Shown: positions 1 to 64,000 of the stretch, one piece after another
Layout: each line of letters begins with the position of its first letter
How positions within the stretch are numbered: position 1 is the first letter of the stretch
Assembly: GCA_977020255.1 (NCBI GenBank)
Contig: CDROCS010000122.1
Coordinates: 310,001 to 374,000, forward strand
Length of the DNA stretch: 64,000 nucleotides
From: Obrimoposthia wandeli
Lineage: Eukaryota
Direction of reading: 5' to 3'
Notes under the pieces: model-generated
Told to the model about the DNA's origin: nothing
What the model saw: only the letters and a program-made list of their open reading frames with translations
Database searches by the model: none
Program-made: the position numbers and the translations under genes

Positions 1-1
1 A

Positions 2-292
2 TTTTATGTCTTTGGTCACTGGGTGTTTGCACTACAACGAAATATGCAAGTACGCTGGTGTGATTTAGCACTGCAATCACTGGATTCTCAGGCTCAAAAA
101 ACCGCAGCCCAAGAATTAAAGCAGCACCTTTCCCTTGTGGCAAATAAATGGAATGAATTTACCATGCTTGATAAATTGAGCCGGAAGATCGATCGTGTTA
201 CGCCAGCTCAGGTGGCGCAAAAATGTATTGATGCTGCAACATTGGAACTAGACAGTCCACGTTATTGGCTGGCATTACAAAAGGTGCTTTGA
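2..292 (+). CDS. 3' end of an unidentified CDS that starts before the window
   Basis: Frame is open from base 2 (FYVFGHWVFALQRN...) to TGA at 290-292; no family motif recognised. Confidence 0.55.
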   Translation, partial: FYVFGHWVFALQRNMQVRWCDLALQSLDSQAQKTAAQELKQHLSLVANKWNEFTMLDKLSRKIDRVTPAQVAQKCIDAATLELDSPRYWLALQKVL

Positions 293-437
293 TTAGCAAA
301 ATGGTATCAATAGAAAGGGGAAAGAGGCGTACTCCTAACCTTTTCTATTTCTTTTGAAATTACGGCGATTTCTCTTGAGTAAAGTCATTCATGCCTGGGT
401 CAAGTTCAAACACTTTTGACACAGAAGTAGATACGCT

Positions 438-583
438 GAATCACTCCCGAAGGGCCAGTTTTGTTGGAATCTATGCGGTGTTACTTATTTTCAACGTAGA
501 ACAACTAGGTCTATAAATAAGTGTCTTGCCTAGAGCCCAACAAATTCTCGCTGAAACGAGCATCTTGAGGTAACTTGGGTATA
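438..583. mobile_element. MITE-like palindromic repeat, left-truncated long copy
   Basis: Ends in GCTGAAACGAGCATCTTGAGGTAACTTGGGTATA (shared with 45071-45104) and starts with GAATCACTCCCGAAGGGC (shared with 45046-45063); has an internal imperfect palindrome TTGTTGG...CCAACAA. Confidence 0.8.
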
Positions 584-603
584 AAGTTCTACTAAAAAAA
601 TAA

Positions 604-1479
604 CTAGGGTTTTGTGTGGGTAACCATTACCAATTCTTGATCGCTAACGAGTTCAAACTGAACATATAGCGCACTGTATTCTGCAAGTGATTGTATGTGA
701 GAGCCACCGCATGGGATTTCAATCATTTCCTTCTCCCCTAAATCACATTGCCAGTAACGTGAATCGGTTAACTGCGTACCTTCACGGCGCATCACTACCT
801 CAGCACCACTCTGACGCCAAGTTTCTAACTGCTGGTTAATGAGTTCAGTTAACGCCACTAAATTAGCCAGCATATCTGCCGTATTTAGCCCACGTTTGCG
901 TAATGTTTTACCTAACCGATAAGTATCAGTACTTTTATCTTCACTCACAATGCTCTGCTGCTGAGCGTAACTGTGAAAATCGTAATGCCCTAATTCATCT
1001 TTACGTGAGGCATCTTTACGCCAATAATCGCTATGTAACACTTTATTAAGTGCTAAAGAAGAAAGATGTCCTGCACTATGCCCACGGCTTAATGCCTGCT
1101 GATTAGCCTTATCAACCGACAAGATGACGGTATCTCCCCTGCTCCATTGAACGTCTTCAGCAATATAATGCACAACAACAAATGCCCAACCAGACACATC
1201 ACGCTTAACGGGAATGTCTGTGCCGACATAAAGCGTATTCGTTGCTAAATTAACAGCACCTGTAAAACAACCTGCCACATCAAAACATATTTCTCCCACA
1301 GTCATAGTGCCTTTATCTGCAGGGTGATCAGGCCAAATATGACTAACAGGATGAAAACAGGTGCGATCTGTCACTACATATACACCACGTGAAATGGCTG
1401 GTTCACATAGCTGAATTTCAGCTTCTGTTTGCCATTGTGGCACCGTAAATAGCACGTGGGTTGGTGTAACATCAGACAT
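604..1479 (-). CDS. AlaX-like alanyl-tRNA editing domain protein (tRNA_SAD, metal-dependent hydrolase)
   Basis: HxxxH (HSAGH) and CxxxH (CGGSH) zinc-binding motifs; N-terminal TCFHP..DHPADKG resembles the AlaX TxFYP..GQPxDxG motif. Confidence 0.75.
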   Translation of the reverse strand: MSDVTPTHVLFTVPQWQTEAEIQLCEPAISRGVYVVTDRTCFHPVSHIWPDHPADKGTMTVGEICFDVAGCFTGAVNLATNTLYVGTDIPVKRDVSGWAFVVVHYIAEDVQWSRGDTVILSVDKANQQALSRGHSAGHLSSLALNKVLHSDYWRKDASRKDELGHYDFHSYAQQQSIVSEDKSTDTYRLGKTLRKRGLNTADMLANLVALTELINQQLETWRQSGAEVVMRREGTQLTDSRYWQCDLGEKEMIEIPCGGSHIQSLAEYSALYVQFELVSDQELVMVTHTKP

Positions 1480-1568
1480 ATTTTGAACCTTTATTTATGA
1501 TGGTATCAATATCGACAAGTCTCAGGGCGCGACTTATCAAAAATAGTAAACACGACGGAAGCACAGAT

Positions 1569-1599
1569 AAAAAAATACCCAACACAAGGCTGGGCATTT
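1569..1599 (-). terminator. Intrinsic terminator after der
   Basis: Minus strand GCCCAGC-CTTGT-GTTGGGT followed by a T-rich tail. Confidence 0.65.
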
Positions 1600-1626
1600 C
1601 TATTAATACGCTGTTAATAAGACAAG

Positions 1627-3111
1627 TTACTTACGGCGACCGTGAAGCACACCCGTCAAACGCTTACGTTGACGTTCTTGAGAAACAGTTAATTTCTGCT
1701 TCGTTGTTTCAAATGGGTTTTCACTATTCTGGAATTGAATACGAATTGGTGTACCCATCATTTCTAATGAACGACGGTAGTAGTTCATTAAGTAGCGCTT
1801 GTATGATGCTGGCAGATCATTAACCTGATTACCGTGAATAACGATAATTGGTGGGTTGTAGCCACCTGCGTGTGCATACTTTAACTTCACACGACGTCCA
1901 CGAACCATTGGTGGTTGGTGATCATCTTGAGCCATTTGCATAATACGTGTTAGAAGCGATGTACTAATACGCTTAGTTGCTGACTTATATGCTTCAATAA
2001 CTGAATCATATAAGTGACCAACACCTGTACCATGCAATGCTGAAATAAAGTGAATACGAGCAAAATCGATGAAACCTAAACGGCGATCTAATTCTGATTT
2101 AACGCGCTCTTTCACTTCATTATCAAGTCCATCCCACTTGTTTACAGCAAGTACAAGTGAACGACCTGAATTGAGCACAAAACCTAATAGGCTTAAATCT
2201 TGATCTGAAATATTTTCACGAGCATCGATGATAAGCAAAACAACGTTCGCATCTTCAACTGCTTTTAGGGTCTGAATAACAGAGAACTTTTCAACTGCTT
2301 GGTTCATGTTCTTACGGCGACGAACACCTGCAGTATCAATAAGTACGTATTCTTGCCCATCACGTTCCATTGGAATGTAGATAGAATCTCGCGTCGTACC
2401 AGGCATGTCATACACAACAACACGTTCTTCACCAAGAATACGGTTAGTTAGTGTTGATTTACCTACGTTAGGACGACCAATGATCGCTAACTTAATAGGC
2501 TGCTCTTGCAGACGTTTGTAAGCGGCTTCTGCATCTTCTTCTGTCAGTTCTGCTTTTTCGATATCTTCTACTGAAGATAAATCAATCAGACCTTCCTCTT
2601 CTTCGCCAGCTTTCAATGATTCTGCAAATGGGGCTAATGCACGTTCCATCAACGCTGTTACACCACGGTTATGTGCTGCAGCAACTTGATACATTGCATC
2701 AACGCCTAGTTTCCAGAATTCAGCACAAGCACTATCAGCATCAATACCATCGATCTTGTTTACAACAAGAAAGGTTGGTTTTTCACGGCTACGAAGGTGC
2801 TTTGCAATAGCTTCATCAGATACAGTCAGACCAGCACGACCATCCACAAGAAACAGTACGACATCTGCTTCTTCAATCGCGACTAATGACTGTTCAGCCA
2901 TTTTTGTTTCAACACCTTCTTCAGTGCCATCAATACCGCCGGTATCAATAACAATAAATTCGTGCTCTTCTAGCTCTGCTCTGCCGTATTTACGATCCCT
3001 TGTTAGGCCAGGAAAATCAGCTACCAGCGCATCCCTTGTGCGGGTAAGACGGTTGAATAACGTCGATTTACCTACGTTAGGGCGCCCAACTAGGGCAACA
3101 ACAGGAATCAT
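1627..3111 (-). CDS. der: Ribosome biogenesis GTPase Der/EngA
   Basis: Two [10 protein letters not shown]-loops, DTGG/DTAG and NKxD motifs, KH-like C-terminus; follows bamB. Confidence 0.98.
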
Positions 3112-3229
3112 AAGTACCTCTTACTTTTTAGTGTCTTACAGACAATTGTCCCATTCATTCTTGCCTCAAGCCGACATTCGAGTACAGCCTTCATCCGACA
3201 ATAATATAGTAAATGGGTATAACAACAAC

Positions 3230-3282
3230 GGCTCCTGACTGTTTGAAACAGCAGGAGCCGACAAATTTTTCACTGCATTATA
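3230..3282 (-). promoter_or_regulatory. Candidate internal der promoter (-10 TATAAT) with a downstream leader hairpin
   Basis: ATTATA at 3277-3282 reads TATAAT on the minus strand; GGCTCCTG...CAGGAGCC inverted repeat at 3230-3259; -35 is weak. Confidence 0.45.
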
Positions 3283-3290
3283 CCGACTAA

Positions 3291-4454
3291 TTACGGCATT
3301 TGCATTTTGTTGATTTTACCATCTCGAGTCACAACTAGATAGCCATCATCTAAAGCGATTGGCGGTATAGCAAAACCACTACCATCTGTTGCTTGTTGAG
3401 CAACAAACTCACCAGTATATGGATCTAACCAATGAAGGTATCCTTCACTGTCACCTAATACTAAGTATCCAGAAATCACAGAAGGCGCACTTAATAAGCG
3501 GTATTCCAGATCTTTATTTTGCCAAAGTTCTGTGCCACTACGTGTATCTACTGCAACAATGTGATCTTTGTCTGTTACTAAGTATAACTGGCTACCATCA
3601 ATAACGAAATCTGTTGCTGATGAGTAAGCTCGCTTCCAAGCAACTTCACCGCTACGCAGTTCAATCGACACTAGCGCACCGTTGTAACCTAGAGCATATA
3701 AACGCTCACCAGCAATAACAGGGGTTGCATCAACATCCACTAAGCGATCTATTTCTGTAGCACCTTTTGGTGAACCAATAGGCTGTTGCCATAGCATTTG
3801 ACCAGTATTCATCAACGCACCAGCAAGACGGCCATTGGCCTGTCCCCAGAAAATACCGCCTGAAATTGCGACAGGTGAACTATCACCACGCAATGTCAGT
3901 GTTGGTACTTCACTGCTTAGCTGCCATTTTGCTTCACCGGTTTCAGCATCAAGCGCTTGCAACACACCACGACTGGTATTAACCACCACCATGCCATTAT
4001 CAACAAGTGGGTTAGCTAGTACTTCACCTTCAACTTTTGTACGCCAAATTTCTTCACCGGTTTCTTCATCCAATGCAATGACATCCGCATTTTCAGTACC
4101 AATAAATAATTTACCGTAAGAAAGTGTAATACCACCTGAAAGCTTAGCCGTTACGTCGCCTTGTAAGTCTTGTTGCCAAATCACTTTACCGTTTTCAGGA
4201 TCAAGTGCTTTAACAAGACCATTTCGTTCAGCCGCAAAGATTTTTCCATAACCGATAGCCGGAGATAATCGAGAGAAATAACCTTCAACGCCATCCCCAA
4301 TAGTCTGACTCCAGACTTGTTGGGATACGATTGTATTCTCAACAACAGGCAATGGTGCCATCTGAAACGTATCTTCTTCACTAGCACAGCCAGCAAGAAC
4401 ACCAAGCGTTAGCGCAACAGTTAAAGCTCGCTTAAACACTTTTTGCATAGTCAT
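3291..4454 (-). CDS. bamB: Outer-membrane assembly lipoprotein BamB
   Basis: Lipobox LAGC, PQQ-like beta-propeller repeats, position between yfgM and der. Confidence 0.95.
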   Translation of the reverse strand: MTMQKVFKRALTVALTLGVLAGCASEEDTFQMAPLPVVENTIVSQQVWSQTIGDGVEGYFSRLSPAIGYGKIFAAERNGLVKALDPENGKVIWQQDLQGDVTAKLSGGITLSYGKLFIGTENADVIALDEETGEEIWRTKVEGEVLANPLVDNGMVVVNTSRGVLQALDAETGEAKWQLSSEVPTLTLRGDSSPVAISGGIFWGQANGRLAGALMNTGQMLWQQPIGSPKGATEIDRLVDVDATPVIAGERLYALGYNGALVSIELRSGEVAWKRAYSSATDFVIDGSQLYLVTDKDHIVAVDTRSGTELWQNKDLEYRLLSAPSVISGYLVLGDSEGYLHWLDPYTGEFVAQQATDGSGFAIPPIALDDGYLVVTRDGKINKMQMP

Positions 4455-4459
4455 CCGCC

Positions 4460-5071
4460 TTACTGAGCTAGATCATCAAGCTTCATCTGCAATGCAGGCG
4501 AGGCACCAAGTTGCTGTGCACTTATGTAAGCTTCACGAGCAGCAATAATATCGCCTTTAAGCAATGATATATCACCGCGCAGCTCAGCAACTTTCGATTG
4601 CCAGCTTGTCGCTGTTACTTTCTTAAGTTCAGTAAGCGCTTCATCAAATTTCTGTTGCTCTGCATAAATACGTGCCAGACGTGTCTGCGCAAGAGGCAAG
4701 ATTGCTTGATCTTTAGTTTGGCTAATAGCCCACGTTAGCTGCTTAATAGCACTATCTAAATCACCAAGCTCGACTTGTATTTTCGCCAGTTGAAGCGCAG
4801 CAAGTACTGAGTACTGGCTGCTTTCATTCGCCGAAATAAACGCTTGTACATCAACTACTGCTTTTTCGCTGCCACTATCGAGAGTCGTCATTACCTGTGA
4901 ATAAGCATCAGAAGTCTGTTCTTTTGCTGTTTGAACTTCACCTTGATAATAACGCCAGCCATAAAGACCACCCAAACCAATCACAGCACCAAGAACAACG
5001 GCTTTACCGTTCTCTTTCCACCATGATTTAAGTGCTTCAACCTGTTGTTCTTCGGTCTCGTAGACTTCCAC
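4460..5071 (-). CDS. yfgM: Ancillary SecYEG subunit YfgM (TPR)
   Basis: ETEEQQVEALKSWWKENG N-terminus, single TM helix, TPR-like region; GTG start. Confidence 0.93.
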   Translation of the reverse strand: MEVYETEEQQVEALKSWWKENGKAVVLGAVIGLGGLYGWRYYQGEVQTAKEQTSDAYSQVMTTLDSGSEKAVVDVQAFISANESSQYSVLAALQLAKIQVELGDLDSAIKQLTWAISQTKDQAILPLAQTRLARIYAEQQKFDEALTELKKVTATSWQSKVAELRGDISLLKGDIIAAREAYISAQQLGASPALQMKLDDLAQ

Positions 5072-5084
5072 TTCCTGTCCTCTC

Positions 5085-6353
5085 TTAAATCAATTCAGCC
5101 AGCTTTGCTGTTACTTCATCCTGTGCCATGGTTGTTTGCTCACCACCACGGAGATCTTTTACTACCACAGTGTTATCAGCGATTTCATTCTCACCAAGAA
5201 CAAGTGCAATAGCTGCGCCTACGTTATCAGCACGTTTAAATTGCTTCTTAAAATTACCACCACCGAAGTGGTTCATTACACGTAATCCGGGAATGTTTTC
5301 ACGTAGCTTTTCAGCCAGTTTCATTCCAGCCATCATCGTGCCGTCACCAACCGTAACGATATAAGCATCAACTGAGCGACGAACGTCAGTTAGTTCAAGC
5401 GTTTCCATTAATAAAACTAAACGCTCAACACCCATAGCAAAACCAACTGCAGGTGTTGCTTTACCGCCAAGTTGTTCGACTAAGCCATCATAACGGCCAC
5501 CGCCACAAACTGTACCTTGAGCACCTAGGCTTTCAGTAATCCATTCGAACACGGTACGGTTATAGTAATCTAAACCACGTACAAGGCGTTCATTTACTTG
5601 ATATTCGATACCAGCAGCGTCTAATAGTTCACATAAACCAGCAAAATGTGCTTTAGAATCGTCATCTAAGTACTCAGAAAGCTTCGGTGCATCGACCAAA
5701 ATTTCTTGTACTGCTGGATTTTTAGTATCAAGCACGCGTAATGGGTTTGTGTGCATACGACGCTTACAATCTTCGTCAAGCACATCTAAATGCTGCTCTA
5801 AAAATGCAATCAATGCTTCACGGTATATTGCACGAGCTTCTAAAGAACCAATTGAATTCAGCTCTAGGCGAACGTGTTGATTGATGCCTAGCTCACGCCA
5901 TAGGCGAGCTGTCATCATGATCAGTTCAGCATCAACATCAGGGCCATTCAGACCAAATACTTCAACACCAACCTGATGGAATTGGCGGTAACGACCTTTC
6001 TGAGGGCGTTCATAACGGAACATCGGACCGATATACCATAAACGTTGCTCTTGGTTATACAGCAAACCGTTTTGAATACCCGCACGTACACAACCTGCTG
6101 TACCTTCAGGGCGAAGGGTTAAGCTGTCACCATTACGGTCTTCAAAGGTATACATTTCTTTTTCAACAACATCGGTTACTTCACCGATAGCACGCTTAAA
6201 CAAATGCGTTGTTTCAACGATAGGCATACGAATTTCGTTATAGCCATATGCGCTTACTACTTGCTTAATGGTGCCTTCCACTTTTTGCCATAGGGCAGAT
6301 TGTGTAGGTAGGCAGTCGTTCATGCCTCGAATTGCTTGAATTTGTTTCGCCAC
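5085..6353 (-). CDS. hisS: Histidine--tRNA ligase
   Basis: [38 protein letters not shown]. Confidence 0.98.
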
Positions 6354-6448
6354 GTTTTTTCTCGTTTACCGACGGGGAATTAAGTCGAATATAAAGGTTA
6401 TAAAGGAAATAGTGAACCGCTCCCTGACAATCAGAGGGCAGTTTTGGT

Positions 6449-7570
6449 TTATTGCTCTACTTCTTGTACGTTAATGCGATTATTAACGTCCAACATCGCT
6501 GCTTTTGCGCGGATTTTTGTTTCTAGCAGATCAATAACATTGTCGTTATCAAATCGTTCTTTTTGACGAATGCCATCTTCATAAAATGCGCTTTTACGGC
6601 TACTGCCTGCAACACCCAGATGGGAAACTTCCGCTTCACCAGGGCCATTGACAACACAACCGATAATAGAGACATCCATTGGAATCGTAATGTCTTCTAA
6701 GCGTTGTTCTAGCTCGTTAACTGTACCGATAACATCAAACTCTTGACGAGAACATGTTGGGCAAGCAATGAAGTTAATACCACGCGAACGAATACGCAGT
6801 GATTTAAGAATATCAAAACCAACTTTGATTTCTTCAACCGGATCGGCGGCTAATGAAATACGTAACGTATCACCAATACCTTCAGATAAAAGCATCCCTA
6901 AACCAACGGCTGATTTAACAGACCCAGCACGCGCACCACCTGCTTCGGTAATGCCTAAGTGCAAGGGTTGTTTAATCTGCTTAGCTAGTCGACGGTATGA
7001 TTCAACGGCTAAGAAAACATCAGACGCTTTCACGCTCACTTTGAATTGATCAAAGTTCAAGCGATCTAGAATGTCGACATGACGCATTGCTGATTCAACA
7101 AGGGCATCAGGCGTAGGCTCACCGTATTTCAGTTGGATTTCTTTTTCTAACGAACCACCATTAATGCCGATTCGAATAGGAATATTATAATCGCGGGCAC
7201 ATTCAACAACAGAACGTATACGTTCTTCGTTACCAATATTACCTGGGTTAATACGTAAACAATCAACACCGTATTCAGCCACTTTTAGTGCAATGCGATA
7301 ATCAAAATGAATATCAGCAACCAGCGGTATATTGACCTGCTGCTTGATAAGCTTAAACGCTTCTGCTGCATCCATTGTGGGAACAGAAACACGCACAATA
7401 TCGGCACCGACTTTTTCTAATGCTCTTATCTGCGCAACAGTTGCTGCAACATCTGTGGTGAGCGTATTCGTCATCGATTGAACGGCAATCGGTGCACCAT
7501 CACCAATCGGCACATCGCCGACATAAATGCGAGTGGATTGACGACGTATAATTGGAGATTCACTATGCAT
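6449..7570 (-). CDS. ispG: HMBPP synthase IspG
   Basis: [21 protein letters not shown] and GCVVNGPGE Fe-S motifs. Confidence 0.98.
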
Positions 7571-7582
7571 TACATATTCTCT

Positions 7583-8575
7583 TTACAACGGAAGCTTAAA
7601 TCTTGCGACTTTACCAGCAGGATACACGCTAAGATCAACAGGTTCGCCTTTGTAAGTCATTTCAACAACACCCGGCGCACCAAGTACAACTTTAAACGGT
7701 GCTGCGCCATTTAGATTCAGCACATCACCCGTTTTCTTTATACCGGTATCAAGACGCTTACCATTCGCGTCACGAACATCAATCCAGCAGTCTCCGGCAA
7801 AGATCAATTTTAAATCCGAAACCATTGCGCCATCATCTGTGCTTTCTGCACTTTCAGATATGACGTCTGATGCTTGCTCTGCGACAAAACTATCGTTATC
7901 AGTACCCGCATTAATGACTGCTGAAGGGTTTGAAATTGAAACTTCATCATCAACAGCAGAAATCAAATCATGATCATTAGTCGTTGATAACACCGTTTCA
8001 GGTTCGCTCGCAGTAACAACGGCACCTTCAACCGCAGCATTAATGTCAGAAGCAGATACCCCCGTTATCGTCGGATCAGATAAGTCAGAATTGGCTATGG
8101 ATTCATCTAACGGTTGAGACAGCTCAGTAGAAACCGTTGATAAGTCAGTACCCGATTCTAACTGCTCACTTTGCCACCACCAGGCAGCTGTTAGACCGAT
8201 GATAATCGCCGCGACACCCCAAGTAATACCCATAATTCGACTATCATGTGCTTCACGCTTCGTGCGACGAGAGAAGCTTTGCATTTCTTGTTCTTTAGGC
8301 TGAGCGTGGCCAAGCTGATCCAGCTTTGCCAGTATTTCTTTTTCATTTAAGCCAACATATTTTGCATATGAACTTACGTAACCACGCGTAAACGTGGCGA
8401 CTTGAGATTCTTCAAAAATGTTGTCTTCAATATTATTGATAACAGAAATTTTAAGACGTAAACGGCTGGCAATATCCTTTTGAGAGTAGCCTAGCTTTTC
8501 ACGCGCTTGTCGCAACATATCCCCTGGACGAATCACTTCTTCTGTTGAGTACTCTTCGTTCTCTTTAATATTCAT
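7583..8575 (-). CDS. rodZ: Cytoskeleton protein RodZ
   Basis: N-terminal HTH (LRQAREKLG...FTRGY), one TM helix, C-terminal DCWIDVRD domain. Confidence 0.92.
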   Translation of the reverse strand: MNIKENEEYSTEEVIRPGDMLRQAREKLGYSQKDIASRLRLKISVINNIEDNIFEESQVATFTRGYVSSYAKYVGLNEKEILAKLDQLGHAQPKEQEMQSFSRRTKREAHDSRIMGITWGVAAIIIGLTAAWWWQSEQLESGTDLSTVSTELSQPLDESIANSDLSDPTITGVSASDINAAVEGAVVTASEPETVLSTTNDHDLISAVDDEVSISNPSAVINAGTDNDSFVAEQASDVISESAESTDDGAMVSDLKLIFAGDCWIDVRDANGKRLDTGIKKTGDVLNLNGAAPFKVVLGAPGVVEMTYKGEPVDLSVYPAGKVARFKLPL

Positions 8576-9320
8576 TGGCTAGATATTTCTGATATTGCTG
8601 AGAATCTGGGAACTGCTCTTTAAGCAAAACGGCATACTTATCCACTTCTGTTAATCGTCCAGCCTGATTTTCTAACTGAATGAGTAGCCATAAGCTATCC
8701 GCTTTATACCCATATCTCTTGTTAAATTTAAAAAGCATGACGCGTGCATCTTTAAAATTATCAGATTCAATTTCAAGTTGCGCCAGCTGCAAAATAGATT
8801 TTGGTCTGTACGGGTCATGAGAGAGCGATTTTTTAAAATAAAATTGTGCTTGTGAATTATCACCTTTTTTAAGGCTACACAAACCTGCATTCTCATAACT
8901 GGCAGATATCAAATAATAATACGGTTGTTTAATTGCCTTTTCAAAGGCCGCAATGGCATCGTCGTAACGCTGCTCACTACACAAGAATACACCATAGTTA
9001 TTTAAAACATCGCCATTTTTTGGTGAATCTCGTAATGCTTCTTTATACATACTTTCTGCAGCGTCATTCTCATCCACAGCCTGAAAGTAATATGCCATTG
9101 CATTTTGAGCACGATAATACCTGGGAGCATACTTTAATGCTATTTCAAGGTTTTCTCTAGCTCGTTGCCATTGACCGTCATCAAGATAGCTAAGGCCAAG
9201 AGAAATTCTAGCCTCAGAAGCTTCGATACTATTAAATTCTTTCTTATTGCCCGTTTCTTGAACGGTTATACAGCCCACTAGCAAACTACACAATAATGGG
9301 TACAACGTCCATTTAACCAT
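8565..9320 (-). CDS. pilF: Type IV pilus secretin pilotin PilF/PilW (TPR lipoprotein)
   Basis: Lipobox LVGC, TPR repeats (LNNYGVFLC, YENAGLC), located between rlmN and rodZ. Confidence 0.88.
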   Translation of the reverse strand: MVKWTLYPLLCSLLVGCITVQETGNKKEFNSIEASEARISLGLSYLDDGQWQRARENLEIALKYAPRYYRAQNAMAYYFQAVDENDAAESMYKEALRDSPKNGDVLNNYGVFLCSEQRYDDAIAAFEKAIKQPYYYLISASYENAGLCSLKKGDNSQAQFYFKKSLSHDPYRPKSILQLAQLEIESDNFKDARVMLFKFNKRYGYKADSLWLLIQLENQAGRLTEVDKYAVLLKEQFPDSQQYQKYLANEY

Positions 9321-9360
9321 GTTTTATCTCACATCGACATCCTTGTCTATACATCTGTTT

Positions 9361-10482
9361 TTAGACCGTTTTGACAGGGATTTGTTCACCTTCATGTTGC
9401 TTAACTTGTGTGCGTTTCGTGCGGTCAATCACATCGCCGACTAATTGCCCACAAGCAGCATCGATATCGTCACCGCGAGTTTTACGTACTGTAACTGTAA
9501 AGTCATATTCCATAAGTGTTTTCATGAAACGATCGATACGTGAATTGCTCGGTTTACGGTATGGTGACCCAGGATACGGGTTAAATGGAATAAGATTAAT
9601 CTTTGCAGGGGTATCTTTTAGTAATACTGCTAACTGACGCGCATGTTCCATGTCATCATTAACATGATCTAACAAAACATATTCAACAGTTACACGACCA
9701 CGGTTCGCTTTTGATTGCTCAACGTATCGACGAACAGATTCAAGGAAAGTCGCTATATTGAATCGATCGTTAATTGGCATGATCTGAGAACGCAGCTCAT
9801 CCGTTGGTGCGTGCAGTGAAATCGCCAAAGCAACATCAATATTACCTGTCATCTGATCAAGACCAGAAACAACACCCGATGTAGAAACAGTTACACGACG
9901 TTTAGACAAACCAAAACCGATATCATCTAGCATAATTTCTAATGCAGGGATCAGGTTTTTCATATTAAGAAGTGGTTCGCCCATGCCCATCATTACAACA
10001 TTGGTGATAGGACGACGACCTGTGTCTTTTTCAATACCAATTTCTTTTGCTGCACGCCATACCTGACCAATAATTTCAGATACACGTAAATTACGGTTGA
10101 AACCCTGTTGACCGGTTGAACAGAAAGTACATGCAAGAGCACAACCCACTTGCGAAGAAACACACAAGGTTGCACGATCACCGTCAGGAATATAGACAGT
10201 TTCAACATCTTGATCGCCAACACGCATAGCCCATTTAATGGTGCCATCAACTGAGTATTGTGCTTCTGCAACATGCGGTGCACGGATTTCAGCAACGCGC
10301 TTAAGTTTTTCACGAAGCTTCTTATTGATATTCGTCATTTGATCGAAATCATCACAACCGAATTGGTAGATCCACTTCATGATTTGATCTGCACGGAAGG
10401 CTTTTTCATTCAGCTCTTCTGCAAAGTATGTACGCAACCCTTTGCGATCTAAATCCAGTAGATTAGTTTTGACTGTTGTCAT
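9361..10482 (-). CDS. rlmN: 23S rRNA/tRNA m2A methyltransferase RlmN
   Basis: Radical SAM CxxxCxxC (CALACTFC), MGMGEP, DAACGQL; start moved to MTTVK (GAGG upstream). Confidence 0.97.
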
Positions 10483-10677
10483 CGGTTGTTGCCTCATTAA
10501 AAAATGACGGATTCTATGCCTTGGCAATCTTAAAAGTATGATTGCGTGTAACAGGACAATTCAAGGCGCGAAATTGTACAGCCTTTGCCTGCCTGTTTCC
10601 ACTTGTAAGCACTAAGGTTATTTTAGCAATGGCACGTAACTTCAGCGAAAAAACATTTTATGCAAAGCAAAAATGAC

Positions 10678-10701
10678 AACGGGAAGCCGAAGCTTCCCGT
10701 T
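10678..10701 (-). terminator. Terminator-like hairpin after ndk
   Basis: AACGGGAAGC-TTCG-GCTTCCCGTT on the minus strand; T tail is interrupted. Confidence 0.6.
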
Positions 10702-10734
10702 AATAATCTGTTTTGTATGAAATTTGATCAATTG

Positions 10735-11163
10735 TTAGTCACGAGGACAAATTTCATCTTCTGTAAAGAAATAGGCAATTTCACGTGCCGCTGATTCAGG
10801 GCTATCAGAACCATGTACTGAGTTATAACGCATACTTAATGCAAAATCTGAACGAATCGTGCCACACGCCGCATCTTCTGGGTTAGTTTTGCCCATTAAT
10901 TCACGGTAACTATAAATCGCATCTTCACCTTCGAGTACCTGTACCATCACAGGGCCCGATGTCATGAATTCCACTAGCTCATTAAAAAATGGTTTTGCTT
11001 CATGCTCAGCATAAAACCCCTGCGCTTTCGCCGCATCGAGATGAACCATTTTTGATGCCACTATTTTTAAGCCTGCGTTTTCAAAACGCTGATAAATAGC
11101 GCCAATCAAATTACGCTTAACAGCATCGGGTTTTACAATTGAAAACGTTTTTTCAATAGTCAT
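10735..11163 (-). CDS. ndk: Nucleoside diphosphate kinase
   Basis: [18 protein letters not shown] catalytic His motif. Confidence 0.98.
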
Positions 11164-11216
11164 TATAATCCTTCCTTTTGAGTCAATTCGTTCTTGGCTA
11201 AGCCTATTTCTAATTA

Positions 11217-12494
11217 CTACAGCAATAACGCTGCAATATTAGCAACTCCTAACCCCGTTGCGCCAGCAGCCCAACGACTATCAGCATTGTCACGGAAGCA
11301 AGCCGCTAAATCAAAGTGAATCCAACTGCTTGTTTCGTTATCAACAAAACGTGATAAGAAAGCAGCAGCGTTAGATGCGCCACCCATTCCACCACCTTTT
11401 TGCGTTCGGCTATTCGCTGTATCCGCATAGTGAGAAGGGCAATTGCTTTGATGCCATTTTTCAAGCGGTAACGGCCATGCTGGCTCATTCACCAGTTCAG
11501 ACAACTCTTGTGCTTTCATTAGCAGCGGCTTATCTAAACCAAATATGGCATTGTAATCGGTGCCTAACGCCATCAAAGCAGCACCAGTTAAGGTCGCAGC
11601 ATCGATGATCAGTGGTGTTTTGGTTTCACTTGCAGCAATTAAACCGTCAGCCAATACCAAGCGCCCCTCAGCATCAGTATTAACAACTTCTACGGTTAAC
11701 CCGTTTTTATACGTTAACACATCACCCAGCTTATAGGCGTTACCAGCAACCATGTTTTCTGCGCAACATAAGATCAACTTCACACGTTGATTTAAACCTT
11801 GCTCGATGGCATAGCCCAATGCGGCTGTTACTGTCGCTGCGCCGCCCATGTCACATTTCATCGTTACCATGCCTGCACTTGATTTCAGGCTATAACCGCC
11901 AGAATCAAAAGTAATGCCTTTACCCACTAAACATGCAGACACAGGTGCGTTGTCATCACCTGTTGGATTGTAATCGAGGGTAAGCATTACTGGTGGTCGA
12001 CTACTTGCACGACCAACGCTGTGCGTGCCTATCCAACCGTTTTCTAGTAGCTGATCACCCACAAGCATTTCATGACGTATTTTATCGCCCGCAATAGATG
12101 ATAAAAATGCTATCGCATCGTTTGCTAGCTTTTCAGGGTACATATCTTCTGGTGTAGCATTAACGACTTGGCGTACCCAATCAGCACTACGACGGCGGGC
12201 ATTAAGCAGTTCTAGCTCATCTTCATCAATCGATGCCCACTTAATCACTACAGATTTCATGGTTGCAGCAAAACCACAATAGAATGCCCACTGACGTTCG
12301 TAGTTCCAACCTTCGCCATCAAGGCTAACGCTTGTTGCACCTTGCGATTGCAGTTGACGCGCAGCCTGCTGGATACGACGTAATGGGAAATCACCACTAA
12401 AGTGAATATCTGCACCGTCTTCTTTATAACTGAGTAATGCCTGTTCTCCCCAAGCCCCTGAGCAGGCTTGCGCTGATAATGTAATCCTTAACAT
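11217..12494 (-). CDS. pepB: M17 aminopeptidase, second PepB paralogue
   Basis: [31 protein letters not shown] metal ligands intact. Confidence 0.88.
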
Positions 12495-12596
12495 AAAATC
12501 CTTTAAATTTTAATTATACGTTTTCGATAATATGAGAGTCTTAATACTCAGCATTGCTGACCACCATGGAGCATCATGATGGTCGTCTGCTTAAAT

Positions 12597-13883
12597 TTAG
12601 CTAGCTGAATTTAAGATGTTTGCCAATGTACGCACACCCATACCTGTTGCGCCCGCACACCACTTGTCGTTACCACTCTTACGGTAAGTGCCGCTCGCAT
12701 CAATGTGCATCCAACCTTTCTTATAGTCTGTTACAAAGTACGATAAGAACGCTGCAGCGGTACTTGCACCCGGCAAGAAGTCACCACTTGAAATGTTCGA
12801 TAAGTCAGCAAAGTTTGATGACAGCATTCCACGGTGATTTTCCGCTAATGGTAACGGCCATAAGCCTTCATGCTCTTCAGCCGCTGATGCTAATGCTTTT
12901 TGTGATAATACCTGATCGAAACTGAGTAATGCGTGGTAATCATTACCCAGTGCATTTTTCGCCGACCCCGTTAATGTTGCACAGTCAATAATCACTTCTG
13001 GGTTTTGGTTACTTGCGTAAATAAGACCATCAGCAAGCACTAAACGACCTTCTGCATCAGTGTTTAGTACCTCAACCGTTTTACCATTTTTATAAGTAAT
13101 GATGTCGCCGAGTTTAACCGCACGCCCCGACACCATGTTCTCGGCACAGCATAGAATCAATTTAATACGCTTGTTATTACCACGAGCGATCGCAAGTGCT
13201 AAACCACCCGTCGCCATTGCAGCGCCACCCATATCGGCTTTCATTGCTGTCATACCAGCAGAAGGCTTCATGCTGTAGCCGCCCGAATCGAAAGTAATAC
13301 CTTTACCCACGATGCAGGTGTGCACAGGCGCATCAGCATCGCCTGTGGGGTTGTAATCTAGACGTAACATTGCTGCTGAACGTTCTGAACCACGACCAAC
13401 AGTGTGCGTGCCCATCCAACCTTCATCAATCAAGTCATTGCCTTTAATGATTTTAAACGTTACGTGCTCTGGTGCAAGCGACTTAACAAATTCACCCGCA
13501 CGTGCCGCAAGCTGTGAAGGGCGCACAACGTCTGCCGATTGGTTGATAACTTCACGTACCCAATTAGTTGTTTTAATGCGCGCCTGTAGTTCTGCTTCAT
13601 CTTCAGTCTTTAAGGCTTCCCAAGTAACCTGATTACCTGGTTTTGAATTGCGGTGCCCTTGAATGAAAGACCAAATCGATTCTAAGTTCCACTCACTACC
13701 TACTAGTGAAACTTGCTTAATTCCTTGTGTATCCAACTTACGACCAGCACGCTGTAAGGCACTCTCTTGATCGCCAGTTAAGTGAACCGTTGTTCCATCA
13801 ACAGAGAAAGAAAGTAACGCGTTTGTTCCCCATTGCTCAGCAGCAGCATCATGGGATAAGAAAACAGACATAATAGAAGACAT
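12597..13883 (-). CDS. pepB: Aminopeptidase PepB (M17)
   Basis: [32 protein letters not shown]; follows iscX as in enterobacteria. Confidence 0.92.
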
Positions 13884-14095
13884 TAGAAATTCCTTGGATT
13901 CTTGATGAGGATATCAGCACAATCGAGACAAGATAGAAAAGACATTATCCTTGTCTCTTACCATTCCCACGCGATAAACGATATGCTTTTTGGTAACAAT
14001 GAGATGACATTTGCCAAATCACCTTAAGCAGGTTTACAGCAAGTTATGGGGGTAATAGTGCGGTTTTACAAGATATTTATAGGTTTAAATACAAC

Positions 14096-14119
14096 AAAGC
14101 GGACCATTAGGTCCGCTTT
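14096..14119. terminator. Terminator after the isc operon
   Basis: AAAGCGGACC-ATTA-GGTCCGCTTT. Confidence 0.7.
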
Positions 14120-14256
14120 TGTATTTCTTTCACTAACTCTGCTCTGTTATCCAACCATAAACAAGTTGTTTACATCAGGATGTAGAGCGAGATCATATTG
14201 TTTTTATTGTTCAATCAAAGGTGGGCAATTGTTCAATAATCACAATATGTAAACGA

Positions 14257-14457
14257 TTAATCTTCTTCTTCCATCCAGCACATTTGCACAGCTTCTAACA
14301 CTCTTTCACTGCAGTGCTTGGGATCGTCATCAAATTCTGCTAAATCCAGAATCCATTGGCGAAGATCGGTAAAAAGAATCAACTTAGGATCCGTTTCTGG
14401 ATACAGCTCAGATAGTTCAATCGCTATTTCTCTAGAATCCGTCCATTTTAAGCTCAT
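14257..14457 (-). CDS. iscX: Fe-S assembly protein IscX
   Basis: LKWTDSREIAIEL...FTDLRQWI...LEAVQMCW. Confidence 0.95.
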   Translation of the reverse strand: MSLKWTDSREIAIELSELYPETDPKLILFTDLRQWILDLAEFDDDPKHCSERVLEAVQMCWMEEED

Positions 14458-14553
14458 GATGCTACCTCTTAATCGTTATAACGTGATTGTCACTAATATC
14501 GTGCTTTTACTTACCTTAATACTCAGGTATCTCGATCAGTAAAAGAACAAAAC

Positions 14554-14892
14554 TTAGTGCTGTTCAGAAGCTAGGTTGATCGTATATTTAGGGATCTCGA
14601 CAACAAGATCCACATCCGCAACCGTCGCCTGACAACCTAAACGGGATTCAGGTTCAAGACCCCATGCTTTATCTAGCATGTCATCTTCTAACTCATCACT
14701 TTCACTCAGCGAATCAAAACCTTCACGAATAACAATGTGACAAGTCGTACATGCGCATGATTTTTCACAAGCATGCTCAATACCAATACCATTACGCAGT
14801 GCTACATCAAGTACTGTTTCACCCGTTTTAGCTTCTAAAATTGCGCCTTCAGGGCAAAGTTCTTCATGTGGTAATACAACGATTTTAGGCAT
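14554..14892 (-). CDS. fdx: ISC 2Fe-2S ferredoxin
   Basis: HACEKSCACTTCH and SRLGCQA. Confidence 0.97.
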   Translation of the reverse strand: MPKIVVLPHEELCPEGAILEAKTGETVLDVALRNGIGIEHACEKSCACTTCHIVIREGFDSLSESDELEDDMLDKAWGLEPESRLGCQATVADVDLVVEIPKYTINLASEQH

Positions 14893-14894
14893 GC

Positions 14895-16748
14895 CTAAAC
14901 CTCATCTATCGATTGACCAGCCAATGCCTGTCGAATAGATTTATCCATTCGACGTGAAGCAAATTCTTGGCTCGCTTTATCAGTTTTCTTAATACCCTGT
15001 TCAATTACTCGGTAGTCTACACCTTTACGAAATTGAACAAGTTCCATCATTACGCCTTCCAGCGTTTCACGCTCTTCTTTTGATAGTAATGTATCACCAT
15101 CGATTGCGAGAGCTGTAATTAGGCCTTCCAATACACGATCAGCTTCAACTTGTTGTTCTGCTAATGTACGTGCATCTTTATCATCTTGCGCGTGCGTCAT
15201 TGATTCACGAATCATGGTTGCAACTTCATCATCACTTAAACCATAAGAGGGTTTAACTTGAATCGATGATTGAACACCACTGCTCTTTTCCATCGCAGTA
15301 ACAGACAGTAAACCATCAGCATCAACTTGATACGTAACTCGAATATGGGCAGCACCAGCCGCCATAGCGGGAATATCACGTAAGGTAAATCGAGCTAAAG
15401 AACGGCAATCGCTGACCATTTCACGTTCACCTTGAACCACATGTACCGACATTGCTGTTTGGCCATCTTTGAACGTGGTAAATTCTTGTGCACGTGCAAC
15501 AGGAATTGTCGTGTTACGAGGGATAATTTTTTCAATCATGCCACCCATTGTCTCTATACCTAAAGACAGAGGAATAACATCAAGCAATAACATGTCGGAG
15601 TCAGGCTTATTACCCACTAGAATATCAGCTTGAATCGATGCACCAATCGCAACAACTTTATCTGGGTCAATCGATGTTAATGGCTCTTTACCGAAGTAAT
15701 TACCCACCATTTCACGTACCAATGGTACACGGGTTGACCCACCAACCATCACCGTTTCAATGATGGCACTAATTTCAATACCTGAATCTCTGATCGCTCG
15801 ACGACAAGACATCAGTGTTTTCTTTACTAACGGCTGAATCAGCGCATTAAACTGTTCACGAGTAACAGAACCTTGCCAATCCAACACATCGATCTGTGCA
15901 GTATCTGCATCTGTTAACGCTATTTTAGCGTCAGTTGCAGCATCTTGTACCATACGCATTTGTTGCGCGGTTAAATCGCCAGTATAGCCCGCTTGTTCTT
16001 TGATCCAGTCTGCCAATAAGTGATCAAAATCATCACCACCCAGTGCTGAATCACCGCCAGTTGCTAATACTTCGAATACGCCTTTCGATAAACGTAAAAC
16101 AGAGATATCGAATGTACCGCCACCTAGGTCATAAACAGCAATAACGCCCTCTTGACCAGAATCTAAACCATAAGCAATCGCAGCTGCTGTTGGCTCGTTA
16201 AGTAAACGCAATACATTGAGGTTTGCAAGTTTAGCCGCATCTTTCGTACCAGCTCGTTGCGCATCATCAAAATACGCCGGAACCGTTATAACGACACCTT
16301 CAAGATCACCACCTAATGTCGCCACAGCGCGTGCATTAAGGGTTTTAAGGATCTCGGCAGAGACTTGTACTGGATTAACTTTACCCGTACGTGTCATTAG
16401 TTGAGGCAAGCCATTATCTGATGCTTCAAATTGATACGGTAAATGCGGATAACGTTGTTGGATATCCGCTAAAGAGCGACCCATCATACGCTTTACTGAA
16501 AAGATAGTATTACTAGGATCTTGCTGAGCAAGCTCTCTGGCTTCATGACCAACAAGCAGGGATTCCTCACCGTAATGAACAATTGAAGGCAAAATAGAGC
16601 GCCCTTTATTATCCTTTAAGGTTTCTGGTACACCACTGCGCACGGCAGCAACGAGAGAATTTGTGGTACCCAAGTCAATGCCCACCGCTAAACGATGTTG
16701 ATGTGGTGCCGCACTCTGACCTGGTTCAGCAATCTGTAACAGTGCCAT
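14895..16748 (-). CDS. hscA: Fe-S chaperone HscA (Hsp70)
   Basis: [26 protein letters not shown]; isc operon context. Confidence 0.97.
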
Positions 16749-16786
16749 TATCTTTCCTGTGGAGTTAGTGCTCGGGTGAGAAGCAA

Positions 16787-17302
16787 TTAGTCAAAGAAAG
16801 TCTCTTCAAGACGTTCAATTTCATAGCGCAGCTTATCAATAAATTTTAGCTTACGCACGGCATCTGCCGCTTCTTCCCAATCTTCCTGATTTAATAGTTG
16901 CTCAAGAGCGCTCAATTGCGATTTATATAACACTGTTATTTGCTGTTCAAAGTCGAATAGCGCACTTTCAGGGTCACTGGCATCTGAGATATCTTCAAGT
17001 TCTTCACGCAGCTCCATTTGCTGCATTAAGAATTCAGGATCTTGTAGCGTTTTTTGTTCGCCACGAATATCCATATCTTGCTCAGAAAGCATATATTCAG
17101 CTCGTGAGATTGGATTTTTTAGCGTTTGGAATGCGTCGTTAATTTGCGCTGCTTTTTGGACAGACATTAAACGATCACGTTCTGAAGCTGTAGCGAAATT
17201 ATCAGGATGGAAACGACGTTGTAGTTCCCGGAACTGAGTTGACAGAAGTCCCCCATCCAATTCAAATTGGAAAGGAAGCCTAAATAATTCGAAATGATTC
17301 AT
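16787..17302 (-). CDS. hscB: Co-chaperone HscB
   Basis: J-domain FHPD motif, [17 protein letters not shown]. Confidence 0.97.
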
Positions 17303-17387
17303 ATCGCGTCTGGTATCTCTAAATACTAAACCTAACTGGTATATATGAAGATATAGCAGTTAGGCTTAGTGGAAACAACTATAGCGA

Positions 17388-17711
17388 TTAAACGTTGAAG
17401 CTTTCACCACAACCACATTCGCTTGATACGTTCGGGTTGTTGAATTGGAAGCCTTCATTTAGCCCTTCTTTAGCAAAATCAAGCTCGGTACCATCAAGAT
17501 AAACAAGGCTTTTCGCATCGATTACGATTCTTACACCCTTCTCTTCGAATACCTCGTCCTCGTCATTGATATCATCAACAAATTCGAGAACGTAAGCCAT
17601 TCCTGAACATCCCGAAGTACGGACACCTAAGCGAAGGCCAAAGCCTTTACCGCGATTCTCAAGGAAAGTAGCTACGCGACCTGCTGCCGCTTCAGTAATA
17701 GTAATGGCCAT
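17388..17711 (-). CDS. iscA: IscA
   Basis: [16 protein letters not shown]. Confidence 0.98.
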
Positions 17712-17729
17712 ACAACAACCCTCAACGTC

Positions 17730-18116
17730 TTAGTTTGCTTCGTGTTTCTTCTTATAATCACTAACTGCGGCTTTAATTGCATCTTCTGCAAGAATAGAGC
17801 AGTGGATCTTCACTGGTGGTAGTTCAAGTTCTTCAGCAATTGCTGAGTTCTTGATAGCTGCCGCTTCGTCTAAACTCTTACCTTTCACCCATTCAGTGAT
17901 CAGTGAACTAGAAGCAATAGCAGAACCACAACCGTACGTTTTAAACTTCGCATCTTCAATGATACCATCATCACTTACTTTGATTTGAAGCTTCATTACG
18001 TCGCCACATGCTGGTGCACCCACCATGCCGCTACCAATGTTTTTATCATTTTTATCGAAAGAGCCCACGTTACGCGGATTCTCATAATGCTCGATGACTT
18101 TTTCACTATATGCCAT
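17730..18116 (-). CDS. iscU: Scaffold IscU
   Basis: GAPACGD, GCGSAIAS, LPPVKIHC. Confidence 0.98.
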   Translation of the reverse strand: MAYSEKVIEHYENPRNVGSFDKNDKNIGSGMVGAPACGDVMKLQIKVSDDGIIEDAKFKTYGCGSAIASSSLITEWVKGKSLDEAAAIKNSAIAEELELPPVKIHCSILAEDAIKAAVSDYKKKHEAN

Positions 18117-18162
18117 GATGATTTCCTCGACATTTGATGATCACAAGTTTATGACCGCTAGA

Positions 18163-19377
18163 TTAGTGGTGTGCCCACTCAACAGAGTTAAGGTCAATAC
18201 CTTCTTTGTGCATATCCCATAATGGCGACATGTCACGCAGTTTTTCTACTGCAGTACGAATCTGTACAATTGCGTAATCAATTTCTTCTTCTGTCGAGAA
18301 ACGACCAAAAGAGAAACGGATTGAGCTATGAGCTAGTTCATCATCTAAACCAAGCGCTCGTAGTACATATGAAGGCTCAAGACTTGCTGAAGTACATGCA
18401 GAACCAGAAGAGACTGCAAGATCTTTCAGTGCCATTAATAAAGACTCACCTTCTACGAAAGCAAAGCTAATATTTAGGTTACTTGATACACGTTGCTCTA
18501 GGTCACCATTGATATGAACTGATTCCATATCTTTTAGACCATCCAGAAGGCGAGTTCGTAGTGCTAATGTATGCACACGATCTTGTTCCATCTCTTCTTT
18601 CGCAATGCGGAATGCTTCACCCATACCAACAATCTGGTGGGTAGCAAGAGTACCAGAACGCATACCACGCTCATGACCGCCGCCGTGCATCTGTGCTTCT
18701 AAACGAATACGAGGTTTACGACGAACGTAAAGCGCACCAATTCCTTTAGGGCCGTAAATTTTATGCGATGTAACTGAAATAAGGTCAACTTTCATTGCCT
18801 GTACATCGATTGGTAGCTTACCGATAGACTGTGCAGCATCAACGTGGAAAACGATTTTGTTTTCACGGCAAAGCTCGCCAATAGCGGTAATATCTTGAAT
18901 TACGCCAATTTCGTTATTTACGTGCATGATAGACATCAAAACGGTGTCTTCACGAATCGCATCACGCAATTTTGCCAAATCAATTAAGCCATTAGCTTCT
19001 GGCGCAAGATATGTAACGTCGAAGCCTTCACGCTCAAGCTGGCGACAAGGGTCTAATACCGCTTTGTGCTCAGTCTTACAGGTAATGATGTGCTTACCTT
19101 TTTTGCTATAAAAACGCGCAGCGCCTTTAATTGCAAGGTTGTTAGATTCTGTTGCACCAGACGTAAAGACAATTTCACGTGGGTCAGCATTCATCAGATC
19201 AGCAACTTGCTCACGCGCTGTATCAACAGCTTCTTCAGCCTGCCAACCGAAACGGTGTGAACGAGAAGCAGGGTTACCGAAGTTCCCATCCATTGTCAGG
19301 CATTGCATCATTTTTTCAGCAACACGTGGATCTACTGGACAAGTAGCGGAATAATCGAAATATATTGGCAATTTCAT
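18163..19377 (-). CDS. iscS: Cysteine desulfurase IscS
   Basis: [13 protein letters not shown] lysine, SSGSACTS; start moved to MKLPIY (GGAG upstream). Confidence 0.98.
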
Positions 19378-19408
19378 TTTCATCTCCGAAAACACGGATG
19401 TCTAGCTA

Positions 19409-19927
19409 CTAAGAGCGAACATCGACACCTATAGTGGTGCTACCGTGTGTTTTTTTATGTCCAAAAGACGTTCTTAGCGAACGATTACCTAAGACTTGAT
19501 CTTGACGACCTGAAATCTCTTGAACGTTATTATCTTTCATCAACTCACCAAGAGTGATGTTATTCAAAAAGCCACTGATACGGGAGCTTAAGTCATGCCA
19601 TAAAGTGTGTGTTAAGCAGCGCACGCCACCTTGACAGTCAGCTTTACCATGACATTTTGTCGCATCAACCGATTCATCAACAGCTGCGATAACCATACCG
19701 ACCGCGATATCATTCGCGTCTTCACCTAAGCGATAACCACCACCTGGTCCACGAACACTCGCCACCAAGCCAGCTTTACGTAGGCGTGAGAAAAGTTGTT
19801 CTAAATAAGACAGTGAAATACCTTGTCGTTCGGAAATATCCGCTAAAGGCACTGGACCATCTTGAGAATGCAGAGCGACATCAAGCATCGCAGTTACTGC
19901 ATATCTTCCTTTTGAAGTCAATCTCAT
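19409..19927 (-). CDS. iscR: Fe-S cluster regulator IscR
   Basis: [11 protein letters not shown], three Cys plus His ([16 protein letters not shown]). Confidence 0.97.
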
Positions 19928-19968
19928 AACACACCGCTATCCACTTATGTATATAGCACGAGTGTTAC

Positions 19969-20018
19969 ATACCCGACTAAAATGGTCAAGTATTTACTTG
20001 ACTATTTTAGTCAGGCTT
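19969..20018. promoter_or_regulatory. Two adjacent type-1 IscR operators
   Basis: ATACCCGACT-AAAAT-GGTCAAGTAT (19969-19993) and TTACTTGACT-ATTTT-AGTCAGGCTT (19994-20018) match ATASYYGACTRWWWYAGTCRRSTAT. Confidence 0.88.
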
Positions 20019-20039
20019 TAGACCTGACGCACACTAGGG

Positions 20040-20771
20040 TTATTTATCGCGATGTTCTAATGATTTTTCAATAGAAGAAAGGATACCACGCAGAATATTA
20101 AGCTCCTGCTGCTCTGGTCGAGCGCGGGTAAACATGCGGCGAAGTTTGGTCATCACCATGCCGGGATGCTTCTTATTAATGAACTGGGTTTGAATTGTCA
20201 CTTTTTCAAGATGCTCGTAGAACATTTCTAATTCTTTTGCACGCGGGTATTCGTCAATTTTCTTTTCACCTGCGTACTTTTGCGTTTCTAAAAACGCCAT
20301 ACGAACTTCGTAACTAATAGTTTGCACTGCCATTGCTAAGTTCAATGAGCTGTATTCAGGGTTCGCCGGAATATAAACGTGACAATGACATTTTTGTAGT
20401 TCTTCATTGGTCAAACCAGTACGCTCACGACCGAATAAAATAGCAACGGGGTGCACTGCTGCTTCTTCAATTGTTTTGATACCGGATTCACGCGGATCAA
20501 GTTGTGGCCATTCTAATGTACGAGAACGTGCACTTGAGCCAATCACTAAACCACAATCTGCAATTGCTTCATCTAATGTTTTGACGATTTTTGCATTGGT
20601 TACGACATCTGCCGCACCAGCAGCTAAAGCAAGAGACTTGGCGTCTATCTCACAAGCAGGGTCAACAAGAACTAGATTCGTAAGCCCCATCACCTTCATG
20701 GCGCGTGCTGCTGAACCAATATTTCCTGGGTGAGATGTACCAATTAAAACAACGCTTATTTTATCTAACAT
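20040..20771 (-). CDS. trmJ: tRNA Cm32/Um32 methyltransferase TrmJ
   Basis: [38 protein letters not shown] motifs; upstream of iscR. Confidence 0.95.
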
Positions 20772-20928
20772 GGTTTAGCAATTTCCGACTATTTTTAAGA
20801 GCGGGTGGATTTTAACACAGCCTATAAAGAAGTGGGGAAAACATGTAAAACTAAAGCGTGTTTTTCTACTTTTTTTAGTTTTCGCTAATGATGTTTAAAA
20901 AATAACCACTTCCATTTTGCCCTAGCTC

Positions 20929-20963
20929 TGTTATACTCGCCGCCGATTTTTAGTTCTTTAACA
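20929..20963 (+). promoter_or_regulatory. suhB extended -10 promoter, GC-rich discriminator and boxA
   Basis: TG-T-TATACT (20929-20937), then CGCCGCCG, then GTTCTTTAACA (20953-20963), a boxA; Nus/boxA autoregulation of suhB is known in enterobacteria. Confidence 0.75.
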
Positions 20964-20980
20964 TCCGTTGGGAAGATCCT

Positions 20981-21781
20981 ATGCATCCGATGCTTAATAT
21001 CGCCATTCGCGCTGCGCGAAAGGCTGGTGACCATGTCATTAAATCGTTAGAAAAACCTCAAGGCATTGAAGTTGCCAACAAAGGCAGTGACGTCGTTACT
21101 AATATTGATCATGAAGCTGAAGCTATCATCATCAACTCTATTCTTAAGTCTTACCCTGATCACTGCATTCTTGCAGCAGAGTCTGGTACTAAAGAAGGCC
21201 GTGACAAAGAGTGTCAGTGGATCATCGACCCAGTGGATGGCACCAAAAACTTCGTTCGTGGTTTGCCTCATTACGCTATTTCAATTGCACTACGCATGCG
21301 TGGTCGTACTGAAGTTTCTGTAGTATACGATCCATCTCGTAACGAACTCTTCACTGCAACACGTGGTTCTGGCGCACAGCTTAACAGCCAACGTCTACGC
21401 ACATCACAACCTCGTGACCTTAGCGGTACTATTATTGCTACGGGCTTACCATTCGCAGCTAAACAACATGCAGAAGCGCTTAACAAAGTACAATCAGCAA
21501 TTTTTGCTGAGTGTGACGATATGCGTCAATCTGGTTGTTCAGCACTAGACCTTTGTTACTTAGCAGCAGGTCGTGTTGATGGCGTAGTTAAACTAGGCCA
21601 AAAGCCTTGGGAACTAGCCGCTGGTGAACTAATTGCACGTGAAGCGGGTGCTATCTGTACTGACTTTACTGGTAACACTAACTACCTAACATCTGGCAAC
21701 ATTGTTGCTGGTAATGCACGCGTAGTTAAGCCAATCATCGCTAAAATCCGTGAACACGGTGGCGAAGCATTAGCTAAATAA
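20981..21781 (+). CDS. suhB: SuhB (inositol monophosphatase family, Nus antitermination factor) with an atypical active site
   Basis: MHPMLNIAIRAARKAG, WIIDPVDGTKNF; has AAES where EES is expected and PWE where PWD is expected. Confidence 0.93.
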   Translation: MHPMLNIAIRAARKAGDHVIKSLEKPQGIEVANKGSDVVTNIDHEAEAIIINSILKSYPDHCILAAESGTKEGRDKECQWIIDPVDGTKNFVRGLPHYAISIALRMRGRTEVSVVYDPSRNELFTATRGSGAQLNSQRLRTSQPRDLSGTIIATGLPFAAKQHAEALNKVQSAIFAECDDMRQSGCSALDLCYLAAGRVDGVVKLGQKPWELAAGELIAREAGAICTDFTGNTNYLTSGNIVAGNARVVKPIIAKIREHGGEALAK

Positions 21782-21807
21782 TCGTTTATAACGGTTAAAG
21801 AATTCTG

Positions 21808-21835
21808 AAGCCTCGACTATGTCGAGGCTTTTTTT
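21808..21835 (+). terminator. Terminator after suhB
   Basis: AAGCCTCGAC-TAT-GTCGAGGCTT followed by a T run. Confidence 0.85.
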
Positions 21836-21932
21836 ATGCATATGTAAATCGCTGTTAGCCAGTAAGAATAAATCGATATTCGGGTTAGTTGATACCCATC
21901 GTGATAAACCAATCTGGATAAACCATAGATAC

Positions 21933-21960
21933 AAAAACGGAGCCTATTGGCTCCGTTTTT
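21933..21960. terminator. Bidirectional terminator after secF
   Basis: AAAAACGGAGCC-TATT-GGCTCCGTTTTT. Confidence 0.85.
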
Positions 21961-21986
21961 TATTCATGAAATCGAGCTCTCACCTA

Positions 21987-22934
21987 TTAAGGCATCGCGT
22001 CGAATTCTTCACCTTCTTTTTCTACCTGTGGTGGCATTAGGTGTTCACGAGTGATACCCAATTTCAATGCCAGTGCCGAAGCAACGTAGATTGATGAATA
22101 GGTACCTACCGTTATACCGATCAATAATGCCAAGGCAAAACCGTGGATCATTGTTCCGCCTTTCATAAAGAGAGCGACAACAACAAACAAGGTTGTACCC
22201 GATGTAATCAGCGTACGGCTTAACGTTTGAGTGATAGAACTATTTATCACATCAGGCGCTTCACCCTTTCGCATCTTACGGAAGTTCTCACGAATACGGT
22301 CAAATACAACAATCGTATCGTTTAGTGAGTAACCAACCACAGTCAGCAAGGCTGCAACAATAGTTAGGTCAACTTCCACGTCTAGAAGAGAAAATATACC
22401 AATCGTAATAATGACATCGTGTGCAAGTGCTAATACCGCACCAGCCGCTAAACGCCATTCGAAACGCATCGAGACATAAAGCAAAATACAAATTAGCGAG
22501 ATAATAATCGCCAATCCACCGGCTTCAGCCAGTTCGTCACCCACATTAGGACCAACAAACTCGATACGACGCATTTCAACGCTCTGCCCTGTTCCCACTT
22601 TTAATGCATCGATGATCTGGTTACCCAGTACTTCACCTTTTGCATTTTCACGAGGTTGCAGACGCACAAGTACATCACGAGCAGTACCGAAGTTCTGCAC
22701 GATAGCATCGCCAAAACCCGCAGCTTCTAGTGAATTACGGATTTTAAGCAAATCTGCAGGTTGTTCAAAACCCACTTCAATTAGCGTACCGCCAGTAAAG
22801 TCGAGACCCCAGTTAAGCTTCTTTGTTGCCACTGTGCCAATTGCCACTGCAATCATCATTAGTGAAAAAACAAAAGCAAACTTTGACCAGCGCATAAAGT
22901 CGATCGCATTATCCACTTTCAATAGTTGAAACAT
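21987..22934 (-). CDS. secF: SecF
   Basis: WGLDFTGGT, GYSLNDTIVVFDRIRE, RTLITSGTT. Confidence 0.97.
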   Translation of the reverse strand: MFQLLKVDNAIDFMRWSKFAFVFSLMMIAVAIGTVATKKLNWGLDFTGGTLIEVGFEQPADLLKIRNSLEAAGFGDAIVQNFGTARDVLVRLQPRENAKGEVLGNQIIDALKVGTGQSVEMRRIEFVGPNVGDELAEAGGLAIIISLICILLYVSMRFEWRLAAGAVLALAHDVIITIGIFSLLDVEVDLTIVAALLTVVGYSLNDTIVVFDRIRENFRKMRKGEAPDVINSSITQTLSRTLITSGTTLFVVVALFMKGGTMIHGFALALLIGITVGTYSSIYVASALALKLGITREHLMPPQVEKEGEEFDAMP

Positions 22935-22945
22935 GTTTGCGCCTC

Positions 22946-24799
22946 CTATATCGACAGTTTATCTACGCGCTTACCGCCGTAGACAAAGTTAACAACCGCA
23001 CGTGTACCTATAATCGCCGTGAACATTGAAGTCAGGATGCCGATTGATAGTGTTACAGCGAAGCCTTTGATAGCACCTGTACCAACAGCAAACAAAATAA
23101 TTGCTGTGATAAGTGTCGTAATGTTTGCATCGGCAATCGTACTAAATGCATTGGCATAACCCTGCTGAATCGCTTGTTGAGGGCTTCGGCCTTCACGCAA
23201 TTCTTCACGGATACGTTCAAATATCAGTACGTTCGCATCGACAGCCATACCGACTGTTAATACGATACCCGCGATACCTGGTAAGGTCATCGTCGCGCCT
23301 GGAATCATCGACATAATACCGATAATCAATACCAAGTTCATAACGAGTGCCATGTTGGCAATTAAACCAAACCCACGGTAATAAATTAAGGTAAATAGCA
23401 TTACTGCTACCATGCCCCAAATCATCGCCTGAATACCCATATCGATATTCTGTTGACCCATTGATGGACCAATCGTACGTTCTTCAACAATAGAGATAGG
23501 CGCAATCAGTGCACCAGCACGAAGTAGAAGCGCTAAGTTATGTGCTTCTGCCTGCGAATCGATTCCGGTAATACGGAAATTACGACCTAACGCAGTTTGA
23601 ATCGTTGCTTGGTTGATCACTTCTTCATGCTTTTGAAGAATCACTCTACCGTTAGCTTGACGTTTACCGCTGTCTTTATACTCGGTAAACACCGTCGCCA
23701 TCAGCTTGCCCACATTATTACGTGAGAACGCTGTCATCTTGCTACCACCTTCGCTGTCTAGCGAGATGTTAACTTGAGGACGGCCATATTCATCAGCACT
23801 TGAGCTTGCATCAGTGATATGAGAACCCGCAAGGATAATACGCTTCTTCAATACAGCCGGACGCTTGTCACGGGTGTACTTCACTTCACTTCCAGCAGGT
23901 ACTCGACCAGCAGCCGCCGCAGCAAGATCAGCCGTACTATCGACTTCACGGAATTCAAGTGTTGCCGTCGCACCAAGAATTTCTTTTGCGCGAGCAGTAT
24001 CTTGAACACCAGGAAGTTCAACCACAATACGGTTAGCGCCTTGACGCTGTACTAGAGGTTCAGCAACACCCAGCTCATTCACACGATTGCGAAGAATCGT
24101 GATATTTTGCTCAACCGCGTAGTTACGAATTTCTTTCAGGCGGGCTTCAGTAAATTCTGCAGTAAGAACGAAACGTCCGTTGCTAGCACTATCGGTAAAT
24201 AGCATATCAGGATGTAATTTCGCGAGTGCGGTTTCAGCTGCTTTTAGATCTTCATCATTACGAAGACGAACGTCGACAGAAGAATCTGTTTTGCTTATCG
24301 CACGGTAACGCACTTTAGCTTCACGTAATTCGGTACGGAAAGTCTCTTCTTGTTGACCGAGTAACTTTTCCATTGCCGCATCCATATCCACTTCCATTAA
24401 GAAGTGAACACCACCACGTAAATCAAGACCCAGCTTCATTGGTGAGGCACCAATAGATTCAAGCCAGTCAGGCGTTAGTGCTGCTAGATTAAGCGCAACG
24501 ACAAAATCATCGCCTAGCTGTTCATTGATGATATCGCGAGCACTGATCTGAGTATCAGTGTCGTTAAAGCGGACAAGTACAGTACCGTTTTCGAAAGCGA
24601 CAGATTTATAGGAGATGTTGTTCTTTTTTAAATCTTCGGTGACAGTATCCAGAGTAGACATATCAACCGAGGCGCCACGCGCCCCGGTGATTTGAATCGC
24701 TGGATCTTCACCGTAAACATTGGGAAGTGCATAAAGCAAACCGATAAGCAGTGCGAACACCACCATCAGATTCTTCCACAAGGGATAACGGTTTAACAC
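22946..24799 (-). CDS. secD: SecD
   Basis: [33 protein letters not shown]. Confidence 0.98.
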
Positions 24800-24824
24800 T
24801 GCGATGATCCTTCAAAGCAAAGAA

Positions 24825-25160
24825 TTATAGAGATTTCATTGTGCCCTTAGGCAATACAGCTGTAACGAAATCTTTCTTGATAGTAACTTCATTGTTGTCG
24901 TTAAGTGCAATCACGATGTAATCAGTTTCTTCAGAAACTTTTGTGATCTTACCTAACAAACCGCCATTAGTTAGTACTTCGTCGCCTTTGCCCATCGAAC
25001 TCATAAGTGTTTTATGCTCTTTAGCACGTTTCGCTTGTGGACGATAAATCATAAAGTAAAAAATAACTGCAAAAAGGCCAAGCATGATGAAAAGTTGCAT
25101 GCTGCCGCCTTGCGGAGCACCTTCAGCTGCGGCATTTGCCTGAGAAATGAAAAGACTCAT
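24825..25160 (-). CDS. yajC: YajC
   Basis: FYFMIYRPQAKR, KGDEVLTNGG. Confidence 0.96.
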   Translation of the reverse strand: MSLFISQANAAAEGAPQGGSMQLFIMLGLFAVIFYFMIYRPQAKRAKEHKTLMSSMGKGDEVLTNGGLLGKITKVSEETDYIVIALNDNNEVTIKKDFVTAVLPKGTMKSL

Positions 25161-25184
25161 TTAGTAACGTCCTCGTTTAAAATA

Positions 25185-26375
<1,191 letters not shown>

Positions 26376-26545
26376 CTAATTACCCAATGCACACTTTCAT
26401 TATCACATAATGCCAATCATTCGATTGATATCAAATCGCCACGCCATAAAGCGTAGCGGAAGAAATAAATATCACATCACCATTACTTGGGCGTGTTGTT
26501 TTTTACATACTTGTTACTGATATTTGCTGTTCGCCTGACACAACA

Positions 26546-26574
26546 AAGGCTGCCATTTTAACAAAAGCAGCCTT
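26546..26574 (-). terminator. Hairpin between queA and tgt
   Basis: AAGGCTGC...GCAGCCTT; T tail is weak. Confidence 0.4.
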
Positions 26575-26603
26575 AAGGCACACTGACTTAATAATAAGAA
26601 GTG

Positions 26604-27659
26604 TTACACGTTGTTCCGACGAGTAATAAACATCGAATCACCATAACTGAAGAATCGATATTTATTATCGACCGCTTGTAGATATGCATTCATAGTATGT
26701 TCATAACCAGCAAAAGCACTTACCAGCATAATCAACGTCGATTCAGGTAAGTGGAAGTTAGTCACCAATACATCCACCAGCTGGAATTCATAACCTGGGA
26801 AAATAAAGATTTCTGTATCACCAAAAAAGGGCACTAATTCAGTTCCCTTTTTAACGGCATCTTGCGCGGCACTTTCAAGAGAACGTACCGACGTGGTACC
26901 AACAGCAATAATACGACCGCCATTAGCTTTGGTCGCATTAACGGCATCAACAACATCTTGAGGCACTTCAACATACTCTGAATGCATGTGGTGATCATCA
27001 ATGTTATCGACACGAACAGGCTGGAAAGTACCCGCACCGACATGCAAAGTAACAAAAGCAAAATTAACCCCTTTTGCTTTTAATGCTGCCATCAGTTCAT
27101 CATCGAAATGTAAACCTGCTGTAGGTGCAGCGACTGCACCAGGTTTTGCATTATAAACCGTCTGATAACGCTCTTTATCAGCATCTTCATCAGGACGATC
27201 GATATAAGGAGGAAGCGGCATGTGCCCCACTTCTTCTAAAATTTCTAAAACAGTTTTATCGCTGTTAAAACGAATTTCAAACAACGTATCATGACGTGCA
27301 ATCATTTCAGCTTGATAATCGTCATTTTCGCCCAATAATAATTCATTACCCGGCTTTGGCGATTTTGATGCTCGTACATGCGCAAGAATGCTTTTATCGT
27401 CAAGCATACGCTCAACTAACACTTCTATCTTACCGCCTGACGCTTTACGACCAAAAATACGGGCAGGAATAACACGCGTATTATTGAACACGAATAGATC
27501 GCCAGGTTCAGCTAAATCTAAGACATCCTTAAAGCCCTTATGCTGGATATTTCCAGTTTCACCAGTTAGTTGCAGTAGACGACTAGCAGTGCGTTCAGGT
27601 TGTGGATAACGAGCAATTAGCTCATTAGGTAGATCAAAGTGAAAATCAGAAACTTGCAT
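26604..27659 (-). CDS. queA: SAM:tRNA ribosyltransferase-isomerase QueA
   Basis: [39 protein letters not shown]; start moved to MQVSDF. Confidence 0.97.
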
Positions 27660-27800
27660 CTTTTTATGCCCCAAATAACAGCAGGCAGCTAGTATAGGCT
27701 GCCCCACTGCAATTTCAAGGAAAGATGAGAATCACAAATTAATTTTCGGTCTAATCTCGAAAGTAATGGATTACATCCTACAGATAATGTCTAGCCAAAT

Positions 27801-28886
27801 TTAAGAACGACGCCAACGGATAAAAGCAGCCATCAATAACACACTGAAAAAACCGACGCTGCCCCCACTATCATCCGACGTTACACCCGTTGTTGAAGGT
27901 GTAGCAATATCAGCACCTGCGCCGGTATAATCAGAATTGAATGGGTTAACTGTAAATTGTGGCGTTGTCATGGCCTCTATGTTCAGTTCACTGCTAAGCA
28001 GCCCAGTAATCCAATCATGGTATTGAGCCACTTCGGTATAAACACCGGGCAGCTGCCCCGCACAACCTTCACCAAAACTCACTAGCCCAACTAAACGCAA
28101 TCCAAAATCACTGTCGCTAGCCCTTTGCATATTTCTCCATACTAATGGCCCTCCAGAATCACCAAAACAACTGTCACGGGCAAGTAAAGGGGAAGGAGAG
28201 CCAGCACAAAGGAAAATACTTAAGTCACTTGCGTTAATATTCGATCCCCACACATTATCGCAAGTCGAATCAGGTACACCTGATAACAATGTTTGTCTTA
28301 ACGCTGTAGAACCTGAACTATTCTCGGGATCCGTTTGGGTTGCTCCCCAGCCTGATACTAATAAATTCGCAGGTCGCTGACCGTTGGCAATCCATCCATT
28401 AACAAATTCATTATCTGCTAATTGTTGCTCTGTCCGAGTCGCAGGTAAAATAGGGATTGATTCAACAGGCAAAGGGGCATCAAGTACTAAAAGCGCAATA
28501 TCATTGGCAAAGCGGCTTTGATTATACGACGGGTGAATAATCACTTTCTTTACAATAGCAGCATTGGATGCACGCGTGCTAAACACACTGGTAATGCCAG
28601 CCCACACTTTTACATTTTCAGCCAGTACTGTTGTTCCATTTTGCATGCAGTGCGCAGCGGTCAGCACAACTTGAGCGGCAATAACCACCCCACCACATAC
28701 AAATGCCTCACTGCCGTTGTCAGTAGAGTACGTCATATTAAGATAAGCCTGCCACGGTACTTCATTTTGAGAAGATTCAATTCCTCCAATAACCTTGGCT
28801 GTAACAGCTACTTTGTCTTCAGCCTTAACCTGAAACACAACTAACGAACACCCAAACAACAGGCAACTCATTAAGGCTTTCGTCAT
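27801..28886 (-). CDS. Secreted trypsin-like (S1) serine protease with GlyGly-CTERM anchor
   Basis: Signal peptide, K|VIGG activation site, LTAAHC / NDIALL / GDSGGP triad, C-terminal SGGSVGFFSVLLMAAFIRWRRS. Confidence 0.92.
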   Translation of the reverse strand: MTKALMSCLLFGCSLVVFQVKAEDKVAVTAKVIGGIESSQNEVPWQAYLNMTYSTDNGSEAFVCGGVVIAAQVVLTAAHCMQNGTTVLAENVKVWAGITSVFSTRASNAAIVKKVIIHPSYNQSRFANDIALLVLDAPLPVESIPILPATRTEQQLADNEFVNGWIANGQRPANLLVSGWGATQTDPENSSGSTALRQTLLSGVPDSTCDNVWGSNINASDLSIFLCAGSPSPLLARDSCFGDSGGPLVWRNMQRASDSDFGLRLVGLVSFGEGCAGQLPGVYTEVAQYHDWITGLLSSELNIEAMTTPQFTVNPFNSDYTGAGADIATPSTTGVTSDDSGGSVGFFSVLLMAAFIRWRRS

Positions 28887-29180
28887 TAAGTGTTCCTACT
28901 GAGTTAACGTGCATTAACTCTAGCTTTTTGAATATGACTTTCTTGACTCAAAAATAAGAATAAGGTTCTATAAATGAGCAACAATAACTCGACCATTACC
29001 GGACTAATCATTGATTTTGGTCATTAGTCATTACGCTAGGATTAGCTACATTCAATAATGAGAGGTTAAAAAAATCGTGAGCTTATGTCTCAATAAAAGA
29101 AAGAAATGATAGATACAACATTAGGATAGGTATTAACACGTTGTTGAAACCTAATTGCAGTAGGACTGCCGGAGGTTTAT

Positions 29181-29636
29181 ATGTTTACAGTTTCCGATAT
29201 GATGACCCCAAACCCACACACCTTACAGCCACATAATACATTGGCAGATGCCAAAGCCATTATGGAAGAGGTTGGCATTCGACACATTCCGGTAACCGAT
29301 GTAGATGAAAAGCTTATCGGTATTGTGACTCAGCGTGATGTACTATCTGCTCAGGAATCCAATCTAGAGCACATAACAAAAACCAACGTCCTATCGACTT
29401 TAGATATCCCTTTAGAGAAGTGCATTCATCGCACACTGATGAGTGTTGATCCTCATGCTGGCCTGAAAGAGGCTGCAATCTATATGCAAAAACATAAAAT
29501 TGGCTGCTTACCTGTAGTGGAAAAAAAGCGATTAGTCGGCATAATTACAGATACAGACTTTGTTTCTATCGCGATTACCTTACTAGAGATACAAGAGGAA
29601 ATAGAACCGATTGCTGATGATAACGATACAACCTAA
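29181..29636 (+). CDS. CBS-pair protein (AcuB-like)
   Basis: Two CBS repeats (IRHIPVTD..LIGIVT..D; IGCLPVV..LVGIIT.TD). Confidence 0.88.
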   Translation: MFTVSDMMTPNPHTLQPHNTLADAKAIMEEVGIRHIPVTDVDEKLIGIVTQRDVLSAQESNLEHITKTNVLSTLDIPLEKCIHRTLMSVDPHAGLKEAAIYMQKHKIGCLPVVEKKRLVGIITDTDFVSIAITLLEIQEEIEPIADDNDTT

Positions 29637-29651
29637 CGATAGATTATACTC

Positions 29652-30239
29652 ATGAATTTTCTTGCTCATCTGCATTTGGCTGACAGCTGCCAAAGCGATA
29701 TGGCAGGGAACCTTCTGGCTGATTTCGTAAGGGGTGATCCTTATAAGCAACACACTAAACCCGTCGCTGATGGTATAAAACTTCACCGCTTTGTCGATGG
29801 TTATATTGATGCAATGTCGGAGGTAAAGGCTTGTCGGCATTTGTTTAATGACAACACACGTCGTGTTAGTGGCATTGCATTAGATATTGTTTGGGATCAT
29901 TTCCTTGCTGTCCACTGGCAAAAATTTCATCCTTATTCTTTAGAGCACTTTGTACAACACGCTGAAAGCATTGTTCAGCAGTATCAATCAAACTTACCCG
30001 AGCGCTATATCCTGATGAGTGCTCATATGTGGCAGCAACAATGGTTAATCCAATACAGAGAAAAAACAAGCGTTGAACGGGTTTTAACACGTATGGCAGC
30101 AAGGAGGCCTAAGTTACATCAACTCGCACTATGCCCTGACCAAATAAATGCTCATTATGATGAACTAGAACGCACCTTTCACATCATCTACCCCCAAGTA
30201 ATAGCCGCAACCAAGCAGCATCGCCTTACTCAACGCTAG
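29652..30239 (+). CDS. acpH: Acyl carrier protein phosphodiesterase AcpH
   Basis: MNFLAHLHLA..GNLLADFVRG, LHRFVD, DIVWDHFLA. Confidence 0.9.
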   Translation: MNFLAHLHLADSCQSDMAGNLLADFVRGDPYKQHTKPVADGIKLHRFVDGYIDAMSEVKACRHLFNDNTRRVSGIALDIVWDHFLAVHWQKFHPYSLEHFVQHAESIVQQYQSNLPERYILMSAHMWQQQWLIQYREKTSVERVLTRMAARRPKLHQLALCPDQINAHYDELERTFHIIYPQVIAATKQHRLTQR

Positions 30240-30263
30240 TATCTGCTCAAGAGAAAAAAACAT

Positions 30264-30288
30264 AAAAAAAGGAGCAACAAGTGCTCCT
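30264..30288 (-). terminator. Terminator after aceA
   Basis: AGGAGCA-CTTGT-TGCTCCT with a T run on the minus strand. Confidence 0.75.
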
Positions 30289-30317
30289 AGACGATAACGT
30301 AATTATGCTTAGATTAA

Positions 30318-31622
30318 TTAAAACTGATCTTCTTCCGTAGAGCCCGTTAGTGCCGTTACTGAAGATTGACCACCTTGAATCGTATTTGTCATCTTATCGA
30401 AGTAGCCAGTACCCACCTCTTGCTGGTGAGCAACAAACGTATATCCACGCTCTGCTGCTTCAAACTCAGGGCGCTGTACCTTCTCAACATAGTGACGCAT
30501 ACCTTCACCCTGAGCGTAAGCATGGGCTAATTCAAACATGTTGTACCACATGTTATGAATGCCAGCTAACGTGATGAATTGGTATTTATAACCCATGTCT
30601 GCCAACTCTTGCTGGAACTTAGCAATTGTCTCGTCATCTAGGTTTTTCTCCCAGTTAAACGAAGGTGAACAGTTATATGCCAATAATTGATCAGGATATT
30701 GCGCATGAATAGCTTCAGCAAACTTACGAGCTTCTTCTAAACATGGTTTTGCGGTTTCACACCAAATAAGGTCAGCATACGGTGCATATGCTAAGCCACG
30801 CGAGATGGCTTGGTCGATGCCTGCACGTACACGGTAGAAACCTTCCGCTGTACGGTCACCGGTAATAAAGTCGTTATCGTATGAATCACAATCTGACGTT
30901 AACAAGTCTGCCGCGTTAGCATCGGTACGCGCAATAACCAGTGTGCTTATACCCGCAACATCTGCCGCTAAACGTGCCGCCACTAATTTTTGCACCGCTT
31001 CTTGGGTTGGTACCAAGACTTTACCACCCATGTGACCACATTTTTTCACTGAGGCTAACTGATCTTCAAAGTGAACACCTGCAGCACCAGCATCAATCAT
31101 ATTGCGCATAAGTTCATACGCATTAAGTACACCACCAAAACCCGCTTCTGCATCGGCGACAATCGGTAAGAAGTAATCAATCCCTTCTTCTGGATTACTA
31201 CCAGTAGACCACTGAATTTGGTCAGCACGACGGAATGAATTATTAATACGAGTAACCACTGATGGCACAGAATCTACAGGGTATAGCGACTGATCGGGGT
31301 ACATGGTCGATGCCGTATTATTATCGGCGGCAACCTGCCAACCCGATAAGTAGATAGCTTCAATACCGGCTTTAGCTTGTTGAACTGCCTGGCCACCCGT
31401 TAATGCACCTAGACAGTTAACATATCCTTTTTTCGAAGAACCATTGACCAAGTCCCACAGCTTATCAGCGCCGCGCTGGGCAATCGTATTTGCAGGGGCA
31501 AATGAACCACGAAGATTCACCACTTCTTCAGCGGTGTAAGTACGTTTTACATGCTTCCAACGTGGATTTTCAGCCCAGTCTTTTTCAATAGCTTCTATTT
31601 GCTGCTGGCGAGTCAATGTCAT
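30318..31622 (-). CDS. aceA: Isocitrate lyase
   Basis: [26 protein letters not shown]. Confidence 0.98.
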
Positions 31623-31744
31623 AATGATGTCCCTCGTTTCATTTGGCGATAAGTCGCTTAACGTAATCGTTAATGCATTCTTTTCTTCGACTTTTACTTT
31701 TCTAATTTTTCATCTGTTTTCTGTCAGTTTAGATATTCAACTAG

Positions 31745-33358
31745 CTAAGCTAGATATTCGTAACCTGAAACTGTTAAAAAGTTCACAAGCTCGTCGCTGG
31801 TTGTTAATCGCGACATAAGCACTGCAGCTTCTTCATACTGGCCTTGTTGGAATCGTTCGCTTCCTAGCTCTTGTTCCAACACCACCATTTCTTGATCTAG
31901 CATGTCTTCAAATAACGCTTTGGTGACCACATCACCATTGCTCAGTGATTTACCGTGCTTAATCCACTGCCAAATTGAAGCGCGTGATATTTCAGCGGTT
32001 GCTGCATCTTCCATCAGCCCGTAAATAGGCACACACCCATTACCCGTAATCCATGCTTCTATGTACTGAACAGCGACACGAATGTTGTGGCGCATCCCCT
32101 CTTCCGTACGTTCACCGTCACATGGGGCGAGCAACTCTGCCGCAGTAATAGGGGCGTCATCTTCACGACTTATATCTAATTGGTTATTGCGTGTACCCAA
32201 TGCTTCATCAAACACCGCACGAGCAGTATCGGCTAAACCAGGGTGCGCAACCCAGGTACCATCGTGGCCATTATTCGCTTCTAATGATTTATCGGTTTGA
32301 ATCTTATTAAGTACCCATGCATTGCGCTCAGGTTCTTTCGATGGAATAAATGCAGCCATTCCTCCCATCGCAAATGCACCACGATGGTGACAAGTTCGCA
32401 CCAATAAGCGGGAATAAGCATTTAGAAATGGCTTCTCCATCGTAACAACTTGTCTATCTGGCAAGATTCGATCTGGGTGGTTTCGTAGCGTTTTGATATA
32501 GCTAAAAATATAATCCCAACGGCCACAATTAAGACCAACAATATGCTCTTTCAAGCTATAAAGAATCTCATCCATTTCAAAAACGGCTGGTAAGGTTTCA
32601 ATCAATACCGTTGCTTTGATTGTGCCGCGTTGCAGGCCAAACTCATCTTCCGTAAAGCTAAAGACATCACTCCACCATGCCGCTTCTTGATACGCTTGTA
32701 ATTTGGGCAGGTAGAAATAAGGGCCGCTACCCTTTTCAATTAACTGTTTGTAGTTAAGAAAGAAGTACAACGCAAAATCAAACAGTGACCCAGGAATAGG
32801 CTCCCCTTGCCACAACAAATGCTTTTCGGGTAAATGAAGGCCACGCACACGACAAATCAATACCGCAGGATCATCGCTTAACGTATATTCTTTTCCATTA
32901 TCTGGATTGGTATAACTAATATTATTATTCACCGCGTCACGCAGGTTCCGCTGCCCATCAAGCACCTCATTCCAAGCAGGAGCAAATGAATCTTCAAAAT
33001 CAGCCATGAAGACTTTTACATTGGCATTCAGCGCATTAATCACCATTTTACGATCAACGGGACCGGTAATTTCAACGCGTCGGTCTTGTAGGTCGGTCGG
33101 TATATTCTGAATACACCAATTGCCATTACGTATATCCGTCGTATCCGGCAGAAAATCAGGTAGCTCTCCAGCATCTATTTTTTGCTGGCGCTCTTCTCGT
33201 GCAGAAAGTAATTGAGGTACTCGGGAAGCAAAGCGCTGAACTAAACGCTCAACAAACTGCAGGGCGTCACTACTTAGTATTTCTTGTTGCTCTGCAGTCA
33301 GTATTGTCTGCAATGACAATTTAACTTCATAATCCACGTTACCTTGATGTTCCGTCAT
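31745..33358 (-). CDS. aceB: Malate synthase A
   Basis: DRRVEITGP, MADFED, GLNCGRWDYIFS, GLMEDAATAEISR; start moved to MTEHQ. Confidence 0.97.
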   Translation of the reverse strand: MTEHQGNVDYEVKLSLQTILTAEQQEILSSDALQFVERLVQRFASRVPQLLSAREERQQKIDAGELPDFLPDTTDIRNGNWCIQNIPTDLQDRRVEITGPVDRKMVINALNANVKVFMADFEDSFAPAWNEVLDGQRNLRDAVNNNISYTNPDNGKEYTLSDDPAVLICRVRGLHLPEKHLLWQGEPIPGSLFDFALYFFLNYKQLIEKGSGPYFYLPKLQAYQEAAWWSDVFSFTEDEFGLQRGTIKATVLIETLPAVFEMDEILYSLKEHIVGLNCGRWDYIFSYIKTLRNHPDRILPDRQVVTMEKPFLNAYSRLLVRTCHHRGAFAMGGMAAFIPSKEPERNAWVLNKIQTDKSLEANNGHDGTWVAHPGLADTARAVFDEALGTRNNQLDISREDDAPITAAELLAPCDGERTEEGMRHNIRVAVQYIEAWITGNGCVPIYGLMEDAATAEISRASIWQWIKHGKSLSNGDVVTKALFEDMLDQEMVVLEQELGSERFQQGQYEEAAVLMSRLTTSDELVNFLTVSGYEYLA

Positions 33359-33648
33359 TTCCACCCCTCCGCTCATTTGTAACTTAATCACTACTTTTAT
33401 CAATAATTAAAAAACCTTAAATTTTGTAATCATCTGCGTTAACGCCTTATTTACGTTGCCGTAACAAATCAACAATTGCAACTTATTTTTTTAAAGCTAA
33501 CTTGTAACAAAAGAGAAGTAATCACTTTAGAACAACAAGTTAAAAACAAATAGAGTTAAAGCTCAAAACGCAAAATTAAAACAAAAAACAGTAAAAAACT
33601 CGGTTGATATAAATAGTAAGAATTACAGCGGAAAATGTAACAAGTTAC

Positions 33649-33661
33649 GTAATTAAATTAC
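33649..33661. promoter_or_regulatory. Candidate HexR-type operator upstream of aceB
   Basis: GTAAT-TAA-ATTAC matches GTAATwwwATTAC; a weaker copy GTAAC-TTA-ATCAC lies at 33379-33391. Confidence 0.5.
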
Positions 33662-33959
33662 TATAAATAGGCATTAAGGATTTTTCATAAAAAACGTTTA
33701 AAACAAAATATAACCATTACGTTCGCTAGAAAGTTTTTAATAACAGTATATTAGAGATGCATTATGGCTATATTTCATACAGAAACTATAGACAAGAATA
33801 CTCACTCAGTTTCATTTATTTGCAGAACGAAACATAATAAACCTACAAAAAAGAGGTATTCGCTCAGAAGATAATAAGATGATATATCTTGATTTTTGGT
33901 GGGATATCAGAAGATCGTGCTGGCATATTGTCTTTTCTACCAGCACGACTTCAAAAGGG

Positions 33960-34856
33960 CTATAAAAGTCCTTCTACTATATCGGCAAGACCATTAAAGG
34001 TCTTGATTCGGCTAGACGTCGGGCGCCAGACTAAACCAATTTCACGGTAAGCAGCCTGCCCAGGGGGATCAATAACAACTAAGTTTTGATTATCTAATAA
34101 GCCATGATCGATAGCCATTTGAGGAATAAAGGTTGTGCCTAACCCGTTGGCGACCATCTGCACTAACGTGTGTAAGCTTGTGGCAGTAAAGGGGTTTATT
34201 TTTTCTTTGGTGGTCAGCTTGCACGCAGAAACAGCATGATCCGTTAAGCAATGTTCTTTCTCTAACAAGAAAACCGATTCATCTGGTAAATCCGCATATC
34301 GAAGGGGAACATTCACTTGTTCAGCCTGACTTTTGCTGATCACCATTTTAAAGGCATCTCGCCCTACTATCTTGCTGTGCATGTTATTGATATCAACTGG
34401 CAAAGCTAAGATCAGTACATCCATTTCCCCATTACGTAACGCCGCTAACAGGTTCGTGGTGGTATCTTCACGCAACAGAAGGTTCAAGTTAGGATGATGT
34501 CGATTCACCTCTTGTACCAAGTCACATAATAAAAATGGCGCGATAGTCGGTATGCAGCCCACTCGAAGCTGACCTTCCATGCCATCTCCCGTACAGCTTG
34601 ATAATTCCATCAGATCTTGGCTACGTGCCAATAATTCACGAGAACGTATCACAACCTCTTCCCCAGTAGAGGTAAAGACTAACGATTTGTTATCACGCTC
34701 TATTAGTTGGCAGTTCAATAATTCTTCAAGATTTTGAATACCTGAACTCAGGGTCGACTGGCTAACAAAACACTTTATTGCTGCTTTGCCAAAATGACGA
34801 GTTTCAAACAAAGTAACAAGGTAATGAAGCTGTTTTAGTGAAGGAAATTTACTCAT
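33960..34856 (-). CDS. oxyR: OxyR-type LysR regulator (OxyR2-like)
   Basis: LysR HTH; HCLTDHAVSAC gives the C199/C208 spacing; divergent from a peroxiredoxin. Confidence 0.9.
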   Translation of the reverse strand: MSKFPSLKQLHYLVTLFETRHFGKAAIKCFVSQSTLSSGIQNLEELLNCQLIERDNKSLVFTSTGEEVVIRSRELLARSQDLMELSSCTGDGMEGQLRVGCIPTIAPFLLCDLVQEVNRHHPNLNLLLREDTTTNLLAALRNGEMDVLILALPVDINNMHSKIVGRDAFKMVISKSQAEQVNVPLRYADLPDESVFLLEKEHCLTDHAVSACKLTTKEKINPFTATSLHTLVQMVANGLGTTFIPQMAIDHGLLDNQNLVVIDPPGQAAYREIGLVWRPTSSRIKTFNGLADIVEGLL

Positions 34857-34862
34857 CGTTTT

Positions 34863-34903
34863 TTCCGATTACTTCAATCTGTTTATTCCGCTTTTTTCAA
34901 TCT
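34863..34903. promoter_or_regulatory. Candidate OxyR binding site in the oxyR-ahpC divergent promoter
   Basis: Direct repeat TTCCG-N7-CAATCT twice (23-bp period) just upstream of TATAGT (-10, 34915-34920). Confidence 0.45.
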
Positions 34904-34988
34904 AACAGTTTAGGTATAGTTTGTCTCGTCCAAACAAGGAGCCTACCGAAAAGGTCGGCGACAAACAGAATATTTTAGGAGCACCAAA

Positions 34989-35591
34989 ATGGTACTAGTA
35001 GGTCGTCAAGCACCAGATTTTACTGCTGCAGCTGTTCTAGGTAACGGCGAAATTGTTGATAGCTTCAACTTCGCAGAGTTTACTAAAGGTAAAAAAGCAG
35101 TAGTTTTCTTTTACCCACTAGATTTCACTTTTGTTTGCCCATCAGAGCTAATCGCTTTTGACAAGCGTTTTGAAGATTTCCAAGCGAAAGGCGTTGAAGT
35201 AATCGGTGTTTCAATCGATTCTCAGTTCTCTCACAACGCATGGCGTAACACTGCTATCGAAGATGGCGGTATCGGTCAAGTTAAGTACCCACTAATCGCT
35301 GATATTAAACACGAAATCTGTAAAGCGTACGATGTAGAGCACCCAGAAGCTGGCGTTGCTTTCCGTGGTTCTTTCCTTATCGACGAAGACGGTCTTGTAC
35401 GTCATCAAGTAGTTAACGACCTTCCACTAGGCCGTAACATCGACGAAATGCTACGCATGGTTGATGCACTAAACTTCCACCAGAAAAACGGTGAAGTTTG
35501 TCCAGCACAGTGGGAAGAAGGCAAAGCAGGTATGGACGCATCTCCAAAAGGTGTTGCTGACTACCTATCTGAGCACACTGCAGACCTATAA
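34989..35591 (+). CDS. ahpC: 2-Cys peroxiredoxin (AhpC/Prx2 type)
   Basis: FTFVCPSE and VCPAQW; GGIG and YL motifs of the overoxidation-sensitive type; no ahpF nearby. Confidence 0.95.
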   Translation: MVLVGRQAPDFTAAAVLGNGEIVDSFNFAEFTKGKKAVVFFYPLDFTFVCPSELIAFDKRFEDFQAKGVEVIGVSIDSQFSHNAWRNTAIEDGGIGQVKYPLIADIKHEICKAYDVEHPEAGVAFRGSFLIDEDGLVRHQVVNDLPLGRNIDEMLRMVDALNFHQKNGEVCPAQWEEGKAGMDASPKGVADYLSEHTADL

Positions 35592-35691
35592 TTCTTCTTA
35601 TTGAAGGGTTAACAACACCATGCTCACGGTGTTGAGGCAACGAACGCAAAAGCGTAAAGCCTAAGTCAGCCAAAGGCAAAAAGAACAATGA

Positions 35692-35720
35692 GGCCCGGAT
35701 TGCACCGGGCCCTTTTTTTT
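35692..35720 (+). terminator. Terminator about 100 nt downstream of ahpC
   Basis: GGCCCGG-ATTGCA-CCGGGCC-C-T8. Confidence 0.85.
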
Positions 35721-35791
35721 ATCTGCTCAAAATTGCCCTTTCAATCTCAATCATACCATCTCTAAGCCCTCTCAAAATTTATTCGCATTTA

Positions 35792-35827
35792 TCGCTGAAA
35801 CGAGCACCTTGAGGTAACTTGGGTATA
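35792..35827. repeat. Solo right end of the MITE-like element
   Basis: TCGCTGAAACGAGCACCTTGAGGTAACTTGGGTATA, one mismatch versus 548-583. Confidence 0.8.
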
Positions 35828-35870
35828 AATAGATTAAACTGCCAATACCTACCCTCGCGTTTGAATAGTA

Positions 35871-36608
35871 ATGACAATCCAACTTGAAGTTTGTATCGAC
35901 AACCTAGAATCACTTCACTATGCACAGCAAGGTGGCGCTTCCCGCATTGAATTATGTTCTTCATTAGCCCTTGGTGGTTTAACACCCAGCGCGGGTTTTA
36001 TGCAATTAGCAGCCAAACACGCCTCAATTCCTGTTTATGCCATGATTCGCCCACGCCAAGGTGATTTCTTATTCTCAAGTGATGATGTCGAAATCATGCT
36101 GGCAGATATGCATGCTGCGAAAAAAGCGCAGCTTCAAGGTGTCGTTATTGGGGTATTAACGCAAGAGGGTCATATCGATCGCGATATTCTTAACAGCCTA
36201 ATGAAAGAAGCAAATGGCTTAGGGGTAACGTTTCATCGCGCTATCGACCAATGTATTGACCCAATGGCAGCATTAGATAATATTATGGCGGCTGGCTGTG
36301 AGCGGATACTGACGTCAGGCTTACAAGCTAATGCGCTTGATGGCGTAGATATGATTGCAGATATGGTTACATATTGTGGCGATCGTTTGAGTATAATGGC
36401 GGGTGCCGGAGTAACGGCTACTAACGCAAAACACATTATCACCCATACTGGTATTCGTGAGATTCACTTGTCAGGGAAAAGCACACGCCCGAGTCATATG
36501 GTGCAATTCGCTAACCAAGCGCATATGGGCAGTGCCGATATTGATGACTTCAGTATTCCTGTTACATCGGTAGAAAAGATCTCTGCAGTAATCAACGCAA
36601 TCCGTTAG
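35871..36608 (+). CDS. cutC: CutC family protein
   Basis: [41 protein letters not shown]. Confidence 0.95.
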
Positions 36609-36627
36609 GTTTCATACTATTTAAACG

Positions 36628-36654
36628 ATAAAGCCAGCGATATACTGGCTTTAT
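36628..36654. terminator. Bidirectional terminator between cutC and the hydrolase
   Basis: ATAAAGCCAG-CGATATA-CTGGCTTTAT. Confidence 0.75.
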
Positions 36655-36675
36655 TTTCCCTATCGATTACATACC

Positions 36676-38151
36676 TTAAAAACCACGCACTCGTTTAGCC
36701 GGATGGATATCTTCTTCAGGTGTTATACCGTTAGAATACGTCGCCGATTTCGTTTGAATAGAGCCATTACAGCTAATATTAACAACCGGTATTTCTGGGT
36801 TTAATAAGTATTGCGTCGTTGGGTTATCGATACACGTATTGCCATCAAAGCTAAAACCGTGGTCAACAAAGTTATTCACCGTAATCAGAGAGGCCAAGTT
36901 GCCAAATTGCTGATACATCGATTCTGTCCAAGCGTAAGGTGTCGCGGGATCATACTGTCCGCCGATAATCAAAATACGTTGACCAGCTAACGTTTGCTCC
37001 ATATTCTCGATATTCGCGACTGAATCTCGAGAGTTCGGCCAGTCTGCACATAATGATGCATTTTGTTCATATTGAAAATGACCAAATAACTTCGATTCTG
37101 CCATAAAACGAGGTTCAGATATTAATGCCTCATTCGTACTTATCGGACTAAGTTCATCAGTACAAATCACAGCACCAAATAGAGCATCACTTCGCGAGTA
37201 AGAAGATGAAAAAATTTCACTCATCCTTGAAATTGGTTGATTCAAAGCTGTTTGCAAATCAGTGACATCATCATCATCCAAAAAATGGAATAACTCGGTT
37301 GAAATCGAATCCCACTCTTTATCAGATTGTCGGCTAACAAGACGATTCAATGTGCTGTCAGATTGATATTTAGAAAACCAATCACCTTCAATATCAGGAT
37401 AATAGTTAAAGGCGTTAACACTTTCGACCACGGTTTCAAATTTACTCATTCTTGATGCTTTCTCTAGACGGTAATTCGCTACCGTATCAAAGCCTTTCGT
37501 ATTACCTAAACGCAATTGTAGGTAGTTTTCTGTATTTGGTGGCATCGAAGAATCAAGCACAATAGCGCGCACATGATCGGGAAACTGTTGCGCATATAGC
37601 GAACCTAAACGCGTACCATAGGAATACCCGATAAAATTCAGATAATCATCCCCAAATTTCTGACGTAATTGGTCAAGATCCTTTACCACACTATTACTGC
37701 CTACGTACTGCGCAAATGTTGCATATTCATTATCGCAATTACGGTTTTCAGCACACTGGGTAAGTTCTTCTGCATATTCACTACGACCAGACCCCCTTGG
37801 ATCCATACCAACAATATCAAATCGATTCAAAATATCATTGGGTAAACGGTTTGCAGCCATAAAGCCAGCACCATTTACTGCACTCGCACCCGGCCCTCCA
37901 AAGTTGAAAACCAAAATACCAAGGCGCTGAGACGGAATATTGGCTCGGCGAACACCATAATAGACATCAATATTGCCATCATTCAAATTACTGTAATCTT
38001 TCGGTACCGACAAAAAATCACATTCCATGTTTGATGGGCAAGTGCGTTGTGCGTCCGTGGTCGTTTTAGAAAAATTACTCCCTCCATCACCACCACCACA
38101 ACCAGCGAGTAATAAACTAACCGCAAATCCAGATATTAATCGGTACATCAA
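36676..38151 (-). CDS. Lipoprotein alpha/beta hydrolase, TAP-like (S33) peptidase
   Basis: Lipobox LAGC; NFGGPG, DPRGSG, GYSYG nucleophile, GQYDPATP Asp, VDHG His. Confidence 0.85.
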   Translation of the reverse strand: MMYRLISGFAVSLLLAGCGGGDGGSNFSKTTTDAQRTCPSNMECDFLSVPKDYSNLNDGNIDVYYGVRRANIPSQRLGILVFNFGGPGASAVNGAGFMAANRLPNDILNRFDIVGMDPRGSGRSEYAEELTQCAENRNCDNEYATFAQYVGSNSVVKDLDQLRQKFGDDYLNFIGYSYGTRLGSLYAQQFPDHVRAIVLDSSMPPNTENYLQLRLGNTKGFDTVANYRLEKASRMSKFETVVESVNAFNYYPDIEGDWFSKYQSDSTLNRLVSRQSDKEWDSISTELFHFLDDDDVTDLQTALNQPISRMSEIFSSSYSRSDALFGAVICTDELSPISTNEALISEPRFMAESKLFGHFQYEQNASLCADWPNSRDSVANIENMEQTLAGQRILIIGGQYDPATPYAWTESMYQQFGNLASLITVNNFVDHGFSFDGNTCIDNPTTQYLLNPEIPVVNISCNGSIQTKSATYSNGITPEEDIHPAKRVRGF

Positions 38152-38385
38152 AAAACCTTATTCAGTGAAGTTGAAATAACAAACCTACAATTGATAAAAA
38201 TTATCATGACGATGAAAACACATATAAAAATAAAATGATACGCCATTCAATTGCATTGCAAACAAATACTTAGCTTTAAATATCCTTTTTTTGTTACATC
38301 AATACCTAAAACTTACTGAACAACTATTCTTAAGGTTACAATTAAATAACATTTCCGCTTAAGTACGTTTTATCTGGAGTGAACA

Positions 38386-39186
38386 ATGTCCAACAATTCA
38401 GTCAATCGATTAAAGAAAAAAGACTATGAATCCGAGTTAACCAACTTGCAGATAGAACTGGTTAAACTTCAAGAATGGATAAAACACTCTGGCATGAAGG
38501 TGGTGGTTATTTTTGAAGGGCGGGATGCTGCTGGTAAAGGTGGGGTGATAAAACGTATTACAGAAAAACTCAATCCTCGTGTTTGCCGTGTGGTTGCATT
38601 GCCTCAGCCGACAGAAAAAGAAAAAACTCAATGGTATTTTCAACGCTATGTTTCTCACCTGCCTGCCGCTGGTGAAATGATATTGCTTGATCGTAGTTGG
38701 TACAACCGCGCCGGTGTCGAGAAAGTCATGGGCTTTTGTTCAGATGAAGAGTACAACGAGTTTCTTCGTTCATGCCCTGAGTTTGAACGCATGCTTAAAC
38801 GCTCTGGTATTATCTTGGTGAAGTACTGGTTTTCAGTCTCTGATGATGAGCAAGAAAAGCGCTTTTTAGAACGAATTCATACCCCAATGAAGCGTTGGAA
38901 GTTTAGCCCGATGGATTTAGAATCCCGCAATCGCTGGGCTGAATATTCAGCAGCAAAAGATGCTATGTTTGCCTATACAGACACAAAACAATGCCCTTGG
39001 TGGGTTGTCGATGCCGACAATAAAAAGAAAGCACGCATCAACTGTATCTCACACTTATTAACTCAAATTCCCTATAAAGACATTGATTACCCGACTATCT
39101 CGTTACCTAAAGTGAATAAAGAAGGCTACGTGCGTTCACCCATAGATAATCAAAGCTTTATCCCTGATTTATTCAGCCCAAAATAA
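38386..39186 (+). CDS. ppk2: Polyphosphate kinase 2 (class I-like)
   Basis: FEGRDAAGKGG Walker A, DRSWYNRAGVE, WKFSPMD lid. Confidence 0.95.
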   Translation: MSNNSVNRLKKKDYESELTNLQIELVKLQEWIKHSGMKVVVIFEGRDAAGKGGVIKRITEKLNPRVCRVVALPQPTEKEKTQWYFQRYVSHLPAAGEMILLDRSWYNRAGVEKVMGFCSDEEYNEFLRSCPEFERMLKRSGIILVKYWFSVSDDEQEKRFLERIHTPMKRWKFSPMDLESRNRWAEYSAAKDAMFAYTDTKQCPWWVVDADNKKKARINCISHLLTQIPYKDIDYPTISLPKVNKEGYVRSPIDNQSFIPDLFSPK

Positions 39187-39231
39187 GACTTAATAGCAGA
39201 GCAAGTAATGAAGATCAGTGTTGATGATAAA

Positions 39232-39942
39232 TCACTTTAAGACATTGCCAATTTCATCAGGATTGGTATGACGAACATCTTTACCCTTAACGAAATAGAT
39301 AATGTATTCACAAATGTTTTGGCAGCGATCACCAACACGCTCAATAGAACGCGCCGACCACATTACTTGTAATACATTGGGTATTGAGCGTGGATCTTCC
39401 ATCATATATGTCATCAGTTGACGAATTATCGCTTCATATTCACGATCAATGCGATCATCTTCTTGATAGACCTCAACGGCTGCTTTTACATCCATACGCG
39501 CAAAAGCATCAAGCACGTCATGCAACATTTTCACTGCATGTTGACCAAGTGATTCTAACGATACTAATAAGTTATATTGCTTATTCGTGAAGTTTTCTAG
39601 CGCCACTTTCGCAATACTTTCTGCTACATCACCGATACGCTCAAGATCGGTAATGGTTTTAATAATGGCGATAACTAACCGTAAATCACTCGCGGTTGGC
39701 TGACGTTTAGCGATAATACGCGTACACGCTTCATCAATAGCCACTTCCATCGCATTCACTTTGTGATCGTCTTTAATCACACGTTTGGCTAATTCAGCAT
39801 CTTGCTGGTGCATCGCTCTTAATGAATCAGCTAGCTGCTGTTCAACCAGCCCACCCATTGCTAATACATGCGTACGGATACTTTCTAATTCGGCATTAAA
39901 CTGACCAGAAATATGACGGCCAAGGCTTAAATTATCTAACAT
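39232..39942 (-). CDS. phoU: PhoU
   Basis: [24 protein letters not shown]. Confidence 0.97.
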
Positions 39943-39953
39943 ATTGCGGATCC

Positions 39954-40772
39954 TTAACCGTATCGGCCAGTAATGTAATCTTCAGTGCGTTTCTCTTTGG
40001 GGGTGGTAAAAATATCATTGGTACTAGAATATTCCACCAGCTCACCCATGTGTATAAATGCGGTTTGATCCGAAACTCGGGCAGCCTGTTGCATGTTATG
40101 AGTGACGATAATAACCGTGTATTTCGTTTTTAGATCATTAATCAATTCTTCGATCGTTAATGTCGAAATAGGGTCCAATGCCGATGTTGGTTCATCCAAT
40201 AACAAGACTTCAGGCTCAATGGCAATGGCTCGAGCAATTACCAAACGCTGCTGCTGACCGCCAGATAAACCAAAGGCATTTTCATGTAAACGATCTTTTA
40301 CTTCATCCCATAACGCCGCACCACGTAATGATTTTTCAACGGCATCATCAAGTACTCGACGCTCTTTCAGCCCTTGCAAACGCAACCCATAAACCACATT
40401 TTCATAAATCGATTTAGGGAATGGATTCGGGCGCTGAAATACCATGCCCACTCGGCGACGTAATGATGCGACATCCACTTTACTGTCATAGATGTTTTGA
40501 CCATGAAGCATGATCTTGCCATCGACACGGCAACCTTCAACTAATTCATTCATTCGATTAATACAGCGTAATAACGTCGATTTACCGCAACCTGACGGAC
40601 CAATGAATGACGTTACCTGCCCTTTCGCAATGCGCATATTAATATCAAACAGCGCTTGCGTATTACCGTAATGAAGATCGAGCCCTTCGATTGACATCGC
40701 CGTTTTGTCATCGGGTAACGAGGCTAAATCTAATGGCTCAAATAAGCCCATTGATGGATTAACTGAAAGCAT
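39954..40772 (-). CDS. pstB: Phosphate ABC ATPase PstB
   Basis: [28 protein letters not shown]. Confidence 0.97.
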
Positions 40773-40798
40773 GTATTTCTCGCTATTATATCAACGTA

Positions 40799-42460
40799 TT
40801 ACTGCTCTAAAGAGCGGAATTTCTCACGTAGATGATTTCGAATACCAATGGCCGTTAAATTCAAGCCGACGATAACAGTCACTAATAAAAATGAGGTGGC
40901 ATACACTAATGGACGAGCCGCTTCTACATTGGGGCTTTGAAAGCCAACATCGTAAATATGATAACCAAGGTGCATAAATTTACGATCTAAATGCACATAA
41001 GGAAAGTGACCATCAACAGGCAACGTGGGTGCCATTTTTACGACCCCCACCAGCATAAGGGGGGCAACTTCACCTGCTGCACGTGCAACCGCTAAAATTA
41101 AGCCAGTCATTATCGCAGGGCTTGCCATTGGCAATACTATTCGCCATAACGTTTCAGACTGCGTGGCTCCTAATGCCAGTGAGCCATGACGCACCGAGCT
41201 AGGAATACGCGCCAAACCTTCTTCTGTTGATACAATCACCACAGGCAAGGTTAAAATGGCTAATGTCAGTGCCGACCATAAGATGCCCGGTGTACCGAAA
41301 GTCGGCGTTGGCAGTTGTGACGAAAAGAACACATCATCGATAGTTCCCCCAACCATGTATACAAAAAAACCTAAACCAAATACACCGTATACAATAGAAG
41401 GCACACCAGCTAAGTTAATCACAGCCACACGTATAAGCTTAGTAAAACCATTTTTACCTGCATATTCATGAAGGTAAATAGCAGCCATTACGCCTAGTGG
41501 TGTCACTATAATACTCATTAGCAACACCATGAAAACCGTACCAAAAATAGCAGGAAAAACGCCACCTTCAGTATTGGCTTCACGGGGATCTTCGGTTAAA
41601 AATTTAACCACTTGATGCCCCCAGTGCGTAAGCTTACCCAAGAATGATAAATTGTTCGGATACCACATATCCAGCACTTGTATCATTGGCAACATCACTT
41701 CATTGCCATGCATATCAACGACAACTAATGCATCATTTTGCAGTTTTTCTTGCAACACAAATAGACGTTGTTCTACTTCTGAATAAGCATTTTGTAACCG
41801 TTCTATTTCTGCATCAATCGATTGTTGTGCTGATTCATCTAATGAAACCGATGAAGGATCGTTTGATAATTCATTCAAGGTTAACTTGCGTTGTTTTAAC
41901 CGCTGCTGATTTAACTGCCAATTAATATCGGCAATTTCACTGTTTTTTAGGCTGTCTAATTGGGTACGTACAAGGTTGGCTTGTAATAAGCCTTGCTCAA
42001 TATCTTCGATACCGCGACGCTGACCGCCATCAATAAAACCGATAGGATAACCGTAGAACTTACCGTTCTTATCACGATCGATAACCGCAATATTATCGGC
42101 TAAAACTTGGCGCGTGATCTGTGTTTTCAGCAACGTTATAAAATCAAGCGCGACGCGCTCTCGGTTACCCGTTTTAATTAAATAACGCGGTACGCTATTA
42201 CCGTCAATGTTAGAAACATCGATTTCTGCGTCAGCTAGCTGTTCAACTGAAATACTTTTTTGTTCGTATATTTCGCCAATAATAATTTGGTTGCTACCAT
42301 TGAGCGACACATCAAACTGATACACAGGAGCCGGCCAAAAAAAACTGAGCCCTTTCCAACCAATCAATAGCAATAAACCCAATACAGCAACCAGACTTAA
42401 ACTTACCGCTCCCGCTGTAAGCCATATCCAAGGCGAGCCTGATTTAAACCACTTAATCAT
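40799..42460 (-). CDS. pstA: Phosphate ABC permease PstA (long form)
   Basis: GGVFPAIFGT, NLAGVPSIVYG, SLALGATQ, ARAAGEVAP. Confidence 0.95.
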   Translation of the reverse strand: MIKWFKSGSPWIWLTAGAVSLSLVAVLGLLLLIGWKGLSFFWPAPVYQFDVSLNGSNQIIIGEIYEQKSISVEQLADAEIDVSNIDGNSVPRYLIKTGNRERVALDFITLLKTQITRQVLADNIAVIDRDKNGKFYGYPIGFIDGGQRRGIEDIEQGLLQANLVRTQLDSLKNSEIADINWQLNQQRLKQRKLTLNELSNDPSSVSLDESAQQSIDAEIERLQNAYSEVEQRLFVLQEKLQNDALVVVDMHGNEVMLPMIQVLDMWYPNNLSFLGKLTHWGHQVVKFLTEDPREANTEGGVFPAIFGTVFMVLLMSIIVTPLGVMAAIYLHEYAGKNGFTKLIRVAVINLAGVPSIVYGVFGLGFFVYMVGGTIDDVFFSSQLPTPTFGTPGILWSALTLAILTLPVVIVSTEEGLARIPSSVRHGSLALGATQSETLWRIVLPMASPAIMTGLILAVARAAGEVAPLMLVGVVKMAPTLPVDGHFPYVHLDRKFMHLGYHIYDVGFQSPNVEAARPLVYATSFLLVTVIVGLNLTAIGIRNHLREKFRSLEQ

Positions 42461-42548
42461 TAATCAACATATTCCATATCTCTATAACGACAGAATAAAT
42501 TCTATTTGAATCAACACACGAATACCCGTGTCATCACGCACATGGCTA

Positions 42549-44792
42549 TTACAATGAACTGTATTTTTCGCGTAAACGCTGACGAACCAATTCACCGATA
42601 GTATTAAAAATAAAGGTGAAGATAAACAAGACAAATGCGGCAAGAAATAAGACACGGTAATGTGAACTACCCACTTCAGATTCCGGCATTTCAATCGCAA
42701 TCGTTGCCGCTAATGTACGCATTCCCTGTAGAATATTCCAATCCATAATCGGGGTATTTCCCGTTGCCATCAGCACAATCATTGTTTCACCGACAGCTCG
42801 ACCTAACCCCATCATTACCGCAGAAAAAACACCCGGACTTGCCGTTAACAGCACGACTTTCGTCAGAGTTTGCCAATGCGTTGCACCCAATGCTAATGAA
42901 CCATTAGTTAAATGACCCGGCACCGAAAAAATGGCATCTTCTGCAATAGAGAAAATGGTAGGAATAACCGCAAATCCCATCGCAATACCGACCACGAGTG
43001 CATTACGCTGATCGTAACCAATACCTAATTCATTGGTGAGAAAGCCGCGCACATCACCGTCAAATAGCCATTGATCGATATACGGACTCGCCGCTATACA
43101 CCCATAACCCAATAGCACAATCACTGGCATTAGTATTACAACGTGAAAGCCATTAGGAATACGGTGTCGCCATTTACCAGGCAATACTGACCACCCCCAG
43201 CCGACCAATAAAATAGTCACTGGAAATAAAATCAAGCTCATCACAATACCCGGCAGGTACATTTCTACAATCGGGGCTAGCCACAACCCCGCTAAGAAGC
43301 CGAGAATAACCGTTGGCAGCGCTTCCATTATTTCTACCGTCGGCTTCACTACATTACGCATTCTAGATGACATAAAGTATGCAGTATAAATCGCGCCAGC
43401 TAATGCTAGCGGTATGGCAAAAAACATGGCGTATAATGCCGCTTTTAGCGTACCAAACACGATAGGCACCAAGCTCAACTTAGGTTCAAACTCATCACTG
43501 GCAGACGTTGATTGCCATACGTAATCAGGTTCTTGATACCCTTCGTACCATACTTGTTGCCACAAAGAAGCAAAACCAATTTCAGGGTGAGCGTTTTTAA
43601 CGGTATAGGTTTGCCATTGATCGCCAGAAATGGCTAACAAGCGATCTGCACGAGGAGAAATAACCAGCTTATCCGGCGCTTGCTCAAATAAATGCTCTTT
43701 GTATAACACGTTACGATCTGATGTGTAGTATGCCGACAACACGCCATCTTGCTGTACAGCAAAAAAACCTTTGCGATAGTATTCAGAAACCAGCTCTTTT
43801 ATAGGGCTAATTGAAAATTCAAAATCACGGGCTTTCACTAACGATCGTTTACCATCACGCACCACTTCAAACCATTGCGAGACAGAATTATCTGAGGCTG
43901 TAAGCAACAATGAATTTGCACCTGATAGCAACTCTATCTTTTCAATGCTGCCATTTTTATCTCTCACATTCACGACATCACGCACTTTGGCACCAGATTG
44001 GTTTATCTGCACGACGTAAATATAATGACCACTGCGTAAATAGACGGTACGTCCATCAGGCGTAACAACAATCTCATTAATATTGTGTGGTATGTCTGTA
44101 ATTTCGAATGAATGAGATTGCCAGCTAGAGGCAGCATTTAATGGACCGCTATTTAATGCATCGTATTGCCCTTGGAATGTCATGGCAACAATACGGCTAT
44201 CGGCTGTTTTACCCACAATAATTGCTTGCCTATCTCGAGATGAAATAGCGAGATCCACAATGGCTTGCCCTTGCGGATCAAGTAAAAAACGTGACTGCCC
44301 CAAAGGGTAAGAAACACTGGCTGTGCTTATACGTTTATTATCAGGAAAACTAACTTGAAAGAGAGGTTTTACAACGCTAACGTAACCACCGCTTTGCCCA
44401 TAAGCAAAAATAGCATCGCGAGGTAGACTTTGTGCAAAGCTAACGGGATTATTGGCAATAGAGTGCTGACTAATAATAGGATCGAGTGAGTCTTCAGGCT
44501 TCAAACTGACAAAAGCCAGTTCACCTTGCTTAGAGAAGCGAAAAGCGAGATCATTATTCTCTCCAACACCCACTGCAGCAACGGTATCAGGGAAAGATGC
44601 AATAGTGGTATTACGAGGCTTTACGGTGACTGACGAGAAGATCGGCAGCGTGACATAAAGCAAATAAAAGAAGATCAAAACCAAAGTAATAAGTACAGAA
44701 ATGCCACCAGCTGTTACACCAAACCGCACCAATCGGTCTCTTAAACGCCGACCACGGTTTTCTCCCAACAAAAATGCGCTGGCACTTGCCAT
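42549..44792 (-). CDS. pstC: Phosphate ABC permease PstC (long form with a large soluble domain)
   Basis: EALPTVILG, SLALGATHWQT, GRAVGETM. Confidence 0.93.
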   Translation of the reverse strand: MASASAFLLGENRGRRLRDRLVRFGVTAGGISVLITLVLIFFYLLYVTLPIFSSVTVKPRNTTIASFPDTVAAVGVGENNDLAFRFSKQGELAFVSLKPEDSLDPIISQHSIANNPVSFAQSLPRDAIFAYGQSGGYVSVVKPLFQVSFPDNKRISTASVSYPLGQSRFLLDPQGQAIVDLAISSRDRQAIIVGKTADSRIVAMTFQGQYDALNSGPLNAASSWQSHSFEITDIPHNINEIVVTPDGRTVYLRSGHYIYVVQINQSGAKVRDVVNVRDKNGSIEKIELLSGANSLLLTASDNSVSQWFEVVRDGKRSLVKARDFEFSISPIKELVSEYYRKGFFAVQQDGVLSAYYTSDRNVLYKEHLFEQAPDKLVISPRADRLLAISGDQWQTYTVKNAHPEIGFASLWQQVWYEGYQEPDYVWQSTSASDEFEPKLSLVPIVFGTLKAALYAMFFAIPLALAGAIYTAYFMSSRMRNVVKPTVEIMEALPTVILGFLAGLWLAPIVEMYLPGIVMSLILFPVTILLVGWGWSVLPGKWRHRIPNGFHVVILMPVIVLLGYGCIAASPYIDQWLFDGDVRGFLTNELGIGYDQRNALVVGIAMGFAVIPTIFSIAEDAIFSVPGHLTNGSLALGATHWQTLTKVVLLTASPGVFSAVMMGLGRAVGETMIVLMATGNTPIMDWNILQGMRTLAATIAIEMPESEVGSSHYRVLFLAAFVLFIFTFIFNTIGELVRQRLREKYSSL

Positions 44793-44822
44793 TATTACCT
44801 CTAGCCTTTTATACGTTTACTA

Positions 44823-44856
44823 ATAATATGTCTTTTAGATGACGATTTTGTGACAA
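44823..44856 (-). promoter_or_regulatory. Pho box promoter of pstCAB-phoU
   Basis: Minus strand TTGTCAC-AAAA-TCGTCAT (44856-44839), 10-nt spacer, then TATTAT. Confidence 0.85.
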
Positions 44857-45026
44857 ACGGATCCATAAAGATCATTGTAACCCCTTTCTTGAAGTCCCTA
44901 CCGATTAAAATGATATAAAGTTGCAATAAAATGTCAGTATTCTTAATCATTTATGATCCTATTCAGATTTCAAGTCATGGTTCTCGTTCGAATGTGGACA
45001 GAATCCCTCTATGCTTCAATAATTAA

Positions 45027-45104
45027 TATACCCAAGCTACCTCAAGAATCACTCCCGAAGGGCGAGTTTTGCTGAAACGAGCATCTTGAGGTAACTTGGG
45101 TATA
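45027..45104. mobile_element. 78-bp internally deleted MITE with both terminal inverted repeats
   Basis: TATACCCAAGCTACCTCAAGA...TCTTGAGGTAACTTGGGTATA, 20/21 inverted-repeat match, TA ends. Confidence 0.85.
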
Positions 45105-45171
45105 GTACTAATGTAAAAAGTTTCACTCTGCTTTTACTCATTACCCACTATCGCGAAAAAGGAAATTCGTT

Positions 45172-45684
45172 ATGAAACATCTTATCATCACCATTATCGG
45201 TAAAGATCGCTCTGGGCTTGTAGAGCTCTTATCTGACACGGTTTTCCAAAATAACGGAAATTGGTTAAGCAGCAGCCTGAGTAAACTGGCTGGTCAGTTT
45301 GCAGGTATTCTGCAAGTTGAAGTTGCTCCTGAAGACATGCCGCAATTGAGTGCAGCGTTAGCCAAAATAGATGAATTACAAATCAACATCGTAGAAGAAG
45401 CAAAAAAAGCAGCACCAGTACCGTTATTACATCAACTAACAATAACCGGCAATGATCGCCCAGGTATCGTAAAAGAAGTCACCACGCTATTGAGCCAACT
45501 TAACATCAATATCAATATCTTGGAGACAGAAACTCAAAGCGCACCTAACTGGGGATACCCCATTTTTATCGCCAACTTCCAATTAGAAATCCCTGCCAAT
45601 ATTGATCTGGATATTATTCAAGATGAACTCGAAAAATTAGCAGATGATCTGACTGTGGATATCGAAGATTACGTGCCTGCGTAA
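45172..45684 (+). CDS. Tandem ACT-domain protein (GcvR-like)
   Basis: ITIIGKDRSGLV and LTITGNDRPGIV ACT motifs. Confidence 0.85.
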   Translation: MKHLIITIIGKDRSGLVELLSDTVFQNNGNWLSSSLSKLAGQFAGILQVEVAPEDMPQLSAALAKIDELQINIVEEAKKAAPVPLLHQLTITGNDRPGIVKEVTTLLSQLNININILETETQSAPNWGYPIFIANFQLEIPANIDLDIIQDELEKLADDLTVDIEDYVPA

Positions 45685-45804
45685 GTTGTACGTACTTAAA
45701 TCGGGAGTGAAGAGTCATTCCCTATTTTTGATCAAACCTAAGTGTATTTATCTCGTAAAAAGCCGTTCGCAATGACGTCTATTAAATAATACAAAAGGAA
45801 AATA

Positions 45805-47907
45805 ATGGCCACGGAATCTCTCTATATTGAAAAAGAGCTTAGCTGGTTATCATTCAATGAACGAGTATTGCAAGAAGCGGCCGATAAATCAGTCCCTTTA
45901 ATTGAACGCGTTCGCTTTTTGGGCATTTTTTCGAGTAATACCGATGAGTTCTATAAAGTAAGATTTTCCGACATTAAACGTCGAATCTTGATCAATCAGG
46001 TGCAAGGTGGCGATGATGGCGCAAAGCACCTTTTAAGTAAAATTCAAAGTCGTGTACTAAAAATGAATCAAGACTTTGATACTTTATACAATGAGATATT
46101 ACTTGAAATGGCACGTCGCCATATTTTTCTGGTGAATGACCTTCAGCTAGATGAACATCAACAAAATTGGCTACGTCTATATTTCCGTGATTCCATTTTG
46201 CCTCACATTACACCGATTATACTGACTGACGATATCGACCTACTGCAATTTCTGAAAGACGAATACTCATACCTTGCCATTGAAATGCAGCAAGGCGAAA
46301 AAAAACGTCATGCCCTGATTGAGATCCCAACCGATCAACTGCCCCGTTTCATCGAATTGCCAGAACCTAAAGATAAGCGTAAGAAAACCCTCATTTTGCT
46401 CGATAACATTATCCGCTTTTGCTTAGACGATATTTTCAATGGCTTTTTTGAGTACGATAGCTTAACGGCATACTCAATGAAAATGACCCGAGACGCCGAA
46501 TACGATCTTAGCCAAGAAGTGGAACATAGCTTACTGGAACAAATGTCGGAAGGGCTAAATCAACGCATTACGGCAATGCCAGTGCGCTTTGTTTACCAAC
46601 GTGACATGCCTGGTAATATGATCGATGTACTGTGTGGGTTACTCAACGTCTCCAGCTACGACAGCATCATTCCGGGGGGGCGTTACCATAACTTCAAAGA
46701 TTTTATCGGCTTTCCTAATGTCGGGCGAAAGTACCTTGAAAACGCCTCATTAGTCCCCATTCAAAGCTACCACTTCACCCATGCTCGTAACGCATTTGAT
46801 GCCATTAAAGCACAAGATATTCTGCTGTATTACCCATATCACACCTTTAACCATGTAACGGAATTTATTCGCCAAGCGTCATACGACCCCAAAGTACGTT
46901 CGATAAAAATTAATATCTACCGCGTAGCCAAACATTCACGGGTAATTGATTCAATGATCGACGCGGCCAATAATGGAAAACGTGTCACCGTGGTGGTTGA
47001 ACTACAGGCGCGTTTTGATGAAGAAGCGAATATTGAATGGGCAAGGCGATTAACAGAAGCCGGAGTGCATGTGGTTTTTGGTGTGCCAGGTTTAAAAATT
47101 CACTCTAAATTATGCTTAATCACGCGGCAAGAAGACGATAAGCTGGTGCGGTATGCGCACATTGGCACGGGGAATTTTAACGAGAAAACAGCGCGCATTT
47201 ATACTGATTTCTCGTTAATGACCTGCAACACAGCGATTGCAGACGAAGTAAGGCAAGTCTTCAGTTACATCCAAAACCCCTATCGCCCAGTTGAATTTAC
47301 CCACCTGATTGTTTCCCCTCGCAACTCGCGAAGCCGACTCTACGATTTAATTGATCGTGAAATTGCACATGCTAAGCAAAATTTACCATCTGGTATTACA
47401 CTTAAGGTTAATAATCTTGTCGATAAGGGCTTGATTAACATGCTGTATCAGGCAAGTAATAACGGCGTCAATATTAAGCTAATTGTTCGAGGTATGTGTG
47501 CGCTTATTCCGGGGCTCAAAGGGATAAGTGAAAACATTACCGCAATCAGTATTGTTGACCGTTTTCTTGAACATCCTAGAGTGGCAGTATTCAATAATAA
47601 TAATGACCCTGAAGTCATGATCTCTTCTGCCGACTGGATGACACGTAACATAGATAACCGCATTGAAGTGGGTTGTCTGATCAGGGATCCAGCATTGAAG
47701 AAAAAAATTATCGACATCTTAAACATTCAGCTTACAGATACAGTGAAGGCACGTATTCTCGATAAAGCAATGAGCAATCAATATGTGCCTCGTGGTAATC
47801 GTCGTAAAATTCGCTCACAAATCGCCATTTACGATTACCTCAAACACAGTGAAAAGCAGCTGAAGAAACGGGCAGAAAAGGCGATAACAAACAATGACAC
47901 TGATTAA
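45805..47907 (+). CDS. ppk: Polyphosphate kinase 1
   Basis: [50 protein letters not shown]. Confidence 0.98.
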
Positions 47908-49402
47908 TAACGAACGTCCTCGTGAAATTGCAGCAATCGATATGGGCTCAAACAGCTTCCATATGGTTGTTGCCCGCGTTGTAGGGCAAAGCTTACAAAT
48001 TATCAGCCGCCACAAACAGCGGGTACACCTTGCTTCAGGGTTAGATTCTCAGCAGAACTTAGATCAAGCTGCGATTCAACGCGGTTTAAATTGCTTAACG
48101 ATGTTTGCAGAACGATTACAAGGTTTCGCACCCGAAAATGTACGTATTGCAGCCACCTATACCTTACGCCAAGCTCGGAATGCCCACGTTTTTTTGAAAC
48201 GTGCAGAAAGCATAATGCCCTACCCCATAGAGATCATTCCAGGCACAGAAGAAGCTCGTTTAATCTATTTAGGGGTCGCACACACTCAACCCGATACAGG
48301 TCGTAAATTGATTGTCGATATAGGCGGCGGTAGTACTGAACTGGTGATAGGTGAAGAATTCGATACGCATGTGCTTTATAGCAAACATATGGGATGTGTA
48401 AGCTACAACAAAAACCATTTTCAAAACACAAAATTAAACAGTAAAAACTTTGCTGCTGCACAACTTGCCGCGCAACAAAAAATGGAAAGTATTACCAGTC
48501 AGTACCGTAAATCCGGCTGGGGTAAAGCAGTAGGATCCTCTGGTACGATAAAAGCTATTCGAGAAGTTTTAATTGCCAGCGGTTGCTCAGATGGTGTCAT
48601 TACCAGTAAACGCTTAAACCAACTGATCGAACAAGTGTTGTCATTCAAAACAACGGAAGACCTTGAGCTACCCGGTTTAACGGATGACCGTAAACCTGTT
48701 TTTGCTGCGGGTCTTGCGATTTTAAGTGCGGTGTTTAGCGCTTTGAATATAGATGAAATGATTTATTCAGATGGGGCACTACGCGAAGGCTTATTGTATG
48801 AAATGGAAGATCGTTTCCGTCATAGCGATATTCGTACACGTACGGCCAATGCTATGGCAAAGCAATATAATATCGATATTGACCAAGCAAACCGTGTGAA
48901 ACATGCCGCTGACTATTTTTATGACCAAATAGACACGCACCCAGGGTTAGCAAAATCAGAGCTATCAATTTTATTGGGTTGGGGGGCATTACTTCACGAA
49001 GTGGGATTAAGTATTAGCTATCCAGGATTCCATCGCCATTCTGCTTATTTGCTTCGCCACAGTACAATGCCAGGTTTCAATCTTGAACAACAAACGGTAT
49101 TAGCCACTTTGGTGCGCTTTCAACGAAAAGCATTAAAACTCGAAGAAATGCCAGAGCTTAGCATCTACAAGCGTAAACATTTATACCCTTTAATTCGCAC
49201 GCTGCGTATTGCTACCGCTCTAAATGGGCAACGTACTGATGAACCTTTACCTACCATCAACATTAAGGCTGAAAAAGAACACTGGCAGCTAACGTTACCC
49301 GTAGGTTGGCTGAGTAGTAATAAGCTATTAGCGGCAGATCTAATCAAAGAACAAGAATATTGGCAAAAGGCTGGGTGGCAATTATCGATTGAAGAAGAAT
49401 AA
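47894..49402 (+). CDS. ppx: Exopolyphosphatase Ppx
   Basis: [24 protein letters not shown]; overlaps the ppk stop. Confidence 0.96.
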
Positions 49403-49445
49403 TGGTCATTAGCTGTCAATTCAATAAACCTTAACTCAGTGGTTT

Positions 49446-50408
49446 TTAATTCAATAATTTAAGCAAAGCTAAATCGGCATCAACAACACTGTTTGGCAGT
49501 GGAATATATCCATCTTTTTCAACGATGTTTTGCCCATTGTGCGATAAAACAAATTTAAAAAATTCAGCTAAAATCGGGTCTAATGGCTTATTTGGGGGCT
49601 TATTAACATATACATAAAGGTAACGTGCTAGTGGGTAACTGCCATTTATCGAATTCTCAATCGTTGCATCCACATAGTTATCTCCCTCTCTCGCCACTGG
49701 AATCGCACGAATACCCGTTGTTTTATAACCAATACCCGAATAACCAATTGCGTTCAATGATGTTGATACCGACTGTACGACGGATGCAGAGCCTGGCTGC
49801 TCATTAACATTATTAAGAAAGTCACCTTTGCACAGTGCTCGTTGTTTAAAATAACCATACGTGCCTGATACCGAATTTCGCCCAAAACGTTGAATATCTC
49901 GATCAGCCCAACGCCCTGTTAAACCTAGCTGCCCCCAACGAGTGATCGGCTGTGTTGCCCCACAACGATACGTTCGAGAATATACGGCATCAAGCTGCTC
50001 AAAATTAATGCCCTTTAACGGATTATCCTCATGAACAAACACTGCTAAAGCATCAATGGCGACACGAATGGCTGTCGGTTTATAACCATACTCATGCTCA
50101 AAAGCTTCAATTTCTTTGGCCTTCATTTTACGGCTCATCGGGCCAAGTTGAGCCGTTGCTTCTGTTAATGCGGTAGGGGCCGTAGACGAACCTGCGGTTT
50201 GAATTTGAATATTCACATTCGGATATTTACGTTTAAATTCTTCGCCCCAATAGGTCATCAGGTTCGCGAGCGTATCTGAACCCACAGACGATAAATTACC
50301 AGAAACACCACTGATCTTTTGGTATTTGGCTAAATCGGCATCTAATGCCCAAGCGTTGTGCATACTGAATGCAAGTATCATGGGAAGAATACGGCGTATT
50401 ACACTCAT
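49446..50408 (-). CDS. pstS: Phosphate-binding protein PstS (Pseudomonas/Vibrio type)
   Basis: [29 protein letters not shown]; start moved to MSVIRR (AAGGA upstream), with a signal peptide. Confidence 0.92.
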
Positions 50409-50451
50409 ATTAGGTGTTTGTCCTTCTACATTCAGCCTGAAATAAAACGGC

Positions 50452-50474
50452 AAAAGCGACCGTCTATGGTCGCT
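50452..50474 (-). terminator. Terminator-like hairpin between phoR and pstS
   Basis: AGCGACC-ATAGAC-GGTCGCT followed by TTTG..TTTTATTT on the minus strand. Confidence 0.55.
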
Positions 50475-50502
50475 ATTGATTAATGCTTTGCTAGCATCGC
50501 AA

Positions 50503-51807
50503 TTATGCTGCTTGTGCCACTAACCGTTGAGGCAAGGTGAAAGAAAAGGTACTGCCTTTATCTAATTCACTTTCAATCTCAAGTTGTGAATCGTGGTGGC
50601 TCAGCGCATGCTTCACAATAGCAAGACCTAACCCACTACCACCCGTTTCACGTGAACGTGCTTTATCAACGCGATAAAAACGCTCAGTTAATCGGTGAAT
50701 ATGTTGTGGCCCTATACCGTCACCACTATCAGTTACTTCTAATCTTGGGCCACCAGCTGAAAGATACCAACGCACTGTAATATTGGCATCGCTCGGGGTG
50801 TGTTTAACAGCATTATATACCAAGTTAGACACAGCACTACGTAGCTGGTCTTCATCACCAAAGACATTTAATGATGCGTCAACATCAAACGTGAAGTGTT
50901 GATTTTTATTACCACTTAACGATATCGCCTCTTTCTCAAGAATGTCGAGCATGGCAGGTATATTAACGGTTTCTTCCAACTCAATCGTCGGCGCAGCTTC
51001 AATCTTAGAGAGCGTTAATAACTGCTCGACTAAAGAGTTCATGCGAACAAGTTGCTCGGTCATTACACCGTGTGCTTTACCCCACATTGGCCCCGCCAGC
51101 ATTTCTGGGTCTTTCGACATTTCCAGATAACCTTGCAGTACTGTCATTGGGGTGCGTAATTCATGAGAAACGTTAGCAAAGAAGTTACGACGCATGCCTT
51201 CTAACTGCTTCAATTGAGAAACATCACGCACAACCATCAGGTATTCGCCTTCGGTATAACGCATAATACGCAGCTCTAATGTACGATCATAATTGAGTGG
51301 GGAAGTGATTTCTAAAGGATACTCAAATTCTTGTTTGGCGATGTAGCGAACAAAATCAGGGCTGCGTAATAAATTACTGATCGGCTGACCCGCATCATCA
51401 GGCCAACGTAAACCCAATAAGTGCTGTGCCAGTTTATTACACCAAACAATGTTGCCTTCACTTCTAAAAACAACAACGGCATCAGGTAGGGATTCTGCAC
51501 CATTTCGGAAACGGCGAATTAGCGTGGCAAGTTCTCGACGGCGGCGGCGATTACGCTGCTGTAAACGATACATACCATTAAAAAGCGGTTCCCAACTACC
51601 TGAACCAGAAGGGGGAGTCAGGCTACGCTCTTTCCATAGCCAGTCAGACATTTTCAATTGATTATGAAAATGCCAGATTAACTGAATCCAAGTTGCGACC
51701 AATAAGAACCACGGTAAATAGCCAAACACTAAACCGAGAATTACCCAAGGAAAGTAAAAAAAAGCGAGTTCCAAAACCAGCTTTTTCCACGACAACCGCT
51801 CAACCAT
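50503..51807 (-). CDS. phoR: Sensor kinase PhoR
   Basis: [12 protein letters not shown]-box, [24 protein letters not shown]. Confidence 0.97.
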
Positions 51808-51945
51808 TAAAACTCCATATCAATGAAGATTGACTCTCGTCCCTTCATCGCTTTTCAATATACTTCTGATTTCTAATCTACCGTGTGGCACTAGAGATCA
51901 TACTTTGCTGTTGATAGGCACTGTTTAAGCTAAACAAGCACACCA

Positions 51946-52635
51946 TTACATGCGTGTCGAGAATCGGTAACCCGCACCACGAACTGTTTGTACCATTTTA
52001 TCGTGTCCGCCCGCTTCAAGCGCTTTACGTAAACGACGAATGTGTACATCAACCGTGCGGTCTTCAACATACACGTTAGTACCCCACACATTGTTCAATA
52101 GCTGCTCACGACTATATACACGCTCTTGGTGTGTCATAAAGAAGTGCAGCATCTTAAACTCTGTTGGTCCCATGTCTAATGGCTCATCACCCGTAGTTAC
52201 ACGGTGTGATACAGGGTCTAACTTTAAACCTTGTACATCAATAACATCATCCAGTGACGTCGGTGATACACGACGCATTACCGCTTTAAGACGTGCTATT
52301 AGCTCTTTCGGTGAAAATGGTTTGGTGATGTAATCATCAGCACCCACTTCAAGGCCACGCACTTTATCTTCTTCTTCACCACGTGCCGTTAACATTACGA
52401 CAGGGATCTGACGCGTTAGCTCATCACGCTTTAGGTGCTTAATCAGGTTAATGCCTGAACCACCCGGTAACATCCAATCCATTAGAATCAATTCAGGATA
52501 CGGTTCGCAAATTTTTTCTAATGCATCATCATAATCTTCGGCTTCAATGGGTTGATAGCCTTTTTGTTCTAGTACAAAACACAACATCTCGCGGATTGGT
52601 GCTTCGTCTTCTACAACAAGAATCCTTCTTACCAT
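51946..52635 (-). CDS. phoB: Response regulator PhoB
   Basis: [32 protein letters not shown]. Confidence 0.98.
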
Positions 52636-52672
52636 AGTGATACTTACCTAGTAGTTGCTGTATTTGAGCGTC

Positions 52673-52706
52673 ATTATGTGTGTTAAGTATGACACTTTTG
52701 TGACTC
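52673..52706 (-). promoter_or_regulatory. Pho box promoter of phoBR
   Basis: Minus strand GAGTCAC-AAAA-GTGTCAT (52706-52689), 10-nt spacer, then CATAAT. Confidence 0.85.
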
Positions 52707-52802
52707 TTGGCGATAAAAACGTAACCAAGTATTTATCTAAGTGAAATGCATCTGGTGTCTTATTGTATTAATGACACCTCAAATGTATTCAATTAGTTAC
52801 GT

Positions 52803-55800
52803 TTAACCCTTAATCGATACTTGGCTGCGACCACCACCGACGGCCTCTACGGCGACTTGTACACCAATACGTTCGACCAATGTGCCTACATGTGAAATCA
52901 CCCCAATTTGACGTCCATCAGCTTGCAATGCATCAAGACAAGCTAATGCCATCTCTAAACTATCTGGGTCTAAGGTGCCGAAGCCTTCATCAATAAACAA
53001 AGAGCCTAGCTTACGCGTATCCGCAGCCAACGAAGCAAGTGCCAACGCCAAAGAAAGAGACACTAAGAAACTTTCACCACCCGATAACGATTCAACACTG
53101 CGTACTTCATCCCCCATATCATGGTCGATCACTTGCAGTGCTAACGGGCTACCCGGTACAGGTTGTAAAGCATAACGTGGGGCCAAATCTTGTAAATGCT
53201 CATTGGCTAAAATTACCAATTGTTGCAAAGTTAAACCCTGTGCCAAAGTACGGAACTTGTTACCCGTCGCCGAACCGATCAATTCATTCATTTGTAGCCA
53301 CAATTCGGTTTGCGTTTGCTGTTTTATTCGCTGTTGAGTCAATTCACCCGATTGTAACTCAGCTTGTTTCGCTAACTCTAATTGCTGACGATGTTGGAAA
53401 ACTTGCTCATCCAATACATTTTTTTGATTATTCCAATCAGCAACTAACTCTGCTTGCTGCTCACTGTCTTCTGCCAGCTCATGCTGTATTAGCCACTGAT
53501 GTGATAAGGCAGCCAATGCTTGATGTTCAATGACCGCTTGTTCGCGTTCCACTAACACCGTTAACGCGGAAGATAGCGTTTGTTCAATCAGCTTTAGCGC
53601 TTCACGTTCTTGAGTTAACCACGCATCGTCTTTACTCAGTAATGCCGTAAGCTGTTGTTCGGTTAACGTTAGCTTTTGCTGCCATTCATTCCAACGTGTT
53701 ACTGCCTTTTTTTGCTCTTCTTGCGTCTCTACCTGTTGCTGTTGGCTGCTTTTCAGTGCTGCATTTGCTGCTGCTTGCGCTTCGCCTGATTGACGCTGAA
53801 CGGCTTGTATTTGGGTTAATGTTTCTTGTTGATTTTTTAACGCTTGTTTATGTTGCTGCTCTACTTGCTGTAGATTACTTTCGCCAATAATCTCGACGCG
53901 CTTTAGCCAAACTTGCTGAATGTCTTTTTTCAACAACGCAACTTTGTCACCCGTGGCTGAACATTGCTTTTGCGTATTTTGCAGTAACGTTTCTGCCTCT
54001 GCGATTTTAGGTGCGAGCTCTGTCAGCAGCTTTTCACTTTCAAGCAAGTCACGTTGATTCGTCATAAAGCATTGAACATCATGACTAAGCTTTTGGAAAA
54101 AACCTTCTTCGCCTTGTACTTTTAATTGCTCAAGCCACACATTGTTGGTGTATTGCTCATTCAATGTATTCGCGCGTGATGTACGTATTTCCTCTTGAGT
54201 CGCACTTTGCTTTTCAAGTGATTTAAGGCGCTCTTGCCACTGCATAGTGACTTGCGCTAATTCATGAAGCTGCTTGGTTAACTGCGATTCATCTTGTTGA
54301 AGCTGCTGTAGCTGAGTTTGCAACCGACGCCCCAGCAAGATTTGCTGCTGACGTTGCTCACCGCTTTGCTGTAACGATCTTAAATCATGATCAGCCTGTT
54401 CAACATCTTGTTGCCATTGGATCAATTGCTGGTTGAGCGTCTGAAGATCAGCGTGCGACGGTATTAGCTCAGCACTCTTTACCGTTTTTAATATGCTTTC
54501 ATACTGCGCGTATAGCTGCTCAATACGAAGATTCAGCTGCTGATACTCTGTCTTTAACAAAACTAAACGTTGCTGATCTTTAGGTAATGATTGCTGAAGA
54601 TGACGCCGCTCGACATCACCATCTTGCAGCTGTTTCGCCAGTGTTTGTAAACGTTGTTGTTGGCTTTGTAATAACCCATCCACAACGGGATTGCTGCTCG
54701 CGTAAGGGTGATCTAACGAACCACACAACGGACAAGCTTCTTTATCTTTTAATTCATTGCGGTAATCACCCAGATTCATGACTGCGCGACTTTGCTGCAG
54801 CATGTATTCTACTTCTTTGTGTTGCACCAACAGCGTGTCGAGTTCTGGCTGTAATACCACTAAGCGTTGTTCTGATTGCGCTAATACACCTTGTAATTCA
54901 TGCTGCTCTGTTTGTAACTTGTCAGCTTGAAGTAGCAGTGATACCCACTCTTTGGTTCCAGAAATGGCCTGACGCAATACATCTCGACATTGCTGCTTTT
55001 CAGCGTACTGCGTGCGTTCTTGTGTTTGCTGTTGTTCTAGCTGTTCAAGATCGAGTGTTTTGCTTTGCGCTTCACAGTCCAACTTATTCACTTGAAGTGT
55101 TTGCACTTGCTGCTCAAATACCAGCCGTTTCTGTTGACTATTTTCTTGTTCACATTCTATTTTCAGCTTTTCTTTACGCAGCACCGAGTAAGCACGATGT
55201 GCCGCTAAATATTGCTGCAGGTTATCTTCAACAGAGGCATATTGTTCAGCCACACCTTTGAATGAATGGCTTTTCTTTAGTACATCCGATAATTGCTGCT
55301 GACGTTGCTGCTGCACTTGTTGTTGCTGTTGAATTACCTGAAGGTGTTGCTGCTGCTCTGTGACGATAACGCTATGTTGCTGTAATACATTTTCCTGCTC
55401 AGTTAACTGAATACGTAAACCATCGGCTTGCTGATCCCACTTCGCGGCTTCTTTAATTTTGGGTTCTAATTGTTGCCACTCTTGCTCTAATTGATTCAAC
55501 GCCTCTGTTGCTTGTTTTGCCTGTAAATCTGCATCTACACACTTTTGTTGCTCTGTCGCTAACCGTGTTTCTGTGAGAACGAGTGTTTGTTCAATCTTGG
55601 TTAATTGTGAGCTGACTTGCTGAAGCAAAGAAAAATCACGATGGGCTGGCTGTGCTTTTTCAATAAGCGTTAGTTGTTCGTAACGCGGCAGAGCCTGCTC
55701 TTTTTGCTGTTGAGCTTCCGTACACTTCAGCTGTGTTTCAGCCACACGTACTGCTAACACTGACTCAGTTTTTAACGTTTGTTGGTGTTGTTTAAATTCG

Positions 55801-56573
55801 TTTAGCTGGGCATCTAATTGCTGCACTTGTTGTTTTAATTGCTCACATTGAGTGCTTAGCAATTGCTTTTCTTCATCCGATAACAAAGCAATATCACCCA
55901 ACTTATCTTGCAGTTGAGTTAATGCCTGTTTTTCAACACGAGCACGTTCATAAGCTGCCACTGACAGTTGACCGTATATTTCACCGCCCGTCATGCGCTC
56001 TAGCAATGCCGCTCGATCATCAGCCCCCGCTTTTAAGAACGCCGCAAATTCCCCTTGTGGCAACATCACCGCACGGCGAAATTGTTCGAAGGTTAAACCG
56101 ATTAAGCGTTCAATTTCAGCTTGTAATTCTTGCTTCTTGCCCGCGAAACGTTGCCCCGTGTCGATATTTTCAAGCCATTGTTCTGCAGCTTGAACACGCC
56201 CTTCAGCACGCCCGCGCGCACGTCGAACATGCCAATGCGATCGCCAATGGCTACCGTCGTTGGCCACAAAATCGACCTCAGTAAATGCTTCTGCTTTACC
56301 GCGAGATAAAATACTTCTTACATCGTTCGCTTTAATTCGGTTTTCATCGCTATCACGGCCAATTTCAGCATCATTTTTTTTATTCGATTGTAGGCGAGGA
56401 ATGCGATCGTACAATGCTAGGCAAATCGCATCTAATAACGTTGATTTACCCGCTCCGGTTTTACCTGTTATTGCAAATAAACCCGCTTCCCCTAAACGAC
56501 CGCCCGCAAAATCGATCTCAAATTTGCTTTGCAAGCTGGCAAGGTTTTCACCTCGTAGTGCTAAAATTTTCAT
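52803..56573 (-). CDS. sbcC: SbcC (Rad50-like ATPase)
   Basis: GKTGAGKST, CPLCG zinc hook, LSGGE, LFIDEGFG, long coiled coils. Confidence 0.95.
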   Translation of the reverse strand: MKILALRGENLASLQSKFEIDFAGGRLGEAGLFAITGKTGAGKSTLLDAICLALYDRIPRLQSNKKNDAEIGRDSDENRIKANDVRSILSRGKAEAFTEVDFVANDGSHWRSHWHVRRARGRAEGRVQAAEQWLENIDTGQRFAGKKQELQAEIERLIGLTFEQFRRAVMLPQGEFAAFLKAGADDRAALLERMTGGEIYGQLSVAAYERARVEKQALTQLQDKLGDIALLSDEEKQLLSTQCEQLKQQVQQLDAQLNEFKQHQQTLKTESVLAVRVAETQLKCTEAQQQKEQALPRYEQLTLIEKAQPAHRDFSLLQQVSSQLTKIEQTLVLTETRLATEQQKCVDADLQAKQATEALNQLEQEWQQLEPKIKEAAKWDQQADGLRIQLTEQENVLQQHSVIVTEQQQHLQVIQQQQQVQQQRQQQLSDVLKKSHSFKGVAEQYASVEDNLQQYLAAHRAYSVLRKEKLKIECEQENSQQKRLVFEQQVQTLQVNKLDCEAQSKTLDLEQLEQQQTQERTQYAEKQQCRDVLRQAISGTKEWVSLLLQADKLQTEQHELQGVLAQSEQRLVVLQPELDTLLVQHKEVEYMLQQSRAVMNLGDYRNELKDKEACPLCGSLDHPYASSNPVVDGLLQSQQQRLQTLAKQLQDGDVERRHLQQSLPKDQQRLVLLKTEYQQLNLRIEQLYAQYESILKTVKSAELIPSHADLQTLNQQLIQWQQDVEQADHDLRSLQQSGEQRQQQILLGRRLQTQLQQLQQDESQLTKQLHELAQVTMQWQERLKSLEKQSATQEEIRTSRANTLNEQYTNNVWLEQLKVQGEEGFFQKLSHDVQCFMTNQRDLLESEKLLTELAPKIAEAETLLQNTQKQCSATGDKVALLKKDIQQVWLKRVEIIGESNLQQVEQQHKQALKNQQETLTQIQAVQRQSGEAQAAANAALKSSQQQQVETQEEQKKAVTRWNEWQQKLTLTEQQLTALLSKDDAWLTQEREALKLIEQTLSSALTVLVEREQAVIEHQALAALSHQWLIQHELAEDSEQQAELVADWNNQKNVLDEQVFQHRQQLELAKQAELQSGELTQQRIKQQTQTELWLQMNELIGSATGNKFRTLAQGLTLQQLVILANEHLQDLAPRYALQPVPGSPLALQVIDHDMGDEVRSVESLSGGESFLVSLSLALALASLAADTRKLGSLFIDEGFGTLDPDSLEMALACLDALQADGRQIGVISHVGTLVERIGVQVAVEAVGGGRSQVSIKG

Positions 56574-57838
56574 TATTTGCCACCTTCCCTACGCACTGCA
56601 TCACCATCTTGGGCATCTTCAACTTGAATCAATAATTGTTCGAAAGCAGATGCCATGGCTTCATCTGGCTCACCTTGATATTTCTTCGCCCAACTCAAGG
56701 CAAACACTTGCTCGGGTGAAACGTCTGATAAACGTCGGTGATTCAATGAATCTTGCTGCTCTTGTTGCTGATAATGAGGGGTAATTTTAGCTAAACGCAC
56801 GGCCTTACCATCGATGGCTTGTAATACTTTTTCTCGCAATAATGCTTGAGGCTTATCAAGCAATACATGCACTTCTAAAAACGGTTGTTGCTCGCGAGGT
56901 ACATCGTCAACCGATAGCGCTTCGAGCGCTTCCAATACTTGCTCGAGAGGGGCTGGCGATGATGGCACTTTCAACATATCGACGGTACGAGGAATCACGA
57001 TTGATTCAATTTGACTGACAGTTTTACCATCGAGTTCAACAATAACCGCTTGGTGCGTATAATTACGTTCAGCCATTGAGAGCGGAATTGGCGAGCCGCA
57101 ATAACGAACATGTTCTTTTTTGGCAACACGCTGCGCTAGGTGTAAATGCCCAAGAGCAACATAGGTAATGTCATCGGCAAATATGGATGCTGGCAAGGCG
57201 TGTTGATTACCGCCCAATACACGACGTTCCGACATTTCAGATAATTTCCCCGATGCCATATACGCATGTCCCATTCCGATCAATGCTTGCTGATCGGTCT
57301 GTAACGCACGCGCAGCATCGGTCATTTCACCGTATAAGGTTTCCACGCCTTTAATCAGGCGATCATCTTCTTCATCAAGATCTTCAGTGCGCAAATCAGC
57401 ACTGCGCAAAAAAGGCACGGCTAATACCCAAGCGGCCTGTTCACCTTGCTTGTTCGTAATCGGAATCAACATGCGTTCATGATCAAGCTGACCATTTTCA
57501 TCACGGTGAATACCACCCACCATATGCAAATCAAAGGCTTTCAATAATTCATGCGGGGCATCTAATTTACTTGGGGAGTCATGATTTCCCCCTATCATCA
57601 CCACATCAAGGTTTGGCAAACTTTTCGCGACACGCGCAAGAAATCGATACAGCATGCGCCACGCACTGGCAGGAGGGTTCGCGGTATCAAAAATATCGCC
57701 CGCAACCAACAAGGCATCAACCTGCTGCAGTTCTAAGGTATTGGCTAACCAATCTAAAAAAGTTTGATGTTCATAATCACGACTATAACCATGTAGTTGG
57801 TGCCCGAGATGCCAATCTGATGTGTGAAGAATTTTCAT
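56573..57838 (-). CDS. sbcD: SbcD (Mre11-like nuclease)
   Basis: TSDWHLG, GDIFD, GNHD, LGHLH; TAATG coupling to sbcC; start moved to MKILH. Confidence 0.95.
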   Translation of the reverse strand: MKILHTSDWHLGHQLHGYSRDYEHQTFLDWLANTLELQQVDALLVAGDIFDTANPPASAWRMLYRFLARVAKSLPNLDVVMIGGNHDSPSKLDAPHELLKAFDLHMVGGIHRDENGQLDHERMLIPITNKQGEQAAWVLAVPFLRSADLRTEDLDEEDDRLIKGVETLYGEMTDAARALQTDQQALIGMGHAYMASGKLSEMSERRVLGGNQHALPASIFADDITYVALGHLHLAQRVAKKEHVRYCGSPIPLSMAERNYTHQAVIVELDGKTVSQIESIVIPRTVDMLKVPSSPAPLEQVLEALEALSVDDVPREQQPFLEVHVLLDKPQALLREKVLQAIDGKAVRLAKITPHYQQQEQQDSLNHRRLSDVSPEQVFALSWAKKYQGEPDEAMASAFEQLLIQVEDAQDGDAVRREGGK

Positions 57839-57992
57839 TATGATATGTATGCACAAGCCAAGAAAAACTTCCTCGATTGTACCCTACAAATCATAATATC
57901 CACGCAAATCCTCATCAGAAAAATTGCGACAAAACCGCAGCAATACAATAGTATTAAGCCTCAAATGCACAACCCTAGGATTTGTAACTACC

Positions 57993-58907
57993 ATGATGTG
58001 GTTTAAAAACATACTGACCTATCGCTTTACCCGTGAAATAGACTTAAACCCTGAACAGATTGAAAAACAGCTGGAAGAATTCCGCTTCACACCTTGTGGT
58101 AGCCAAGACATCCAGAAGTTTGGCTGGGTACACGCACTAGGTAAGCACGGTGATATGTTCACTCACGTCGTCGGTGACAACATTCTTGTTTGCGTACGTA
58201 AAGAAGAAAAAATGCTGCCTTCTTCTGTCATTAAGGAATCGCTTAATGCCAAAGTGGACATGCAAGAGAAAGAGCTAGGTCGTAAGCTAAAGAAAAGCGA
58301 AAAAGGCTCGATTAAAGATGACATCGTGATGGATCTTTTACCACGCGCATTCAGTCGTCATCAGCAAACCTACGCTCTTATCATGCCGAAACAAGGCTAC
58401 ATTGTGGTTGATGCGGGTAGCTACAAGAAAGCTGAAGATTTACTGGCGCTATTGCGTAAATCTATCGGTTCATTGCCTGTTGTACCCGTAACACCAGAAA
58501 AACCTGCTGAACTGACAATGACAGAGTGGGTACGTTCAAATACATCACCAACAGGCTTCACTATTGGTGAAGAAGCTGAATTTAAAGCCATTCTTGAAGA
58601 AGGTGGTGTTATTCGCTGTAAGCAACAAGATCTAAGCTGTGACGAAATTCTGGCACACATTGAAGCTGATAAACTGGTCACTAAGCTGGCACTGAATTGG
58701 CAAGATCGTATTGATTTCATTCTTGCAGATGATTTAAGCGTTAAACGTCTGAAATTTTCTGATGAAATTAAAGACCAAAACGAAGATATCGACCATGAAG
58801 ATATGGCTGCTCGTATGGATGCAGACTTATCACTTATGTGTGGTGAGTTCTCGGTATTTTTACCAAACGTCTTTGAAGTGTTGGGTGGGTTAGAAGAAAA
58901 AGGTTAA
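57993..58907 (+). CDS. rdgC: Recombination-associated protein RdgC
   Basis: [35 protein letters not shown]-like motif (IGSLPVVP); start moved to MMWFKN. Confidence 0.95.
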
Positions 58908-58933
58908 TCCTTCTCTATAACCAATCAAACATT

Positions 58934-58960
58934 AAAAAGAGCGCTTCGGCGCTCTTTTTT
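58934..58960. terminator. Terminator after rdgC
   Basis: AAAAAGAGCGC-TTCG-GCGCTCTTTTT. Confidence 0.88.
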
Positions 58961-59033
58961 ACATCTGTTATCCCCACTTGCCAGGTTTACCCTCTTTTTC
59001 CATACCAGAATAACCACTTTTTTTGCGTGATAA

Positions 59034-59071
59034 TTGCTATGAGGCACCGATCACAGTAAAATCCGCGCTCC
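59034..59071 (+). promoter_or_regulatory. Sigma70 promoter of trhP with a GC-rich discriminator
   Basis: TTGCTA-17 nt-TAAAAT-CCGCGCTCC. Confidence 0.65.
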
Positions 59072-59129
59072 TTCCGCATCACTAGGTGATTGCGGCCTGA
59101 TTTGCAATCAGACAATGAGAATTTGAGAT

Positions 59130-60536
59130 ATGTTTAAACCTGAATTGTTATCCCCTGCTGGCAGCCTTAAAAACATGCGTTACGCTTTTGCGTACGGTGC
59201 AGATGCCGTCTATGCTGGCCAACCTCGCTATAGCCTTCGTGTTCGTAACAATGAGTTCAATCACGAGAACCTTAAAATTGGTATCAACGAAGCACATGCG
59301 CAAGGTAAAAAGCTATACGTTGTATGTAACATTCAGCCACATAACTCAAAATTAAAGACTTTTATTCGCGATCTTAAACCTATCGTTGAAATGGGTCCAG
59401 ACGCCTTAATCATGTCTGATCCTGGTCTTATCATGATGGTACGTGAAAACTTTCCTGAAGTGGTTATTCACCTATCAGTACAAGCAAACGCCGTTAACTG
59501 GGCAACCGTTAAATTCTGGTCTACCCAAGGTGTTGAGCGTGTCATTCTTTCTCGTGAACTATCGCTAGAAGAAATCGAAGAAATTCGCGAAAACTGCCCT
59601 GAAACAGAACTAGAAATTTTTGTACATGGTGCACTTTGCATGGCTTACTCTGGCCGCTGTCTTCTATCTGGTTATATGAACAAACGTGACCCGAACCAAG
59701 GTACTTGTACTAACGCTTGTCGTTGGGAATACAAAGCAGAAGCAGCAAAAGAAGACGAAAACGGTCAAATTGTTGAAGCTAACCCAGCGAATACTGGTGT
59801 TAATGTTCAGGAAGTGGACGTTCAAGAAACTCGCCCTGACAACACTCTTGGTCTTGGTAAGCCAACAGACGAAGTGATTCTACTTTCTGAATCTCACCGT
59901 CCTGAAGAAAAAATGGCCGCTTTTGAAGATGAGCACGGCACTTACATTATGAACTCGAAAGACCTACGTGCTATCCAGCATGTTGAACGTCTAACGAAAA
60001 TGGGTGTGCACTCATTAAAAATTGAAGGTCGTACTAAATCTTTCTATTACTGTGCACGTACCGCTCAGGTATACCGTAAAGCAATTGATGATGCAGTAGC
60101 AGGCAAACCATTTGATGAAAGCCTTATGGGTACACTAGAAAGCCTTGCTCACCGTGGTTACACCGAAGGTTTCTTACGACGTCATACACATGATGCATAC
60201 CAGAACTACGAATACGGTTACTCAATTTCTGATTCTCAACAATTTGTGGGTGAGTTCACAGGTAAGCGACGTGGCGATCTTGCAGAAGTTGATGTGAAAA
60301 ATAAATTCTTGGTCGGCGACAGCCTTGAAATGATGACGCCGCAAGGCAACGTTGTTTTCACGCTTGAAATGATGGAAAACCGCAAGTCAGAAGCTGTTGA
60401 TGATGCAAAAGGTAATGGTCACTTCATGTTTATCCCTGTACCTGCAGATATGGACTTAGAATTCGGCCTACTCATGCGTAACCTAAGTAACGGTCAAGAC
60501 ACTCGAAGCCCTCACGGTTCTGTAGACGGTAAATAG
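59130..60536 (+). CDS. trhP: U32-family tRNA hydroxylation protein TrhP (YegQ)
   Basis: PELLSPAG, FVHGALCMAYSGRC, GTCTNACR, SLKIEGR. Confidence 0.92.
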   Translation: MFKPELLSPAGSLKNMRYAFAYGADAVYAGQPRYSLRVRNNEFNHENLKIGINEAHAQGKKLYVVCNIQPHNSKLKTFIRDLKPIVEMGPDALIMSDPGLIMMVRENFPEVVIHLSVQANAVNWATVKFWSTQGVERVILSRELSLEEIEEIRENCPETELEIFVHGALCMAYSGRCLLSGYMNKRDPNQGTCTNACRWEYKAEAAKEDENGQIVEANPANTGVNVQEVDVQETRPDNTLGLGKPTDEVILLSESHRPEEKMAAFEDEHGTYIMNSKDLRAIQHVERLTKMGVHSLKIEGRTKSFYYCARTAQVYRKAIDDAVAGKPFDESLMGTLESLAHRGYTEGFLRRHTHDAYQNYEYGYSISDSQQFVGEFTGKRRGDLAEVDVKNKFLVGDSLEMMTPQGNVVFTLEMMENRKSEAVDDAKGNGHFMFIPVPADMDLEFGLLMRNLSNGQDTRSPHGSVDGK

Positions 60537-60540
60537 TTCG

Positions 60541-60795
60541 ATGGCATTACTCATTAATGACAAGTGCATCAACTGCGATATGTGTGATCCTGAATGTCCA
60601 AACGAAGCGATCACCATGGGCGAAGAGTTCTATGAAATAGATCCCGCTCGTTGTACTGAATGTAAAGGCCATTACGACAAACCAACGTGTCAGTCTGTAT
60701 GCCCGATTTCAAAATGTATTATCATCGATCCTGATAATGTCGAAACCGACGATGAACTGCTTGAAAAGTTTGTCCGCTTGCAAGGTTTGGCATAA
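60541..60795 (+). CDS. yfhL: 2[4Fe-4S] ferredoxin YfhL
   Basis: CINCDMCDPECP and CTECKGHYDKPTCQSVCP; YfhL is a known TrhP partner. Confidence 0.92.
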   Translation: MALLINDKCINCDMCDPECPNEAITMGEEFYEIDPARCTECKGHYDKPTCQSVCPISKCIIIDPDNVETDDELLEKFVRLQGLA

Positions 60796-60797
60796 CG

Positions 60798-60824
60798 AAA
60801 AAAGCGCCTAAGGGCGCTTTTTTT
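60798..60824. terminator. Terminator after yfhL
   Basis: AAAAAAGCGCC-TAAG-GGCGCTTTTTT. Confidence 0.88.
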
Positions 60825-61007
60825 ATATCTACAATTCAAGCTTATACCATTCTGGATAAGTAAATGGTCAGATAATTGCGCAGGAAAAATTGATAATAAC
60901 AAGGCAGAAATTGAAGTAACTAGTTATTCTAATTATAAAATTTCTAACGTAGTTATAAGCAATTTAAACCAGCAAGAATGATCAGATACTTGTCTAGATT
61001 GGTATTA

Positions 61008-61841
61008 CTACTGAATTAATGCTAAACATTGAGGCGGGGTTATTTTTACCGGTTTCTTTTTCTTTGTTTCTTTTTTCTTGTTCTGCGCGGTTTGTTTTAC
61101 TTTCTTTTGTGGTTTCCAAGAGGCCAGTTCAGCCCCGCACCCATCCCCTGGAGGTGGTGGGTTTTGTGCCTTACAGCTAGTGCTGCCATCAGGGCAACTT
61201 AAACGCACATGAAAATGATAATAATGCCCCCACCAAGGGCGCACTTTTCTTAACCAATCACGGTTTTGCCATTCAGATTTACACAGTTGTTCTTTGATCA
61301 CCGGATGCACAAAAATACGCGCGACACGATCATCAGTTGCCGCTAATTGAATTAATAAAGCCTGCTTGTTACTCCAATTTTCATTATTAATTTTATAATT
61401 CTTAATATGCACCATCGGAAGGGGCTGCACTTCTACCAAACTTTCTTTTTCCAATGGCTCATCTGTCATCTTTAACCAAATATCAGCATCAAGCCCTGTT
61501 TGATGGCTAGCATGCCCCGATGAAAAGCGTCCACCCCGTGGCATTGATATATCGCCAACTAGCATATTCCCTAGACGTAATTTTTGCGCATCAGACGATA
61601 ATTCTTTTAAGAACTGGATCATCTCACTGTGGCCGTAATAACGACCTCGCTGTGAACGAATAACCTGATACCCTTCCCCTTCTAGCGGTAAAGTTTCACC
61701 GCCAGCAAGGCAACCATTACTGTATGAACCAATAGAGTTTGATACACCATTGCTCGGTACTTTTACTTTTTCCCAAAGTGTAGCAGAAGCAGATAAGCTG
61801 TAACTCATCAGCATGACAGCAAGAAGAAGTATTCTATTCAC
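61008..61841 (-). CDS. mepA: Penicillin-insensitive murein endopeptidase MepA
   Basis: IGSYSNGC, GDISMPRGG, HASHQTGLDADIW, HFHVRL; signal peptide. Confidence 0.92.
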   Translation of the reverse strand: MNRILLLAVMLMSYSLSASATLWEKVKVPSNGVSNSIGSYSNGCLAGGETLPLEGEGYQVIRSQRGRYYGHSEMIQFLKELSSDAQKLRLGNMLVGDISMPRGGRFSSGHASHQTGLDADIWLKMTDEPLEKESLVEVQPLPMVHIKNYKINNENWSNKQALLIQLAATDDRVARIFVHPVIKEQLCKSEWQNRDWLRKVRPWWGHYYHFHVRLSCPDGSTSCKAQNPPPPGDGCGAELASWKPQKKVKQTAQNKKKETKKKKPVKITPPQCLALIQ

Positions 61842-61967
61842 AGTACCATCCCAATATTGTTATTAAATCCATTATTGAAATCATAGCGCACTCTCACTGT
61901 TGCATAGCAATAAAAAAACAGCTCATAGGCTGCTTTTATTATTTATTAGCATCATCGATGAATGTTG

Positions 61968-62948
61968 CTACTTCATTTGCTGATCAAGATTTAATATTGT
62001 CAGCGCATTGCTCACACTGGTCGCGACAACATCAACAACGCCAGATCGTAATGCGCCTAACAACGCTAAGGCTTTACTATTTTCAGCAGCCGATACAACC
62101 ACTGTCGGTATATGTCGTAGCTCTTCCATACTCAAACCAATCACCCGATCACTCATCATTGTGTCAGCTTGGTTTCCTTGGCTATCAAAAAAATCATAAC
62201 CCGCAATATCGCCAACAACACCCTTTCGAATACGTGCTTCTACAATTTCTTGTGGCGTAAACCAACCCAGTTTAACCATGTGACTATTTTCATTCATATC
62301 ACCAACACCAACTAAAGCAACATCAGCTCGACGAGCACGGTCTAATGTTTCTTTTACCGTACCATTTTTCATGAAGGCTTCTTTTACTTTAATGTCTTCA
62401 ACATAAGCAGGCGCATATAAGGTTTCACTAATACCATCGTATTTCTTCGCCAGTAATCGACAAATATGATCAGCATTAATGGCATTACCAGAACGGTGAG
62501 TACCACCGATACCACTCACAAAGCGGCACTTCTTATGAGGTACAACGCCAACATGGCTAGCAATCGAAGCAATATTACGCCCCTGCCCAACCGTTACTAC
62601 CATTTCATCGGTTAAAATCGTGGCTAAATAACTAGAAACAAGACTAGCGACTTGTTGTCGTTGCGCTTCATCATCTGGCTGATCAAGTGCAATCAATGCG
62701 CGCTTTAGATTGAAACGTTCAATAAGCTGTTGTTCGAGTTTTTCGCTAAAAACAGGGTGGTATTTAACAGTAATTTCAACCACACCTTCTTCACGAGCAC
62801 GACGAAGCAAACGACCCACTTTGGCACGTGACATACCAAATTTTTTCGAGATCTCTTCTTGAGTCGCACCGTCTTGATAATAAGCGATAGCAATCTCGGT
62901 CAATAAGTCACTATCAACATGTGGGCTGTCATTGGTATTTGCACTCAT
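61968..62948 (-). CDS. SorC/DeoR-type sugar-binding transcriptional regulator
   Basis: N-terminal HTH (YYQDGATQEEISKKFGMSRAKVGRLL), sugar-binding domain (VGQGRN, ALVGVG, LLGALR). Confidence 0.88.
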   Translation of the reverse strand: MSANTNDSPHVDSDLLTEIAIAYYQDGATQEEISKKFGMSRAKVGRLLRRAREEGVVEITVKYHPVFSEKLEQQLIERFNLKRALIALDQPDDEAQRQQVASLVSSYLATILTDEMVVTVGQGRNIASIASHVGVVPHKKCRFVSGIGGTHRSGNAINADHICRLLAKKYDGISETLYAPAYVEDIKVKEAFMKNGTVKETLDRARRADVALVGVGDMNENSHMVKLGWFTPQEIVEARIRKGVVGDIAGYDFFDSQGNQADTMMSDRVIGLSMEELRHIPTVVVSAAENSKALALLGALRSGVVDVVATSVSNALTILNLDQQMK

Positions 62949-63124
62949 CGTACTATTCTTCCTAACTGCTATTTAGCGCATTCATTACCGACAATATTAC
63001 TATATGCGTGCCGTTAAATGGATAGTAAAGCTATGTTTTATCAAGTTGGATAGATAACGGTCATAAATTACGCAGGAAAAATAGATAAGTGAACCGCAAC
63101 TTATTTAGGTTGGTATAAAAAGCC

Positions 63125-63204
63125 CAGACGAAAAAAAGCCCTAATCTTTCCTGCTCCACCTTAAAGAGGGGGCTTCTTCAATAATGGCGACGTTAACGAG
63201 ACTT
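63125..63204 (-). repeat. Degenerate duplicate of the tRNA-Asp 3' end plus terminator
   Basis: GGGCTTCTTCAATAATGGCG at 63170-63189 and 63254-63273; AAAAAAGCCCTAATCTTT at 63132-63149 and 63230-63247. Confidence 0.8.
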
Positions 63205-63229
63205 TCTAATTTTCATTTTCTACAGACGT

Positions 63230-63259
63230 AAAAAAGCCCTAATCTTTAGATTAGGGCTT
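63230..63259 (-). terminator. rRNA operon / tRNA-Asp terminator
   Basis: AAGCCCTAATC-loop-GATTAGGGCTT with a T run on the minus strand. Confidence 0.85.
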
Positions 63260-63268
63260 CTTCAATAA

Positions 63269-63345
63269 TGGCGGAGTGGACGGGACTCGAACCCGCGACC
63301 CCCGGCGTGACAGGCCGGTATTCTAACCAACTGAACTACCACTCC
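63269..63345 (-). tRNA. tRNA-Asp(GTC)
   Basis: GGAGTGG/CCACTCC acceptor stem, CCGGC-CTGTCAC-GCCGG anticodon arm, GGTTCGA T-loop, encoded CCA; 77 nt. Confidence 0.98.
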
Positions 63346-63377
63346 GCAGTGTCTATTCAGCATTTAAGCAATAGGGA

Positions 63378-63494
63378 ACTTGGCAATGACCTACTCTCAC
63401 ATGGGGAGACCCCACACTACCATCGGCGCAACTATATTTCACTTCTGAGTTCGGCATGGGATCAGGTGGTTCTATAGTGCTATTGTCGCCAAGT
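63378..63494 (-). rRNA. rrf: 5S rRNA, distal divergent copy
   Basis: CCCATGCCGAACTCAGAAGTGAAA and GATGGTAGTGTGGGG cores; helices I and II pair fully. Confidence 0.95.
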
Positions 63495-63545
63495 AAATTC
63501 TTTTACACAGTTCACGTTATTAACAACACAAACTTAAAATTGGGC

Positions 63546-63662
63546 GCCTGGCGATGCCCTACTCTCACATGGGGAGACCCCACACTACCATCGGCGCAAC
63601 TGCGTTTCACTTCTGAGTTCGGCATGGGATCAGGTGGAGCCACAGCGCTATGGTCGCCAGAC
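63546..63662 (-). rRNA. rrf: 5S rRNA, proximal copy
   Basis: GTCTGGCGACCATAGC...CATCGCCAGGC with canonical 5S cores. Confidence 0.97.
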
Positions 63663-63665
63663 AAA

Positions 63666-63821
63666 TTCTTTTCTCTCTCTTCCGTTTGCTAGAAATACAC
63701 GCTAACCGCATTGCCTGCCTCTCTCATTCAGTTATGTACTTCGTACACGCCTTCACTCGAATCGTTGGCGGCTTTGCTAGCCTGTTTTCTATCTGCACTA
63801 CCCGTGCACAACAGAAAAGAA
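63666..63821. repeat. ERIC/IRU-like imperfect palindrome in the 23S-5S spacer
   Basis: Nested inverted arms TTCTTTTCT/AGAAAAGAA and TAGAAA..GCC/GGC..TTTCTA, apex TGTAC-TTC-GTACA. Confidence 0.55.
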
Positions 63822-63903
63822 ATAATCTGGGAAAGTTAACTAGTATCTCAATACACTTCATTCAAGTGTTCGTGGAGTCCGTAAAAAACCCCTTGGGTGT
63901 TGT

Positions 63904-64000
63904 ATGGTTAAGCCTCACGGGCAATTAGTACAGGTTAGCTCAATGCCTCGCAGCACTTACACACCCTGCCTATCAACGTCGTAGTCTTCAACAACCCTTT
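63904..64000 (-). rRNA. rrl: 23S rRNA 3' end (partial)
   Basis: GGTTAAGCCTCACGGGCAATTAGTACAGGTTAGCTCAA is the reverse complement of the conserved 23S 3' terminus. Confidence 0.97.

What the first reader, a model, noticed from the sequence alone, without database searches (positions are those of the whole stretch)
63378..63662. Tandem 5S genes, one a structurally compensated, AU-shifted variant (16/117 differences)
By manual alignment, 12 of the 16 differences fall in helices I and II and every one keeps pairing. Helix I: G-C>A-U, U.G>C-G, C-G>U-A, G-C>G.U. Helix II: G.U>A-U, G-C>A-U, U.G>U-A, G-C>A-U. That is a net loss of four G-C pairs. The other four differences are in or next to loops A/B, and the long central cores are identical. 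Both genes keep the same AAAAGAATTT 5' processing context (63495-63504, 63663-63672). This pattern indicates selection rather than decay: a functional alternative 5S that has escaped concerted evolution. Inference: a less stable 5S isoform could yield heterogeneous ribosomes, for example for cold or pressure conditions.
Basis: partly seen in the sequence, partly recalled or inferred. Interest (0 to 1): 0.7.

Follow-up and report, generated by a model that had tools for sequence, protein, structure and literature searches.

The report
Conserved second 5S rRNA gene class
A Photobacterium profundum-group bacterium, assembled inside a large host genome, ends this ribosomal RNA operon with two 5S genes; the second is a conserved, structure-preserving minority 5S type found in several related species, most likely an ordinary working spare, not a proven cold or pressure isoform.

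Summary
On the minus strand the window holds the 23S 3' end, a 5S gene (63546-63661), a second 5S gene (63378-63493), tRNA-Asp and a terminator. The two 5S genes differ at 15 of 116 sites, or 16 of 117 with the extra 5' base. Every change in helices I and II keeps pairing.

The variant is neither unique nor an artefact.
- The contig belongs to a Photobacterium of the P. profundum group, inside a 1.35 Gb mixed assembly.
- A complete related genome has 15 major 5S genes and three copies 100% identical to this variant. Each copy lies 52 nt downstream of a major 5S.
- This assembly also has three variant copies. One of them is the only 5S gene of its operon.

Photobacterium has three 5S classes, defined by place in the operon tail:
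- A: the proximal, major gene.
- B: the distal gene, followed by tRNA-Asp. This is the variant.
- C: the distal gene, preceded by tRNA-Thr, as in E. coli rrnD.

Copies cluster by class across species and show compensatory changes, so selection on structure is supported.

The cold or pressure isoform idea is not supported. The variant's predicted stability matches the major 5S of many other Photobacterium species; P. profundum's own major 5S is the GC-rich outlier. Expression, processing and ribosome incorporation remain unshown. Interest is modest.

The parts
63904..64000 (-). 3' end of the 23S rRNA gene (runs off the window end)
   Evidence: Rfam RF02541, 72.5 bits, model positions 2828-2925
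63662..63903 (-). 23S-5S spacer. It ends in the AAAAGAAUUU motif (63663-63672) just upstream of the proximal 5S.
   Evidence: Sequence read. The motif is identical upstream of E. coli rrfF.
63546..63661 (-). Proximal 5S rRNA gene, class A (the genome's major type)
   Evidence: Rfam RF00001, 99.4 bits. The identical sequence occurs 11 times on five contigs of this assembly and 15 times in the complete relative G039.
63494..63545 (-). 52-nt spacer between the two 5S genes, with the AAAAGAAUUU motif at 63495-63504. No minus-strand promoter-like site was found.
63378..63493 (-). Distal 5S rRNA gene, class B (the AU-shifted variant)
   Evidence: Rfam RF00001, 101.6 bits, full length. Pair table. 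100% identical to three copies in G039. Orthologues in P. profundum, P. makurazakiensis and P. minamisatsumaniensis.
63269..63345 (-). tRNA-Asp (GTC), which follows class B 5S genes in every genome examined
   Evidence: ARAGORN; Rfam tRNA, 70.4 bits
63223..63264 (-). Intrinsic terminator of the operon: a 16-bp hairpin followed by a U run
   Evidence: RNA fold -21.5 kcal/mol, z-score -4.7, 0 of 200 shuffles fold as well

Best explanation
The stretch is the tail of an rrn operon of a Photobacterium profundum-group bacterium: 23S, major 5S (class A), a second 5S (class B), tRNA-Asp, terminator.

Class B is an old, vertically inherited second 5S lineage. It sits in a fixed position, distal and just before tRNA-Asp, in a subset of operons. 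It accounts for 3 of 19 5S genes both here and in the complete relative.

Most likely mechanism (inferred):
- It is co-transcribed with the operon.
- RNase E cuts it out at the same AAAAGAAUUU-type leader as the major copy.
- It folds into a normal 5S with an unchanged helix III to helix V core.
- It serves as an interchangeable minority 5S in 50S subunits.

Its helices I and II have diverged by compensated changes. Those helices tolerate change, and gene conversion from the major copies rarely replaces them; a conversion of one strand only would break pairing and be selected against.

Shown here: gene identity, architecture, conservation, compensation and copy numbers. Inferred: transcription, processing, incorporation and functional equivalence.
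For: - Two full-length 5S genes, tRNA-Asp and the 23S end lie on one strand. There is no promoter-like site between them on that strand, and a strong terminator hairpin follows the tRNA.
- All helix changes keep pairing; the chance of this is 0.005.
- The same layout, 23S then 5S then variant 5S then tRNA-Asp, is found in P. profundum ATCC BAA-1252, P. makurazakiensis and P. minamisatsumaniensis.
- The complete genome G039 has 15 class A genes and 3 identical class B genes, each 52 nt behind a class A gene.
- The window flank is syntenic with G039:C1 next to one of these loci at 93-96% identity. The operon tail itself is 98.8% identical.
- Across 32 distinct Photobacterium 5S sequences, helix II is 100% paired, with double changes at 4 of 7 pairs. 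Helix I has double changes at 5 of 9 pairs. None of 500 shuffles reaches the observed covariation.
- Within class B there are two double compensations and no broken pair.
- Tree: class C forms a clade (97/99), class B forms one group (74/73), and the AU form has 87/99 support.
- Class B is the only 5S gene of one operon on contig C2834, and it follows a 3'-damaged class A copy on C1209.
- The leader motif is identical in both copies and in E. coli rrfF. RNase E is known to cut 9S RNA twice to give the 5S precursor (PMC6202311).
- A 189-nt contig of a sediment metatranscriptome spans the terminator, tRNA-Asp and the 3' 35 nt of the variant with one mismatch.
Against: - There is no direct evidence of a mature class B RNA or of its presence in ribosomes.
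- The only RNA-library evidence is one assembled contig covering the 3' quarter of the gene. It could derive from DNA or from a precursor.
- Class B support on a 116-nt tree is moderate (74/73).
- Loop A, loop B and helix II differ from the major copy, and these lie in the region that protein L18 binds in E. coli (established knowledge, not tested here). Strict equivalence is therefore assumed.
- Persistence of a distinct class across several species could also mean a distinct role.
Confidence: 0.65

Rival explanations
1. Class B would be a deliberately less stable 5S, assembled into a subpopulation of ribosomes tuned for cold or high hydrostatic pressure.
For: - The AU form of class B (helix II pair 21-58 A-U) was found only in P. 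profundum-group genomes, P. makurazakiensis and P. minamisatsumaniensis.
- It is 4-5 kcal/mol less stable than the major 5S of the same genome.
- P. profundum SS9 is known for 16S and 23S variation among its 15 operons, which has been proposed to matter under pressure (PMC4019646).
Against: - Its predicted stability equals that of the major 5S of many other Photobacterium species (-11.4 vs -10.8 kcal/mol; helix II -5.9 vs -5.3), so it is not unusually weak for the genus.
- It shares a transcript with a major 5S, so there is no obvious way to express it separately.
- A GC-richer class B form exists in four other species.
- No expression or ribosome data are available.
Confidence: 0.1
2. Class B would be a structured spacer and not a ribosomal component. 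The fold would be kept because it guides RNase E or RNase P processing, or protects the downstream tRNA-Asp, and the excised RNA would be degraded.
For: - Class B is always tied to tRNA-Asp and class C to tRNA-Thr.
- Selection on helices alone would fit a processing scaffold.
- One 50S subunit needs only one 5S, so the second copy in a transcript is in excess.
Against: - The whole helix III to helix V core and loops C to E, 77 nt in all, is identical to the working 5S. That is more than a scaffold needs.
- Loop D letters track the genome in all classes.
- In one operon class B is the sole 5S gene.
Confidence: 0.12
3. The variant would be a decaying duplicate or an assembly or strain-mixing artefact of the metagenome-like host assembly.
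For: - The assembly mixes a 1.35 Gb host with several bacteria.
- One proximal copy on C1209 and the class C copy in G039 are damaged, so decay does occur in these tails.
Against: - The Rfam score is higher than that of the major copy.
- No pair is broken.
- The gene is identical in an independent complete genome and conserved in three named species.
- There are compensatory changes within the class.
Confidence: 0.02

Closest known systems
E. coli rrnD operon tail (rrfD, tRNA-Thr thrV, rrfF)
   Same: There is a second 5S gene in the tail of an rrn operon, with the same AAAAGAAUUU leader. The Photobacterium class C genes (5S, tRNA-Thr GGT, 5S) have exactly this layout.
   Different: Class B has no tRNA between the two 5S genes and is followed by tRNA-Asp. 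It differs from the proximal copy at 13% of sites.
Divergent 5S paralogues within one genome that keep the secondary structure (Pei et al. 2012, FEMS Microbiol Lett 335:11; cited in PMC7812874; text not held here, content recalled from memory)
   Same: The copies in one genome differ by more than 10%, with nearly all changes structure-preserving. Extra 5S genes explain most cases of unequal rRNA gene counts (PMC2686494).
   Different: Here the divergent copies form position-defined classes (before tRNA-Asp, after tRNA-Thr) that are conserved across species of a genus. I did not find this described for Photobacterium in the papers searched.
Intragenomic rRNA heterogeneity of P. profundum SS9 (15 rrn operons, variable 16S and 23S loops)
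   Same: It is the same organism group, and the same idea that rRNA variants might matter at depth (PMC4019646, PMC2672173, PMC2686494).
   Different: The published variation concerns 16S and 23S. 5S classes are not mentioned in the papers read.
Bacterial 5S genes with expansion segments that coexist with normal copies (PMC7812874)
   Same: Two 5S types persist in one genome, which raises the question of heterogeneous ribosomes.
   Different: Those variants carry insertions. Class B has the normal length and differs only by substitutions.

Membership tests
Bacterial 5S rRNA (Rfam RF00001) | Full-length match above the curated score | tested here: met
   101.6 bits against a gathering score of 38, model positions 1-120, not truncated
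Bacterial 5S rRNA (Rfam RF00001) | Three-way junction with helices I to V formed by standard pairs | tested here: met
   All 29 pairs that are standard in the major copy are also standard in the variant, and one more pair is gained
Bacterial 5S rRNA (Rfam RF00001) | Conserved core (helix III, loop C, helix IV/V, loops D and E) that carries the protein and 23S contacts | tested here: met
   Positions 25-57 and 61-104 are identical to the major 5S
Bacterial 5S rRNA (Rfam RF00001) | Gene lies downstream of 23S in an rrn operon | tested here: met
   23S end, 5S, 5S, tRNA-Asp and terminator lie on one strand
Bacterial 5S rRNA (Rfam RF00001) | Mature RNA is present in 50S subunits | not testable with these tools
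   Only assembled contigs of RNA libraries were on hand. One contig covers the 3' 35 nt.
rrnD-type distal 5S (E. coli rrfF layout) | tRNA-Thr between the proximal and distal 5S | tested here: not met
   A 52-nt spacer without a tRNA lies between the copies, and tRNA-Asp follows. The layout is met by class C elsewhere on the contig.
Specialised-ribosome rRNA variant | Variant allele conserved across related genomes | tested here: met
Specialised-ribosome rRNA variant | Condition-dependent expression or incorporation, and a phenotype | not testable with these tools
   No raw RNA reads of the organism were available. The variant shares a transcript with a major 5S.
Specialised-ribosome rRNA variant | Physical property outside the range of ordinary copies (here, lower stability) | tested here: not met
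   Consensus-structure energy of -11.4 kcal/mol lies within the range of the major 5S of other Photobacterium species, -10.8 to -17.7

The most novel reading that the evidence does not exclude
The P. profundum clade would have evolved the AU form of class B (pair 21-58 G-C to A-U, and in P. profundum also 7-109 G-C to G.U) as a distinct 5S isoform. Its weaker helices I and II would ease 5S RNP or central-protuberance assembly in the cold and under pressure. Cells would then carry two functionally different 50S populations.
Probability: 0.1. Interest if true: 0.6.

Novelty: new member of a known kind. Interest (0 to 1): 0.3.

Why it matters
It turns a single-locus curiosity into a tidy comparative picture. 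Photobacterium keeps three 5S gene classes, defined by their place in the operon tail. The two distal classes persist across species while the major class is homogenised within each genome.

This is a clean natural case for asking two questions: how far gene conversion reaches inside a 120-nt gene, and whether minority 5S species enter ribosomes. P. profundum SS9 is genetically tractable, so the questions can be tested.

As it stands this is an ordinary extra 5S gene. An identical copy is already present in a public complete genome, and nothing shows a special function.

Tried and rejected
- Assembly artefact or pseudogene: rejected, because identical or near-identical tandems occur in independent genomes.
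- An unusually unstable isoform: rejected as stated, because the stability is typical of the genus.
- Transfer from another species' major 5S: not supported. Class B forms its own group on the tree. The one class-B-like helix II outside the genus set (G160) is a single ordinary 5S and not a tandem.
- Presence of class B in two further P. profundum-like drafts (G015, G022): could not be decided. Their contigs end just after tRNA-Asp, right before where the variant would lie.
- RNA evidence: the first call to the run finder failed. The second gave only Logan contigs. Laying four runs gave one partial RNA-library contig. Run X15, which covers the 5' half and the spacer, looks like a DNA assembly. 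X5 and X7 are other species with 5S joined directly to tRNA-Asp.
- Pei et al. 2012 (PMC3439594) is not held, so I could not check whether SS9 is listed there.
- The strain behind the record title 'ATCC BAA-1252' is unclear. One paper equates it with SS9, but that genome (G003) is a different species-level representative from G039, whose 4,085,304-bp chromosome and 15 operons fit SS9.

Full report
**What is in the window**

Rfam finds four RNA genes on the minus strand at the window's end:
- the last 97 nt of 23S rRNA (63904-64000);
- a 5S gene at 63546-63661 (99.4 bits);
- a second 5S gene at 63378-63493 (101.6 bits; gathering score 38);
- tRNA-Asp GTC at 63269-63345.

A 16-bp hairpin followed by a U run comes right after the tRNA (63223-63264). 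It folds at -21.5 kcal/mol with a z-score of -4.7. The consensus scan finds no promoter-like site on this strand between the genes. The stretch is therefore the tail of one rrn operon.

**Check of the observation**

The two 5S genes differ at 15 of 116 aligned sites.

Mapped on the Rfam consensus structure, the changes are as follows:
- Helix I: 0-116 G-C>A-U, 1-115 U.G>C-G, 2-114 C-G>U-A, 7-109 G-C>G.U.
- Helix II: 19-60 G-C>A-U, 20-59 U.G>U-A, 21-58 G-C>A-U, with G16>A opposite U63/U64.
- Pair 67-105 goes from a G/G mismatch to G.U.
- The rest are C10>A in loop A and C23U24>AA in loop B.
- Positions 25-57 and 61-104 are identical.

No pair is broken. In 200,000 simulations of 15 random substitutions with the observed ratio of transitions to transversions, all pairs survived in 0.5%. 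With transitions only, placed at helix I/II paired sites, the figure is 2.9%.

The AAAAGAATTT motif lies directly upstream of both genes.

**Whose DNA this is**

The window is part of contig C122 (771 kb) of a 1.35 Gb, 6912-contig assembly. That assembly holds 5S genes of several different gammaproteobacteria, so it is a host assembly with bacterial contigs.

An exact-pattern scan for the variant's helix II found three named genomes: Photobacterium profundum ATCC BAA-1252, P. makurazakiensis and P. minamisatsumaniensis.

The 5 kb beside the operon tail matches a complete two-chromosome Photobacterium genome, G039, at 93-96% identity. The match lies directly next to one of that genome's variant loci. 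The operon tail itself matches at 98.8%. G039 has a 4,085,304-bp first chromosome and 15 major 5S genes, 14 on one replicon and 1 on the other. This fits what is published for P. profundum SS9, which has 15 rrn operons (PMC2686494, PMC4019646). The window's bacterium is thus a member of the P. profundum group, near the species boundary with that strain.

**Catalogue of 5S genes**

In G039 there are:
- 15 identical major 5S genes;
- three genes 100% identical to the window's variant, each 52 nt downstream of a major copy;
- one truncated copy of a third type.

In the present assembly:
- The major type occurs 11 times unchanged, plus four near-variants, on contigs C122, C1209, C2834, C3739 and C6357.
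- The variant occurs three times: in the window, and on C1209 and C2834 with C instead of A at position 10.
- The third type occurs once, on C122.

The variant is therefore a minority type (3 of 19) and not the genome's majority 5S, and the tandem is not an assembly artefact.

Two further details come:
- On C2834 the variant is the only 5S gene of its operon. The order there is the 23S end, a spacer of about 175 nt, the AAAAGAATTT motif, then the variant.
- On C1209 the variant follows a major-type copy whose 3' end is damaged.

**Three classes across the genus**

Sequences taken from 20 Photobacterium genomes fall into three classes.
- Class A is the proximal, major gene. Its helices I and II are species-specific.
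- Class B is distal and is always followed by tRNA-Asp GTC. It has two forms:
  - an AU form, with 21-58 as A-U, in the window, G039, and the three named species;
  - a GC-richer form, with 21-58 as G-C, in four other species.
- Class C is distal and always preceded by tRNA-Thr GGT. This is the layout of the E. coli rrnD tail: rrf, tRNA-Thr, rrf.

In a sample of 401 genomes of the family, the class B pattern was found in 9 and the class C pattern in 24. All but one hit for each pattern lie in this genus. The single class-B-like hit outside the genus set (G160) is a lone ordinary 5S.

**Evidence for selection on structure**

- On 32 distinct sequences, helix II is paired in 100% of cells, with double-sided changes at 4 of 7 pairs.
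- Helix I has double-sided changes at 5 of 9 pairs.
- None of 500 column shuffles reaches the observed covariation, and sliding the partners by 1-3 columns removes the signal.
- Within class B alone there are two double compensations and no broken pair: 21-58, and 6-110 C-G>U-A in P. minamisatsumaniensis.
- A maximum-likelihood tree puts class C in one clade (97/99). Class B forms one group (74/73, in 78% of bootstrap trees), and its AU form has 87/99 support. Labels cluster by class and not by genome.

These lineages are therefore older than the species splits and are kept foldable.

Loop D positions 85-86 behave differently. They read the same in all classes of a given genome: TT in P. makurazakiensis and P. 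minamisatsumaniensis, CT in G045, and TC elsewhere. Either gene conversion homogenises the core but not helices I and II, or all classes co-adapt to the same partner. I cannot tell which.

**The stability argument**

With nearest-neighbour energies on the consensus structure, in the 117-nt frame that includes the extra 0-116 pair:
- the variant scores -12.5 kcal/mol against -17.8 for the neighbouring major copy;
- helix I scores -12.2 against -15.7;
- helix II scores -5.9 against -9.1.

The comparison across the genus changes the reading. In the 116-nt frame (so the figures differ from the 117-nt values above), the variant scores -11.4 and the major 5S of many other Photobacterium species scores -10.8, with helix II at -5.3. 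The P. profundum-group major 5S, at -15.3, is at the GC-rich end. The variant is not unusually weak. It looks like a normal Photobacterium 5S next to an unusually GC-rich one.

**Processing and expression**

The ten bases upstream of both genes are identical to those upstream of E. coli rrfF. RNase E is known to cut the 9S precursor twice to release pre-5S (PMC6202311). The exact cut within this motif is from my memory of the E. coli literature and was not checked. This supports processing of both copies but does not prove it.

Public runs gave only assembled contigs. In a marine-sediment metatranscriptome, one 189-nt contig spans the terminator, tRNA-Asp, the spacer and the 3' 35 nt of the variant, including its class-specific letters, with one mismatch. 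This is weak evidence. It could come from a precursor or from DNA, and it says nothing about abundance or ribosomes.

**Comparison with what is known**

- Extra 5S genes are the main reason for unequal rRNA gene counts in bacterial genomes (PMC2686494).
- E. coli rrnD has two 5S genes (PMC11883441).
- Divergent 5S paralogues that keep their structure were surveyed by Pei et al. 2012. The paper is cited in PMC7812874 but is not held here.
- P. profundum SS9 is known for variation among its 16S and 23S genes (PMC4019646, PMC2672173).
- I found no paper describing 5S classes in Photobacterium.

The gene itself sits unchanged in a public complete genome. I therefore rate this a new member of a known kind. 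The only addition is the position-defined, cross-species class structure.

**Verdict**

- Selection on structure, and long persistence outside full homogenisation, are supported.
- The cold or pressure isoform idea is not supported by the stability comparison and is untested by any expression data.
- Best reading (0.65): a co-transcribed, normally processed, interchangeable minority 5S.
- Rivals: a specialised isoform (0.1), a processing scaffold for tRNA-Asp (0.12), decay or artefact (0.02).

Noticed in passing
G000 contigs C506, C1089, C3914, C4641, C1760 and others: The 1.35 Gb assembly carries 5S genes of at least five other gammaproteobacterial types besides the Photobacterium. One is a 3.78 Mb contig (C506) with 11 5S genes. 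The 'genome' is a host plus several bacteria.
   Followed up: partly
G000:C122:763932-764047 (L031:1501-1616, minus strand): This is a third 5S class (C) with its own compensated helix I and II. It lies distal to a major 5S and is separated from it by tRNA-Thr GGT, as in E. coli rrnD. The class is conserved in at least 24 of 401 family genomes sampled. The copy in G039 (C1:366785) is truncated.
   Followed up: partly
G000:C2834:22375-22490 (L010) and G000:C1209:5151-5264 (L009, L046): One operon has the class B variant as its only 5S gene. Another has a proximal major-type copy with a damaged 3' end (114 nt), followed by class B.
   Followed up: partly
window 60841-61010: A repeat of about 165 nt occurs in dozens of copies (75-99% identity) on both chromosomes of related Photobacterium genomes. 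It is probably a small intergenic mobile or REP-like element.
   Followed up: no
window 63126-63208: A degenerate copy of the tRNA-Asp 3' end plus terminator module lies downstream of the real terminator. The same module is repeated twice more in G039, and G022 has further copies. This suggests decayed tRNA repeats in the operon tail.
   Followed up: no
Alignment A2, columns 85-86 (loop D): These letters follow the genome, not the 5S class. The cause is either gene conversion limited to the core or co-adaptation of all classes to one partner.
   Followed up: partly
G000:C3739:145057-145172 (L027): This is a further major-type 5S with several changes, including helix I position 4 and loop positions. 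It has weaker predicted helix I pairing (-6.8 kcal/mol).
   Followed up: no
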